Assembly (NCBI GenBank): GCA_000004985.1 | Contig: GG738845.1 | Length of the DNA: 64,000 nt | From: Naegleria gruberi | Lineage: Eukaryota | Reading direction: 5' to 3' (one strand) | Shown here: positions 1 to 64,000 of the stretch, piece after piece | Position numbering within the stretch: position 1 is the stretch's first letter | Layout: the number at the start of each line of letters is the position of its first letter | The notes under the pieces: model-generated | What the model was told of the DNA's origin: nothing | The model's input: only the letters and a program-made list of their open reading frames with translations | Databases searched by the model: none | Translations under genes and position numbers: made by a program

Positions 1-838
<838 letters not shown>

Positions 839-844
839 ACTTTA

Positions 845-1833
845 TCACTTTTTAAACGATTTTTGTTTTTCTATCTTTGATAATTGCAAAGCTTCTTGAA
901 TACTTTTTTCCAATTTTCCAATTTCACTTTCTACTTCATTGGCAAAATTTAGAAGCTCGTTTAGGTTTTTGTTGTCTATCAATTCCTCAGAAACTTCTCT
1001 ACATTCTGTGCAGTGGTAATGGAATGAATTGGTGGCATGATCCAATTTTTTGACTTTGTCGATACTGCAACATTTTGTGCAAAAGGCATGCCCACATGTA
1101 AATATCTTGGGTCGAAGCGTTGGTTCTTTGCAATGACAACACTTAGTATATCTCTCAACACCTTCGTAGAGCACCTTAATTCTGAATGCCACCCTCTCAG
1201 AAGAAGCAACCTTTTGAGCTAAGGAATCATAAATTTTTCTCAGATAATCATTACGATTTCTAAGTTCGTATAAAAGATGCGAATCAACTTGAGTAGGCGT
1301 TGTAATACTTTCTTCCGCATTGACTTGACTTAGTCCCTGAAGCACTTGTTTTTCTTGTTGGTTTTTGATTAAAGAGTTGTCGAAAAACATGAAAGGATTC
1401 TTTTGGTGTGGAGAAGTTTGGGCAGTACCCTTACTTTTTTGATATTCATATAATTGATCTCTCAACTGAAAAAATATAACTTCTCGATCAGTTATTATGT
1501 ACTTACGTAAGATACAGTGTCTCTAGTTCTAGATAAATTTTCATGAAGCTCTTTGTTAACCATAAACATTTCAAAAAGAGCTTTTTCATTCAAGGTCCCA
1601 TCTTCATTAAAGAAGTGTTTAATGAAATCAGCCATTAAATCCTGTTTTTCTTTGTTGGATAATTTGTCATCATTCGACATTATTTTAGAAAGGGTTTGTT
1701 CTGCAGTTTTTGCAGGTCTTCCATTAATCATTTTATCCATTTCTTTCTTCATGGATTCATATCTTTCTTTATACATAGACATTTCATTAATTAAATTACT
1801 GGCATCATCATATTTTTTCCTCAGATCTGCCAT
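845..1833 (-). CDS. Coiled-coil protein with a C-terminal RING-type zinc finger, likely an E3 ligase-like protein. Two exons (1507..1833 and 845..1465) with a 41-nt intron at 1466..1506.
   Basis: ATG at 1831-1833 (MADLRKKYDD). Exon 1 ends ...TVSY, followed by GTAAGT at minus 1506. The acceptor is ttttttcag at minus 1474-1466. Exon 2 continues in frame LRDQLYEY... The Cys/His pattern CCHC-x12-CGH-x2-C-x2-CC-x15-HYHC-x2-C is near the C-terminus. The M shown by the ORF track at 1465 is actually a TTG codon. Confidence 0.55.
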
Positions 1834-1877
1834 TTGTTCTTTTAATTTCTTCTTTATATCAGTAATTCAGACCTCGT

Positions 1878-3242
1878 TCAACATACCTCTAGTTGTCTTC
1901 TTATTTGTTTATCTTTAATAAAATTATTAACTATATTATCAGATCTATCTTCCTTTACTCCAATAAGCTCGCTCGAATACTTTTTCATTATGTTCTCAAT
2001 TTCTTTTCTCATACTTAATTGAATCTTTTTAACTTTTTCTTTAAAAGCTGATGTAACTTTGAATATAATATCATTAGTCACCTTAACGTGCTCCTCAATA
2101 GTTATTGTTTCTTGGCCTTTTCTTTTTGCCTTTTCTTCCTTCAGATTCAAATAGTAGGAAGTCCTTAATGAGTCATAAATTAATTGTTCAGTTTCAGAAT
2201 TAGGATTGAAATCATTATCCTCATCCTTTTCATCATTTAAAGATATTGTATGAAATTTTGAGGACATATTGTCATCCAGCTTGGAGCTAAAACTATTAGA
2301 AGCTTCCTCCATAAAGTTTCTTATCTTCTTCCTTGCTGTTGATGGAAGAGATTTGGAGCTAGGAATATTTTTAAGACCACTATATCTCCTGGTAGCACCA
2401 GCACTAGCAACTCTGTTGAAAGATGATCTTGCAAAAACAGCGTCAGATCTGGAAGTTAAGGTTACTGATCGTGTGAGATCTTCTTCACTTTTTACCCAAT
2501 TTACCCTTACACTGTTCAAACTATTTCCAAATGCATCTGTTGTTAACATGTCTAGTGTATCAAGAGGTAACTGGGGTATATGGAGCTTGGAACTGAGAGC
2601 TCCAAGCTCTTTGGCAAAAGGTGCTTGTACACTTTTTGGCAAGACATCCAATCCTGCAGATGGGTCCACAGTTGTGGTAAAAACTTGTTGATTGTAAACT
2701 TGTTGCTCACTTCTGACAGTGGGAGAGAGAGGAGGCCTTTCTACAAAACCTCCTCCCTTTGCATTCTTATCTTTTTCAGGATTGTGTCTCAACATTGGAA
2801 ATCGTTTTAGAAGGAATTTTTGTGTATTGATTGGTCTAGAAATGTTAATCATGTCTTCGCTAACTATTTTCCTATCGACATCCGTCAATGAGGGTGGGTA
2901 CAAATCGAAAAGTGCCATTTTGTCCCTCACACCTATTGTTCTCTGTTTCTTTTCTTTCAAGTATGGTCGTTCCTTAAAAACAGGCCTATTAGGCACAGTG
3001 GTTGGTTGAACATTTTCCTTACACAGTTCTTCAGTGGGACCAATTGAAGCATCTTGTTGGGAGAAGGTTTGATTGGATTGCTCGCTTAACGTATTGAAGG
3101 TATCAGAAGAAGAGGTTGGAGTTTGTGCGGGGGATGGTATAGAGAGCCTTACACTATTAATTTGATGAAGATTGAGAGGGGGTACTCCAACTTTTGCTTG
3201 ATGAGGTGTAGATCCCGAAGATGATGAAACTACAACAGACAT
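1878..3242 (-). CDS. Hypothetical Ser/Thr/Pro-rich low-complexity protein, 454 aa.
   Basis: Long uninterrupted ORF on the minus strand, divergently arranged from the GNA1 gene. No recognisable domain. Confidence 0.35.
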   Translation of the reverse strand: MSVVVSSSSGSTPHQAKVGVPPLNLHQINSVRLSIPSPAQTPTSSSDTFNTLSEQSNQTFSQQDASIGPTEELCKENVQPTTVPNRPVFKERPYLKEKKQRTIGVRDKMALFDLYPPSLTDVDRKIVSEDMINISRPINTQKFLLKRFPMLRHNPEKDKNAKGGGFVERPPLSPTVRSEQQVYNQQVFTTTVDPSAGLDVLPKSVQAPFAKELGALSSKLHIPQLPLDTLDMLTTDAFGNSLNSVRVNWVKSEEDLTRSVTLTSRSDAVFARSSFNRVASAGATRRYSGLKNIPSSKSLPSTARKKIRNFMEEASNSFSSKLDDNMSSKFHTISLNDEKDEDNDFNPNSETEQLIYDSLRTSYYLNLKEEKAKRKGQETITIEEHVKVTNDIIFKVTSAFKEKVKKIQLSMRKEIENIMKKYSSELIGVKEDRSDNIVNNFIKDKQIRRQLEVC

Positions 3243-3354
3243 GACCAGTAGGTGTCGATGAAGATGTAGAGGACTATCCTTATCCCAATTTTATCTTTTT
3301 TTTGAAATGAACAGTTTTTGAAAGAGTAATCTTGGCGCCTTTTTAATAAAAAAA
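3243..3354. promoter_or_regulatory. Bidirectional promoter region between the hypothetical Ser-rich gene (-) and GNA1 (+).
   Basis: A 112-nt spacer between divergent start codons, AT-rich, with the A-run Kozak-like context aaaaaaaATG. Confidence 0.3.
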
Positions 3355-3909
3355 ATGAAGAGAGAAGAAACAACCATCGAGAGACGTCTAACCCAGCTGA
3401 AAACGCATCTGATCGGGTTTGACAATGATCATGTTGAGATTAATTCAACAAGCAATACCGATCCTAACAGCATTGTTTTTAATGCCAGACCAATAGAAAA
3501 TGATGATTTTGACAAGGGATATTTGCAATTACTTTCGCAACTCACTTCTGTTGGTGATATTTCAAAGGAGGCTTTCACACATCGTTTATCAAAAATGGAC
3601 AACGATGTTTATAGAATAGTCGTGATTGAAGATCCTACTTCAAAAAAGATTGTTGCTGCAGCAACAGTTTTTGTGGAATTGAAATTTGTACACAATTGTG
3701 GAAAAGTTGGCCATATCGAGGATGTAGTTGTAGATTCTTCTGTAAGAGGTCAGTATTTGGGTGTTAAAGTCATTGAGGCATGTAAGCAATTTGCCAAAGA
3801 AAAGGGTTGTTACAAAACCATATTGGACTGCTCTGAAAGGAATGTTTCATTCTATGAGAGATGTGGATTTAAGAAAAAGGAATTGCAAATGAGATTTGAT
3901 CACGAATAA
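3355..3909 (+). CDS. GNA1: Glucosamine-6-phosphate N-acetyltransferase (GNAT family).
   Basis: ATG is preceded by aaaaa. The translation GYLQLLSQLTSVGD...KIVAAATVFVELKFVHNCGKVGHIEDVVVD...RGQYLG...CYKTILDCSERNVSFYERCGF matches the GNPNAT1/GNA1 acetyl-CoA-binding core. Confidence 0.85.
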   Translation: MKREETTIERRLTQLKTHLIGFDNDHVEINSTSNTDPNSIVFNARPIENDDFDKGYLQLLSQLTSVGDISKEAFTHRLSKMDNDVYRIVVIEDPTSKKIVAAATVFVELKFVHNCGKVGHIEDVVVDSSVRGQYLGVKVIEACKQFAKEKGCYKTILDCSERNVSFYERCGFKKKELQMRFDHE

Positions 3910-3938
3910 AAGAGAATATTAACCATCCAAAAACTTCT

Positions 3939-6900
3939 TTACTTTCTAATCTTTTTCAAATTTTTACATAATGATGTTAAATACTTGTCAGCATTTTGGG
4001 TAACCCTACAAGACCGTAAATTAATTATTTCAAGATTTGGACAACAGTTGGCAATAATTTTGACTTCCTTATCTGTTACAGAGTGTACATTTTCTAGATT
4101 AATATGTTTTACAAACTTTCCTACATTCTTTTTCCAAGATAGAACCTCTTGTTTGAATTTCTCTTGGGCAGCACTCACACTTTCTGCTTCTTCAGGATAG
4201 AATTTTCTGAAGAAATCATTAGTATTAGAAAAGAACATTGTTATTCTCTTTTCTCCATAGTATTGTTTCCAACAATCTTCATGTTGGGAAAAAGATGGAC
4301 AATGCATACCTGAAGCCTCAAATTCCACTTTGTATCTAATAAAGTATAAGATGTCGAATAAAATATCACAATCATTAAGGAATGACAAATCCATCTCCCA
4401 TTGAGACCATTCAAGGAGACTATATTTGTTGAGGGATGACCTAACCAATCTTACAGTAAGAGAATAAATGTCTGGTTCTAAAGCTCTACTACATAGCAGG
4501 TAAATACATGGCAAATCATTTTCAGAGGCAAACTTTTGGAGTATGTTTAAATGAACTTCTCCTTGCTCAATTTGCACTTGTAAGTCAATAAGGAAGGAAG
4601 ATGCAGATTTAGCTTTCAAGTAATTTACAAATATTTCAACAATATCCCAAGGATAATCAAATGATAGGGTATTGGACAGTGTTTTTGATGAGTAGGGTTT
4701 AAACCTCCATTGATTGGTTTCATTGATTGAGACTTCAAATGGAACTTTCTCTATTGAGAGCACAGTAATAAAGGTTGAAGATTTTTCAAACCCCTTTTCT
4801 TGTTTTGAAATATTGGCTGTATGCATAATAGTTGGTAAATGAATTATTGGGACTTGTGCAAGTGTTGGTTGCTGATTACTTATTTTCATTCTTTCCATTG
4901 TTTTCTTCATAGAGTCTAATAATCTATTGTATTCATTTCTTGATGTTGTAATCATTGAATTAATATCAGATTCTTCTAAGTGTCCACCAATCTCAACTTT
5001 CTCATCAAAGAGGTGACTAATTTTATCGAGATACTTGGTATTGTTACAACACTTCTCAAGAATTTTCTCTGACTCCACCAAAGACAATTCATACTGCTCC
5101 ATATCCAACACCAAATCAAAAGTATCCTGTGCAGAAGTTGCAGAGTTTAACATGGCTAATGCATTTTCCATTGACGAGTGAAATAAAGAAACAGAGTTTC
5201 TTATAATTCCATCATAGGCTGCTCCAGCTTCTGAAACGGCTTGCTTCAAAAATTCACTGTCTTGCTCTGAGTTTTCTGTAACTTCTTGGAACATGTTTAA
5301 ATATGTAAGTTGGTAAAATTCTCTTTCTTCTCTAAAGATTTCAATATAGGAATCAGCCTCTTCAAAGAGAGTAACTGAGTCTTTAACCTCTTCCAATGTC
5401 TCTACAACACCAATCATTTCTTCTACAACATCAAATACAACCAATTGTTCACTCCAATCAATTGCTCTCATCAAAGATAACTCAATTATTTCTCCAACAA
5501 TGTTTGAACATACGTCCTTAGATGTCGGTTTGAGTACTGCATCAATATCAATAAAATTATCAAGAGTGCATGGAAGAACGTATTCTTTTGTTACTTGATT
5601 TGTTTTCACAGTATTTGTTTGTCCAATAGTTTTCTTGGCTATGTTTGGTGTTGACGAAACTTTAATGCTTCTATTTGCCCTATTTGTCTTTTTGAATATA
5701 GTGTCACTAATTGAATCCCAAGCATTTGGATCATTGAATGTATATTTTTGGGAAAGACTGATAATAAGAGATTTGAGTTCTACATTCAAACCAGAAACAT
5801 TTTTAGCTGCATCCTTAACACTAACCGATATATTTTCAGGTGTTGCTGTTGTACAAGTACTAGTTATTGAATAGCTTCCTTTCATTGACCAATGCAATAT
5901 TCTATTAGACCATCTAAAAGGAGACCATGTCTTGTGGGCTCTGAGAACCATATTTTGTTTATCATTCGATCCTTGCCTAGCTATTTCGTCAATGGTCGAG
6001 CCATCGTATTCATTTACAAACTTGTTAACATTTGCTTTATAGAGTGAAGATACCAACTCTACAAAGCAATATGAATTCAAGTTTTCAAAAGTATTAAAGG
6101 ATCTCCACATGTACTTTCCTGCCCATGTATCGAGCACATCTTCGTTTTCAACTTGTTCACAATAAACAATAAGAAATATTCTGTTTGTAGTGTCCATTGG
6201 AATAAATTCCAAATCATAAAGAGATCCTAAACTTTCAATACCAAGAGATGATTTCAACTCAAGCATTCCTCGACAGAATTTTTGTTCGAATTTTTCGTAT
6301 TGGTCAATATTGGTCTCTAAATTGACTTGATTTTGTGGGTCTTTTTCAACTGGATAACCAATTTTCTCTCTTAATCTAATACTTTGTATCCATTCCCATT
6401 TTTGTCTGTCTATTAATCCTTTTGAAAGTTTAACATGTGGTATCATCATTCTCTTGTTTTCCTCAACTAGTAACCTAATATTATTTTTTGGTGTCCAACA
6501 CCATCTCAGGTAACACAAATATAAACCTTCATCTAGAGGCTTTGTGCTTGCTTGAAATTGTTTGGAAAAACTTATTATATTTTCAACAAATCTTGGTCCA
6601 TAATAGGTACTAGATAGTCTCTCGATTCTTTCATTAAAATGATTTATAATTCCTAGACCTTGATATAATCTGTGTTCAAAAACCGATCTTTCTTCCCATA
6701 AGTAATCCTTCACGTTAAATGAAGATCTGTCTTCAATATATTTGCAACTGATCAACATGGCTACTTTTGATTCCTTAATATCAACAATTCTATCATACAA
6801 TAAACCAAGATCACAATTAAATAAGCCTTTCAGCTTTTTGGTAGCTCTAATCATGTCATATTTTAGATTTGGAAACATATTTTCTGGTGGATCTTCTAAG

Positions 6901-8910
6901 TTGGAAATGTGTTCAGACCAATTTTTTCCTAGATCTAGGAGCCACTGATAGTCTGAACAGTCTGTGTTTAAACTTGAAACTGTTGTATATGGATATCTGA
7001 GCTTCTCAGAAGGAAGCATGTTGCAGTTATCCATCAAAATATGTGTGTCAGTATAAAAAAGCATTCCAAAAACAATATCAATGGTAGGACCGTCCAAGAA
7101 CTCTGGAGGAAATGGTACATCAGGTAGTTTTCCCCTTCCTTGCCAGTTATCCAAAATAGGCATTAAAAGTGGTGTTTGGTCAATTAATAGTTCAGTTTTT
7201 TCCAATGTTTCACCGTCTTTCATATTTCCAATCAAAAGTGATAGTTTGTCTCGTATTTTAAGTTCAAAACCCCCATCACTTCTAACAGGACAAATAACTG
7301 ATTCGTTAAACATATCCAGTATTAAAGAAATTTCCTTTTCGTCATTAGGGTTTGTATTGTCCAATCTTAAGCAAAGTGATTGTAGTAAAGCCTTACGATT
7401 TTGAGACTTTCTTATCATAGTTCTTAGATTGATCAAATCGTCTAAGGATATTCTTTTAGTATCAAAAGCGATTGATAGCAAATTCTGGACATCTTCGGGA
7501 TTAAAGGATGATGGACAAGTTGACTCAGCAAATTCAACACTTGCAAGTCTCATATTCAAAATATCTTCATCTGATTCATTTTCATGGATTTTTGAAAACG
7601 CCAAATTAAGTCCTTTCTGAAACTTTTTCAAAGATTTTTGGTTCATTATAAAGATCTCCTTATCTCCATCAATATTAAGTTCAAATTTGACATTATTTCC
7701 TGATTCTAATACCTTAATGGAAAAACTGTCAGCAAGAGAATAACTTTTTACCACTGATCTGGCTGTTCCTGAAAATGATAGCCCTGTTCTAGGGTTGTTA
7801 AGTGTCACTACAATATATGATCCACACCAATCTCTAGCAATCACTAAAACTACATTGTCCTTTTTCTTTTTCGTAGTTTGGCCTGTTAAAATACCTTCAA
7901 CTGCTACTAATACTTTTACATCACCCATACCAACACCAGTGAAAATACTACTTTCAATAGATGCCTCCAACTCTCCTCTTTTTTGTTTAACTGGCACATC
8001 TTCCTGTTGAATAATAGAATCTCGTTTTAAGAATAAGGTACCTCTCATTGATCTGTTTCTACTGGTAGGTGTGGTTGGAGATGGGGAAGTAGGTTCCATA
8101 GTAGTGACCTTTTCGAATTTAATCTTATTCTTTGTGTCTGAATTTGTTGAATCAGCAACAGACACAATATTCGAAACAGCAAAATCTGCAAATACATCAT
8201 CTTGATCAACAGTATCCTGATCGCTTGATGTACTTGTAAAAGATCCCTTGGATATTTCTCCCTTTTCGGTAATATCTTTGTTTGATGCAAAAGAGCCCTT
8301 AGATATTTCCCCCAACACTCCAACAAAAGAACCTTTCCTTGATCCAAATATTTTTGATTTTAAAGTTTTGAAATTTGTCTTTTCTTTTGGAATGGGTATG
8401 TCTGTTTTTTTGTCTAGTGATCGCCTATTTACATCCACTGTTTCGGATTGTGGTGGTGTTGTAACTTTTGGTGAGGAATCACCCTCTGTTTGATTACTAC
8501 CAACAAAAGATGTCGATTTTTGAGATGTTATTGGTGTATTAGGAGGAGTGTCTGAAGAGTTTGAGGAATTGGTTGCCTTATTATTTTCATTTGATGATGA
8601 CGGTTGTGAAGGAAGATCATTACTGTTATCATTATTAGAGTCCAAATCCTCATTTTGCATGTATTCTTCAGTTATTTTTGCCACTAAATCAAAATCCATA
8701 TCAGGTAACTCATACAAAATCTTATTATAAGTTTTGTTAATGTAATATTTTGTTTGTTTCACTTCATCAATACATTCCTTATAAACAAATCTAAGGAATT
8801 AATAGAACTATTCATAGGAAGACTTACTCAATGTCATTGATTGTTTTTCCTTTGGGGAAATAAAGTACATTTCCTGTTTGTTCATCAACATGCCTTACAA
8901 ATCCTTCCAT
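3939..8910 (-). CDS. Large (~1640 aa) multidomain protein of unknown function, with a possible PH/GRAM-like region and an LRR-like C-terminus. Two exons (8829..8910 and 3939..8791) with a 37-nt intron at 8792..8828.
   Basis: Exon 1 (ATG 8908-8910) encodes MEGFVRHVDEQTGNVLYFPKGKTINDIE, followed by GTAAGT. The acceptor is ccttag at minus 8797-8792. Exon 2 continues in frame as FVYKECIDEVKQTKYY..., a 1607-codon ORF. The C-terminus ends ...ANCCPNLEIINLRSCRVTQNADKYLTSLCKNLKKI (LRR_cc-like). The M at 8762 in the ORF track is a GTG codon. Confidence 0.5.
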
Positions 8911-9000
8911 CTACCTTATTTCAATTGTTTGTAACAAATAGAGAGGTAATTTTTTTAATGGGGAGAATGAATTAAAATTAAAATAATAAATAATTAAAAA

Positions 9001-10128
9001 ATGTCTTTCTTCTCCTCGCACTTGTTTTCTCATTGTATCAACACACTTTCATATAGTACATATTATCGGAATATTTGTTGTGTTGGCACTTTTGATTTGA
9101 ATAATTGGTATCATGGAGGAGAAATTAATGTGTGTAAAATATCAAAAGAATTCGATCGGCCAACCATAAAATTATTGGCTTGTCTTGATAACAAGATTGG
9201 TATTCATAAATTGGTCTGGTCAGAGATATTTAAAGAATTAATTACCACAGCAAACCATGACGGAAGTAAGTTACTTTACAGCAAAGTGCACGCTAAATGG
9301 TTTTACCAATTTTTTTAGGTATTTCATTGTGGAATTTGAACGAAACTAAAAAGATTAGCACAACATTGGTAGATAAAGGGTACAATATCACATGTGTTGA
9401 CTGGAATAATTTTAATGATTCTTCAACTTTAATTTTAATAGGTTCCTCCTCTTCAAGAATTAAACTGTTCGATTCCAGAAACCTAGAATATGTGGTTCAA
9501 CAATTTAGTGAACATTCAAAAATTATTAATGATATCAAGTAAGTGGATCTTATTTGAAATCAATATAATGAATTACAGATGGAATAATAATAACAAGGAT
9601 GAATTTGCCAGTGTGAGTGGAGATGGTCTAGTCAAAATTTGGGATAAAAGAGTAAAGAGCAGTGTGATCACCTTATTAGACAAGGAACAGGGTGTGATTC
9701 CAGTTACATCTTGTGATTGGAACAAGGAGAGTGATTGGATACTCGCTGTGGGAAATGAGAATGGTCAATTAGTTATTTGGGATACAAGAAATGACTTGCA
9801 ACCCCTTCAAAGGAGACAAGCTCATTCTTTTAAAATCAATAGTATATCATTTGATACTGTAGATACTAGTCGAGTCATGACTGGTTCTAATGATCATGTA
9901 TTGAGGATATGGAATTTTTCAAAAAATCAACAAGGAATCTATCTTTCACAAGAGCATAAAATTCATAGAGACATTGTCAAAACTGCTGAATGGAATATTC
10001 ATAGTCCAGATGTTGTTACATCTGCAGGATATGATCAAAACATAATTACTATTCCTCTATTTAACATGACACAGGTGAAAGAGTATGAATTGGAAGGAAC
10101 ACTTGTGGTATGTTTTCAACATATTTAA
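9001..10128 (+). CDS. PEX7: Peroxin-7 (PTS2 receptor), a WD40 protein. There are at least three exons, with introns at 9266..9318 (53 nt) and 9539..9578 (40 nt). The extreme 5' exon structure is uncertain.
   Basis: The spliced translation ...LVWSEIFKELITTANHDGS|ISLWNL...CVDWN... |WNNNNKDEF...SCDWNKESDWILAVGNENGQLVIWDTRN...RVMTGSNDHVLRIWNFSKNQ...SPDVVTSAGYDQNIITIP matches the human PEX7 WD repeats (e.g. LSCDWCKYNENLLVTG...RFWNFSK). Donors are GTAAGT. Acceptors are ttttag and ttacag. Confidence 0.8.
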
Positions 10129-10256
10129 TTTAATTTAAAATTTTAAAAAAGACTGAGAAAACAAGAAACATAACTGCTTCTAAATTGTAAAACAAAGGTA
10201 AATTTCTTCAATTTCTTTTAAATTGACTATTAATAATATTTGATTAAAGATAAAAA

Positions 10257-11159
10257 ATGAGCGAACAACTTAAGAGAAAGGAACCAAGCAAACCAACAAC
10301 ACCAGCCAAGAGATACAAAAAACAATATATTCCTTTAGAGGGTATTGTTGACGCATCACAAGCCGACAAACAACAAATTTGGTTGGTAAAAATACCAGAC
10401 TTTATCGATCTTGATAAATACAAGGATGAGGAAACTATTGGTTCCGTTATAATAGAAAAAAATACAACAAGTAATTCGGAAGCCAAATGTTCACTTCACA
10501 TTGAACCTCCTGCAGGAGGAGAAGCACTTACAGTGAGTGACTTTGATTTAATAATGAACAAGAAGAAAACTCCTATGTATGTGTTTGGTATGACTAAACT
10601 AACAGAGGAAGAAACACAAGAGAGAGAAAGACTAAGACAAAGGAAAAAAAGTGAACCTCTTTTGGAATTGAAGTATATTGATGACACTAAAATTAATATT
10701 GCTGGACATATTGATCAATCATGTAATGCCGTTGTGAAATTTGGACAAGCCTATGGACAATTATCTAAAAATCGTGTATTACAATCCAACCAGAAAGAAA
10801 AAAAGGCAGTGCAAGTTGCTGAATCTCAATCCACCAAAAAGAGCGTTAACCTTTTGGATGCATATAGAGATGGAAAGAAGGATGATACACCTAGAGACAA
10901 TCGTGTCAGGGAAGATGGTGAAAAAATCAAAGCAAAAATTTTCTCTCTCTACAAGGAAAGACAATATTGGAAAATGGAAGAACTTGCAAATATTACAGAC
11001 CAACCTACACAACATGTCAAAACCATTTTGAGCTCTATTTGTGTCTACAACAAGTCAGGTGAATACAAAGGTTACTATCAATTAAAACCAGAATATGCAA
11101 TTGATGAATCAAAAAAAATTGGTACTCACGATTTGGGAGAAGAAGAAGAATGGGAATAG
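10257..11159 (+). CDS. GTF2F2: General transcription factor IIF subunit beta (RAP30/Tfg2).
   Basis: The C-terminal winged helix ...IFSLYKERQYWKMEELANITDQPTQHVKTILSSICVYNKSGEYKGYYQLKPEY matches TFIIF-beta (LKPEY motif). ATG is preceded by aaaaa. TAG stop. Confidence 0.75.
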   Translation: MSEQLKRKEPSKPTTPAKRYKKQYIPLEGIVDASQADKQQIWLVKIPDFIDLDKYKDEETIGSVIIEKNTTSNSEAKCSLHIEPPAGGEALTVSDFDLIMNKKKTPMYVFGMTKLTEEETQERERLRQRKKSEPLLELKYIDDTKINIAGHIDQSCNAVVKFGQAYGQLSKNRVLQSNQKEKKAVQVAESQSTKKSVNLLDAYRDGKKDDTPRDNRVREDGEKIKAKIFSLYKERQYWKMEELANITDQPTQHVKTILSSICVYNKSGEYKGYYQLKPEYAIDESKKIGTHDLGEEEEWE

Positions 11160-11269
11160 AATATTTTGTAAATAAACTCTTTGTAAACATTCTCCCATTA
11201 TTTAAACGGTATCCGTCAAATTTAATTATGTGAAAAAAAGATATCCGTTATTCATAATTGTGTTAAAAA

Positions 11270-12319
11270 ATGTCATCATCATCTGTTCAACAAGGTTTGT
11301 AGCTTCTCTTAGGATCCTGTGAACACAAAATTAAACACTCATTAAAGGCTCGGAATATTGGCCTCATGTAAAAGGTTTTTTAGCAGGAGTGAGTAGTGGT
11401 GTTGCAAAGTTAGTTGTTGGTCATCCGTTCGAGTAAGTATTGATTTCCAAAATATTATTAAATAATATCTTGTTTTTAGTACTGTCAAAGGTTTGTTAAT
11501 ATTTAAAGGTGGTGTTAATGTGGACATTAAAATATAGTTAGATTACAAACAGAGGGATATCATGGTAAATTCTCTGGTCCTATTGATTGTCTTGTTCAAA
11601 CTGCCAAGAAAGAAGGAGTGAAAGGTCTTTATAAAGGTGCATTGGTTCCTTTGTTTGGCTGGTCAATTATGGATAGTGTTTTACTTGGAACTGTTACTTA
11701 TGTAAGAAAATATATAAAGGAATCAAGCAAAGATCCAAATTATCAATTAACAATACTGGACCATTCTATTGCTGGATTTGTTGGTGGTATGACTTGCAGT
11801 TTTGTGGCTAATCCTATTGAACAAATTAAATCAAGACTCCAAGTTCAATATAATTGGGATACTTCTACTCAAAGGTACAAAGGACCTGGAGATTGCATGA
11901 AACAACTTTACCGTAATCATGGTGTGGCAGGATTTTATACAGGAATGACAGGAACATTGTGGTTCCGTTCATTTTGTTCAGTTTACATTGGATCCTATGA
12001 ATATTTCAAACAATTAGGAAATGAATATAGGGTACCAACTACTCTAAATAACTTTATTGCTGGAGGAAGTGCTGCAACAGTAATGTGGATTGGATGTTTC
12101 CCTGCAGACACAGTGAAAAATAGAATCATGTCACAACCAGATGTTCCAAAAGATCAATTGAAATATAAGGGCTTGATTGATTGTGTGAAAAAGATTTATG
12201 TTAATGAAGGAGGGTTGAAAGGATTTTATCGTGGATTTGTTCCATGCCTATTGAGATCATTCCCAACAAATGGAGCCTCATTCTTAGCTTGGGAATTTAC
12301 AATGAAATGGCTTTCTTAA
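11270..12319 (+). CDS. Mitochondrial carrier family protein, in the carnitine/acylcarnitine or basic-amino-acid carrier clade. Four exons: 11270..11294, 11348..11432, 11480..11490 (an 11-nt micro-exon) and 11538..12319.
   Basis: The spliced product MSSSSVQQ|GSEYWPHVKGFLAGVSSGVAKLVVGHPF(D)|TVK|VRLQTEGYHGKFSGPIDC... reconstitutes the canonical PxD/ExxK/RxQ signature (GHPFDTVKVRLQT), only if the 11-nt exon is included. Three carrier repeats follow. Introns are 53, 47 and 47 nt with GT..AG ends. Confidence 0.8.
11480..11490 (+). other. 11-nt micro-exon (tactgtcaaag) within the mitochondrial carrier gene.
   Basis: It is flanked by the acceptor tgtttttag|t and the donor g|gtttgt. It is needed to keep the frame and to produce the conserved D-T-V-K residues of the carrier motif. 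Confidence 0.7.
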
Positions 12320-12413
12320 ATTATATGCATATGTTTAATTTCTTCTTATTGTTGTAAATAAAACGAAAATGTTACCTTTTTCCTTTGTGCACTATTAAAC
12401 ACATTTAAAAAAA

Positions 12414-14639
12414 ATGCCTAAACACAAACCTGGCACCGAAGCTTCTGATGAAAAATTTTCTTGTAAAGCATCGGAAGTTGTTGATCATCAAATAGCGCTT
12501 AAAAAAAAGAAAACATCTTTCAAATTTTCATTATTATTTTTGAGTGATTTGGCTTTGTTTTTTTCCATGATGTTGCATTTCATGATCTGCCCCTATACAA
12601 AAGTAGAGGAAAGCTTTAATACTCAAGCAGTTTTTGATATTTTGAAGAAAAGTAACACTCAAGATTTTGATCACATGTTCTTCCCGGGCGTTGTACCAAG
12701 AACTTTTATTGGAGCAAGCGTTGTCGCTACACTGGTTCAAATTGTTAAACCAATCCTTTTACCTATTTTTCAGATATTTTCAATTATGTCCTCAGATGCC
12801 CCTTCGGATTTATTATTAACTAGATTTATATTGGGATGTCTTTCGTTCAGTGGATATCAGTACTTCAAGACTGGAATCAAATCAAAATTTGGATTATCAA
12901 CAGCTCTATGCTTCAATATTATTAATTTAGTTCAGTTCCATTTATTATTTTACATGTCACGCCCATTGCCAAACACTTTTGCATTAGTATTAATATATTT
13001 TGCATTTGGGTTTTGGGTAAGGGATAAGGTCAAATCCATGTTTTTCTTGCTTGGTTTTACAGCTGTAATTTTTAGAAGTGATGTATTTGTATTGACAGCA
13101 CCTCTAGCCATCCTATGTCTTATTACTTTTCAAGTTAATTTATTCTCAGGAATATTAATGGGCTTGAGTTCAATAATTTGTGGTATTACATTTTCCATTT
13201 GTGTTGACTCTTTTTTTTGGAATAGATTTATTTGGCCTGAAGGAGAAGTGTTTCTATATAATACTATTGAAAATAAGAGTATTAATTGGGGCGCTATGCC
13301 CTATCATTGGTATTTTACATCGGCGCTGCCAAGATCTCTACTGTGTGCCATACTTTTTATTCCGTTCTCTATTAATGCCCTTAAAACAAGTGTCAGTAAC
13401 ATCAAAAAGAATAAGAAAATACTTCTATTAACCATGTTTTTAGGAGCACTGACATTTGTTGTACTTTATTCATTTCTTCCTCATAAGGAATTAAGATTCA
13501 TATTCTTTTCATTACCAATTTTTAATTTGGTTGGTGCTGTTGGATTATCATCATTATTGTGCGTACATAATCCTGGTTTTATAAGAATTGGTTTTTCTAC
13601 GATTCTATTGATAGGATCATTGCTCGCTAGCTCTCTCCTTCTTCATGTTAGCTCTTTGAATTACTTTGGGGCAAGCTCACTAACAAAATTACACAACTAT
13701 TTAGACAACAGAAACTCTACAACAACTGTACTCATCCACATGGATGCTCACGCTACAATGAATGGGGTTTCTCAATATTTATATCGTGATGAATACTCGT
13801 ATTCTAAACTAGAATTATTAGATAATGTTACCTCCAACACAATTCATATGGAAATGTTTACACATTTACTCTCGGGAGACGAAAGAATATTGCATAATAA
13901 GAATTTTAGACTAATTGGAAGACAGAGTGGATTCAAAGGCGTTAACTATAGGCAACTTCTTACCCCACTTGAATTCTCACCCTCTCAATTTATTAACGTG
14001 GAAAATAAGATTTATATTTTCGAACGCGTTAATCGACCTGAATACTTAGTACCCATAGTAAAATGGGCCCAAAGAAGAGACAAAATCCATCTCACAATAG
14101 AGTTATCAAATGTTTCTGATTTAAGTGTTCATCTCATAGATAGAGATGAACTTAGTTTCAGAGGAAAATCCAAAGAGAATTGGTATGCGTTTGACCTTAA
14201 ATTATTGGATGATGTTGGCAAAATGAGCTTTGAACCAGGAATAAGATGGCTTAAAATTACTTTACTGAAGAGAAAGCCATACTTTTGGACAAAACTGTCC
14301 AAAGAGACAACACCTTTCAAAAAAGATTGGGACAACTGGGTTGAAAGTGATAAGGAGGATTATAACCCTGCTCTTGCCCTTTCTTCTTTGGACCCCAAGA
14401 TTATTCAACAATGGTATACAGAAGGTCATGGAACTACTGAAACCACCATGCTTCAAAAATTCACTCAACTTGCTCACCTTTCCTACAATAATTCCCTCAT
14501 ACTGGTTTACCAATGTATCGAAAGAATTCACCACACTTTTTCTCCTCTTCAATTTTCAGGTTTGGTCTTATTTGCAATGGGTTTGCTGTTGTTAATGTTG
14601 CATGTATTAGGATCGTCCACAAAGCAAAAACAAGAATAG
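12414..14639 (+). CDS. ALG12: ALG12-like dolichyl-P-Man alpha-1,6-mannosyltransferase (GT22). It continues in-frame into a p23/Sba1-type CS domain and a C-terminal TM segment, giving 741 aa.
   Basis: The N-terminal ~535 aa (...CPYTKVEESFNTQAVFDIL...DHMFFPGVVPRTF...WPEGEVFLYNTIENKSINWG...LPHKELRF...) align along their length with human ALG12 (488 aa). Directly after ...IYIFERV the ORF continues NRPEYLVPIVKWAQRRDKIHLTIEL...FRGKS...YAFDLKLLDDV...WLKITLLKRKPYFWTKLSKE...KDWDNWVESDKEDYNP, a p23-like CS fold with the WAQR N-terminus. It ends with a hydrophobic helix FSGLVLFAMGLLLLMLHVLG. There is no stop and no ATG at the junction. Confidence 0.7.
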   Translation: MPKHKPGTEASDEKFSCKASEVVDHQIALKKKKTSFKFSLLFLSDLALFFSMMLHFMICPYTKVEESFNTQAVFDILKKSNTQDFDHMFFPGVVPRTFIGASVVATLVQIVKPILLPIFQIFSIMSSDAPSDLLLTRFILGCLSFSGYQYFKTGIKSKFGLSTALCFNIINLVQFHLLFYMSRPLPNTFALVLIYFAFGFWVRDKVKSMFFLLGFTAVIFRSDVFVLTAPLAILCLITFQVNLFSGILMGLSSIICGITFSICVDSFFWNRFIWPEGEVFLYNTIENKSINWGAMPYHWYFTSALPRSLLCAILFIPFSINALKTSVSNIKKNKKILLLTMFLGALTFVVLYSFLPHKELRFIFFSLPIFNLVGAVGLSSLLCVHNPGFIRIGFSTILLIGSLLASSLLLHVSSLNYFGASSLTKLHNYLDNRNSTTTVLIHMDAHATMNGVSQYLYRDEYSYSKLELLDNVTSNTIHMEMFTHLLSGDERILHNKNFRLIGRQSGFKGVNYRQLLTPLEFSPSQFINVENKIYIFERVNRPEYLVPIVKWAQRRDKIHLTIELSNVSDLSVHLIDRDELSFRGKSKENWYAFDLKLLDDVGKMSFEPGIRWLKITLLKRKPYFWTKLSKETTPFKKDWDNWVESDKEDYNPALALSSLDPKIIQQWYTEGHGTTETTMLQKFTQLAHLSYNNSLILVYQCIERIHHTFSPLQFSGLVLFAMGLLLLMLHVLGSSTKQKQE

Positions 14640-14668
14640 ACTAGGTATGAATATAAATTAAAATCTTA

Positions 14669-16627
14669 TTAGTGGATAAGTCTTTGAGATTCTTCAGAAT
14701 CTCTCTTGTAATCTCTGATACACAAATAAATGCCATATGATGAAAAAGTCAAAATGATTACAACCATAATGAATGCAATCAAGGCAAAAACTGCATAAAA
14801 TACATCAGTAAGAATAATGGCAAGTTGTTCATTGATAGGTTCACAATCAATTTGCCAGAAGCCAGTTGCAACATTTCTGAATTTGTCGTCAGTAACAACT
14901 TTTGGTGGAGGTGTTGTTGGACCGTGCATACTGAGAGCAGCATTTAGTATTTCAACATTTCCACTATTTTTCTTTCCAAAAGTTTCATCAACAACAGCTC
15001 TACGAAGAACCTTAACTTGATTAGAGTTTTCATAAGCAACTTGCATCTTGTAAAGATTAGTAATTTCAGTAGCATTAACTTGAGACAAGACAAGTCTACC
15101 ATTTGTCAACCATGGTTGGTTGAAGTCAGTAACATAACCACCAACAGTAAACTTGTTTGTTGATTGGTCAATCGAGAATGAAACGGCATTTGCAATAAAT
15201 CTCAATTGAGATTCATTTTGAGTGATGAAAACCATATCACGCTTAATAAACATATCAGAAAAGTATCCTGATTGAGCCACAACTCCTTTAGAAACGAAAG
15301 TATAGAATGGAATGACATTCTTATATTGTTCAATTGTAGACTCGTAAGTGATGTCTTCTGTATTACCAACAACGACAATATTTTCACCACGAACATCAAA
15401 ATCGGTGGCATAGTTGACTGAGGTCTTGATCAAATTCTTACCGAGATTAATTGATTTAACAACTTGTCCAGTACTAATTTGGACAATGATCAAGAATGGT
15501 GTGATAGCTTGGGATTGTTCAAAATCGAGGGTTGTTTGATGGAAAGCTTCAAATCCCTTTTGTTGTTCACGGCTCAAAGACACTAAAAAGTAGGCAACAG
15601 ATCCATCAATAATCATTTTAGCACCCAATGGTAATGAGTTTGTTGATTCAACTCTTGGAACAATAACTTTAGCAAACTTTTGGGTTAAGGTAGCCTTTGG
15701 TGAAATACCTGATACAGGGGTGGTGGTAGAAACACTGAATCCAATTAATTTCACACTTCCCTGATTCAATAAACTTAAAGTACAGTCAAAAGTAAGCTTG
15801 GAACCAACTTCATCAGGATTTTCAACAACAAGATTGGAAATTCTAACATTGATAACCTTTTGCAAGCTTGTAGAGTCTTCAAGAGAAGGAATAGAGTCAA
15901 TATCGACAGATGGTGTTTGAACTCCAATGACAGTACCATTAACATCATAAATAGGTTCATTTTTGATGAATTCTGATGGGAAAACATAAGTAAAAGCCCC
16001 AAGAGTGTCATTATAATTAATGGTAGGGATGGAGGTTGAGTTAGCATCTAAAATTCCAAATCCAAATGCATTACCAGAAATGAAAGGAACAACTGAAATA
16101 AATGCTGTATGATTGATCTTTTGATACTTAATTTCATCACCAACAAAAATATTTTCACTATTAGAAAGAACCTTGTTTGTATCGATTTTCACAGTTTGAA
16201 CTGATGGTCTAAATGCCATTGTTTCAATATCACTCTTATATTTATAGTCTGTTGGAACAGACAAACTGTAAAAAGTACTAATTGGATTAGAAATTCCAAT
16301 ATAAGTAACTTCAGGGAATGGGAAAAGAGTTTGGTTTGCGATTTTCTTCGTAACACTATCGGATTGGAGTAATGTCAAAAATACACTACTTGTTGCATTA
16401 CTAAAAGTCATGGTATCATAATTAGCAACCTTTTGTGCTCTACTCACAAAAGTAGTGAAATATTGATTAATAGGTTGTTGATCAACAATGTATTGAATAT
16501 AGTCCCTCTCTTGCACATCTTCAGCAACAGCGTTCAAATTTGAACAGGTTTGAATGCCACCACTAACTACCATCACCAAACTGCTCACCAACAAGCAACA
16601 TACAATCCCAAAAGTTAGTCTTTTCAT
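14669..16627 (-). CDS. Hypothetical type-I membrane glycoprotein: signal peptide, a large ectodomain with many N-x-S/T sites, and a TM helix near the C-terminus. 652 aa.
   Basis: The N-terminus MKRLTFGIVCCLLVSSLVMVVSGG is signal-like. The C-terminus ...LAIILTDVFYAVFALIAFIMVVIILTF is a TM helix followed by a short cytoplasmic tail. It is a single long ORF with no recognisable domain. Confidence 0.45.
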   Translation of the reverse strand: MKRLTFGIVCCLLVSSLVMVVSGGIQTCSNLNAVAEDVQERDYIQYIVDQQPINQYFTTFVSRAQKVANYDTMTFSNATSSVFLTLLQSDSVTKKIANQTLFPFPEVTYIGISNPISTFYSLSVPTDYKYKSDIETMAFRPSVQTVKIDTNKVLSNSENIFVGDEIKYQKINHTAFISVVPFISGNAFGFGILDANSTSIPTINYNDTLGAFTYVFPSEFIKNEPIYDVNGTVIGVQTPSVDIDSIPSLEDSTSLQKVINVRISNLVVENPDEVGSKLTFDCTLSLLNQGSVKLIGFSVSTTTPVSGISPKATLTQKFAKVIVPRVESTNSLPLGAKMIIDGSVAYFLVSLSREQQKGFEAFHQTTLDFEQSQAITPFLIIVQISTGQVVKSINLGKNLIKTSVNYATDFDVRGENIVVVGNTEDITYESTIEQYKNVIPFYTFVSKGVVAQSGYFSDMFIKRDMVFITQNESQLRFIANAVSFSIDQSTNKFTVGGYVTDFNQPWLTNGRLVLSQVNATEITNLYKMQVAYENSNQVKVLRRAVVDETFGKKNSGNVEILNAALSMHGPTTPPPKVVTDDKFRNVATGFWQIDCEPINEQLAIILTDVFYAVFALIAFIMVVIILTFSSYGIYLCIRDYKRDSEESQRLIH

Positions 16628-16803
16628 TTTTTTCTTTCAAGAGAATAATAAAATAAAAAAATTTGAATAACAATTACATCCGGTACCTGTTAATTTGAAA
16701 ATTAATTACTACACCATACTGAGCATTTGATACTCTGTAATATTGCTTTGGCTCTCAAAGTCTTGTTAATGTACATTAAATATTTGAAGTAAAAGTAAAA
16801 AAA

Positions 16804-17667
16804 ATGCGCAACGTTATTCAAACCCCAACCTTCTCTATTACCGAAATCATTAGTGACAGCGAAGAAGAAGCTGAAAAGGAAGATTTCATCAAGCAAAAAC
16901 AATTAGAAGAGGAAAGAATAAGTCAACTCTTGGAAGATTCTAAAAAGAAGAGGAAAAGGAAAACAAATGATGAAGAAAATTCGAAAAAGAAAAGCAAATT
17001 ACCTTCTCTGAATATTATGGACAATTTTGATGAAGAGGTTAAACCAGGTCAAGTTAAAATTTCAAAACCTTTTGATTATGAAGCACTTAAACAATCGGAG
17101 CAATCAAGAGGAGTAGTTTATATATCAACAGATTTCCCAAAAAATCAATGTCCTCCAACACTCAAAGATGACAGGTCCTTGAAGAGAATGTTAAGTGAAT
17201 TTGGAGAAGTATCAAGAGTTGAATCAAAATATGAAAAACGTGGATTAAAAAAGTTCAGAATAGGATACTTTGCTGAGTTCGCTGACAAAAACACAGCAAA
17301 AAAAGTTGCAATCACACTCAATGGTAGTCCAGTTTCCAGGAGTGATAGTAGAGTATATAATGTCAAGTTTATGCCAAACTTTGAGTGGAGTGAAGTTGGA
17401 GAGGATGAAGAATTACAGAAAATGAAAAGAAAATTGTTGAAAGCTGAAGTTCAAAAGGAATTGAAAACAATTAAAGAATTTAAAAAGAACAAGAAATGGT
17501 CTGAGTCCATTAAACAAAACAAAACATCGCAACCACAGTCAAACTTTAGATTTAATCAAAAAGGATTCATACGTCACGAACACACGGACACAACTCATAT
17601 TGATACTCTTAATATCTTTACAAGTAAGGATAGTCAGGAAAAAAAACTTCAATCCAACAATAAATAA
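16804..17667 (+). CDS. ESF2: ESF2/ABT1 family nucleolar pre-rRNA processing protein (RRM-like).
   Basis: RGVVYISTDFP...LKRMLSEFGEVSRVE...GYFAEFADKNTAKKVAITLNGSPV...YNVKFMPNFEWSEV matches the ABT1/Esf2 pattern (G.VY...LLS.[YF]GEV.RV ... W.EF.DK..AK.VA). Confidence 0.7.
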   Translation: MRNVIQTPTFSITEIISDSEEEAEKEDFIKQKQLEEERISQLLEDSKKKRKRKTNDEENSKKKSKLPSLNIMDNFDEEVKPGQVKISKPFDYEALKQSEQSRGVVYISTDFPKNQCPPTLKDDRSLKRMLSEFGEVSRVESKYEKRGLKKFRIGYFAEFADKNTAKKVAITLNGSPVSRSDSRVYNVKFMPNFEWSEVGEDEELQKMKRKLLKAEVQKELKTIKEFKKNKKWSESIKQNKTSQPQSNFRFNQKGFIRHEHTDTTHIDTLNIFTSKDSQEKKLQSNNK

Positions 17668-17682
17668 TCTCATTTCAAAAAA

Positions 17683-20569
17683 ATGATAAAATATTTAAAT
17701 CGGAAAGGGTCGAACCCATTCACCACAACATTTAGAAATTGTACATTATCATCAAGACAGAATGAATGTGCGGAAAAGTATTTTTCTATAGAGGAAAATA
17801 TTCATAAAGTAATAGAAAATAATAATTTTTGCAGCAATATGTTTAATCAAAAAGAATTTGGAATTAATTCATTTTCAAAAAAGCATTCACGAAATTTACT
17901 TCTAATTTATGGGTGCAACAACAACAATAACCTTTTCTACACTCAAAACAAAAACCGAAAGTCACACCAAGCACAACATCACCGAAACTTTTCCCAAAAC
18001 CTCGTTTTAAAAAATATGCACACTTTCTACGAAATTCTTCAAACCCCAAATCGTGAAGGAGAGACAACAATTGTATTCTTTACGAATGGTAAAAGGTAAG
18101 TTAACAATAACTCTAAATTATTAAAATTCAAATTAGATATCTATTTAATGCCTCCGAGAATCTTCATAGATTTTGTACAGAATGCGGGGTGCGTGTATTC
18201 AGTGGTTTAGAACATATTTTCATTCCTCATATTTCTCCGTCATATTTGGGTGGTTTACCAGGAGCAATAATTACAGCTTCTGAAACGAGTACAACGAACA
18301 AATTTCATCTTTACGGACCCCCAAATTTATGGCATTATTTGACATCTTTAAGACAGTTTGTCAAAACTCCAATTTCCTTCAAAATAATGTTAAATATTAT
18401 GATGGAACATCAGGTTGAAGAAGATTACTTAATGCATAAGGATGAGAATATTTCAGTTAGAGGAATTTTATTAAAGAGTGAAAATACATCCAGAAGGGAA
18501 GACTACCACAAATTATTACCCTATTGTGACTTTGGAGGTCCATTTGCATTAAGAAATTCATCAGGAACCTTCATAAAACAGAGTCATGAAAAAGGAATGG
18601 CATGGGATTTTCTCTTTCAAAATAAGAATAGAAAGTCTCAAGATTTATCGCCATCCAAGAAGAAATTGAAGAAAGAGCCAGAAGAATTTTATTATAGTTT
18701 CAAAAATAGGCTCAATATTCAACCAATAGGTGAACTTAATGCCAATCAAGGACATGTAGACACATTAAGAGAAATGTTAAAATATATCAATCCAACTCTT
18801 AATGATTATTGTATGTGCTATGTTTGCAAGACTGCAGATGTACCAGGAAAATTTGACAGTAATAAGGCTACAGAACTTGGAGTATTTGGAATGATGAGAG
18901 GAAAACTTGCAAGAGGAGAAACCATTGTAGTTAATGGAGTAACTATTAAACCAGAAGATGTAATTGATCCTCCAACTCCTGGTTCAGAAGTTTTGATTAT
19001 CAATTGTCCAAACGAAAGCTATCTTAAGAGTCTTGTCACTCACAAACAATTTGAAAAGTATTACTCAAAGGCTGAATCTGTTATTCATTGTGTCTCTCAT
19101 GAAATTCTTGTATCACCACAATATCAAGAGTTTATGAAAAGATTTTCTCCAGATTGTGATCATGTTATTGTAAATGAAGATTCCTCAAAACCTGCTTCCT
19201 CATTTGTATCCTCATGTACCAATATTGTAGAGTTCAGTCTAGTAGATAAGGATCTTTTTACATTATGTTTAAATCCAAATCATAACCAACATTCTGAAAC
19301 TCATCAAAAAACATTGAAATCTCTCCATTCAAATTCAAAAATTACATATGGAGAAAGTCTAATGAAATATGTATTGATACCTACCCGTAATAAGGGTTTC
19401 GATTTTACCAAAGTACCTTACATACGTGAAATTGTGCCATCATCTGTTGAAAGCAACTTTTATCAAAGCTACCCAACAATTGCTAAATATTTGAGGGAGT
19501 ATTTAGACAAATTCAATGACTACGAGTATGCTTTGAATGAAACCCACCCACAAGCAAAAATTTTACAACAATGTGGTGATCAAGAGTTTGAAATTATCTT
19601 TTTGGGTACTGGTTCTTCTGTCCCATCCAAATATAGAAATGGTAAGTAACTAATCCCATTCCACCAAAATTTACTCTTGTTATTATAGTCACTGGAATCT
19701 TGTTGAATTTATTTGATAAAGGAGCAATTCTTTTTGATTGTGGTGAAGGCACGTTATCACAACTCTATAGAGCTTGTGGGAAAGAAAGAGCCGAAACTAT
19801 TCTCAAAAATTTGAAATGCATTTGGATTTCACACTTACACGCTGATCACCATCTAGGACTTGCTTACTTGTTGGAAAAGCGTTCCAAATTAACCTCTGAA
19901 GATGTTGTTATTGTTGGGCAGGGACGTATCAAAGAGGCATTGAGCGAATATTTAGTTTGTTCAAGTGATACCAAATTTAATTTTGACTTTATACCTATGC
20001 AAACTCTGGAACCAGAAAGATATTGCCCAGAAAAAATTCTTCTCGATAGAGTTATTAATCCACTGGGACTTAAATCATTTATCAATGTTCCTGTTGACCA
20101 TACCTGTGCTGAGGCATATGGTATTGTAATAACTCATCAAAATGGATGGAAGGTTGTGTTTTCAGGTGACACTAGACCTTGTTCCCGTTTAATTAAGGCT
20201 GGAAAGGATTGTACTGTCTTGATTCATGAAGCAACATTCGAAGCTTCAATGATTAAAGATGCCATTTCCAAGAAGCACACATGTTCATTTGAAGCAATTG
20301 CTGTAGGAGAGCAAATGAATGCTTACAGAACTATTCTTACTCACTTTTCACAAAGATATTGTAAATTCCCAATCGTAGACTCTCAAAAAACCGACTATGC
20401 TTTGAGAAATGTTGCTGTGGCCCACGATTTGATGAGACTTAATGCTAAAAAGTTAATTCCAATACCAAAGGTAATGCAAGTTTTAAAGCATTTCTGGACC
20501 ATTATCGAAATGGATACACAAAGTTATGCATTTGATTTTGATGAAACAGAAGACGAAGAAAAGAAATAA
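17683..20569 (+). CDS. ELAC2: tRNase Z, long form (ELAC2/Trz1). Three exons, with introns at 18096..18136 (41 nt) and 19642..19688 (47 nt). The true start may be the downstream ATG at 18016.
   Basis: Exon joins give ...TTIVFFTNGKR|YLFNASENLHRFCTECGVRVFSGLEHIF... and ...FLGTGSSVPSKYRN|VTGILLNLFDKGAILFDCGEGT...WISHLHADHHLGL..., i.e. the two metallo-beta-lactamase halves with the His motif. Donors are GTAAGT. Confidence 0.85.
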
Positions 20570-20639
20570 ACCATAAAACTTGCTCTTCATTTCCTTCTTC
20601 AAATAAAAAATTAACCAAATTTCTCTAATTAAAAAAATA

Positions 20640-21302
20640 ATGCCACTCATCAAGAAGAAAACCCTGCAAAGTGCTGCAGATAAGAAGGATGAAAATGTTA
20701 AACATAAATCAAATAGTAAAATGATTCCGAAAATTCATGATAGTGATGATGAAGTACCAGAGATGAGTCAATCAACAAAGGCCAAGTTAGCTGTTGCCGA
20801 ACTTGCCAAGCAGGAATTAAAGAAAGAATCAGCAAAGAACAAGAAGATACAAAAGATTGCTAAAAAATCAAACAAACGAAAAGTGGAAGAAGTTGATGAG
20901 CAATCGGATAATAAGAAACAAAAGAAACTTCTCGATGTATCTGTGTTGGACTTTTTGGTGGAAGAAGACAATAAGAAGAATGAACCTATCCAAAACGAAA
21001 AACCACAAATACAAGCAACTTTAGAAACAGCCGCACCAACAAAATCGAGGTCGAAACGTTTTGTTGAATTGGGATTGGAGGCAAGAATTGCTAAAGAAAA
21101 GGTTGACCCATTTACAGTCAAGACAGAAGTAGACCCATCTGTGTTACAATTTTTACATTTAGAATTCTACAAGAAGAATCACAGAAAGGATACTGCCAAA
21201 TTTTTGGATGCAAAGAGAAGTACTATTGTTCCAGCCTCTGACTTTTTTGGAGAACAAAAATGGCCAATAGATCAAGTATTCTTAAACCCTTACGATTTTT
21301 AA
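20640..21302 (+). CDS. Hypothetical Lys-rich basic protein (220 aa), possibly nucleolar.
   Basis: ATG is preceded by aaaaaat. The sequence is charged and K-rich, with no recognisable domain. Confidence 0.4.
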   Translation: MPLIKKKTLQSAADKKDENVKHKSNSKMIPKIHDSDDEVPEMSQSTKAKLAVAELAKQELKKESAKNKKIQKIAKKSNKRKVEEVDEQSDNKKQKKLLDVSVLDFLVEEDNKKNEPIQNEKPQIQATLETAAPTKSRSKRFVELGLEARIAKEKVDPFTVKTEVDPSVLQFLHLEFYKKNHRKDTAKFLDAKRSTIVPASDFFGEQKWPIDQVFLNPYDF

Positions 21303-21410
21303 TAATATTTATTGCCCTAATAATTTTTAAATTTATTTTTTTGCAATACTTTCGTTTGAAGGAATGATCAAGCTAAAAATAAATCTTTATAAAAAATACA
21401 TACAAAAAAA

Positions 21411-22166
21411 ATGTTCTTAATGAGATCCGAATATGACCGTGGTGTTAATACATTCAACCCACAAGGTCGTCTTTTCCAAGTTGAATATGCCATCGAGGCT
21501 ATCAAACTCGGTTCAACAGCTGTAGGAATTCAAACACCTGACGGAGTTGTTTTGGCTGTAGAAAAACGTTTAACTTCCTCTCTTTTGGAACCATCATCTG
21601 TTGAAAAGATTATGGAAATTGATTCTCATATTGGATGTGCCATGTCTGGTTTAACAGCTGATGCTCGTACACTTGTTGAACATGCTCGTGTTGAAACTCA
21701 ACAACATCGTTTTACATACAATGAACCAATGGGTGTTGAATCTTGTACCCAAGCTGTTTGTGATCTTGCTCTTCGTTTCGGTGAAAATGGGGATGACTCT
21801 GATGATGAGGATTCTGGTGCTGGAATGAGTAGACCATTCGGTGTTGCCTTGCTGATTGCAGGTATCGATGAAAATGGTCCAAGCTTGTATCATACTGATC
21901 CGAGTGGTACTTTTACGAGATATGAAGCCAAAGCAATCGGAGCAGGTTCTGAAGGTGCTCAAACAACTCTCCAAGAAGAATACAACAAATCAATGTTCCT
22001 TGAACAAGCAGAAAATTTAGCCATTTCCATTTTAAAACAAGCTATGGAAGAAAAGGTAAACTCCTCTAATGTTGAAATTGCAAGCATTACTGTTAGTAAT
22101 CCTGTCTTTACTGTTTACTCCAAAGAAAAGTTAGAGGAAATAATCAATAGAGTTGCCAACAAGTAA
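21411..22166 (+). CDS. PSMA5: 20S proteasome subunit alpha type-5.
   Basis: [42 protein letters not shown]...[23 protein letters not shown]... is near-identical in pattern to PSMA5/Pup2. Confidence 0.9.
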
Positions 22167-22301
22167 TTTCTGACACTGATGTAAAATTGTATAATCTACC
22201 ACCCATCCCAATATTTCCCAATTCCCAAAAAACCTATTAAAAGCATTGTATTTTATTTTTGTAAATATTCCTTTATTGGTTATGTTTATTCTTGGAACAC
22301 T

Positions 22302-23441
22302 TTACTCTTCAGCCTTAATATCATCAGTTCCTTTGATATCGACAAATCGTTGTTCAATTATCTTGTGAATATCATAACCACTGACGAACTTGTCAATTGT
22401 ATTGGCAATTTGTTCAGCATATTTCTCATCAAAAAGCATATTATAGTGATTAGAACCATTGACAGTGATTACTGATTTGGTGTTGAGAGTTGTTTCCATA
22501 GATTTGAGAACCTTGGTATCAATAATTGGCTTCTTATCGCCATCCTTCAAACCATGCTCAGAACGAATTAAAGCGATTGGATGTCTTAAACGAATTAATT
22601 CTTCCAATGAAGGTGCATAGTCTTCCAATGATCTCAAATCCTTTGTGGCAGCTAATCTTACATCATCATTATTTTGACTCTTTGAAAATTCAACAAATGA
22701 TTTAAAATCAATGTTTTCACTATTAACAGCACCTTGAAGGAATAGAGCCTCGTTTGGAGAAGCGAATGTAGATGCTATCTTTTCGTGCAATTGAGTAACA
22801 TCAGCCATTGAAGCCTTGTTGATAGGGTATCCACCATTAATTAAAACAGCACCACTAATACGGTCTGGACATTTGTTCATTAACATATATGCAATATTTG
22901 CTCCAAAACCATGACCAACAACAAAGGCTCTTGGTAATCCGTAGTATGTCAACAATCTAACAAAATCTAAAGCATGATTAACCAAGTTCAAAGAACCTGA
23001 TGTTTTTTCCTTTTCCTCTTGTGTATTGTATAATTGGTTCAAATCGGTAACTTGGGTTTTACCTCTTCCCTTCAAATCCATAGTAACTATACCATATGGG
23101 TAGTTAAGTTTACGGGCAATTGTTGAGAAAACTTTTGAATTTGTTGTATAGTCATGAATAAAGACGATTGGATTTGGTGGTTTCTTTGACTTTCCTAAAC
23201 CATTGAAACTTAAAGAAGAAATTTCGTAAGGATGTTGGGCGTGTCTTTTTGGTATGTTATGTTCAATCCAAGGAAAAGCCTCATCAGGATTCAAAGTCTT
23301 CAAGTCTTCATATACGGAAGCTTCACTCTTGGTTGATGTGTGGAACAAACATGAAATTTTTCTAGCGGTGCTAGATGAGGTGCTAGAGTTGGTTTTTACT
23401 GATGAACGAAGGACTTTTTTAAGCATTTTTTTCCAATTCAT
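22302..23441 (-). CDS. Alpha/beta-hydrolase fold protein, ABHD11-like, with a presequence-like N-terminus. The nucleophile elbow reads G-H-G-F-G, so Ser is replaced by Gly.
   Basis: IVFIHDYTTNSKVF...VVGHGFGANIAYMLMNKCPDRISGAVLINGG...GSNHYNML follows the ABHD11 layout. The codons gtt ggt cat ggt ttt gga were read directly on the minus strand (plus 22896..22913). Confidence 0.6.
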   Translation of the reverse strand: MNWKKMLKKVLRSSVKTNSSTSSSTARKISCLFHTSTKSEASVYEDLKTLNPDEAFPWIEHNIPKRHAQHPYEISSLSFNGLGKSKKPPNPIVFIHDYTTNSKVFSTIARKLNYPYGIVTMDLKGRGKTQVTDLNQLYNTQEEKEKTSGSLNLVNHALDFVRLLTYYGLPRAFVVGHGFGANIAYMLMNKCPDRISGAVLINGGYPINKASMADVTQLHEKIASTFASPNEALFLQGAVNSENIDFKSFVEFSKSQNNDDVRLAATKDLRSLEDYAPSLEELIRLRHPIALIRSEHGLKDGDKKPIIDTKVLKSMETTLNTKSVITVNGSNHYNMLFDEKYAEQIANTIDKFVSGYDIHKIIEQRFVDIKGTDDIKAEE

Positions 23442-23488
23442 AAAAAATAAATAATTAAAAAATAATTAAAAGTTTCGTAATTATTTTA

Positions 23489-24121
23489 CTAATTATCTTG
23501 CTGTGTCACTATCGATGTTCTATAATATTTATCTCTTTTGGAAAGAATAGCAGAGCATGCTGAACGTAATCTGTTAATTTCCATAGCTGTCAAACTTGTA
23601 AAAGAATAGCCCGGGAAGTAATCTTCTGCTTCAACATCTGCCAGACCTTTAGTCAGACCATCCGTCAGATTATCTCTTCTTTTATCTTCAATAGTTTTTA
23701 AGAGAGATGAAATTTCTTCTGGATTCTCTTCAAAATCATTTTTGGCACTTGATCACTTTGTGTTATTAATTCGAATTAATAAAAACATTACCTACATTTT
23801 CAATAAAAGATATCCTATTTCTAAAAAGTGATTTGGCATTGGATAAAATTGGTGACTAACAGATGACTTTACTGATGCCTCCTCTAGCCAGGAAACTTGA
23901 AGCCATTCGGGTATTATTATTTTACATTGATTCAATTTTTTGAGATGAATAGCTGCCCACAAAGGAATTGTAATTTCTTGATTGGCAAGAGCAGGTCCTA
24001 TTGAACAGGTTATTAACTTGATGTGTGGAAGGTTTTTTGTTGGTCGGATTGTTATCATGGTTTCCTCTGCCAAGTACTCCAACTCTTCGTTAGATATTAG
24101 GTTCTCCCTATGTCTAAACAT
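23489..24121 (-). CDS. GINS2: GINS complex subunit Psf2. Two exons (23796..24121 and 23489..23747) with a 48-nt intron at 23748..23795.
   Basis: Exon 1 ...EYLAEETMITIRP...EITIPLWAAIHLKKLNQCKIIIPEWL... matches the GINS2 N-terminal domain. After the GTAGGT...caag intron, exon 2 continues IAKNDFEE...SFTSLTAMEINRLRSA..., matching the GINS2 C-terminal LTLMEIN region. Confidence 0.75.
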
Positions 24122-24188
24122 TTTTTAAAAAAGTTGGCGGGAATGTTTGAAATTAAAAATAATTTAAAACTCCATTCAATCAAAAAAA

Positions 24189-27100
24189 ATGCAAAAACTT
24201 TCATCGCAAAAATCTCTTAAGAGTTTACTTTACGGAAAAAAGTCTGTCAATCTAAAGATTAATTTACCTTCACAATTCAGGAATTATAGTTTTAAAAAAA
24301 CAAATTCCGATTATTCAATTTTGAAGGAAGGCGATAATATTCATGGTTGGGTCCTAACTTCAATAGAAAATTTGAAAGATTTTGACTTGGTTGCCTATCG
24401 TTTAAAACATTCACAAACTGGAGCTGAATACTTGCATCTTGACGCTCCTTTTGATATGAATAATTCATTTGCAATTAATTTTGAAACACCTCCAACTGAT
24501 GATACCGGTATGCCACACATTCTTGAACATACAACTCTTTGTGGCAGTGAAAAATATCCAGTTCGTGACTTGTTCTTTAACATGATGAAGAGAAGTTTAA
24601 ACACTTATATGAATGCCTACACAGCAAGCGATCATACCACATATCCTTTCAGTACTCAAAATGAAAAAGATTTTTATAATTTGATGTCTGTGTATTTGGA
24701 TTCTACTTTAAATCCTAGGATTTTAGAAACAGATTTCAAACAAGAGGGACATAGACTAGAGTTTGAAGATCCTCTCGACTTGAATTCAAATTTACAAATC
24801 AAAGGAGTTGTTTATAATGAAATGAAGGGAGCCATGAGTGATAGTAATCAATTCTTTGCTTATAATTTACAAAAATCAATTCTTCCAAATACTGTTTATG
24901 CTTTTAACAGTGGAGGTGACCCATCAGCCATACCAAATTTGACTTACAATCAATTGAAACAATTCCACCAACAAAATTACCATCCTAGCAGGGCAAAAAT
25001 TTTTACTTATGGATCTTTTTCATTTATTAATCATATCAATTTTTTAAATGAAAATGCCTTTTCAAAATTTTCTGAATTACCAGTAAGAAATTCTTCAAGC
25101 AAAGTTGAAAAATTTACAGAACCTAAACAAGTAGAAGTGTTTGGGCCACCAGATTCCATGGTTATTGATGAGGAAAAGCAAACTAAAGTCTCTGTTTCTT
25201 ACTTGATGAATGACAACTCTGATGATTTTGAAACCTTTTCCCTTTCTTTTCTATCCGCCCTATTGATGGACGAGCCAAGGGGTGTTTTTTACAAGAATTT
25301 AATTGCTTCAGGATTGGCTCCAGATTTTTCTCCTTATTGTGGTTTTGACTCTTCAATGAGCACTCCAATATTTTCTATTGGAGCTCAAGGTGTTGCAAAG
25401 AAAGACGTAGAAAGTATTGAGCAGGCAATAAGAGCAACATTTGAAGAAGTAGTTCATAATGGAATTGATCAGGGTCTCATAGATACAGTTTTACATAACG
25501 TGGAATTATCAATCAAGAAAAAGTCAACCAATTTTGGTGTAAACATTTGTTATCCAGTATTCTCCAACTGGATTCACAACAATGACCCAACAGGTACTTT
25601 TAAAATTAATAGTCAAATTGAAAGATTGAGAGGTGAACTTGAAAATCCAAACTTTTTCAAAGAGAAAATCAAAAAATATTTTATTGAAAATCCGCACCGT
25701 GTTACATTTGTAATGCATCCAGATCCTAAATATTTCGAGAACCAAGAGAAGAATGAAAATGAAAGAATTGAAAAAATATCCAATTCACTAACTGAATCTG
25801 AAAAAATCAAGCTTATTGAGCAATACAAGGAAATGGAGAAGGCAAAAGAATCACAGGAAAAAAATGTTGAACTATTACCTACTGTCACAATCAGTGATCT
25901 GTCCAGACAAATCATGGATCCCCAAAATGTTCAGTCTCTTCCAGGATCTCCAGAATTCCACCTTAATGTAGTCAAGGGAACTAATGGTATTGTACAAGTA
26001 ACATCCATAGTTCCAATATCATTAGCAGAAATTCCAGATCATTTACAAAAATTTGTTCCAATATTTGGTAATGTAGGTATTTTATCAAGTATTTAACTAA
26101 TTTTTATTTCTTCTTATGTAAAGTTACTTGTAAGAGTTGGTACATCACAAATGGATTATCTCCAATTGGCCCACCAAATAGAATTGCATACCGGTGGCAT
26201 TGATGCTAGCCCTTTAATCATTCCAAGTTTAGAAAAGCTGAATGACTTTTCTTTTGCCCTTAAATTCTCTTCATACTGTTTGGAAAGAAATGTAGAAAAA
26301 ATGATTGAGCTCATGAGAGAAATTTACACAAATACCAACTTTTTTGGAAATTTAAATTATTTACAATCTTGTATTGATCAATCAGCAAGTGATGCAGCAA
26401 GCGGAATACTTCAAAGTGGTCACCACTACGCCAAGCTCCATGCTTCATCCTCTCTTTCATTTTATGACTATTTAGTAAATAGTACCAGTGGTATTGGTGC
26501 TATGAAGTTTATTAAGGAACTCTCATCAAATGCTGATACTGAGTTAATCGCCACCTCACTTCAAGAATTGGCTCCTTACCTTCTCAGAAAGGATAAAATG
26601 AAATTCCTCATCACATGTGAGGAGCATCAGGCAACTAGAGTTATGAATGTAGTGAAGGAGCAATTCTATGAATCAATTCACAATAACTCTGTATCAAGTT
26701 TGGAAAAGATGAAGGCCCAATTAGACTTTAAGCCTAATTTTGTCAATACCTATCTTTCTATTCCTTCTTCGGTTAGCTTTGTTGGTAGAGCTTTAGCCAC
26801 AGCACCATTTGCTACAAAGGATTCGGCTCTCTTGAGGGTAGTTTCAACAGTATTGCATTCTAATTACTTGCATCAAGAGGTTAGAGAACGTGGTGGCGCT
26901 TATGGATCCAATGCCTCACAAAGTATGAATGGAGTTTTCACGTTTACCTCATATAGAGATCCAAATCCAAGCAGAAGTATTGCTATTATGGCTAATGCCT
27001 CTGATTGGATCCAAAAGCTTGGTTCAGTAACTAGCAAAACTGTTCAGGAAGCAAAACTTCAAGTTTTCCAACAATTAGATGCTCCTGTCACTCCACACGT

Positions 27101-27329
27101 TCATGCCCAAAGCAAGGTTATATATGGTATTAACGATGATTTGCGTCAGTTCAGAAGAAACGTTGTTCTAGATGCCACAAGGGAAGATCTTATTGATACT
27201 TGTGTTAGATATCTAGGAGGAGAAAATGACAAATCTTCCTCCAATACAATTATTGGAGGCAGTATTGAGAAGGACATTGACCAAAACGAAATGTCAAAAT
27301 GGGTATTAGTTAAAGATGAACTTAATTGA
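24189..27329 (+). CDS. PITRM1: Mitochondrial presequence protease (M16C peptidase; PreP/PITRM1/Cym1). Two exons with a 51-nt intron at 26073..26123.
   Basis: HILEHTTLCGSEKYPVRDLFFNMMKRSLNTYMNAYTASDHTTYPFSTQNEKDFYNLMSVYLDSTLNP is the inverted zinc-binding M16 region. The splice joins ...FVPIFGN|LLVRVGTSQMDYLQLAHQIELHTGG, in register with human ...LFCSVLTKLGCGLLDYREQAQQIELKTGG. Confidence 0.85.
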
Positions 27330-27526
27330 ATTAAAATAAAAATGAACATTTTACATCCATTTCATTTTCCAGCCATTAAAATGCATGTAGTTCAAAATAT
27401 TTTCATTTATTTCCTTGTGTATTATTTTTCTATTTTCAGTTAGAAAGGTGTTAGATTTGTGTGTTTTTGGAAACCTTTTTTGAAATGTGCACTTTCTGCA
27501 ACACGAAACCAATTCAAATAAAAAAT

Positions 27527-28578
27527 ATGAAAAGATCAAGCACAATACCAAAACCAAGTAATACAGGTAGTGACAAAATCAATGATGAATTTATTCTTTC
27601 AATTGTTGGTATGTAATTTCCAATCACTTTATTGATGAACTTTAATCACTGTGAAGGAGATGGAGCAGTTGGAAAGAGTTCTCTCTCCACAAGATTTATG
27701 CAAGGTACTTTCGATAAGCAACAAATTTATGATCCTACCATTGAGGATGCTTATTACATAAAAAGAAATGTAGATGGAAAACCAACCCATCTGGAATTGA
27801 TAGATAGTGCAGGACAAGAAGGTTTGTACTTTTAAAACTCATTTCCAAACTCTTTTTTTAAAGAGTAAGTTTATTCTTTTGATTCCCTCACCATTATAGA
27901 TACAAAGCCTTGAGGTCAACTTTTATGAGAAGATCATTCGGGTTTATTTTTGTTTTTGATGTTACAAATGGAGAAACCCTAAAAGCATTGAAGGAGTACT
28001 ATGACCAAATAATAAGAATTAAAACTGGTGATGAAGAATACATTCCTGATTCCAATATTCTCCAAAGGCCCCCATTTCCTTGTATATTTTTAGGAAACAA
28101 GATAGACCTTTTACTAAAGAACCCACAAATTGCAAAATGGAAAGAGAAAATTCAAACATCCCAACAAGAAGAAAAAAGGGATAAGAAGCTCCTTAGAAAG
28201 CTTGACAAGGAAGTTAGATCCTTCATAGAAAGAGAAATTATTGGAATTCAGACAGGAGAAAAGAATACATTCCATCTGCCTCTTTACTGGACATCAGCCA
28301 AAGAGAATATTAATGTAGTTGAAGGGTTTGAAGGAATAGTAAGAGAAATGAGAACAATGTCAATCCCTATAGCAAAACAAAAAAGAATGAACAACACACC
28401 AAAAACTCTCTCTAATCAATCAAGTTCAACTGAAAGAAGACGATGGTCAAGTTTTAGCTCTTCAAAAAAGTCCACTCCTAATCATTCCATTGAAAAGCCA
28501 TCATCATATCCAAGCAGAAGGGGAAGTTTCTTATTTTCCTCATTTAATTGTGATAATGATATGGAAGACTTAGTATGA
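27527..28578 (+). CDS. Ras-family small GTPase with a long Ser-rich C-terminal tail and no CAAX box. Three exons, with introns at 27609..27656 (48 nt) and approximately 27826..27899 (74 nt).
   Basis: MKRSSTIPKPSNTGSDKINDEFILSIV|GDGAVGKSSLSTRFMQGTF...YDPTIEDAYYIKRNVDGKPTHLELIDSAGQEGL|YKALRSTFMRRSFGFIFVFDVTNGETL...FLGNKIDLL carries G1-G4. For the second intron, only the GTACTT donor combined with the tatag acceptor keeps the conserved Y-x-A-[LM]-R register. Confidence 0.65.
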
Positions 28579-28645
28579 GTAGTAACATTTCAATTCTTAA
28601 TAAACCTTAACTGTAGTGCATATACTCATTACATTTTTAAAAAAA

Positions 28646-31496
28646 ATGCCTAACTCTAGATCTTCATCAATTTCCAACCGTAACATTATGGAGGATGTTG
28701 AAAGTGCTCTGGATGATCTTGAATACTTTGATCCCATTCTCTCACCATTGGAGGAGGAGAAGATGTGTATGGACAATATTTGTCAATGCCTTAATGACTG
28801 CTTCTTTATGATAAAACAATATACTGAAGGAGAAGAGTCATTTAATGTAATTTTAGTGGACCAATCTTTGGAGTGCTTCCAGCTCGCAAGTAAGTACAAA
28901 ATATGTTCATGAATTAATAACTTGCTAAGTTTCTCTTCTTGGAGCCGATACATCCCCAGAGAGAATTTCGGAAATTGGATTAAAAGGAAATAATAATATT
29001 CCCTCCTTTCTTTCCATGATAATTAAATTCATCTCTCTTGATTTAACAACAATAGAAGTGGAACCTTCATCCAATTATTCCCAGCATCAAATTGTAAAAA
29101 TATTTATTAACTTGAAGATTTATGCTCTCAAGTGTTTGGCCAAGTTGATTTCAGTTTGTTCCTTAGAGACAACTGAAGATTCTTACAAAGAACTTTCTAA
29201 AAATTGTGCAGAGCTATTTGTAAAAGATGAAGGTCTGAATGCTCTTTTTGAATGTCTTGTCATTGACGACAAGTATGACACAAGCGATCAATCAGATGAA
29301 AAGATGAGGTTAATCATTGTGGAAACTTTGTTCTTTTTTGTTTGTAGAAATGAAATTGCAAGATTAGCAGTGGTTTTTCAACAAGGTCTTTTACTAATTA
29401 TGGAACTTATGACAGTAGAACCTAATTCCACCATAAGAAGCTATTATTGTGCCATTTTGAGAGAATTTTGCATCACCTACCCAGAAGATTTGGTAAAAGA
29501 AAATTGTATTGAAAACTCAGTTTCTTACCTTGCAGCAGACCCTTGTGATGATGTGCGGGCTTTGAGTGCTGAAATAGTGGAAATGTTAATCAAAACAGAT
29601 TCAACTAATCTAGAGAGAATTGACTTGATTGAAATTGCTAAATTGTTAAATTCTGTGTTGAACAATGACACCTCTGCAGTTGTAGAATCTTGTTGTAAGC
29701 TTTGTGAAACACTTTTTAAAGAAGACACCCACAAGATCATTCATTCTGAATTTATTAAGAACAGTTATTGGGTATCATTGGTGAGAGTAATGAAAAACCA
29801 CGATTTCAAAACAGCCTCTTGTGCCATTAGAGCTATTCGGTACTTAGCCCAGTTTTCTGAAAGAGACGATTTAGCACAAAAATGTTTGCTGAAGTTTGAT
29901 GCAATTTCAACCCTTCTCAAGTTCTTGTTAGATACAACCTTTGATAAGAGAACCAACATAGAAGAAAAAAGGAGTAAGTTTAAAAAAGAGAGAACACAGA
30001 AACATCAACCTGTTGCAGTGGATGAGGCTTGTGAAGTTTTGAAAACAACTATCAAATTGGAATCAGCATTTCTTTTTTCTATGCTATTTTATAGATCTCC
30101 AAGATTGAAACAAAAGGTTAAGGATGATCTGAAGGTGTTTCCAAATTGGATTATGGCTCTTCGAAGAAAACTCGTACAAGCTGTAGCTCAAAGCGAAATT
30201 TCATATTTTGAAAATGTTGAAATAACAAATGAGTTGGGATGGAATATGGCAAATTTTGTTATTGAAAAAGAAACAGTTTACGACGAAAAAACAGTTGTTG
30301 AGTATATTTTAACAGAACCAAAACCTCCAACAGAGGAATCTGGATATCAAGAATTTGATGGACGAATTAAGCAATTCTTGATCAAAAGTTGTCTTTCGCA
30401 AACGTTTGAACAACCAGAATCCCAAGAGGTGCTAAATTCGGTTCAAACTGAATCCCCCAGAAGAATAGATCCCCAATCCCCAGTTGCAACAAAAAGAGTG
30501 GAAGTAATCAGGAAAACAAAATTGCCAGAAATTCCTTCTCCTAGAAAACAAGCAATAATTTCCACCCATTCGCCAAGCATTCCCTCCCCAATTTCTGTTA
30601 TTCAAACACCTGAAAGGGAAACAGCAAAATTCAATGTAATTCAATGGAAGGCTCCTGTTTCACTTCTCTCTCCTCAAGACGGAGAAGAATTTACTCCTGG
30701 TTATTTTGGTCAGCCAATGAATAACATTCCAAAGGGGGATAAAGTTGAGAAACGAACAGAGAAAGTTTCCAGGAATCTTTTTTCAAGTCCAATGAAAAAC
30801 ATTCCAACCTATGAAGAGGTGGACTTTAATCGCCTCATTTGTATTTGCAAGGCATACTCAATGTGGTATGAGAGTACAGAGATGAGGTATTCACGAGAGG
30901 AAGAGCAAGACAGATTTATCACAACCTTCCAATTAGCGAAACTAGGAAAACAATCTCCAATGTATAGTCCACTTAACTCTCCCAAAGATCCAAGGGCAGT
31001 CAAAGGAACACACTTGTTTTATCAAAAGATACCTTACCATTTCAAACACTCTCCTCAAAAATTGACAAAAGTTTGGAATGATGAGCATGTCAGAGCATCG
31101 GATGTATTTCAATTCCATGTTTTATTCGAACAACTTGATGAGAGAACTCTTTTACAAACAATTGAAAATTTAAAGAAACATTTAAAGGTAATCTCGAGGG
31201 ACTTTGTAGTAACTCCTAAAGAACACAACGCACGTGGAAGAAAAGTATTCCTATTAGATTTGAAGCAAAATATATTACCAAAATTGGAACAATCATTTTT
31301 GGATTTGTTGAAAAGGGGAAAAGAATTCGGGTTTAATAGAATACTTGAAATTATTAATTCTTGGAAAGAAGCAAAAGTCAGAGTCGATCTGGCATTAACT
31401 CATGAAAACATGTTAGAAGTATTAGAGTGTGTAAAAATTGAACTTGCTAAAGAACAATTAGAAAAAATCAAACTTGACAAGTCAGAAAGTAAATAA
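28646..31496 (+). CDS. Hypothetical ~935-aa protein, possibly an armadillo/HEAT-like repeat protein. Two exons with a 40-nt intron at 28890..28929.
   Basis: Exon 1 (ATG 28646) runs ...ECFQLA, followed by GTAAGT. The acceptor cttgctaag joins in frame to ISLLGADTSPERISEIG...MIIKFISLD... (826-codon ORF). No confident domain assignment. Confidence 0.45.
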
Positions 31497-31509
31497 ATAT
31501 TAAAATGAT

Positions 31510-34266
31510 TTATTCTTCGTCTGAATCCTTTTCCCACCTAGCATTGTATCGTTTTCTACTCTCTTCCTTTTCCTTGTCTGTAGCCTCTCTAGCCTCTTGT
31601 CTCTTTTGTTTGACTGTTTCATAGTCATCCTTCAATCTATCTTTCAACTTTTGGTATCTTTGCTCCTTGGCTGATTCAATCTTGGAAGCTTGTTTTACAT
31701 CTAGTAAAGGATCATTTGGTGTCTTGGTTGATTTGATTTGCATGGTTTCATAATCCAAAGCCTTAGCAATTTGACCACTTTGCAAGTTAACACGAGGAGC
31801 AATTTGAGTCTTATGTCCCTTAAGGGTGTTCCATTCCATACCTAGAGGATGTGCAAAAGCACCATCTATGACGGCAGCTTCCACTTGATTATGTACTGGA
31901 ATAAGGAATTTGTCAGGGATTTTGGCTGTTTCTCTAATGATGACATGATTTAAATTAGAATCTGAACGTTCATCAATTTTTTGCTCTCTAATCTTCTTTT
32001 GAAGTCTTCCTATTTGTCTCTTCTTCTTTTCCAAATCTCTCTTTACTTGTTCTTCTTTACCAAAACCAGCCCAAGATCCCCAACCTGGTTTAAATGTTGT
32101 TGACAAGTCTGGCATATCAATTTCTTCGTCAATAGCTCTATCTTTTTCCTCTGCAAATTGTAATTCTAAATCATCCCCAGCAAAAGCTTCTTGCTTCACC
32201 TTCTTCTCAAATTCCATTTGTTCTCTATTCTTTTTACTGGTGCTAACTACTGCCTCACTTTCTTCTTGTTCATTATTATTTGAAGAATCAATGCCAATCT
32301 TGGTATCATCAGTGTCAATAAGAATCTTGGTAGCAATGTCCTTATTCAATTTCTTCTTTTTCTTATTCACAGTATCTGTAATATCATCACTATCTCTGCT
32401 CTTTGTTTTTCCTGCTTTGTTGAGCCATGGATTTTCCTTTACAGATGTCCTTTTTCTCTTCATGGAAATACTTGTTGTTGCTACTTCCTCACTGTTTTGG
32501 AGTGGTGTTTGCCCAAAAGTCTTGCTTTCAATTTTAGTTGTGTTCAGTACTGTTGTTTGAGGAACATTATTGGATGCTACGCTTGTTTGATTACTTGATA
32601 CCTTGAGAGTGGATTTTGGAATAACAAAAGAATTCTTTTCAAATTTAGATTCAATAGAGTTATCCTCTTCACCAGAACTGGAATCATTTTCTTGTTTTTT
32701 AGACCCTTTTGAAGTTTTTGAGAATTGCATTCTTCCAGAAGCCTCTTCACTATCAGTTACATTTTTTCCTAAATGAATTTCTACATCTCTTTCCATTTGA
32801 TTAACAAGATCCATTTGCTCTAACTTCTTTTTATCCTCTGCTTTCTTCATAAACTTCATGCCAAATAAACCCTTGGCTTCTTTGTTTTCTTCTCCAGCAA
32901 TGGTTTGTCTCATCATTTCAAAGGGATTAGATTCTCTTTCTTTTTTGAAAATTTCTTCAATAACTTCTTCCTCTTCGTCACTTTGATTTTCCTCTTTTTT
33001 CGTCTGTTTTTTGATAAGTTCTGTATGAATTTGAAGTTGATCAGCAACAGACTGTCTGAGGTCATCATTGTGAGACTGATGTTTCATGGCATGTCTAACC
33101 CATTTGGATGTATTCTTGTGTCTCATAGTCAATCTTTCAGTAATCATTTCTCTTTCTCGTTTCATTATTTTTTGTTTGAGTTCTTCTTCGTCCATGTTTT
33201 TCATTTCCTCTTCTTCTATTAATTCCTTTTGTTTTTCCTTTTGCTTTTTAAGAATTCTTCTATAAGTCTTACTCTTTATGTTTTTTAGCCATTTATTCTT
33301 TCTGGCCAACTTTTCCATTTCTCTTCTCTTATTCAAAACTTCCTTATGTCTTGCCATAAGTGCTTCTTTATCCATGTTTGATAGTTGTTTTTTAGTGGCT
33401 TCAAACGATTTCAACATTTCCACTTCGTTTGTGTCATCAAATACGCCACTACCTTTTATACCTTTTTCTAAAATCTTTTCTTTTTCTGTCTTGTCTCTAA
33501 GATGCTTGTAAATTATTGGCACATGTCTTGCATTTTCCACATTCTCAACAACAGTATGCCATTTTTCCATTCCTTCATCTACAATGTCAAAAGCTGCTCT
33601 TCTTTCTTCTCCTTGAATTTCTGTATCCTCAAGTGCATAGAATAATCCAGCTCCTTTTTTGAATTGCTTGTCAATTTTCTTCAATTCTTCAATGTTTTGT
33701 AACTCTTTTTGAGTTTTGTCTGCACTAACTCTTGTGTCATCGGAGTGTTTAGTAGTGGCAGAAATCAAATCAGAAAGCTGAATATCTTCGTCTTCACTTT
33801 CGTCATCATGAATGTGTGTAGCTTTCTTTATAAGTTTTTGTACATTTAATGAATCATTCTCGTCTTCATCCGATGAAGATTCTTCATCACTTGACATTTG
33901 TACTTGATTTCCAGAAAGTAGTGACTTCATTGTTTCTTCCTCTTCTCCATCGTTTGGAAAAAAGCCAGATACTTTTTGCTTCTTTGCTAACGATTTAGAA
34001 AGAGCATTATATTCATTTTCATCCTCATCCGATGAAGAAGTATCAAACTCGGAATACTTTTCAAATAACTATTAATGTTTTAAATTAAATAAACATACAT
34101 GTTTTCTAGATTCATTTCTATCTAAAACACTTTCGTTTGGTATTTCTTCCTCTGATTCCTCGTTATATTCAACTTCGTCAATCATTTCCTTGTCAGAATC
34201 ACTAGAATACTCTTGCTCTTCCTCTCTGATTTGTTCAATAAGTTTTTGCTGTTGTTTGTTCTTCAT
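31510..34266 (-). CDS. UTP14: U3 snoRNP protein UTP14. Two exons with a 30-nt intron at 34069..34098.
   Basis: Acidic Ser-rich N-terminus, basic coiled middle, then ...KPGWGSWAGFGKEE... near the C-terminus, as in Utp14. Exon 1 (ATG 34264-34266, MKNKQQQ...NESRKH) is followed by a GTATGT...aatag intron of 30 nt containing in-frame TAA and TAG. Exon 2 resumes LFEKYSEFDTSSSDEDENEY...MKSLLSG.... Confidence 0.7.
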
Positions 34267-34519
34267 TTTTTTTGTACCAACCCTATCAAACAATCCTTTG
34301 ATGAGAAATATTAACAGTTTTATTATTTGCAATTTTTGTTCGCCAACTACTAGTTAAGTAAATCATTGAATACATAATAATTAGTATGTATTTCTAATGC
34401 TGTTTTATTTACATTATTTATCATGAATGCTCACAACATTTAATTCAACGATACGTCATCAACACTTTAAAAAAACAACAGGACACGTCGTTTTTGCTAT
34501 CAAAGCATTGCAACACAAT

Positions 34520-36171
34520 ATGGGAAATGTACTCTCTATGATTGGGTTTCAAAATAAAACTCATAATTTTCAAGAGGAATTACAACGATATGATAAAGAG
34601 ATTCGATATTATCATACTAGACAACGTAAATTTAATGTTAGAGCAAACTCTTTTCCGAACCGAATTTCCCAATTAATCATATTTATTGGAGTATTAGTTT
34701 GTACATCAGTGTACATGCTAATACCTCCTCCAGTTGCGTATTATGCAATTGTTGGGATTGGATTTTTATTTATAATAACGTAAGTAATTTCATCTTGTGT
34801 TGATAGAGTGATTGTTGGATATAAATCATGTGAATATTTAGAACTTGGATAATCAAGAAAGTGCTAGTAAGATACTATGATAATACTGTTTCATCGTATA
34901 ACTATGACATTGAGCAATTACTTTTAAAACAAAAGGAAATACTTGAAGATTTGAAACAACAAAACGATTACTATGCCACCCATGACCTTATCCAAAAATA
35001 TGAGAGAGCAATTCAAGTATTACAGAGACATGTAACAAGAAAAAGGAAAAAGTTGCAAATCTTTAAAAATTTGAAAAAGAGAAAGGATTTTAAATCATTG
35101 GAAGAGGAGTACGAGGATGATATGGAAACAACTGAAATTTTACTTTCTAATTATCCTTATTTTTCATATGAAGTATATAGAAAATATGCCACTAGGAACA
35201 CACTGCTTGATTCAGAAAATTCTAGTCAACCCGAACAAGACAAAACAGAAAAAACAATGACAACAATTACAACTCAAACAGATTCATCGCTGGGAATAGA
35301 AACACACTCACAACAACTGCAAACCCAGCAAATACTAGAGCAAAGTATGAACAAACTCTATTCTATGGTTTCTGCCATAAACGAGAACCAAAAACGAGTT
35401 CAAAAAATTCAATCTCTTCAAACTGTAGCAGAAAATGCTAGCCCTTTATTCAAATCTCATTCATTCCGTATTCCAAAAGAAAAAACTTCTGTTTCAGTAG
35501 GAACAATAGAGGAAGACAGCGATACTAGAAAGCGAGCAAACAGTCTTTCTTCTCAAGAAAAAGCTGAAAGCAACCAAGAAACTAATCAAGGTACTGAAGA
35601 AAGGCTGGAAGTTTCAAAGATATCTGAACTAGATGATCAATTGCTTAAGTTAAAACAGAGAGAACAACTGTTAAAAGAGAGAGAGGCCAAATTAATATTT
35701 AGAGAGTTGAATTTTGAAAAACAACTAAATGCCCTGGCTTTACAAAAACAAAATGCTATCTCTCCAAACGCTTTATACTCACCAGAGTTGACTGGTAAAT
35801 ATAGAATAAGTATCGATAAGAATAATAATGGCTTTGTTGAAAACTCAAAGACATGTAAACCTAACTGGTTTGACAGGTTGATGGACAGAGTGGTTGGTCA
35901 ATCACCAGAAAATTGTTATGCCCTTATATGCTCTAGGTGTTGTTCTCACAACGGATTAATGATGATGGATGATGCAGAAAACCATTCTGGATATAAGTGT
36001 TGGAACTGTAATTATCTCAATATCAAATCATCTTCTGTTTCAGATAGTGCAAGTGTAGTATCAGAAGTGACTGATGTACTATATATGGAAGAACATGATG
36101 AGGAAACCAACGAAACCAATGAAAATGAAGAAAAACAAGAAGCTGAAGAAAATACAGAGGTAGAGGATTAA
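34520..36171 (+). CDS. LNPK: Lunapark (ER junction protein; N-myristoylation motif, TM hairpins, coiled coil, Zn finger). Two exons with a 62-nt intron at 34780..34841.
   Basis: MGNVLSMIGF... is followed by two hydrophobic segments. The intron has a GTAAGT donor and an atttag acceptor. The C-terminal FDRLMDRVVGQSPENCYALICSRCCSHNGLMMMDDAENHSGYKCWNCNYLN matches the Lunapark zinc finger (human LDRIVEYLVGDGPQNRYALICQQCFSHNG...RCAYCFFLN). Confidence 0.8.
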
Positions 36172-36174
36172 ACT

Positions 36175-39100
36175 TTATTTCTTCTTTTTGAGTTTTTGTA
36201 CAAGTTCATCTTTTCTTTTCCTCTTCTTATCATCATTTGCAGTTTCTGTACTTCTTTGCATTCCCTTTTCCTTTTGAATAATGAGTGTTTTCTGTTTGGA
36301 GGTTTTGGCATCTACTTCTTGATTATTGACAATATGATATGGGAAATCAGCTCCCAATTTCATGATTCCTGGCTCAACAACTTCCACACAAAGCTTCCTT
36401 CTGTAATTTTTAGATGTTTTAACATAAATACGAATATTAACATGTTCGAACACAGTGAGGGTAATTGTTGGTTTGTTTTGATCTTCAAAAACTAAAGAGT
36501 CTGTTTCCTCGTTAAAAGTAATATTTGAGTATTGTACATTGTCTTTTGTGAGGAAAATAACATGCTCAAAACCAAATCTTGGAATAAAAACAACGATACC
36601 ATTACTTTTCATTTGTGTAATGTAGGCTCTCTCACTTGTGATTGGATTGGAATTAAAATACACATTGGTGTACAATTCTACAGATGACCTTTGAGCATAT
36701 TGAGACATTCTATTTCTCTTATTCAAATCATTCATTAATCTTCTAGAGTATTCACGGTCAGTAACCTTTTCTGTGAGAGGATAATAACCAATGGCAGCCC
36801 CCAATAATCTGTGAACAATTACGTCAGCATATCTACGAATTGGCGATGTAAAATGTGTATAGATTGGCACAGCTAAACCATAATGCCAATATTCTTCTTG
36901 ACTGCAATCACCTGAGATAAAGTAAACAGCTTGCTCCATACATCGAGTTACCATAATACGAACTAGGGTATCCATATATTTATCCTTAATTAGTCCAGAA
37001 CTTCTAATATTACTCAAGGTTTCATTCAATATTTTGGATGATGAAATATCTAAATTGATGCCATGCCTTTTCAACATTTCCAAAAGAGGCTCAAATTTTT
37101 TAGGGTTAACAGGAGGGTGACGACGAAGACAAGCAACCATAGGGAATTCTTTAGTTATCTTCTTTGCCACAGCAATATTGGCCAACAACATGAACTCTTC
37201 TACCATAGAGTTGGTTTCTCTAAGTTGGTATAGTTCTACGTCTGTTGGGTTGGAGGATTCAGCCTCCATACTGAATTTTACAGCTGGAGAAGCAAGAGTT
37301 AATGAGCCAGCTTCGTTTCTTTTCTTCTTCAAAATTTTAGATATTTGCATTAACAACCTCAAGTCAGTTGCTAATTCATCATCTCTTTCCTTGTCATCAA
37401 TAACCTTCTGAGCTTCTTCATAAGTCATGGATTTTCTGGAACGAATTAATGATTTGGTATAGTCTACGCTCTTAATATCCCCCTCTGGAGAAAATTTCCA
37501 AATAACAGAAAAGGCCAACCGATCAACATGTTGTCTGAGGGAACACAAGTTGTTCGTTAATAAACTAGGTAACATTTCGATTCTTCTATCTACAAGATAA
37601 ACAGTGGTTCCTCTCTTAGCTGCTTCAATATCAATTGCTGTTCCTTCCTTAACAAAATTTGTAACATCAGCAATATGAACTCCAATTTCAATAGAGCCAT
37701 CAGGTAGTTGTATGGCATGTAGAGCATCATCAATATCAGTACAACCAGGAGGATCAACACTGACAATATTGAGATGTCTTAAATCTCTTCTACGTTCCAT
37801 ATCTTTCTCTGTAGGTTGCCAATCTTTTGGAGGTAGACAATCAATAATGGATTGAGAAAATTTATAGTGAGGTACGTCATGCTCAAGCAGAATTACTTCA
37901 GATTCAGTGTCGGTATTGTAAATTTCACCAATGGTACTAATATAGTGCCCATCAGGATATTTGGAATTTACACTCCATCCATCTATCATTACACATATCC
38001 TCTTATTCATCAACTCTTTGCACTGTCTTGAAACTATTCTTATTTTTGGGATGCATCTATCAACAGGGACAAATAACACCTTATTAAGACCCTCTTCAGA
38101 ATCGGTATCCTCGTCTAAACTTCCACAATATGATCTCCAATTTCGTTTAATAATTCCAACTACTTTTCCAGTTGGAATTAATCTTTCAGAATTCACAAAT
38201 CTAGAATAGAATGATGATGTAAGTGATTTTTCACTAGAGTCGCTCTCTGATGTACCTGTTAGAGGATGATTGTTTTCCAAATCAATATCATTATCATCCA
38301 TAATAGTTATTGAAGAGGGTCTTGACCATTCAGATTTTGGTAATATTTCTACAGCAACAATATCACCATGAATGGATCTATTCATGTGTTTAAAGTTCTT
38401 AATAAGTACTGTGTTAAATACTTCAGTTGAAAGAATTGGATTTTCACTTGTTTCAGTAGTAGCATCAGAATTACCAATAATTGCTCCTAATTCTTCTTCT
38501 GCAGATTTTGTATCCGAAACACCCTTCAACTCGTTTTTTCCCTTTAAATCGACTACAAGTTCTTGCATTGACCTAAGAGAAACAAAAGCTTCATTGATAT
38601 TATTCCTATTGACGGTAATTCTACCTTGATGTAATTTTTTTGTTTTGATTCTTCTTAAAAGTGTGTTCATAGGAAGGTGATCCTCAAACAACTTGTTTTG
38701 GCAATTTCCTTCTTCATCCACCATTTCATCAGAATCCTTTATCTCATCAGTGTAATTTAATAAATCTAACAATTCCTCAGGGTAATTACTCTCACTAACA
38801 CATTCCCTAACATAATCATGAATTGTTTTTGCAGTAATTTCCATTTCTCGTGCTTTTCTCAAATTTTCCTTGTCATTTGTTAATAAATAAATTGGTTTAC
38901 TTTCTGCAAGCTTTCTCATGTACCATAAAGCTGTAACTCTAATAGCTTTATCATTTCTGTCATTCATAGACTCCGAAATTTGTCTCTCACCAACATATGT
39001 TTCTCTGTGATGCTCATTAGAAAATACATAAAAATGTTTTCCTGATTTATCCTCAATTAATGTACGTATTCTTTTGTAAATATTATAGTTTTGATTTCTA

Positions 39101-39336
39101 ACTTCATTCAGTACAGTTTGAAGAATAATAGCATTTGTAATTGATGGATGTTCCAATATTGTTATCTGATGAAGAACAACATTTGTATCAGGAATGATAA
39201 AACAACTAGCATCTTCTTGAAGAGAAGAACCAACACCTGTACCAATGTCATCACGGAGATAATGTTCTCTAACAACTTTAACAACGTTACCCTTCCTCGT
39301 TTGCTTTATGAATGATGTGCTACTGCGGAGAGACAT
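36175..39336 (-). CDS. DIS3: Exosome catalytic subunit DIS3/RRP44 (PIN, CSD, RNB and S1 domains). 1053 aa, single exon.
   Basis: N-terminus ...KGNVVKVVREHYLRDDIGTG.... The RNB signature ...HFTSPIRRYADVIVHRLL... is present. ATG at 39334-39336. The stop lies 3 nt from the Lunapark stop (convergent). Confidence 0.9.
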   Translation of the reverse strand: MSLRSSTSFIKQTRKGNVVKVVREHYLRDDIGTGVGSSLQEDASCFIIPDTNVVLHQITILEHPSITNAIILQTVLNEVRNQNYNIYKRIRTLIEDKSGKHFYVFSNEHHRETYVGERQISESMNDRNDKAIRVTALWYMRKLAESKPIYLLTNDKENLRKAREMEITAKTIHDYVRECVSESNYPEELLDLLNYTDEIKDSDEMVDEEGNCQNKLFEDHLPMNTLLRRIKTKKLHQGRITVNRNNINEAFVSLRSMQELVVDLKGKNELKGVSDTKSAEEELGAIIGNSDATTETSENPILSTEVFNTVLIKNFKHMNRSIHGDIVAVEILPKSEWSRPSSITIMDDNDIDLENNHPLTGTSESDSSEKSLTSSFYSRFVNSERLIPTGKVVGIIKRNWRSYCGSLDEDTDSEEGLNKVLFVPVDRCIPKIRIVSRQCKELMNKRICVMIDGWSVNSKYPDGHYISTIGEIYNTDTESEVILLEHDVPHYKFSQSIIDCLPPKDWQPTEKDMERRRDLRHLNIVSVDPPGCTDIDDALHAIQLPDGSIEIGVHIADVTNFVKEGTAIDIEAAKRGTTVYLVDRRIEMLPSLLTNNLCSLRQHVDRLAFSVIWKFSPEGDIKSVDYTKSLIRSRKSMTYEEAQKVIDDKERDDELATDLRLLMQISKILKKKRNEAGSLTLASPAVKFSMEAESSNPTDVELYQLRETNSMVEEFMLLANIAVAKKITKEFPMVACLRRHPPVNPKKFEPLLEMLKRHGINLDISSSKILNETLSNIRSSGLIKDKYMDTLVRIMVTRCMEQAVYFISGDCSQEEYWHYGLAVPIYTHFTSPIRRYADVIVHRLLGAAIGYYPLTEKVTDREYSRRLMNDLNKRNRMSQYAQRSSVELYTNVYFNSNPITSERAYITQMKSNGIVVFIPRFGFEHVIFLTKDNVQYSNITFNEETDSLVFEDQNKPTITLTVFEHVNIRIYVKTSKNYRRKLCVEVVEPGIMKLGADFPYHIVNNQEVDAKTSKQKTLIIQKEKGMQRSTETANDDKKRKRKDELVQKLKKKK

Positions 39337-39463
39337 TTTTTAGCTACAAAAAATTGAGTCATCTTCAAATTCTTCGTGCATTAGCCTTTATGCTCACATT
39401 ATTATTTAGTTGTCTGGTTAATTATTTAATAATTTTGCTAAAGATCTAAATTGTATTCGCAAG

Positions 39464-40000
39464 ATGGAGAAGAACACTTCTTGGTTAAAAAATCAAATTG
39501 AAAGGAAAGAGGAAGAGATTACTAATCTGCACGAAATACTGGCCAAATTGTATTCAGAAGAGAAAGACAAGACAATTGTGGATGTGGAAAAATCATGGTT
39601 TAACAAAACTAAACAATCTTTCACAGAAAAATTGTCGGAAAGATTTAGATATGAAAAGTATAATATGTCTGTTGATTGGAGATTAAAGATTAAATTGCAA
39701 GAGGTGTGTCCTTTGGAGTATTATTATGACAGACTGTTATTATGTACCAACAGGGAAGTCTTTAACTTATTGGATATTAATCATGGATGCAAAGAAGAAA
39801 TGGAAATGGTAAAAGAGTGTTCAGTGAAAAGAGAACGATTCACACAAGAGTTAAAAAAAAGAGAACGTTTACAACAAGAGGAAATGAAATCTAACATTTT
39901 CTTTCCAGCCTCTGGAATAACAGAAAGACATTACAAAACACATTTGGAAAAATCAAAAAAGGAATTTGATAAAATGATGCAAAACTTCAATAAAGAATAG
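39464..40000 (+). CDS. Hypothetical coiled-coil protein, 178 aa.
   Basis: ORF with an ATG and charged heptad-like sequence. No recognisable domain. Confidence 0.3.
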   Translation: MEKNTSWLKNQIERKEEEITNLHEILAKLYSEEKDKTIVDVEKSWFNKTKQSFTEKLSERFRYEKYNMSVDWRLKIKLQEVCPLEYYYDRLLLCTNREVFNLLDINHGCKEEMEMVKECSVKRERFTQELKKRERLQQEEMKSNIFFPASGITERHYKTHLEKSKKEFDKMMQNFNKE

Positions 40001-40051
40001 GGTCAATTTTTACAAAATTGTATATACAGTAAAATTACAATGATATTAATA

Positions 40052-41074
40052 CTAGTTAGTACTGAAGTATGCATGTTTGAGACACTCAGTAGCACTTGGT
40101 CTTTTTGTTGGATCGTATTCTAACATTCTATATAGTAGATCAACACCATGAGAATCAAGCTTTTTGTGGAGAATATCAGAAGAAAATTGTTCTTTTGAAA
40201 TTCTTCCTTGTGAAGGAATTGATATTTTCTTTGCAATCTTATTCATCATGATATCATAGTTTGGAAGTTGTTTTAAATCAGGCCATTCATTACTGATTGG
40301 CAATCCTGTTTTTGAAATAATACTAGCTAGTTGAGATAATTCGTCTTTACCAGTGAATAATGGTTTTCCAGTTACCATCTCTGCAAAAATACAACCTAAA
40401 CTCCAAATATCCACACCAAAACCATATGATTGACTTCCTAAAAGAATATCAATAGATCTATACCATAAAGTAACAACTTCATGAGAAAGTTTTCTTACTG
40501 GTATTCCAAAAGATCTAGCCAATCCAAAATCTCCAAGTTTAAGCTCTATATTTCCTGTTTCAGGATTTGTTGATTGTCTACTTGAAGAATTTGAAGAGAA
40601 TGCATTTACAAGAATATTTTGTGGTTTTAAATCTCTATGAAGAACACTCTGCATGTGGCAATATTCTATACCCTTCAACATTTGTCTCATAAAATTTTTA
40701 ACTTGTCTGGATGGCAGTCCTTTTCCATCTCCAGCAACATTATTTATATACGCTTTTAAGTCACCATAGTTACAATATTCGAAAACTAGTGTTAACTGAT
40801 CCATGGAATGAACTAAATCAACGAGTCTTACAACATTAGGGTGTTTCAATTCTTTTAAAATGGCAATTTCTCTAATGGCTGTACAAGGAACCCCTTCATT
40901 TAATTGGTCAAGTTTGATACACTTCAATGCTACCAGTTGTTTGTTTGGTCCCATAGATTTATATACCTCACCATAAGTTCCTTCTCCGAGAGGTTCTATT
41001 TTTGCATAATTAAATGATTGAAATTGTGAAGTACTATCATCAATTGATGATGTATCCGATTGGTCCATATTCAT
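40052..41074 (-). CDS. Cyclin-dependent kinase, CDK5/Pho85/PCTAIRE-like, with a ~17-aa Ser-rich insertion before the DFG motif.
   Basis: GEGTYGEVYK, the PCTAIRE helix (GVPCTAIREIAILKELKHPNVVRL), HRDLKPQNILVNAFSSNSSSRQSTNPETGNIELKLGDFGLAR, and the motifs ...VVTLWYRSIDILLG... and ...DIWSLGCIFAEM are all present. Confidence 0.8.
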   Translation of the reverse strand: MNMDQSDTSSIDDSTSQFQSFNYAKIEPLGEGTYGEVYKSMGPNKQLVALKCIKLDQLNEGVPCTAIREIAILKELKHPNVVRLVDLVHSMDQLTLVFEYCNYGDLKAYINNVAGDGKGLPSRQVKNFMRQMLKGIEYCHMQSVLHRDLKPQNILVNAFSSNSSSRQSTNPETGNIELKLGDFGLARSFGIPVRKLSHEVVTLWYRSIDILLGSQSYGFGVDIWSLGCIFAEMVTGKPLFTGKDELSQLASIISKTGLPISNEWPDLKQLPNYDIMMNKIAKKISIPSQGRISKEQFSSDILHKKLDSHGVDLLYRMLEYDPTKRPSATECLKHAYFSTN

Positions 41075-41369
41075 TATTGTGATAATTTAAAGCTGTGATC
41101 TTGGTGCTGTTAATGATATTTCAAACAACAGACTTTTTTTTAAATTAAATAATTAAAAATGGACGAAAATAGTTTTGATTAATATCACCCATCCATACAA
41201 AAGTGCTACAAAATTTGCTTTTGAAAAAAGTCTTATTTAATATCTACTCCAACGTTGGATACATCTTAAATTAACATTCCCGCCAACACATTGGCCTCGT
41301 TAAACTGTTTATACTTGCCGCCAAATAATTTACTGTTTTCCAACCAACTACAACTTTAAGAAAAAAAAA
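41075..41369. promoter_or_regulatory. Bidirectional promoter region between the divergent CDK (-) and IFT57 (+) genes.
   Basis: A 295-nt non-coding spacer between two divergent ATGs. It contains palindromes (gccaacacattggc, caacgttg) 40-90 nt upstream of the IFT57 ATG. Confidence 0.3.
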
Positions 41370-42725
41370 ATGAGCAACGAAGAAGATATTATGATAAATG
41401 GTGATGATGGAGATATTCAACAAGATGACTCCAACTCTTTACCTAACTCTGCTGGCATGTTAGAAAATTCAAAACCATCAGGAAGAAAGGAATCGTACAG
41501 TCCTTATGTATATATGGAAAAAATTATTGATAAGTTAAAGTTACTAAACTATGAAAGAAGAAAAGACTTATTTCCAAGTCACGCTTATGGAGGTTTACCA
41601 AGATATTATTTTGCTCATCATGATAAAGATCATCCTCATGAGCAATTCCATACTTTTATTGCTGTTACCACATGGCTGATCTCGGATGTGCTAAAGTTGG
41701 ATGATTATGAAAGACCAGACTTTCAGTTAGATGATCCAAATACAACGACACAAAATTTAGCATTTTATTTAAAAAAAATGGGTATTCCAATGGATTTTCC
41801 TCCAACCAAGTTGAGACAGGCTTGGGGAGAACCAGTATGTTATGTAATTGATCAATTATTGAATCGCGCTCTAAAAGAATCAAAGGTCAAGTTAAAGGCC
41901 CCTGAAATTCCTGAAGAAATTAAGTTTCGTGATGATGATGAAATTCCAGAAGAATCAGAAGATATTGAGGATAATGAGGATATGCAACATGATAATGATA
42001 GCGAGAATGAGGATGAAATGTATTATACAGTTGGATCCAAAAATGATACAGGATCTAAAGATCAGGAAAAGCATTTAGAAATGATTGAGGGATACCATAA
42101 TGCTCAAGAATGGAGGTTAGAAACCGAAAGATTGTCATCCCAGCTTGTGGTTAGACTCAATGTTGATCACAAAGATTGGAGGACACACGTAGAGTCTATG
42201 GAGGAACAAAATGTTTCAATAAGAGACTTGACTCCCTCATCGACTTCTCAATTGGAAAAAATAGCTGAGGATATTGAAAAGATAAACTCAAGAATCCAGA
42301 AAAGAGAAAAAATGTTAAGTGATGATTCTTCTATTGGAAACCTTTTGGCTAATTATTCAAAAAATCAACAAGAATTAGACGAAATAACTAAAAAGTATAA
42401 GGAGTTGGAAGAAACCATTTCAGTGCTCAGTGGTGATTTAGGAAAGATAAATCAAGATCTGAGTGATATAAAGGTAAATGCTGAGGATTTAACCAAGAAG
42501 ATGGCTGATACAACTCCACTCCGAGAAATCAAAGAAGCTTTGGTAAAGATACGAAATGATATCAAGCAAATGGATATGAGAGCTGGAGTGTTACAGAATC
42601 AAGTCCTTCAAGCAAAAATGAAAACATCCAGGGTATTGAGTGCTAAGGGAAAGAAAGGTGGTATCAGTTTATCTCATCACATGTCTTCAGGCTTTGAATT
42701 CGATCCATTTATGCAATACGTATAA
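41370..42725 (+). CDS. IFT57: Intraflagellar transport protein 57 (IFT-B complex).
   Basis: ...IIDKLKLLNYERR...YYFAHHDKDHPHEQFHTFIAVTTWLIS...DDPNTTTQNLAFYLKKMGIPMDFPPTKLRQAWGEPVCYVIDQLLNRALKE... aligns with human IFT57 (...EKLKLLRYEEEF...HYFALPTNPGEQFYMFCTLAAWLIN...DDPNATISNILSELRSFGRTADFPPSKLKSGYGEHVCYVLD...). A coiled-coil C-terminus follows. Confidence 0.8.
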   Translation: MSNEEDIMINGDDGDIQQDDSNSLPNSAGMLENSKPSGRKESYSPYVYMEKIIDKLKLLNYERRKDLFPSHAYGGLPRYYFAHHDKDHPHEQFHTFIAVTTWLISDVLKLDDYERPDFQLDDPNTTTQNLAFYLKKMGIPMDFPPTKLRQAWGEPVCYVIDQLLNRALKESKVKLKAPEIPEEIKFRDDDEIPEESEDIEDNEDMQHDNDSENEDEMYYTVGSKNDTGSKDQEKHLEMIEGYHNAQEWRLETERLSSQLVVRLNVDHKDWRTHVESMEEQNVSIRDLTPSSTSQLEKIAEDIEKINSRIQKREKMLSDDSSIGNLLANYSKNQQELDEITKKYKELEETISVLSGDLGKINQDLSDIKVNAEDLTKKMADTTPLREIKEALVKIRNDIKQMDMRAGVLQNQVLQAKMKTSRVLSAKGKKGGISLSHHMSSGFEFDPFMQYV

Positions 42726-42755
42726 ATAAACTTTGTATTTTTCTAAAAAGAAAAA

Positions 42756-45700
42756 ATGAGAAGGTCAGCTTTTGCTTCAGCGTCCAGAACAAATGATTTT
42801 GATAATATTAAGAATTTTGAAGAGTAAGTGTTGTATTTGAATTTTATCGGAAAGAAGAACAGCTAGTTTTATGAATGAAGTTGACTCTGATGATGATTCT
42901 CCGAAAAAAGCTGTTACTAAACCATCCTTATCCAACAGCATACCTGCAAAGCAGCATAATTTTAAAGGAAATACAACATCAACCCTAAAAACAAATAATG
43001 CCTCACACAACTTACCCAGTCATCTATTTGTAAGTCTAAACGATTTTATCATTTGGATTTGAAATTAGGAAAGAATTCAATTAAATCAGTGGCGAGTGAT
43101 TACAATGAATTCACCTCTAAGGAGCTAATGTCAAAAAGTGGATCTGATACTCATGAATTTGATAAATATAAACCCTCTATGGGATTTGGCAACCAAAATT
43201 CCACTGGAGGGTACAATACATTGAAAAGTACATTAAAGTCAACCACAATTTCCTCAATTCCAGGTATGTATTATAACAATTTTATATTCATTTTGTACAA
43301 AAAGAAGCCGAAGAGGCAGATACAACTACTTCTGAAGAAGCCCGAGTATATAAAAGATTGGATGATCTTGGGTATGATGATAGTGATTTAGAAATTGAAG
43401 GTCACAGTTCTGAATTATCTACATCTCAAGAAGAGTATCCAGTAATTACAACAGGCAAAAACTTTAACTCCGAACAAGCTATTAAAACAGCTCCTCAACC
43501 ATTGTACAGATCTATAGCAACTAATAGAGATATTGATTTAAAAACTAATGTAAATACTAAAGCTATTTCGGAAACCAAATCAATTAATTGTCAAACGAGT
43601 GGAGATTTTATGAAAGATTTTCAAGATAAGGAGAATTTGATAAAAGTGTTGAAGAAGGAATTGGAGATTAAGGATCAACAAATATTATCACTAAGAACTG
43701 AAATGGAAGTTGAGCAGAGAAAGAAGTGGAATGTCGCTGATGAGTCAACACAAACGATTAGTAATACGACCGAAAAGTCATCTCAAGTGAATATTGAGGA
43801 TGGAGAGAAGGAACACCTTCAAATCACTATTCAAAAATTCAAACATAGAATACAGGAGCTAGAAGCAGACATTATTGAAAGACAGGATGAGGTCGATCAA
43901 CTTAACAACAAGATCAAGAACTTAAAAGCCGACATTTTAAATGCACAACATGATGAATCGAGTAATGTAATATTACAAAAGCAAATCAACAAGCTATCCA
44001 AACAATTATTTGAATTACAAACAGAAAATACAATGTTAAATGAAGAGTTAAGGAAACATGAGGAAATAATGAATTATACACAAAGTGATATAGACCATTC
44101 CAGTTTACAACAAACTACAAAGACAGCAGATATGGAATTTGAAAATCTGAAAAAACAGCACGAAACTAACGACAAATTCTTAAAAGAATATCAAAAGCAA
44201 AATGAGAAACTAACAAGGGAGAATAAGGAATTAGGTTCTGAACTTAAAAACGTAAGAGGGGAATTGGACGATTTGAAAAGAAAACGAGCATTAAATGAAA
44301 AAGAAAAGGATGAAATTCATACCCTCCACAGAAAAATAAGAGAACTTGAGGAAATTATTCATTCGGAAAGAGTAGAGTTCGATAGAAAGGAAGAATATCT
44401 TAAAAATCAAATTCAAAAAGTCAAACACAGTAAGGAGGAGTTAGAAGTGAATTTGAAAAAATTAGATCCTCAAAAACTTGAGGAACAACGAATGTTCATC
44501 TTGAGTTTCGAAGAAAAATCAAAAATACTTGAACAACAACACAATGAAAAAATGATGGAATTATGTAGGAGACTTAAGATACAACAAGATCTTCAGGACC
44601 AATATGACCAACAAACAACAACAATACAACAACAGGAGAGGTTAATTAATAATTTGAAACACAAAATTAGAGAAATTGAAACAAGTTTATTTGATACTGA
44701 ATCAAGGATTAGAGAGAAAGAGAGAGAAAATAGAGAATTAAGATCAGAAAACTCAGATTTGTGGAGAGAGAAGAAAGATATTTCAAAAACTAGGGATAAA
44801 ATTTTGGAGCTAGAACAAGAAATTCGAATAAGGGATGAAAAAATCAATGCCTTCCCTAGAGATATCGAGAAGCAAAAGATAGAATATGAGAACAATATTC
44901 AAGAAGCTGAGATTAGAGTAAAAAAACTGGAATTTATGAAAGATAAAGAACATGAGAGTAAAATGAAAGAAATCAAGGAATATTATTTGAAAAAACAGAA
45001 AGAACTGAATGATACTGTTAAGGAATTATCTAGAGGAAAATCATTAATTTCAAACAAGAAAAAATCCAAAAATATCGCACAAGACTCTGATAATGATTTT
45101 CTTAAGGATGAATTGTTTGCAAAACAAGCAACTATTGAAGAATTAATGAAAAAGATTACGGAAATAGAATCAAGAAATGAAGGAAAGGAATTATCAAACA
45201 ATGAAACCTCAGTAATAAGGGAAGGTAATATTAATGAAGAGAGTGAACTAATAGGTGAACTAAGAATAGTTAGACTAGAAAAAGAAGAGTTGCTGAGAAA
45301 GTTAGAATTGTCAGAGATGAACAAAGTGTTCATAAAAGAAAATGCCATGGAACAAGTGAAGGCAGCCTACAGTGAATTGAATACTACAAGAGAAAAGTAT
45401 AGAAATGAAATACAGAACCTCGAGGAGAGACATAACCAAGAAATGAAATGTCAAGAATCACATTTTTTGCAAGAGATTGAAGATTACAAAAATATCATTG
45501 ATAATTCTGCTACTAAACAAACCCACACTTTACAGTTAATTAATGAAAATTCAGGAGAGAATTCCAGAATCTTAATGCTAAAGCAATTAATTTCACGAAT
45601 TGAAAATTTGGAAAGCAAACACAAAATCAAAGAGATGGAACTGGAAAGAGAGCTCAACGAGACAAGATATAGATATGAACTGAAAATTACATCAATGAAA

Positions 45701-45823
45701 CAACATCTTGATTTGACAGTCCAACAAAAAAACCAACAAGTACTTCAGTTAAAAACTTCCCTTGATAATTTAGTACAAGCATTCCAAAAGCTAAAGATAG
45801 CCCAAAGAGAAAATTTATTTTAA
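42756..45823 (+). CDS. Hypothetical ~985-aa coiled-coil protein. Four exons, with introns at 42824..42854 (31 nt), 43030..43073 (44 nt) and 43264..43304 (41 nt).
   Basis: Exon joins keep a single open frame: MRRSAFASASRTNDFDNIKNFE|ERTASFMNEVDSDDD...SHLF|NSIKSVASDYNEF...ISSIP|EAEEADTTTSEEARVYKRLDDLGYDD.... An ~800-aa heptad-rich coiled coil follows. The ORF-track M residues at 43053 and 43358 are TTG codons. Confidence 0.5.
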
Positions 45824-45841
45824 AGTAAAAAAAATTGCATA

Positions 45842-48800
45842 ATGATCAAAAATGACATTTATTCATCATCGGAATCTGATGACTCTGTAATGTTGAGCAG
45901 TGATGACAGTGACGAGGAAAATACATTGAAAAACGCTTTAAATTCTGCAAGAGAATTATCTAATATTAAACCTAATTTTGGCTATTCTTTCGACAATATA
46001 TCAACTTTTATACCAAACTTTGAAAACGGTATTAACAACAACCACCAAATTTACAACATTTCCCAAGCTATTGACTCTTCTGATACTACTAATTTGAATA
46101 TTTCCGATAGACTACTACATTTGAAGGAAGGGCTAAATTTTAATGAAAAGTATAAGCAATTACTGCAAAGCGAGATTGAAAAAATAGAGGAAGCACAAAG
46201 AAATGTAGGAACCATTCAGAGGGACATCAGAAAAGAGTTAATACAACGACAGAAAGGTCCTCCAATGTCACTTTATCCATCCCGAAAGAATCTTTCTCAA
46301 AATAATGGGAAAATATCAAAAAAGTTGGCTTGTGAATTTTTTGTAAACCTGGCTCAATCAAAGTTAAAAGCCTCAGGTAGTTCTGCTATTATTGTTGATG
46401 AGTACAATACTAGGATACTACAATCGGCTGCTATTGCATCGAAAGGAGCAGAAAAACCTAAAAAATCGAAAAAACAACAAAAAAAGAAAAAAAGAAACAC
46501 AGAGGATGAGGAATATATTAGTGACTCTGAATTCCAGTCTGATGATGATGGATATGATGAAGAAGTTGATAATGAAATAGATACAATAGAGGAGATGGCT
46601 GAAAATACAGTAATTATTCAGGGACCAGCTCCAAACTCTGATACACTCACTAGACAAGAATTTCTCAAACTTGTTCCACTTGTGTTTGATACTAAAAAGT
46701 GGTCTAACAATGAAATTAAAAATATTAGATATGCTGTCAGATTGCAACATCAAGAAATGGAGTGTAAGAGAGTTTTTGAAACATGTAAAGGAGATAGTAA
46801 CCTTTTAAAAAAAGAATTTGAGAAGGTTAAAAACATGTCAGGTGAGGAGTTAGAAAATATAGAGAGCTCGAAAATTGATTGGGAAAAAGTAGCAAAATTT
46901 TATGTAAAAACTAGGAAACCTGAAGAATGCAGGAAATTTTGGGAAATTGAACTGGCAAAAGATATTAAAAAAGATAACTGGTCTAAAGAAGAAGATATTA
47001 ATTTATTATATGTTGCAGACGATTCAAAGGGCCATGATTGGTCGAAAATATCCAACAAGCTTTATGAAACTCAACCTTTAAAAAGAAGACCTATTCATTG
47101 TTTCAGAAGGTACCAACGAAGTTTAAATACAAATATGATGAGAAGTAAATGGACTGAAGAAGAAGACAGGAAACTTATGGAGGCAGTAAAGTCATTTGGT
47201 GAAAAGAATTGGCAACAGATAGCCAATCAATTAGAAGAAAGGACAGGACAGCAGTGTCTGCACCGTTGGATGAAAACACTCAATCCTGCAATTAAAAGAG
47301 GAAGATGGACAGTTGAAGAGGATAAGCGGCTTTTAATGGCAGTTAATGCATACCCTTCCAACAATTGGGTTCTTGTTAATAGACACACACCTGGAAGAAC
47401 AGACGTGCAATGTAGAGAGCGGTGGTGTAACATTCTAAATCCAGTCCTGAATGTTGGACCCTGGACGAAAGAAGAAGATGAAAGTCTCAAGCGTGCCATT
47501 AAAGATCTAGGAGCTGGTAACTGGTCTAAAATTGCTGAGGTAATGCATCCCAGAACTGATAATCAGTGCTGGAGACGTTGGAGGTTGATAAGCTCAGAAG
47601 AAGTATCAGATTATAGAAAGAAGATTTACAAGAGGGAAAAGGCTCTCGTAAAAAACTTTGTTGGCAGAGAAAAGGAAAGACCTGATATAACTGCAGATGA
47701 TCTTCAAATAACTCATCCAGAAAGCGACAATAACTTGATCCAACTATCTATTTCAGAATTTGTAGAAAAAGATAGATCTCTGATTTTCTCTCAAAACTCA
47801 TTACTTTCAAGTACTATTTGTGTAGAATCAATGCAATCATTGCATCAATCACTCACCATCCCAAAACTAAAGAGTGTTCTTGAAATAGAATGGCAAAGAA
47901 TGGACCAAATACGTTTTCTTTTGGAGAAAACACCTTACTTTATTGGAGTGCCACTATCAAACATTTTGAAAAGAGTTATGAGCTTGATGTTTTCTCTCAA
48001 GGGTACACTCACTATCAAGCACATTTATATTCCAGAACTACCTAAAAAAGAAATTAGAATACAGACCTTTAAAAGCATGGTGGTTCCAATAGAAAGACCA
48101 GTTTTCTCTTTCCCTTGCATTGTACCAACCACTCTTTCTCCTTCTCTTCCATCAGTTACCGCAACTAGTGTATCCCTTAATGCTTTAGCAACTCTTCAAG
48201 ATGTACTATACAATAGAGGTAGCCCAAAAATGGCTACCACTACAGCAAAGGTGATAGATATCCAATCTAGTTCAGAGAAACTATCAACTTTCCAAATACC
48301 TGCTTTTCAGCCAACAACCAAAGACTGGGTTTATGAACCGCCAACTCTTGTTCACAATAACGCTTCTATTTTACATTCACCAGAGTTTAAAACTCTATCT
48401 AGTGTGTTTAATTCATTATTCCAAAAGCCTATGCAACAAACGATTGGTAAATTGGCAGAGAGATTACCTCATTTATTGAGACGAGTTCCTCATGCTGATA
48501 TTTTGAATAAGTCTATGGAAGAATCACAGACCAATTACCAACACATATGTCAAAATTCAAAAGATCCATTTATTATACAACAATCAAAATGGGAAACAGA
48601 AAAAACTCTCAGTGATCCACCTACATTTTCCACCGTTTTTTCATTATATCACCATTTACCAACTGATGATTTGTTTAATAGAAACGAAGCAAGCACTCTT
48701 CCCCAAGCTCCTTTGATTCTGGTTAAGCCCAAAGGTGTGAGAGGCAGACCAAAAGGATCAAAAAACAAAAAGACACTCGAACTCGAGAGACAGAGAAGGG

Positions 48801-49111
48801 AAGCAGATACACAGAGCACCTTGTCAGCTGGTGGTAGCACTGCCGAATCACAAGTAGTCCAACAAACCAACAGTGCGATCACAAACACTACCACGGCAGA
48901 GGTCTCACAAAAGAGAGGAAGAGGAAGACCAAAGGGATCCAAAAACAAACCTAAAACCCTTGAACAACTTACAGAACAAAAGAAGAAACAGTTGAACAAG
49001 CCAGTTGTAAGGAAGGTATCCAAAAATCAAACTGGTTCCTCTAAAAAACGAAAAACTGGGCAAACCACGGATCTTACTCTTGACAGAACAACAGCAGAGG
49101 AAGAGCAATAA
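45842..49111 (+). CDS. SNAPC4: SNAPc4/SNAP190-like Myb-repeat protein (the Myb subunit of the snRNA-activating protein complex), with AT-hook-like GRP motifs.
   Basis: Four and a half tandem Myb/SANT repeats (W..EED..L...V...G..W..I...) of the Rh-Ra-Rb-Rc-Rd type. Two KGxRGRPKGSKNK motifs lie near the C-terminus. Confidence 0.65.
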   Translation: MIKNDIYSSSESDDSVMLSSDDSDEENTLKNALNSARELSNIKPNFGYSFDNISTFIPNFENGINNNHQIYNISQAIDSSDTTNLNISDRLLHLKEGLNFNEKYKQLLQSEIEKIEEAQRNVGTIQRDIRKELIQRQKGPPMSLYPSRKNLSQNNGKISKKLACEFFVNLAQSKLKASGSSAIIVDEYNTRILQSAAIASKGAEKPKKSKKQQKKKKRNTEDEEYISDSEFQSDDDGYDEEVDNEIDTIEEMAENTVIIQGPAPNSDTLTRQEFLKLVPLVFDTKKWSNNEIKNIRYAVRLQHQEMECKRVFETCKGDSNLLKKEFEKVKNMSGEELENIESSKIDWEKVAKFYVKTRKPEECRKFWEIELAKDIKKDNWSKEEDINLLYVADDSKGHDWSKISNKLYETQPLKRRPIHCFRRYQRSLNTNMMRSKWTEEEDRKLMEAVKSFGEKNWQQIANQLEERTGQQCLHRWMKTLNPAIKRGRWTVEEDKRLLMAVNAYPSNNWVLVNRHTPGRTDVQCRERWCNILNPVLNVGPWTKEEDESLKRAIKDLGAGNWSKIAEVMHPRTDNQCWRRWRLISSEEVSDYRKKIYKREKALVKNFVGREKERPDITADDLQITHPESDNNLIQLSISEFVEKDRSLIFSQNSLLSSTICVESMQSLHQSLTIPKLKSVLEIEWQRMDQIRFLLEKTPYFIGVPLSNILKRVMSLMFSLKGTLTIKHIYIPELPKKEIRIQTFKSMVVPIERPVFSFPCIVPTTLSPSLPSVTATSVSLNALATLQDVLYNRGSPKMATTTAKVIDIQSSSEKLSTFQIPAFQPTTKDWVYEPPTLVHNNASILHSPEFKTLSSVFNSLFQKPMQQTIGKLAERLPHLLRRVPHADILNKSMEESQTNYQHICQNSKDPFIIQQSKWETEKTLSDPPTFSTVFSLYHHLPTDDLFNRNEASTLPQAPLILVKPKGVRGRPKGSKNKKTLELERQRREADTQSTLSAGGSTAESQVVQQTNSAITNTTTAEVSQKRGRGRPKGSKNKPKTLEQLTEQKKKQLNKPVVRKVSKNQTGSSKKRKTGQTTDLTLDRTTAEEEQ

Positions 49112-49340
49112 GTTAACCCTTATTCAGTAGGATAAGAGAATATATCTTTGTTCCTCAATTCGACCTTTTTACTCAGTCTCTAGTTAGCCACTTTTGCAGT
49201 TTAGAAATTTTTGCAATGGCTTAATAATTTGGCGGTAATCTTCCTCCAATTACAGCAAAAAAAATACACTATCACCTTGAGTTTATCACTCACTGTTAAA
49301 AACGTCATCATACCTTGTAAAATAGTAATAATTAAAAAAC

Positions 49341-50318
49341 ATGAGCAATTGGCTAGAGGCTAGACAAGGCCACGTTTCCCATTCCGGAATAGGAGAACAA
49401 AAAAGGGCACAGCCATCGCCAATAGCAAGTAATTCTCAACAAGTAAACTTTGTTTCAAATCTTAGTACCAGCGGAAGTAGTGGAGGCACTCCATCTGTTG
49501 TTCCAATTTTTAACATTCAGAAAGAAGTCGAAGATTTAAGTAATAAGATTTACTCTTTTATGTACACTGTGGGAAGGATAGAATCTCACACAAAAGAGTT
49601 GGAGAAAAAAGATTCAGATTCAGTTAAAAACAAATTAAAGGCACACAGGGAGAAGGCGAAAAAGGAACTACGATGGTTGCTGCAAAAGTTTGAAGAAATT
49701 TCTTGTAAAGCACCCAATCTCAAGGACTCAACTACTGAAAAAGTGTTTGAAAAGATAACGAAACAATTCAAGGATCAATTTGAGAGATTTCAAAATGTAT
49801 CAAAGCATTCGATAGAGGTTGAAAAGAAACACCTAATTAAGGTACACAGCAGATCGCGCCAAACTGAAAATTCTGCTCTTGTGGACGATACTGAGAATAA
49901 TGACACAGATGGGGAATATGAAGATCATAAATACGGAGTTGGAAAATACGAACAAGAGCAACAAGATTTATTCGAACAACGTTTAATTTTGACAGAGTTT
50001 GATCACAGTATGATTCAGACAGAAAAGGCGATCGCTGAAGAGAGATTGAATGAGCTCAAACAATTAGAAGTAGATATGAACGATATTTATTCATGTTATG
50101 TTGATTTAAGTTCAATGATTAAACAGCAAGGTGAAACAATGGACACAGTCGAGTCCAACATTTTAAAATCAAATATAATGGTGGAGGAGGGAGTGGAATA
50201 TATAGAAACATCCAGAAAGAAATTGTCTTATCGTTTAGTGATTCAATTATTATTGATTGCTGGATTTACTATTATTGTGATATTGGGAGTTGTATTGGGA
50301 GTGATATACATTATTTAA
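49341..50318 (+). CDS. Qa-SNARE syntaxin (endosomal Pep12/syntaxin-7-like) with a C-terminal TM anchor.
   Basis: The Habc-like helical N-terminus is followed by the SNARE motif ...TEKAIAEERLNELKQLEVDMNDIYSCYVDLSSMIKQQGETMDTVESNI... and the TM segment LVIQLLLIAGFTIIVILGVVLGVIYII. Confidence 0.75.
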   Translation: MSNWLEARQGHVSHSGIGEQKRAQPSPIASNSQQVNFVSNLSTSGSSGGTPSVVPIFNIQKEVEDLSNKIYSFMYTVGRIESHTKELEKKDSDSVKNKLKAHREKAKKELRWLLQKFEEISCKAPNLKDSTTEKVFEKITKQFKDQFERFQNVSKHSIEVEKKHLIKVHSRSRQTENSALVDDTENNDTDGEYEDHKYGVGKYEQEQQDLFEQRLILTEFDHSMIQTEKAIAEERLNELKQLEVDMNDIYSCYVDLSSMIKQQGETMDTVESNILKSNIMVEEGVEYIETSRKKLSYRLVIQLLLIAGFTIIVILGVVLGVIYII

Positions 50319-51986
50319 CTGTAAAATAAATGAACTAGCTCTGATAAGGTTAGCCAATTATGCAAATCTCTTTCGGAAATGCTTGTATCAGAAACTCTGT
50401 TTCTTACAAATGTTTGAGTAGCAAGTTGATTAACATCTTGAGTCAATTTGATATCCTTGTAATTGTTCCTTGCTATTTGGCTAATATAAGATTGGAATAA
50501 TAGGGACTGACTATCATTAATTGCAGGAATTTCTAAAGATTTTTCAGGCAATAATTTAACCAAATAATTTACATCTCTGTGGAATAGACTTTTACCTTTG
50601 GAAATTATTACAACTGGAATGTCAACATTCATTATAAGTGGATGATATGAATAATCATAGTCAACTTTTTGTGAAGAAATAAGAGTTGATAGATGGGAAA
50701 TATTTCTCATAGCTCCTTCAAGTAAATTTCCTTCCCGAAGAGAGTTTTCGTCAATAATGAGATGTGTGCCTGATGGTAATTGTAAAAGGCCTGATTTTAA
50801 CTTATCCATTTGATAATCCTTAACAGGGGCTAGTCTGGTATGTTCAAGATTACTGCTTGTCATTTCAAAGAGGTACGAAGAGGGAAGAAGGGTGTGAAGA
50901 ATTTCATCCATCTTTTTAGCAGTATCCTTGTCACAGTTATAGATATTCAGAATGAATTTTCCAAGTGTTACCCCATAATTATGAGAACGACTTTACAATG
51001 CCATTATTATTTAAATTAATTGTGTTAACTTACACTCTGCTAATAAGATTGTACAATAAAAGTTCTGCAACCAGACAATCACCTCCAAAAGCTAAAGTTA
51101 AATATTCCAATAACTGATTTCTGACAATATCCCATGAATACTCCGAATTAGTAATTGTTACAACATCAAACACAGATTTGTATTTTTTAAAGAACAAGAC
51201 ATGTAATCGTGGGACAAGAGTTGCTTCGGGTCTAAAATTGCAAAATTCCTCCTCTTCATCTGTACACATTTTGTTAGGTGACTCAAATGTTAAAATTCCT
51301 ACAAAATCTACAAGTTCAGTATTTTTGAATCCAAAGTCTTCTCCATATAGTTTAATAAGACAAGCGAGACCATCTTCTCCTTTGATGGGGAAGTCCAACA
51401 TCTCATCTCTATCAGAAACAACAGATCTCTTATCAGAAGTAGAAATATTTTCATGAAGTTGTCTTTTTTTCTTTGTTTCCAATTCCAGCTCATCTGACAT
51501 GTCATCTGATTCACCTTCTGAATCTTCATCATTTCTTTTCCTTTTTGTGTTTTGTACTGTTGATTTTTTGAGTGTTGATTTGTTCACTTCTTCGTTTTTG
51601 TTGGTGTTATTAGGGTAGAATGAAGTTCGTGACCACTTTGCCTCCCCTGGTATCGGAATGCAATAGAATAATTCTCTTTCAATCATCACATTGTCGTTGA
51701 AAAAATTATTGTCATCATACCCTGCTTCTCTATACAAATAATTTGCTGTTACTAATTCAGTATTATGTACATCTTGTATGATGCCTCTATATTTGACCAG
51801 AGTATTTGGGGTTGACATTGGATTTAAAGAAGGAATAATTTTAAACATTTCGTCAGATCCGAAATGTTCTTCGTAGCATTTGGACATTTGTAAATGAACA
51901 TCGATTGGATTGGCAAGATTTTTACTTTTAATCAGCTCTTCCAATATTTGAAAGGGGTTTTCTATCATTAGATTGGTTGCATTCAT
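50315..51986 (-). CDS. MCMBP: MCM-binding protein (MCMBP). Two exons (51034..51986 and 50315..50990) with a 43-nt intron at 50991..51033.
   Basis: ...IIPSLNPMSTPNTLVKYRGIIQDVHNTELV...ELFYCIPIPGEAKWS... matches human ...[32 protein letters not shown]...TFYCVPVPGESTW.... The C-terminal ...LLQLPSGTHLIIDENSLREGNL...ISSQKVDYDYSYHPLIMNVDIPVVIISKGKSLF matches LLQLPSNTSLVIDETLLEQGQL...ITWQKVDYDFSYH.... The stop codon overlaps the syntaxin stop codon. Confidence 0.8.
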
Positions 51987-52015
51987 TTTTTTTATTTAAT
52001 TATTAAATAATTCAA

Positions 52016-52627
52016 TTACAGCATTTCCTCTACTAACGACTTTAGAACATCTGCATGACATGGCCGTTCATACCTCTCACAAAAACACCCAATTTTCTTT
52101 CCTTTCAGTTCATGTAAAGAATTTTTCAAGTTTGGTTGAGAAAGAATGTAATCTCTGTACTTTTCTAAGGATTCTTTCTTGGGTAGTTTTTCGAAAGGGT
52201 TTGCCCATTTGGACTCGTTTAATTGCCACCCACTATGAAAACATCTTGAGCCAACATAAACATCACAATTTTGTATCGTTTCACCTTTCTTTTTTCTTAT
52301 TCTAACAACTTGTGTTTGAGTGTCAATAATTTCAATATCTAATTGGTTTCTTGTTTTCGGTTTCTTTTTCTTGGGAGAAATAACGCACGGGATGAGTCTA
52401 CCGGTTGTTTGACTCTTAATAAACAGGTTTCCATTTAGTTTTTTCATTGGAATATTTACATTACTATTGTACAGTTCTTGGTTGCTTTCCATAACATCTG
52501 AAAAATATCGTTTCCTTTTTTGATCATTTATTTCCGGTTCATCCATTAGGCTGTTCTCTGTTGTTTGGGTTTCTTCTGAAAATGTAAGAACAAAAATGCC
52601 TGCCTTCTTCTCCTGGGAGGTTAACAT
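52016..52627 (-). CDS. DUF4326-domain protein (a bacterial/phage-type domain) with a basic, NLS-like N-terminal extension. Intronless.
   Basis: The C-terminal ~80 aa ...VYVGSRCFHSGWQLNESKWANPFEKLPKKESLEKYRDYILSQPNLKNSLHELKGKKIGCFCERYERPCHADVLKSLVEE matches the DUF4326 consensus as I recall it (..iGR......skWGNPF......a...Y..yl.....L..L.Gk.LgCwC.p..CHgdvL). The N-terminus contains PKKKKPKTRN. Confidence 0.55.
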   Translation of the reverse strand: MLTSQEKKAGIFVLTFSEETQTTENSLMDEPEINDQKRKRYFSDVMESNQELYNSNVNIPMKKLNGNLFIKSQTTGRLIPCVISPKKKKPKTRNQLDIEIIDTQTQVVRIRKKKGETIQNCDVYVGSRCFHSGWQLNESKWANPFEKLPKKESLEKYRDYILSQPNLKNSLHELKGKKIGCFCERYERPCHADVLKSLVEEML

Positions 52628-52794
52628 TTTTTTTTATTGTTAGTTCTTGCCCACACTGGAATTGGTTGGCATCAAAAATATTAACTATTTTTTTTAAAAA
52701 AATGAAACCATAACCACAAAACATCAAATCAAACAACCAACAACCAACAGCTAGAAAAATGTATACATAGTATCGAACGAAAGATCAAAAACAC

Positions 52795-52940
52795 AGCTCA
52801 CGTCCACAAAGGATCGTTACTAATTCTGTCATGATACCCTCGCCAGTGTGAGCTCATACACCACATGTTGACTAAAGAAACAGCATTCAGACCCTCAAGT
52901 CAAGTGACTGTGCCGAAGTCATCATACAATACTTTTTTCT
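52795..52940 (+). ncRNA. Candidate small structured RNA, possibly a Pol III transcript, in a locally GC-richer island. Identity unknown.
   Basis: A ~140-nt segment has clearly higher GC than its surroundings. It ends in ...catcatacaatacttttttc (a T6 run). tataca lies ~30 nt upstream of 52795. A perfect 7-bp stem is formed by agctcac (52795) and gtgagct (52848). No match to any snRNA or tRNA that I could recall. Confidence 0.15.
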
Positions 52941-52962
52941 TTTAATTATTTAATTTAATTCT

Positions 52963-55900
52963 TTATTCATTCCACACACATTTTTCATAATTAAAAGAAA
53001 AATCTTCTGAACACTCCACTTCTACCATGTATGACTTCGAAACAATCTCTACTTTTTCCAATAATGAAATAATATCATTCATCTTGTCGGATCGAATTAT
53101 CGACTCCTCTGTAAAGTAGTCTCCAATTTGTTGCAAAGAGGAAAGCCTTTTGAACCATTCAGCTAATTTTCTCTTATTGAATGCGTTAACGACAAACAAA
53201 ACAAATTTAACATCATTTGGCTCTGTGAGCTTGATTTTGGCACTAGAAACTAGATCATTAATACCATGATAAATGTCCTTGATTTCTCCTTGTGTTTTTT
53301 CTGCCTTTTCAACGTAGAACTTGATAAAATCCCAAAAGTAATACCTTCCAAAGAATTTAAAAGCTCTAAAACCAACTTCAAATATTGCAAGAAGTGATCT
53401 AGATAATTTTCTTTTAACAATTTTCTCCATGTCCTCAGATAACTCTATCTTACATTTAATTTCAGCCAAAATAGATTTCAAGTTTTCAATTGGTGGTGCA
53501 TTTGGAAAGTCAATTAAAAGGTTATCTGCAATTAATTGTTGTATCTCCTCACTTGTTTCAAACAGGTCAATATTTTTGATTTTGAATTTAGATTGTTTTT
53601 TAGAGAGGAATATCAAATCTTCCTTGGTATTAGGTTGATAAAGGATGGATGAAGGGGCAAAGAATTCTTTGAGAAATTCTGTGGATGTGAAAAAGGATTC
53701 CCAAAAGTCCTTACTGAAAAAACCATTTACATTTAAATAGTACACATAAAGAATAGACAGAGAAAAATATTCCTTATCTAAACTTGTTGATAATTTCAAA
53801 TCTGAAAAGGATTTTTTAAATCCTCTCAACTTTTTGACAAGCTTTTTCAATTTGGTTTGAGTACTAATTTCAGATTCCTTCTTAATAGAGTTCATAAGAA
53901 AATCTACAAATTTTGGAATAATAATATTGTAGAGGAAGGTTGGTGTGTTGTGCCCAATACTACATTGGTCAGACAGGATTAGAGAGTATTGTCTAGCTAT
54001 TTCTATTACGTATTGGTCGTTATAGTTTAAAATTACCTTATTTTCTTCATCTAACTTTAACTCTCCTTTGGCTAGTTTTTTGTATAAAGTAGATAAGGTA
54101 TTGTCTATCATCTCAATTGCTGGAGGTGTTTGTGTTTTGTTTGCTTTGCTTGGAAGTACTGCTTTTTTCTTTTCTTTGTTTTCATCTATTTGCTTGCCCT
54201 CTTCTTTCCTCTCGTCTTGATAATTTTCATTTTTTCCTTGATCACTTACATTCTCAATTTGAAAATTACTTTCCACTTTATCTAATATAATCTTAGATTT
54301 TCCTGCTTCATTATTGGATTGATTATTAAAGACAACTTTTTGTTCTAACTCTGAAATAGATTTTTCTGAAATCTTGATATGGGTTTCCTTTTCTGAAATA
54401 GTTTTTTGAAATTTTGTTTCTTGATCGAGAAGTTCAATAAGTTTCTGTTTAAGTTCATTTTCTTTTTTGGATAATTCTGATAATGATTTTTCAATAATTG
54501 TCTTTTCAAGTTCATGGGATTCAATTTGTTGTTCTTTTTCTTGTTTTTCTTTCTCATAACTCTTGACACTATTTTCTTTTTCTAATATATACTCTTCAAG
54601 CTTAGCTATTTGATTACTAATGTCAACAAGGTTCCTGTCTAGCTCTAAACTTGTTATTTCTAAAATCTTGACATTTCTTCCCTTTTCTAATATTGATTTT
54701 TCCAAAATCAGAACTTGACCTTCTTTTTCTACTATGCAACCTTCAAGTTTTGATTCCTGTTTATCAAGTTCAATAATTTTTTTTTCGATATCAGAAATTG
54801 TATTTTCTAACGTCTTAATATTATTTTCCTTTTTTAAAATTGATTTCTCATATTTCTTAATATTATTTGTCTTCTCTACAATGGATACTTCAAGATTTTT
54901 TTCTTGAGTAACAAGTTCTGAGAGTTTTTTGTCAAGCTCTGTAATTGTCATTTCTAAATTTTCTATAGTATTTTCCTTCTCTACAATAGAAGACTCTTGA
55001 AAATGTTGCGTTTCAACAAGAGAGTTTTTAGCTTGGTTATTAAGGTCAACAACTTTTTGTTCTAACTTTGAAATAGATTTTCTGATATTGGTTTCCTTTT
55101 TTGAAATAGTTTCTTGAAGTTTTGTTTCTTGATTGAGTAGTTCAATAAGCTTCTGTTCAAGTTCTGTAATTATCATTTCTAAATTTTTGATGATATTTTC
55201 CCTCTCTATAATAGAAGACTCTTTGAAATGTTGTGTTTCAACAAGCTCATTTTCTTTTTTGGATAATTCTGATAATGATCTTTCAATAATTGTCTTTTCA
55301 AGTTCAAGTTTTCCAATTTTTTGTTCTTTTTCTTTTTTTTCAATTTCTAGTTTGTAAACATTATCATGGAGTTCTTTGGTTTTGCTATCCAAATCTGCCT
55401 TTTCTTCCATTGATTTAGTATATTCAGATTGTTGATTCATTAATTGTACTTCAAGATCTGCAATTATTTCACACATTGCAACTTTTCTTGATGAAAAATC
55501 TGCAAAATCGTGCTGCAATCTTTCTTTCTGCAAACTGGTCTCTTTCACAATGTCTTCCACTTCCTTATTCATTGAAGAAATATTTTCAACATTTTGTGTT
55601 TCCTTTTCCAAATTTTCTTTTAACAATAACATTTGATTTTGCAAAGAGGATTTTTGCTCTTCCAAATTAATAGCTTTGAATCATACTCGGAAATATCTTT
55701 TCTCAATTTTTCAACAACTTTTGTGTCTTCTTCTACTTGTAGTGTTGACTGAATGATATTATCTTGCAAATTATTGGCTGTAAATCTTAATTCATGCAGT
55801 TCGTGTTGCTTTTTCGAAATTGAAATTTCGTTATCCTTAATTTCTGTTTCCAATTTGAAAATTTCATTCTCTAACCCCTTTATCTTTTCCAAACATGTAA

Positions 55901-58900
55901 TTTCATTATTTTGTAGAATTTGCTTTTTGTGTTCTAGTTTTTTCTCAGTATCTCTTCCACTATTACATCTTTCTTTTAATACCCTTAGTGTTTCCTCATA
56001 TTTGAGAATAGATTCGTTTAATGATCTTTCTTCTTCTTCTTCTAACTTTTTTAGCATTTCCAATTTTTCAAGAGTTTTCAACTTGGAGTTGTCTTTTAAT
56101 GTTTCTAAAATATCTGTTTTTTCTGAATTGTGCTTATCTATCAACATTATTTCTTCCTCTAATCTCATTAATTGATCCTTGAGTTGTTTCTCTTCCTCTT
56201 CCTTAACTTCCTTCTTCTTGACTGCATCTTTTAACTTTATGCCTAGTTCTTCTATTAGTACCTTCAACGCTTCTAAATGTACTTCTTCAGTTTTAATACA
56301 TATTTCAAACTCCTTAACTTTAGATCTGATGGAATGTGTGTTATCTAACAATATTTTATGCTTCTCTTCTTCTTCTTCAAGCTCTTCTTCAATTTTTTGG
56401 GCATCGAATGTGTACTTGTCAAAAAGTAGTTGTTTTTCGTCTAGCAACAACATTGAATTTTGAATTCCATTGCTCAAATTCTGAATATTGTTTTCAACTA
56501 TTTCTAGTGCACTCTTAAGTTGGTTTTCCTTGTTGTTTCTTTCTGCAATTATCATGTTGAGATTCTCCAATTTCTCTTTTTTGGTTTCTTCAAGGGACTG
56601 AATAGTCTTTTCGGCCTCTTCGATACTGTTGGTTATTCTTTCCAGTTCTGATTCAATACCTTTTCTTTTAGTAATTATTACATCAAGACTACTCAATTTA
56701 ATGCCAATTTTAGATTGGAAACAATTAAAAGATTCCTCTTCAAAAGAAATTGAATTCTCAATTTCTGAAATTTTCCTTTCAATTTCCTTTTTTTGTTCTT
56801 CCTTTAATACTAATTCTCTGGTCTTTGAATCGTGCTGAACTCTGATTTCCTCCATTTTACTCTCTATTTCTTCTTGGTTCTTTTTAAATTTTTCTTCTAC
56901 CATATTTCTATAGAGAATCTTATCATGTAATATTAATTCTTGTTCCTCTAACTTTTCTCTAAATATACAAATATCCTCCTTTTGTAATTCTATTCTGTCT
57001 TCTATTTGAGATATAGATTCGCTCAATTTATGTTCTTCATCAGCTAACTTTGGTCCTAATTCAACTAGATTTTTGTAATTCTCTTCTAGAGATTTAATGT
57101 ATAATTCCATTTCTTTGTTTTGGTTTTCTTTTTCATAGACATTCTCTTTAAGCTTTTCTGTAAGCTGAGTAATTTCAAGATTAGTTTGAAGAGAATTGGC
57201 TAATTGCTTTTCTACTTCTTCTAATTTTTGTTGAAATATGATTTGCTCTTTTTCAGCGGTTTGTAAAAGTGTTTCTTTTGATTTCAAAAACCCATCATTT
57301 GCCTTTTTTTTCATTTCTATTTCTTCGACTTTGAGTTTTTCAAGATCATGCTCATAAGTTTTTCTTGCTTTTAGAATGCAACATTCAACACGTGTCTGTT
57401 CTTGTTCTAATGAAAGTTGCAACTCATTCTCAACCCTATTTTTTTCAATTTCAAGGGATTTTACTTTTTCTGATTTTATATCCCTTATCTTGGATTCAAG
57501 TGCTGCTACTTGATCAGATATAATTTGCTCATTTGATTTCAAAAAAATTTCCAAATTTTCTCGTTTTTCGTTGATTGTAAGGATCAAACAATTAAGATGA
57601 TCAATATGGTTTTTAACTTCTACCATTGGCAAGTATTCGTAGAATTTTTGGAAAGCTTGTTCCTCAAATGTCTTGGAATCCAACTGTTGAGAAACTATTT
57701 GTTTCAATTCATCACGCATTTCACTTTGTGTTTTCAAGAACACTTCTGCCTCAGTGCAAATCTTTGAAAATATTGGTATTTTCTTGGCTTTTTCAATTAA
57801 TAACCCCAATATTTCATCAGGATTTTTTTGCTCCATTTGAAGCAAAATCTGATTGGAAATATTACTTTCTAAAAATATAGATGTCTTTCTTTGTACCAGT
57901 TTGTCCATCGAGGATAAAATTTCCGCATCTTGCTCAAGCTCTGACAATTTACACAAAATATCATCAATAGACGAGACACTTATTTCATCGTTATTAAGAA
58001 TATTCTCAGTGTAATTTAGTAGATCGTTTCTTTTTTTGAGTTTCTCCAACTTATTAGTTAAAAATATTTTTTCTTTCTCCATAAAATTTCCTTCCAATGT
58101 ATTAATAATCTCCTCAATTTGGGTAATATTATTAGAGGAAATATAATCTTTCATATTTTTTCTGATAAGATTAATTTTTTGAAATAAATCATTTGATTTC
58201 TTTTGTAAAAGCACAAAATTGGTATTTTCATTCCCTTCCTGACAAATGCTACTAACTTTTTCATTCCATAAACGTAATAAGCATTCATTACCCAACTTCA
58301 TGATAACCTCAAATTCCTCCATGAGACGTTTTTCATTATACTCTTTCCATTGATTGGTTATTTCGATAATATCTTTTTTTGATAGGAAATTTGTAAATTT
58401 TGATATATACTCTTCCAATCTCTTGCTTACATGAATACTTTCGAATTGATCCAAAATCTTATTTTTTGAAGTTTGGTTTTGTATAATGAGGTAATCCACT
58501 TCATCCAATAATTTGTTGTCAAAAAACTCTGTACAATCTTTGCACTGTTGGAATAAAGTTATTATATTTGAGAAATCTCTCTCAATTAATCTACATTCAA
58601 GATCTATAAAATGTTGGATTTCCAACTCTGCTTTTTTAGCTTTCTCTAATAATTGTAAATTTTTTAAATCAGTACTATTCTCAATTATATTAACAACTTC
58701 ATGAATCCTATTAAGATTTTTTTGTTTTAAAGCGCTATTATACTCTTCTAATAACTCTTCTTCTCTATCTAATTGTGATAACACAGAAATAGCCCTATTT
58801 AAATGTTCGGGAAGAGAATTTGTAAAACGTTTGCCTATGGATATGGCTTTTTCCAAGTTGGTTTTTTCCCTGGCCACAATAGCATTTTCAAGCAGAACCC

Positions 58901-61239
58901 TGCTTTCTTGAATAGAACCTAGAATGCTATTCATTTGGTCGATTGAAGAAATGAAACTTGACTTTAGGTGATCCTCTTTTTCAATAGTTTTTAAACAAGC
59001 TTTCAGCTTGCCCTCCTCTCTTTCCGCAATGGCTTCATCCACTAAAAGTTCCATCTTTTGGATGTCATATCTTTCCCACAATTTCCATTGACTGTTGACA
59101 AAGCTTTCACTAAAATTTGCAGAAATACTAGACAATACTGCACTAAATTCTTCCTTTCCAAGTGATAAATTAATTGGAAGTAACGAATTTTGTGTTTGAT
59201 GTAATTGGCATACTCGGCTCCAAATTTCCGAAATTTCTGCGTCTTTAAAATCGTTTCTAATTTCTTTCTGAACAATTTGGAAATTTGATAAATCTCTTGT
59301 TTTTAACATTGTTTCTAGCTTGTATTTGATGTCTAACTCCTCCACGGAAACGGAGAGCAGAGAATCAAGCAGTAGTTTCGCTTCATTTCTCAAATTCTGC
59401 CATTTTTCTGTTTCTGATTTTATTCCATCTGNNNNNNNNNNNNNNNNNNNNNNNNNNNNNNNNNNNNNNNNNNNNNNNNNNNNNNNNNNNNNNNNNNNNN
59501 NNNNNNNNNNNNNNNNNNNNNNNNNNNNNNNNNNNNNNNNNNNNNNNNNNNNNNNNNNNNNNNNNNNNNNNNNNNNNNNNNNNNNNNNNNNNNNNNNNNN
59601 NNNNNNNNNNNNNNNNNNNNNNNNNNNNNNNNNNNNNNNNNNNNNNNNNNNNNNNNNNNNNNNNNNNNNNNNNNNNNNNNNNNNNNNNNNNNNNNNNNNN
59701 NNNNNNNNNNNNNNNNNNNNNNNNNNNNNNNNNNNNNNNNNNNNNNNNNNNNNNNNNNNNNNNNNNNNNNNNNNNNNNNNNNNNNNNNNNNNNNNNNNNN
59801 NNNNNNNNNNNTCTTTATACCAGACTCTAGAAGTATTTGTGTGAATTTTTGTTGTTTTTCTGCAGAAAACGTTTCAGACTTTTCTATAATATTTTTGATT
59901 CGTTGTACCACTTCCTTCTTTCTTCTTTCCTTCTCTTCTACCATGTTTTGATCGGTATCATTAAGAGAGAGAAATGTAAGAGCGTCTTTTAGAATATCTG
60001 AAGCAATAATCCTTTCGATTTCATTCAAAAAAGAGTTAACAGCTGCTTTCACTTGATTAAGGTCTTGTTTTTGAAGAGCTATTGACAGCTCCTTCCGTTT
60101 TTCCAAGGCTCCAGAAAATGATGAAAGACAGGTATGGGTTTGTTTGAGTAATCTAACCATATTAGTAGGAACCTGACTGTAAAATATTTCTAAATCTTGC
60201 TGATTACCTTTTTCCAGGGATTTTACAAAAGAATTTATCATTTCTATGATCCTTTTTGTTTCATCCACCAATCTTTGAGTTTTGTTTACCTTGTGGGATG
60301 TTTCTTTTCCAAACTGGGTCGAGAATATTGTTAGGTTCTTGGAGTAGTTATTATCAAAACTTTCTACTTTTAATCTTAATTTCTCATCTCCAAAATTCAC
60401 AACTTCCAGGATATGACCATCAATGTTATTGTACAATTCATTAAGAAAGGTAGTTGCTTCCTTCTCAATATTGTCCATACTTTGAATGAAGTTTAGTTTT
60501 TCCTGAAATAATTTTGTTGCATTTTCTACAGCATTTCTCAATGACTGATCTTTAAAATCAAATATATTTTGCTTTAAACCTGCCCTATAGACAGTTAAAA
60601 GATGGTGGATCTCTTCTAATTTTTCGTTTTTGATAGAAACTTCAAGGCTTTGCAAAAACTCATCTCTCTTTCTTCCTTTCCATCTCCTTAACAGAAATGA
60701 GTTAATGATCAATATAACTTTACCTACATTTTATCATTTCCTGTAGAAAATTCAATAGAATTTAAAAAAGAATCCAAGTTTTTTTGCAAATTAACAATAC
60801 TACCACTAACTTTCTCTTGAAATCTTGAATATTGAGCTTGCATAGATTTCATTTCGTCCTCTATGGAGTCAATTTTAGTCCTTATTACTTCTATTCCTTG
60901 TGAAAAATCATCTTGATCCAATAAAACAAAATTTTCCTTCACATTCTTATCACCAGTGCTTTTTTCTCTTGGGTTTGAAGGTGATTTAAGATGGTCATCT
61001 CTTTCCGAAGGACTTTCAAATCTTGGTTGGTATCTAATCAAGCTTGGGCTTTTCGTTGGACTTTCCAAACGTAAAGTGTTGTTACTACTATTATACAAAG
61101 ATGTGTTTTCAAGAGAAGTTTCCTTCCTCACTGGTGATTTTAAAGTTGGCGAAGCATATCTTTTGAATATTTCACTGGGAGTAGAAAAAGTTGCTCCAAA
61201 TGTCTTTGAGTGCGATGATGGTGTTCTCCTCTCACTCAT
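52963..61239 (-). CDS. Giant (~2700 aa) coiled-coil protein with a Ser-rich N-terminus and a C-terminal ~330-aa globular domain of unknown type. It is interrupted by a 41-nt intron (60687..60727), a 380-nt N gap (59432..59811) and an apparent frameshift near 55670.
   Basis: Four collinear minus-strand ORFs (60724..61239, 59420..60712, 55620..59393, 52963..55665) are all heptad-rich and E/K/L/I/N-dominated. The first two join through GTAGGT...gttaag, giving ...GNDKM|RWKGRKRDEF. The last two overlap by 46 nt in different frames, but the protein reads continuously (...KDISEYDSK/AINLEEQKSS...) if 1 nt is added or removed. Confidence 0.5.
54340..55340 (-). repeat. Internal direct repeats (~800-nt period with shorter nested copies) inside the giant coiled-coil gene.
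   Basis: Near-identical ~50-nt stretches (ttttttggataattctgataatgat[c/t]tttcaataattgtcttttcaagttca) occur at ~55263 and ~54463. The 54341..54480 and 54931..55010 segments are similar to 55061..55250. The protein repeats are ...EKTIIE[RK]SLSELSKKENEL...QETK[LF]Q[EK]TIS[KE]KET.I..SISELEQKVV. Confidence 0.7.
59432..59811. other. Assembly gap of 380 Ns, a scaffold join inside the giant coiled-coil gene.
   Basis: A literal run of n characters. The reading frame across it cannot be tracked. Confidence 0.99.
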
Positions 61240-61342
61240 TGTTGTGACAAATATTTTTGATGATAAGAATGTGGGCAGTGCTTAGAACCCTCCAACTAAC
61301 TTGTAGTCAAAAATGCGCCAAAACAACATTTAAAAAAATGCA

Positions 61343-62947
61343 ATGATGCCTCAAGTCGATAGAAACCCACAAACTACTCAACCCCTACGAAGGTTGGTTT
61401 TTATTCCTGAATCTATGAAAGAAATGTTTGGAAAACGGAAGATATCAATTTCATCTAATAGACATGAATTAAATGAACAAAAAAAACCAAACTTCAATTC
61501 CGATATAATAGTACCTCAAAGAGACCCAATAACTACAGGCCCTTTGAAATCTCTCCATATCACATACAATTCAAAAATACTTTCTAGAGATTATAAGGAA
61601 GGCGAAACGGTCCATATCCAAGATTGTCACAAAAACAAAGATTTACAAAAAGAAAAAAAGCTTTCACATACTACAACCAAACAACAAACAGAAGCTCTTC
61701 AAAATAGTATCAAAGAAATAGAACCCACACGAAATAGAAACCAAACTTCATCTAGAAGGGAGAACAGTTTGTACACAGCAGAAAAAATGAAAGATTTGGA
61801 ACAATCAACATTATTTTGGCTAAGAAGTTTGGGAATGTTACCCATTCATAAACCTATTCCAGTAACGTTAGAAGAAATTGAAGAAGAAATCAGAAATGGC
61901 ACATTGTTATGCAATTTAGTAGAATTTATTATTGGAGAACCAATTTTAGGAGTAAATAGAAATCCTAAAATTGAAACATCATCAAAATCCAATATTTCAA
62001 AGGCATTCGATCCCCTAAGAAATAAGAAGTGGATGCACCAGAAAAACCTAATAGAAGAGGATATTTTAATTGGAAACAAAAACACTATTCTAGCTCTATT
62101 TGAAGATATTCGAAGATACTACGATGGAATTCCTCAGAGAACTTCAAAAACCAAGTCTCCTTATCTTGGGAATTACTCCCCCATTGGTCTAGGTGTACCT
62201 CATTACACTTTCCAGAATATTCCACCAGTTCCTAATGATTTACCCATTCAACAGAGCACAAAACAATCCCTTATCCAACAAATGATGAGTTCAAACTTTT
62301 ATGATTGTGAAAAAATCCCATTTACAACAGCTTCTCCGACAGAGCTTAAACCAACTACACCAACTCCTACAAGGGGCTCAGCAATAGAACAAAGAGTATG
62401 TCCAGAACCATTCTTCCCATCGTCACAACTAAAATCTGTATTCCTTCCCTCGCCCTCAGACATTATTCAAACTTTGGAGCTAATGAATAAGGACTCGAAG
62501 ACCAAACAGACTAATACCCCAATTCAACAAGACTTTGAAGACTGTGATCTAGTGAGAAACGAATTCAAAGAAAACCAATTTATAGAAGAATCAAAAAAAA
62601 AGAAACATATTCTTTCGTGGATTGAAAAAGGGCTAGGTATCAAAGTAGATATGGACACATTCTTTTTTGAATTAATGAATGGAACTAAACTTGCCGAAAT
62701 AGTTGCTAGGTGTGAGATGTCTCACGAACTGAGGGGAGTTGAAAAAAATCCAAAAAAACCAGCTCACAAAATTAACAATGTAAATAGAGCTCTTTCAGTA
62801 CTAAGGGAGCACAAAGATATGACAAATTGTAAATTTATTTGGTCAACTAATGATATTGTAAATGGTAACGTATCTGTAATATTGGGACTTTTATCTGATT
62901 TATTTTCATGTTATTGCAGGAGTAAATCTAGATACTTTGAAGAATAA
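61343..62947 (+). CDS. Protein with two calponin-homology (CH)-like domains, possibly cytoskeletal or ciliary.
   Basis: Two segments fit the CH pattern (...TLFWLRSLGMLPIHKPIPVTLEEIEEEIRNGTLLCNLVEFIIGEPILGVNRNPK...NISKAFDPL...ILALFEDI and ...ILSWIEKGLGIKVDMDTFFFELMNGTKLAEIVARCE...NVNRALSVLREH...VNGNVSVILGLLSDLF). ATG at 61343. Confidence 0.4.
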   Translation: MMPQVDRNPQTTQPLRRLVFIPESMKEMFGKRKISISSNRHELNEQKKPNFNSDIIVPQRDPITTGPLKSLHITYNSKILSRDYKEGETVHIQDCHKNKDLQKEKKLSHTTTKQQTEALQNSIKEIEPTRNRNQTSSRRENSLYTAEKMKDLEQSTLFWLRSLGMLPIHKPIPVTLEEIEEEIRNGTLLCNLVEFIIGEPILGVNRNPKIETSSKSNISKAFDPLRNKKWMHQKNLIEEDILIGNKNTILALFEDIRRYYDGIPQRTSKTKSPYLGNYSPIGLGVPHYTFQNIPPVPNDLPIQQSTKQSLIQQMMSSNFYDCEKIPFTTASPTELKPTTPTPTRGSAIEQRVCPEPFFPSSQLKSVFLPSPSDIIQTLELMNKDSKTKQTNTPIQQDFEDCDLVRNEFKENQFIEESKKKKHILSWIEKGLGIKVDMDTFFFELMNGTKLAEIVARCEMSHELRGVEKNPKKPAHKINNVNRALSVLREHKDMTNCKFIWSTNDIVNGNVSVILGLLSDLFSCYCRSKSRYFEE

Positions 62948-63020
62948 TAAACCATCTAGGACTTCAATTTAAATGCTCAACAAAAAAAATTATTTACTTC
63001 AACAAAAATTTTAAAACAAA

Positions 63021-64000
63021 ATGTCTCACAAGAGAAAGCGATTACAGCTAAATGATGATGACCTTATAGAAGGAAGAGCACTCTATAGTAGTAGTGATGA
63101 GGATTCCGATAATGAAGATTTTAATGACATTCCTCAACAGTATGACAGCGATAATGAGAGGGAATATAAAAAGAATGTACACAGACTTGCTGCTGATGAA
63201 GACGAAGAATCAACAAACGAGCAAGCAATTCCAAGTAGTACCAAGAAATTCTCTTTTGATGTTAGAGGTTCCGATCTTGGAAAACGTCTTACAAGAAAGA
63301 TTAACCAAAATCCAAAAATTAACAAGGCTATTAAATCTAAATCAATTTTTAATGATGAAGAGGAACAAGAAGTTAGTGATGAAGAAGAGGAAGAGCAAGG
63401 AGAAAATAACATCCTTTTAAGAGCAATGAGAAATGATTCCGATGAAGAAGAAAATGGACAAGTTTCAGCATTCGACGTACCTCCTTCTGCGTATGGCAAC
63501 TTGGATGAAGAGGATGAAGAACTTGATGAAGAGGATGGAGAGCTTGAAAGAGGTAACGAAGATGATGACGTAGATGAAATGAATGATGATGAAGAAATAC
63601 CAGATGATGATGACGTAGATGAAATGAATGGTGATGAAGAAGATGGAGAAATTTCAGAAAATAATGATGAAGAAGAAGAGCTTGGTAGACATGATATTAT
63701 TAAAACACTTGGCAAAGCTAGTAACTCAATAGACAAAAAGGAAAACAATATTATAGATGAAAAAGATGAGGACAATTACGACACATCATTCTTCTCTGAG
63801 GCACCTGCTGATATTGAAGTTTCCAAATCATTTAATGATATGAATTTGTCACGCCCACTCTTAAAAGCCATCTATGAAAAGGGATATGAACATCCAACAC
63901 CAATCCAGTCCAGATGTATTCCTCTTTTGTTAAAAGGTAGAGATATTTGTGCTAGTGCAATGACAGGTTCTGGTAAAACAGCAGCTTTCATCTTGCCAAC
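63021..64000 (+). CDS. DDX27: DEAD-box RNA helicase of the DDX27/Drs1 type, 5' part only (acidic N-terminus, Q motif and motif I). It runs off the window end.
   Basis: The frame is open from ATG 63021 to nt 64000. ...SFNDMNLSRPLLKAIYEKGYEHPTPIQSRCIPLLLKGRDICASAMTGSGKTAAFILP matches DDX27 FQDLNLSRPLLKAI...[35 protein letters not shown]. The ORF-track entry at 63094..63420 is in another frame and is spurious. Confidence 0.85.
   Translation, partial: MSHKRKRLQLNDDDLIEGRALYSSSDEDSDNEDFNDIPQQYDSDNEREYKKNVHRLAADEDEESTNEQAIPSSTKKFSFDVRGSDLGKRLTRKINQNPKINKAIKSKSIFNDEEEQEVSDEEEEEQGENNILLRAMRNDSDEEENGQVSAFDVPPSAYGNLDEEDEELDEEDGELERGNEDDDVDEMNDDEEIPDDDDVDEMNGDEEDGEISENNDEEEELGRHDIIKTLGKASNSIDKKENNIIDEKDEDNYDTSFFSEAPADIEVSKSFNDMNLSRPLLKAIYEKGYEHPTPIQSRCIPLLLKGRDICASAMTGSGKTAAFILP

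Follow-up and report, generated by a model that had tools for sequence, protein, structure and literature searches.

A long-form DUF4326 gene beside MCMBP in Naegleria gruberi, conserved in Heterolobosea and related to genes of protists and giant viruses

The DNA analysed here, a window of 64,000 nt from contig GG738845.1, is from Naegleria gruberi NEG-M, and four of its ORFs are identical to NEG-M RefSeq proteins. The features around a DUF4326 gene in this window are listed in Table 1. The gene is an intronless open reading frame of 203 codons that runs from ATG to TAA with exactly the ends given in the preliminary description of the locus, and in DNA of 33% GC about 0.02 frames of this length are expected by chance across the window. 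The start codon is supported, since the N-terminus MLTSQEKKAG lines up with the N-termini of the Naegleria orthologues, and an identical protein is encoded on a contig of another N. gruberi strain. GC content (0.348) and GC3 (0.319) match the surroundings, where seven neighbouring coding segments from six genes span 0.29–0.36 and 0.24–0.33, respectively. The composition is host-like, as was first noted from the codon usage. The ORF is a real, conserved gene of N. gruberi, for which the reference gene set appears to have no model.

Table 1. Coordinates of the DUF4326 gene, its parts and its neighbours in the window.
Feature	Position	Strand	Basis or remark
Syntaxin-like gene, convergent with MCMBP, synteny anchor	49341..50318	plus	identical to XP_002683085.1
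MCMBP, second coding exon	50315..50911	minus	PF09739, E 2.7e-48, profile positions 354-551
MCMBP, first coding exon (downstream neighbour)	51030..51986	minus	PF09739, E 3.7e-46, profile positions 5-322
A/T-only spacer of 29 nt, DUF4326 stop to MCMBP ATG	51987..52015	minus	sequence read directly
DUF4326 gene, complete, single exon	52016..52627	minus	ATG start, 203 aa, TAA stop within the coordinates
Long-form DUF4326 domain, aa 94-203	52019..52348	minus	Pfam, pLDDT, Foldseek
Pfam DUF4326 match, aa 112-196	52040..52294	minus	PF14216
Cys loop at strand end, G180-C-F-C-E-R-Y-E-R-P-C-H-A-D193	52049..52090	minus	alignments A1/A2, model
Basic patch S84-PKKKKPKTR93, like a monopartite nuclear localisation signal	52349..52378	minus	orthologue alignment
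N-terminal extension, aa 1-93	52349..52627	minus	predicted disordered; length varies between species
Spacer of 335 nt upstream of the DUF4326 gene	52628..52962	minus	presumed promoter/5' region and 3' end of the RUN gene
Large coiled-coil RUN-domain protein, C-terminal part (upstream neighbour)	52963..55665	minus	PF02759, E 8.9e-09

The spacing of 29 nt from the MCMBP start on the same strand, also remarked on earlier, was confirmed: the stop codon occupies 52016-52018 and the MCMBP ATG 51984-51986. The spacer holds an AATAAA sequence and no GT or AG, and other same-strand spacers of similarly small size occur in the window. As it offers neither dinucleotide, we rejected the ORF as an upstream exon of, or an exon spliced to, MCMBP. 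A fusion with MCMBP was likewise discarded, because the orthologues are separate genes elsewhere and Willaertia has a complete MCMBP that does not include the ORF. The GC-richer core of the upstream spacer was considered as a snoRNA or other structured RNA and rejected, as it has no Rfam match, z-scores of -0.5 and -1.2, and no conservation. The neighbours in the window are MCMBP, RUN, syntaxin-like, Myb, IFT57, kinase and RRP44 genes; we found neither viral hallmark genes nor a compositional island around the DUF4326 gene in the window, where GC is uniform. An endogenised giant-virus or polinton island was rejected in view of these host neighbours, the uniform GC and the conserved synteny with Willaertia.

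Over aa 1–95 the AlphaFold2 model has a pLDDT of about 48–59 and no secondary structure. Conserved islands nevertheless stand out from the orthologue alignment of the N-terminal extension (SQEKxAGxFVLT, KR and LIPxVxSPKKKK), and pN/pS is 0.49 in the extension versus 0.24 in the domain. The basic patch at its end, which had been picked out earlier as NLS-like, is invariant or nearly so over its whole length in all four heterolobosean orthologues, with S84, P85, K86, K87, K88 and K91 invariant in N. gruberi, a second Naegleria sp. (L004), N. lovaniensis and Willaertia magna. We infer that this patch may direct the N. gruberi protein to the nucleus.

The assignment of the remainder of the protein to DUF4326 is borne out by profile search: PF14216 matches at E 1.8e-15 and 57.8 bits, with a gathering cutoff of 25 bits, over profile positions 2–81 of 82. 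PHROG_464 also matches the protein (E 8.7e-20), and no matches were obtained in NCBIfam and PADLOC searches with it. The domain is matched by 2466 representative clusters at E ≤ 1e-3, and all 101 members of our alignment A2 match PF14216 as well. No solved structure of a DUF4326 member was found. The AlphaFold2 model of the domain has a pLDDT of 88–98, and Foldseek aligned it to the DUF4326 models in BFVD with a probability of 1.00 and E-values from 8.6e-12, for the best match, a Solumvirus DUF4326, to 3.7e-05. The motifs from which the family was first recognised (S-K-W-[AG]-N-P-F, G-C-[FW]-C and C-H-A-D-V-L) are all present, as S139-K-W-A-N-P-F145, L174-K-G-K-K-I-G-C-F-C183 and C190-H-A-D-V-L195. 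They include the columns that are invariant in the family (S139, W141, N143, G180, C181, C183, C190 and H191, the three cysteines and the histidine in both alignment A1 and alignment A2), and the protein also has all of those that are nearly invariant (K140, P144 and D193).

An alignment of 59 domains separates a form of DUF4326 that we informally call the long form, defined by two insertions relative to the common bacterial and phage form: xGxx[IV]Q before C-D-x-Y-x-G, and xxxxGGWxL before SKW. The N. gruberi domain carries both insertions, which most bacteria and phages lack. The preliminary description had taken the gene for a bacterial/phage-type one and its family for one largely confined to bacteria and phages; neither characterisation was supported. 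By regular-expression counts, at least 125 of the 154 top matches and 99 of 99 new profile matches are of the long form, and the named relatives among the best 120 profile matches are all protists or giant viruses (a Willaertia paralogue, Thecamonas, Capsaspora, Thecamoeba, Cavostelium, Stenamoeba, Phalansterium, Lapot, Orpheovirus and Solumvirus). A class HMM for eukaryotes and NCLDVs, trained on named members with Heterolobosea left out, scores the domain at 127.5 bits versus 98.7 bits for bacteria and phages, a preference of 29 bits, and 79.9 bits for actinobacteria. The long form is found in Willaertia, N. lovaniensis, Thecamonas, Capsaspora, four amoebozoans and one rhizarian, and also in many amoeba giant viruses and polinton-like elements; a divergent long form is carried by cultured Actinobacteria. 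Earlier papers had already assigned DUF4326 to Acanthamoeba and to the NCLDVs that infect amoebae (PMC7824862, PMC9503650, PMC6450098).

The giant-virus proteins that we compared (Solumvirus A0A3G5AGA3, Orpheovirus ORPV_1115, Pandoravirus, Marseillevirus, Pithovirus, and the pair of medusavirus ORF330 and Acanthamoeba XP_004336203.1) share with N. gruberi both insertions and the QxCDxYxG...GGWxL..SKWxNPF and GCxC...CH motifs, at 42–47% sequence identity and Foldseek E-values of 8.6e-12 to 1e-7, and Solumvirus, Pandoravirus, Marseillevirus and Pithovirus rank above phages in a viral structure library. Unlike N. gruberi, the viral proteins keep the YIGR arginine, the W of GCWC and a short KPxPCHGD loop, and none of them has the N-terminal extension of Heterolobosea; fusions, to Macro, SLOG, NADAR or other domains, are frequent among them (PMC9503650). 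The bacterial and phage members compared (ORF394 of Xanthomonas phage XacN1, Salmonella phage TR2, and an 'NrdA.1-like' protein of Bacillus phage KLEB27-3) share the YIGR..SKWGNPF, LxGKxLGCWC and CHGDVL core at 32–41% identity. They sit in nucleotide-metabolism neighbourhoods, and the short form, lacking the 6-aa and ~10-aa insertions, is usually a stand-alone protein of 90–110 aa. The nearest relatives outside Heterolobosea, P0016 (57% identity) and P0017 (55%), lie on virus-like contigs, two of which combine an rve integrase, an A32-like ATPase and a DUF4326-NADAR protein. The top long-form matches in GTDB MAGs were set aside as evidence of a bacterial origin, since their bin labels are unreliable: at least one contig (L005/L008) is polinton- or virophage-like, and another (L012) has a PARP-like neighbour.

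Orthologues of the gene are present in N. lovaniensis (XP_044549349.1, or C9374_004341, annotated as a DUF4326 domain-containing protein; 68% identity over the matched stretch), in W. magna (ABK040_012340; 58%) and in a metagenomic Naegleria, which is in keeping with the earlier view that the gene is old and domesticated. Those of N. lovaniensis and W. magna share with N. gruberi the SPKKKK and G[NS][RK]CFH(G/S)GW motifs and the extended GCFCE..ERPCHAD loop; the N-terminal extension, 93 aa in N. gruberi, is longer in both (258 and 179 aa, respectively). In a neighbour-joining bootstrap tree of 59 domains and 104 columns, the four heterolobosean orthologues form a clade at 99% with species-like branching, within which Naegleria is united at 92%. 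Among these orthologues dN is about 0.23 and pS 0.67–0.89, the synonymous sites being saturated, and comparison of the sequences indicates that the gene is under purifying selection. It is linked to MCMBP, at no more than 7 kb, in three of the four heterolobosean genomes, with a distance of 29 nt in N. gruberi versus about 4.7 kb in Willaertia; in N. lovaniensis no MCMBP was found within 10 kb. The pairing of MCMBP with the syntaxin-like gene is common to N. gruberi and Willaertia, where the W. magna gene adjoining MCMBP matches the N. gruberi syntaxin-like gene at 46% identity, and a SIR2 gene lies 81 nt upstream of the DUF4326 gene in Willaertia. The proximity of the gene to MCMBP may reflect nothing more than synteny. 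Judged by these orthologues, the gene dates back at least to the ancestor that Naegleria shares with Willaertia, and Willaertia also carries a second, canonical DUF4326 paralogue.

The preliminary description had viewed the gene as a horizontal acquisition. The gene may still have come by an ancient horizontal route, since the tree has no support along its backbone; a bacterial or phage donor was not supported. The tree resolves shallow clades only: the heterolobosean clade is firm and has no supported sister group, nesting of the heterolobosean sequences within a bacterial or phage clade was not seen with support among the 59 domains, and the split of the long form has a bootstrap of 7%, so no donor can be named. 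What was found instead, orthologues in N. lovaniensis, a second Naegleria species and W. magna with species-like branching and linkage to MCMBP, largely contradicts the proposal as it was first put. The N. gruberi gene is not a recent or bacterial/phage-type import. If it was acquired horizontally, the evidence points to the gene pool of protists and giant viruses as the source; such a transfer would be ancient and could have gone in either direction, with viruses as the more likely route of exchange. The ultimate origin may lie in an old exchange with viruses of eukaryotes or in descent from an early eukaryote followed by patchy loss.

For the first option, we tentatively consider that the gene entered the heterolobosean ancestor by capture from a giant virus or a polinton- or virophage-like element, and that it was then domesticated and gained the extension with its NLS-like patch. 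The abundance of the long form in amoeba-infecting NCLDVs, the virus-like contigs of the nearest relatives, and a distribution that is patchy across eukaryotic supergroups and favours phagotrophic amoebae and flagellates are all consistent with this history, and exchange of the DUF4326 domain between viruses and amoebae has been published (PMC6450098). In that study, however, the direction for Acanthamoeba and medusavirus was from amoeba to virus. In 1.84 billion representatives, moreover, no viral sequence comes closer than about 57% to the heterolobosean clade in identity. Capture from a virus is further weakened by the lack of a sister group supported by the tree backbone, and by surroundings free of viral hallmarks and compositional islands.

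The second option, which we find somewhat doubtful, is vertical descent from an early eukaryote with many independent losses, viruses and mobile elements having repeatedly taken the gene from their hosts. Its presence in Discoba, Amoebozoa, Obazoa (Thecamonas and Capsaspora) and Rhizaria would fit such a history, as would the species-like branching within Heterolobosea, the second Willaertia paralogue, and the amoeba-to-virus direction inferred for medusavirus (PMC6450098). Yet the distribution is very patchy, with no animal, plant or fungal names among the top matches; beyond Heterolobosea the eukaryotic sequences form no supported clade and follow no species-tree order, and the viral and mobile-element pool is large.

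That the Naegleria lineage received the gene directly from a bacterium or phage, with the eukaryotic features as later amelioration, was the original reading of the locus and is now highly improbable: DUF4326 is common in phages (316 records) and bacteria (276 loci), the core identity of some of these members to the N. gruberi domain reaches 40–46% vs 45–57% for the eukaryotic and viral long form, and the unsupported backbone leaves room for such a transfer, but typical bacterial and phage proteins lack both insertions, the class HMMs prefer eukaryotes and NCLDVs, the top bacterial long-form matches bear MAG labels and include at least one mis-binned polinton-like contig, syntenic orthologues exist in Naegleria spp. 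and Willaertia, the composition is host-like, and Amoebozoa, Rhizaria, apusomonads and Filasterea express the long form as well. A bacterial origin in the ultimate sense is still conceivable, because the deep tree is weakly supported and cultured Actinobacteria carry their divergent long form.

To our knowledge, no DUF4326 protein has a known biochemical activity. In the AlphaFold2 model the Cys loop lies between a strand (residues 178–181) and a helix (191–202), and this layout resembles the strand ending in Cys, loop and helix of the RapZ-C/DUF488 group in the rhodanese-phosphatase superfamily. The structural matches of DUF4326 include RapZ, PRL phosphatases and tetrapyrrole-methylase-like folds, all below significance, and unlike the phosphatases it has no CX5R motif. 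A weak match to PF22751 (DUF488-N3a; E 0.0089 and 16.8 bits, below the cutoff of 27) falls on the Cys-loop segment, and it recurs at E ≤ 0.01 in 7 of the 101 members of alignment A2 (best 8.5e-4), always on the segment of Cys loop and helix. In other proteins DUF4326 is fused to NADAR, dUTPase or DHFR, and its neighbours in phages are thymidylate synthase, a protein with an NrdA.1-like annotation and a DprA-like protein; in Willaertia the direct upstream neighbour is SIR2, which likewise bears on function. Catalysis by DUF4326 has been predicted in a published analysis (PMC9503650), functional predictions are also given in PMC7824862, and SLOG-like fusions have been described in amoeba viruses (bioRxiv 10.1101/2025.06.06.658234).

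We favor, with a probability of roughly 0.7, the reading that this is a vertically inherited nuclear gene whose product joins a disordered basic extension to a long-form DUF4326 domain and would process phosphate–ribose groups in the nucleus. The PKKKKPK patch would bring the protein to the nucleus, and the Cys loop at the end of the last strand (C181-x-C183...C190-H191, leading into the helix) would bind and process a ribose-attached phosphate; candidate substrates are ADP-ribose-derived molecules, nucleotides and modified ends of nucleic acids. The protein is probably a nuclear Cys-loop enzyme that belongs to the RapZ-C/DUF488/DUF4326 clade and has phospho-ribose or nucleotide substrates. 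The heterolobosean orthogroup, as far as its sequences tell, is a divergent branch of the long-form subgroup. The near-invariant arginine of YIGR is replaced by S127 in N. gruberi and by N127 in the orthologues, each followed by R or K at 128, W182 has become F and G192 A, and the Cys loop is lengthened, being 3 residues longer in N. gruberi than in most family members. Because of these changes, the orthogroup may have an altered activity or none.

It is conceivable, if unlikely, that DUF4326 in the heterolobosean orthogroup is no enzyme at all and instead a zinc-stabilised module that binds, for example, nucleic acid or a nucleotide-derived ligand as a nuclear adaptor. The invariant C181, C183, C190 and H191, together with C121 in the long form, are plausible CCCH or C4 ligands, the YIGR arginine is lost in this orthogroup, and RapZ, the proposed relative, works as an RNA-binding adaptor. 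Against this, the layout of strand, Cys loop and helix suits the active-site geometry of phosphatases and rhodaneses, the domain is fused to enzymes that work in the metabolism of ADP-ribose and nucleotides, catalysis is what the published analysis predicted (PMC9503650), and the structural matches, RapZ among them, are all below significance. More speculative still, and in our view quite improbable, is the idea that the MCMBP-linked gene is a domesticated counter-defence gene of a giant virus or polinton that would clear ADP-ribose-derived phosphate adducts from DNA or nucleotides during nuclear replication, its divergent active site reflecting a new host substrate; if true, the MCMBP-linked gene would be a tractable cellular entry to the chemistry of the DUF4326 family.

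The wider significance of the nuclear DUF4326 gene is modest, as earlier records cover the domain, its occurrence in amoebae and NCLDVs, and the orthologue of N. lovaniensis. The gene seems to be an addition to the N. gruberi reference annotation, where its model appears to be missing. In conclusion, a domain of unknown function that is familiar above all from phages proves to be widespread in phagotrophic protists and in their giant viruses, and in N. gruberi it belongs to an old host gene under selection. We also define a divergent, nuclear-looking orthogroup of this domain, which has been predicted to take part in virus–host conflicts centred on NAD+/ADP-ribose and nucleotides. Since Naegleria and Willaertia can be cultured, this orthogroup could be used for a first cellular test of DUF4326 function.

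We find that the reading frame taken for a DUF4326 gene in the preliminary description was correctly observed: it is intact from end to end (table), and at the base composition of the window some 0.02 stop-free runs of 203 codons would be expected across its six frames. In a Pfam scan of the 203-aa protein, PF14216 (DUF4326) covers aa 112–196 (E 1.8e-15; 57.8 bits, where the gathering score is 25), and the quoted motifs and the basic N-terminal patch PKKKKPKTR are all present. PHROG_464 (function unknown) also matches (E 8.7e-20), and scans of the protein with NCBIfam and PADLOC gave no match. On a 1.56-Mb scaffold of N. gruberi NEG-M, RefSeq lists proteins identical to four ORFs of the window, each of a single exon (RRP44 XP_002683420.1, IFT57 XP_002683082.1, XP_002683416.1 and XP_002683085.1). 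Though these neighbouring NEG-M genes are recorded, the DUF4326 protein has no record in NCBI, UniRef or EukProt, and its exact sequence is recorded solely on two metagenome-derived contigs (L001 and L002, sample ERR1078381). Thus, the gene appears to be missing from the N. gruberi reference gene set. L001, whose DNA is 99.4% identical to the window, therefore derives from a different N. gruberi strain, in which the ORF is intact.

Positions of features in the window, in the 203-aa DUF4326 protein (aa) and on related contigs (L)
Feature	Position	Strand	Basis or remark
DUF4326 ORF, 203 codons, ATG to TAA	52016..52627	-	ORF listing
SPKKKKPKTR basic patch	aa 84-93		
SKWANPF motif	aa 139-145		
LKGKKIGCFC motif	aa 174-183		
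CHADVL motif	aa 190-195		
Predicted beta-meander	aa 106-125		AlphaFold2
Two predicted helices	aa 150-174		AlphaFold2
Predicted strand	aa 178-181		AlphaFold2
Predicted terminal helix	aa 191-202		AlphaFold2
MCMBP, two exons, downstream of DUF4326		-	PF09739, E 3.7e-46 and 2.7e-48
Very large coiled-coil protein, RUN-domain end, upstream neighbour			335 nt from DUF4326 gene
Core of the 335-nt spacer	52735-52935	-	GC 0.42-0.50, 0.12-0.23 either side
Same-strand gap, 19 nt	45823-45842		
Same-strand gap, 27 nt	59393-59420		
Second W. magna paralogue ABK040_003719, 210 aa	L091 6001-6633		JBEGDK010000099.1, unrelated locus
W. magna SIR2-family gene	L003 8730-10915		JBEGDK010000144.1
rve integrase, A32-like (Pox_A32-type) packaging ATPase, DUF4326-NADAR fusion	L008 1088-4521		CBDICY010000020.1
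Same gene set	L092 8217-11155		24-kb contig
PARP-catalytic-like ORF	L012 546-1637		E 3.2e-05, under Pfam cutoff

Searched exhaustively with HMMER, 1.84 billion representatives yielded 2466 clusters matching the DUF4326 query at E<=1e-3 and five at E<=1e-30, namely the query, P0002 from a metagenomic Naegleria, N. lovaniensis XP_044549349.1 (already on record as "DUF4326 domain-containing protein"), Willaertia magna ABK040_012340 and a tandem two-domain protein. Aligned, the four heterolobosean proteins share a LIPxVxSPKKKK basic patch, G[SN][RK]CFH(G/S)GW in place of the usual GRxxxxGGW and a Cys loop (GCFCE..ERPCHAD) longer by three residues; an N-terminal SQEKxAGxFVLT island is confined to the Naegleria orthologues. 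They form a 99% clade with Naegleria inside it at 92% (NJ, 500 bootstrap replicates). Synteny supports their orthology: the gene lies ~4.7 kb from MCMBP in Willaertia, where MCMBP is convergent with a homologue of the window's syntaxin-like gene, and ~5.2 kb from it in the metagenomic Naegleria, although in N. lovaniensis MCMBP is absent within 10 kb. For the 128 codons at the C-terminal end, dN comes to ~0.23, and the proportion of synonymous differences is saturated at 0.67–0.89. GC and GC3 fall inside the range of the neighbouring genes, in keeping with the host-like codon usage noted in the preliminary description, and the GC profile shows no compositional island at the locus. Clade, synteny, substitution pattern and host-like composition together show that the gene has long resided in heterolobosean genomes and is under selection there. 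A second Willaertia paralogue keeps the canonical YIGR, GCWC and CHGD motifs, giving at least two DUF4326 lineages in Heterolobosea.

The 29 nt between the DUF4326 stop and the MCMBP ATG, a distance that we confirm, are A/T only and include AATAAA. Joining of the two as one spliced unit is ruled out, since on reading the spacer contains no splice-site dinucleotides and the orthologues are separate, differently placed genes in other species; they are independent genes. The spacing looks like ordinary N. gruberi compactness, as same-strand gaps of 19 and 27 nt separate other long ORFs of the window; some of these short gaps may be introns rather than intergenic spacers, and accession numbering suggests that the 19-nt gap divides two annotated genes. 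Overlapping or read-through transcription of DUF4326 and MCMBP is possible. The core of the upstream spacer carries C/D-box RNA-like UGAUGA...CUGA motifs on the minus strand; it had no Rfam match, folding z-scores of -0.5 and -1.2, and no conservation in L003 (W. magna), L004 (metagenomic Naegleria) or L090.

An alignment of 59 DUF4326 domains separates two forms. Most bacterial and phage proteins read VVHCKKExYDVYIGRPSKWGNPF where the Naegleria protein has VVRIRKKKGETIQNCDVYVGSRCFHSGWQLNESKWANPF, with insertions of 6 and ~10 residues. This long form also occurs in the second Willaertia paralogue, Thecamonas trahens, Capsaspora owczarzaki, Orpheovirus and Solumvirus, and in EukProt transcripts of Thecamoeba, Cavostelium, Stenamoeba, Phalansterium and the rhizarian Lapot gusevi, so the family is not, as had been stated, essentially one of bacteria and phages. 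Its signature is present in at least 125 of the 154 top HMMER matches and in 99 of 99 new profile matches. The window domain scores 127.5 bits with a eukaryote/NCLDV HMM (trained on named sequences only, Heterolobosea excluded) against 98.7 for bacteria/phage/MAG and 79.9 for an actinobacterial model. All 316 phage records fall below 60% identity (32–42% among the matches listed), and cultured bacteria reach 34–46%. The best "bacterial" long-form matches come from MAG contigs whose origin is questionable. Cultured Actinobacteria have their own, divergent version of the long form, so the two insertions are not strictly eukaryotic.

Several long-form genes lie on virus-like contigs. The tightly packed, independent contigs L008 and L092 share a gene set that looks polinton/virophage-like, of the kind found in eukaryotes; L092 additionally encodes a dNK/thymidylate kinase and P0017, which is one of the two nearest relatives outside Heterolobosea. 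L008, binned as a Saprospiraceae MAG, probably wrongly, has a second DUF4326 gene (L005). On L012, labelled Candidatus Colwellbacteria, the PARP-like ORF adjoins a long-form gene among unidirectional, lysine/glutamate-rich ORFs; this contig may be a mis-binned virus of eukaryotes. Among anonymous metagenomic proteins, P0016/P0187, P0008 and P0005 fuse the long form to dUTPase, DHFR and a SWIM zinc finger (with a RING-like match under the Pfam cutoff), respectively, the dUTPase fusion lying on L093, a virus-like contig of ORFans. Some polypeptides hold DUF4326 in tandem: P0012 has two long-form copies, and the P0015 cluster (with members P0155-P0159) has three short-form copies.

DUF4326 has been noted before in jumbo phages and amoeba-infecting NCLDVs (PMC7824862, PMC9503650), and for a medusavirus/Acanthamoeba gene pair the inferred direction was amoeba to virus (PMC6450098). 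With 7% bootstrap support for the long-form split in the NJ domain tree, our data single out no donor and are compatible with three origins: the gene was captured long ago from a virus or mobile element, or it descends from an early eukaryote, with losses and repeated passage from hosts to viruses, or it goes back to a still older bacterial source. The data do exclude that a bacterial/phage-type gene entered N. gruberi recently or as a lineage-specific transfer. The proposed domesticated horizontal acquisition is partly supported: old and domesticated it is, but the gene is not of bacterial/phage type, its long form and class HMM scores favouring eukaryotes/NCLDVs.

From an alignment of 101 sequences, AlphaFold2 models aa 100–203 at pLDDT 88–98 and residues 1–95 as disordered. 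The invariant C181, C183, C190 and H191 lie on the loop joining the last strand to the last helix. The catalytic Cys loop of rhodanese and phosphatase folds occupies the same strand-helix position. These modelled features agree with, without proving, the prediction that DUF4326 processes terminal phosphates on the ribose of ADP-ribose derivatives (PMC9503650). Fusion partners (NADAR, dUTPase, DHFR), phage neighbours (thymidylate synthase, NrdA.1-like, DprA-like), the PARP-like neighbour and published SLOG-like/phosphoribohydrolase fusions in amoeba viruses (bioRxiv 10.1101/2025.06.06.658234) point the same way, as does Willaertia SIR2, which lies on the orthologue's strand, its end 81 nt upstream, and is suggestive in view of the NAD+/ADP-ribose link predicted for the domain; SIR2 is absent from the 13 window ORFs scanned with Pfam. 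The conserved PKKKKPK patch would bring the protein into the nucleus, where the Cys loop would act on a phosphate ester of ribose, be it in a molecule derived from ADP-ribose, in a nucleotide or at the end of a nucleic acid. Alternatively, the Cys/His set could hold a structural zinc ion. A further caveat to this mechanism is that the heterolobosean orthogroup has lost the near-invariant YIGR Arg (S127 or N127, then R/K128) and shows W182 to F, G192 to A and the lengthened Cys loop. A further reading, that the protein began as a viral counter-defence enzyme, was domesticated and now works in the DNA or nucleotide metabolism of the host, we regard as improbable. In conclusion, N. gruberi DUF4326 adds a new and apparently unannotated member to a known domain family and belongs to a divergent, nuclear-looking heterolobosean orthogroup.
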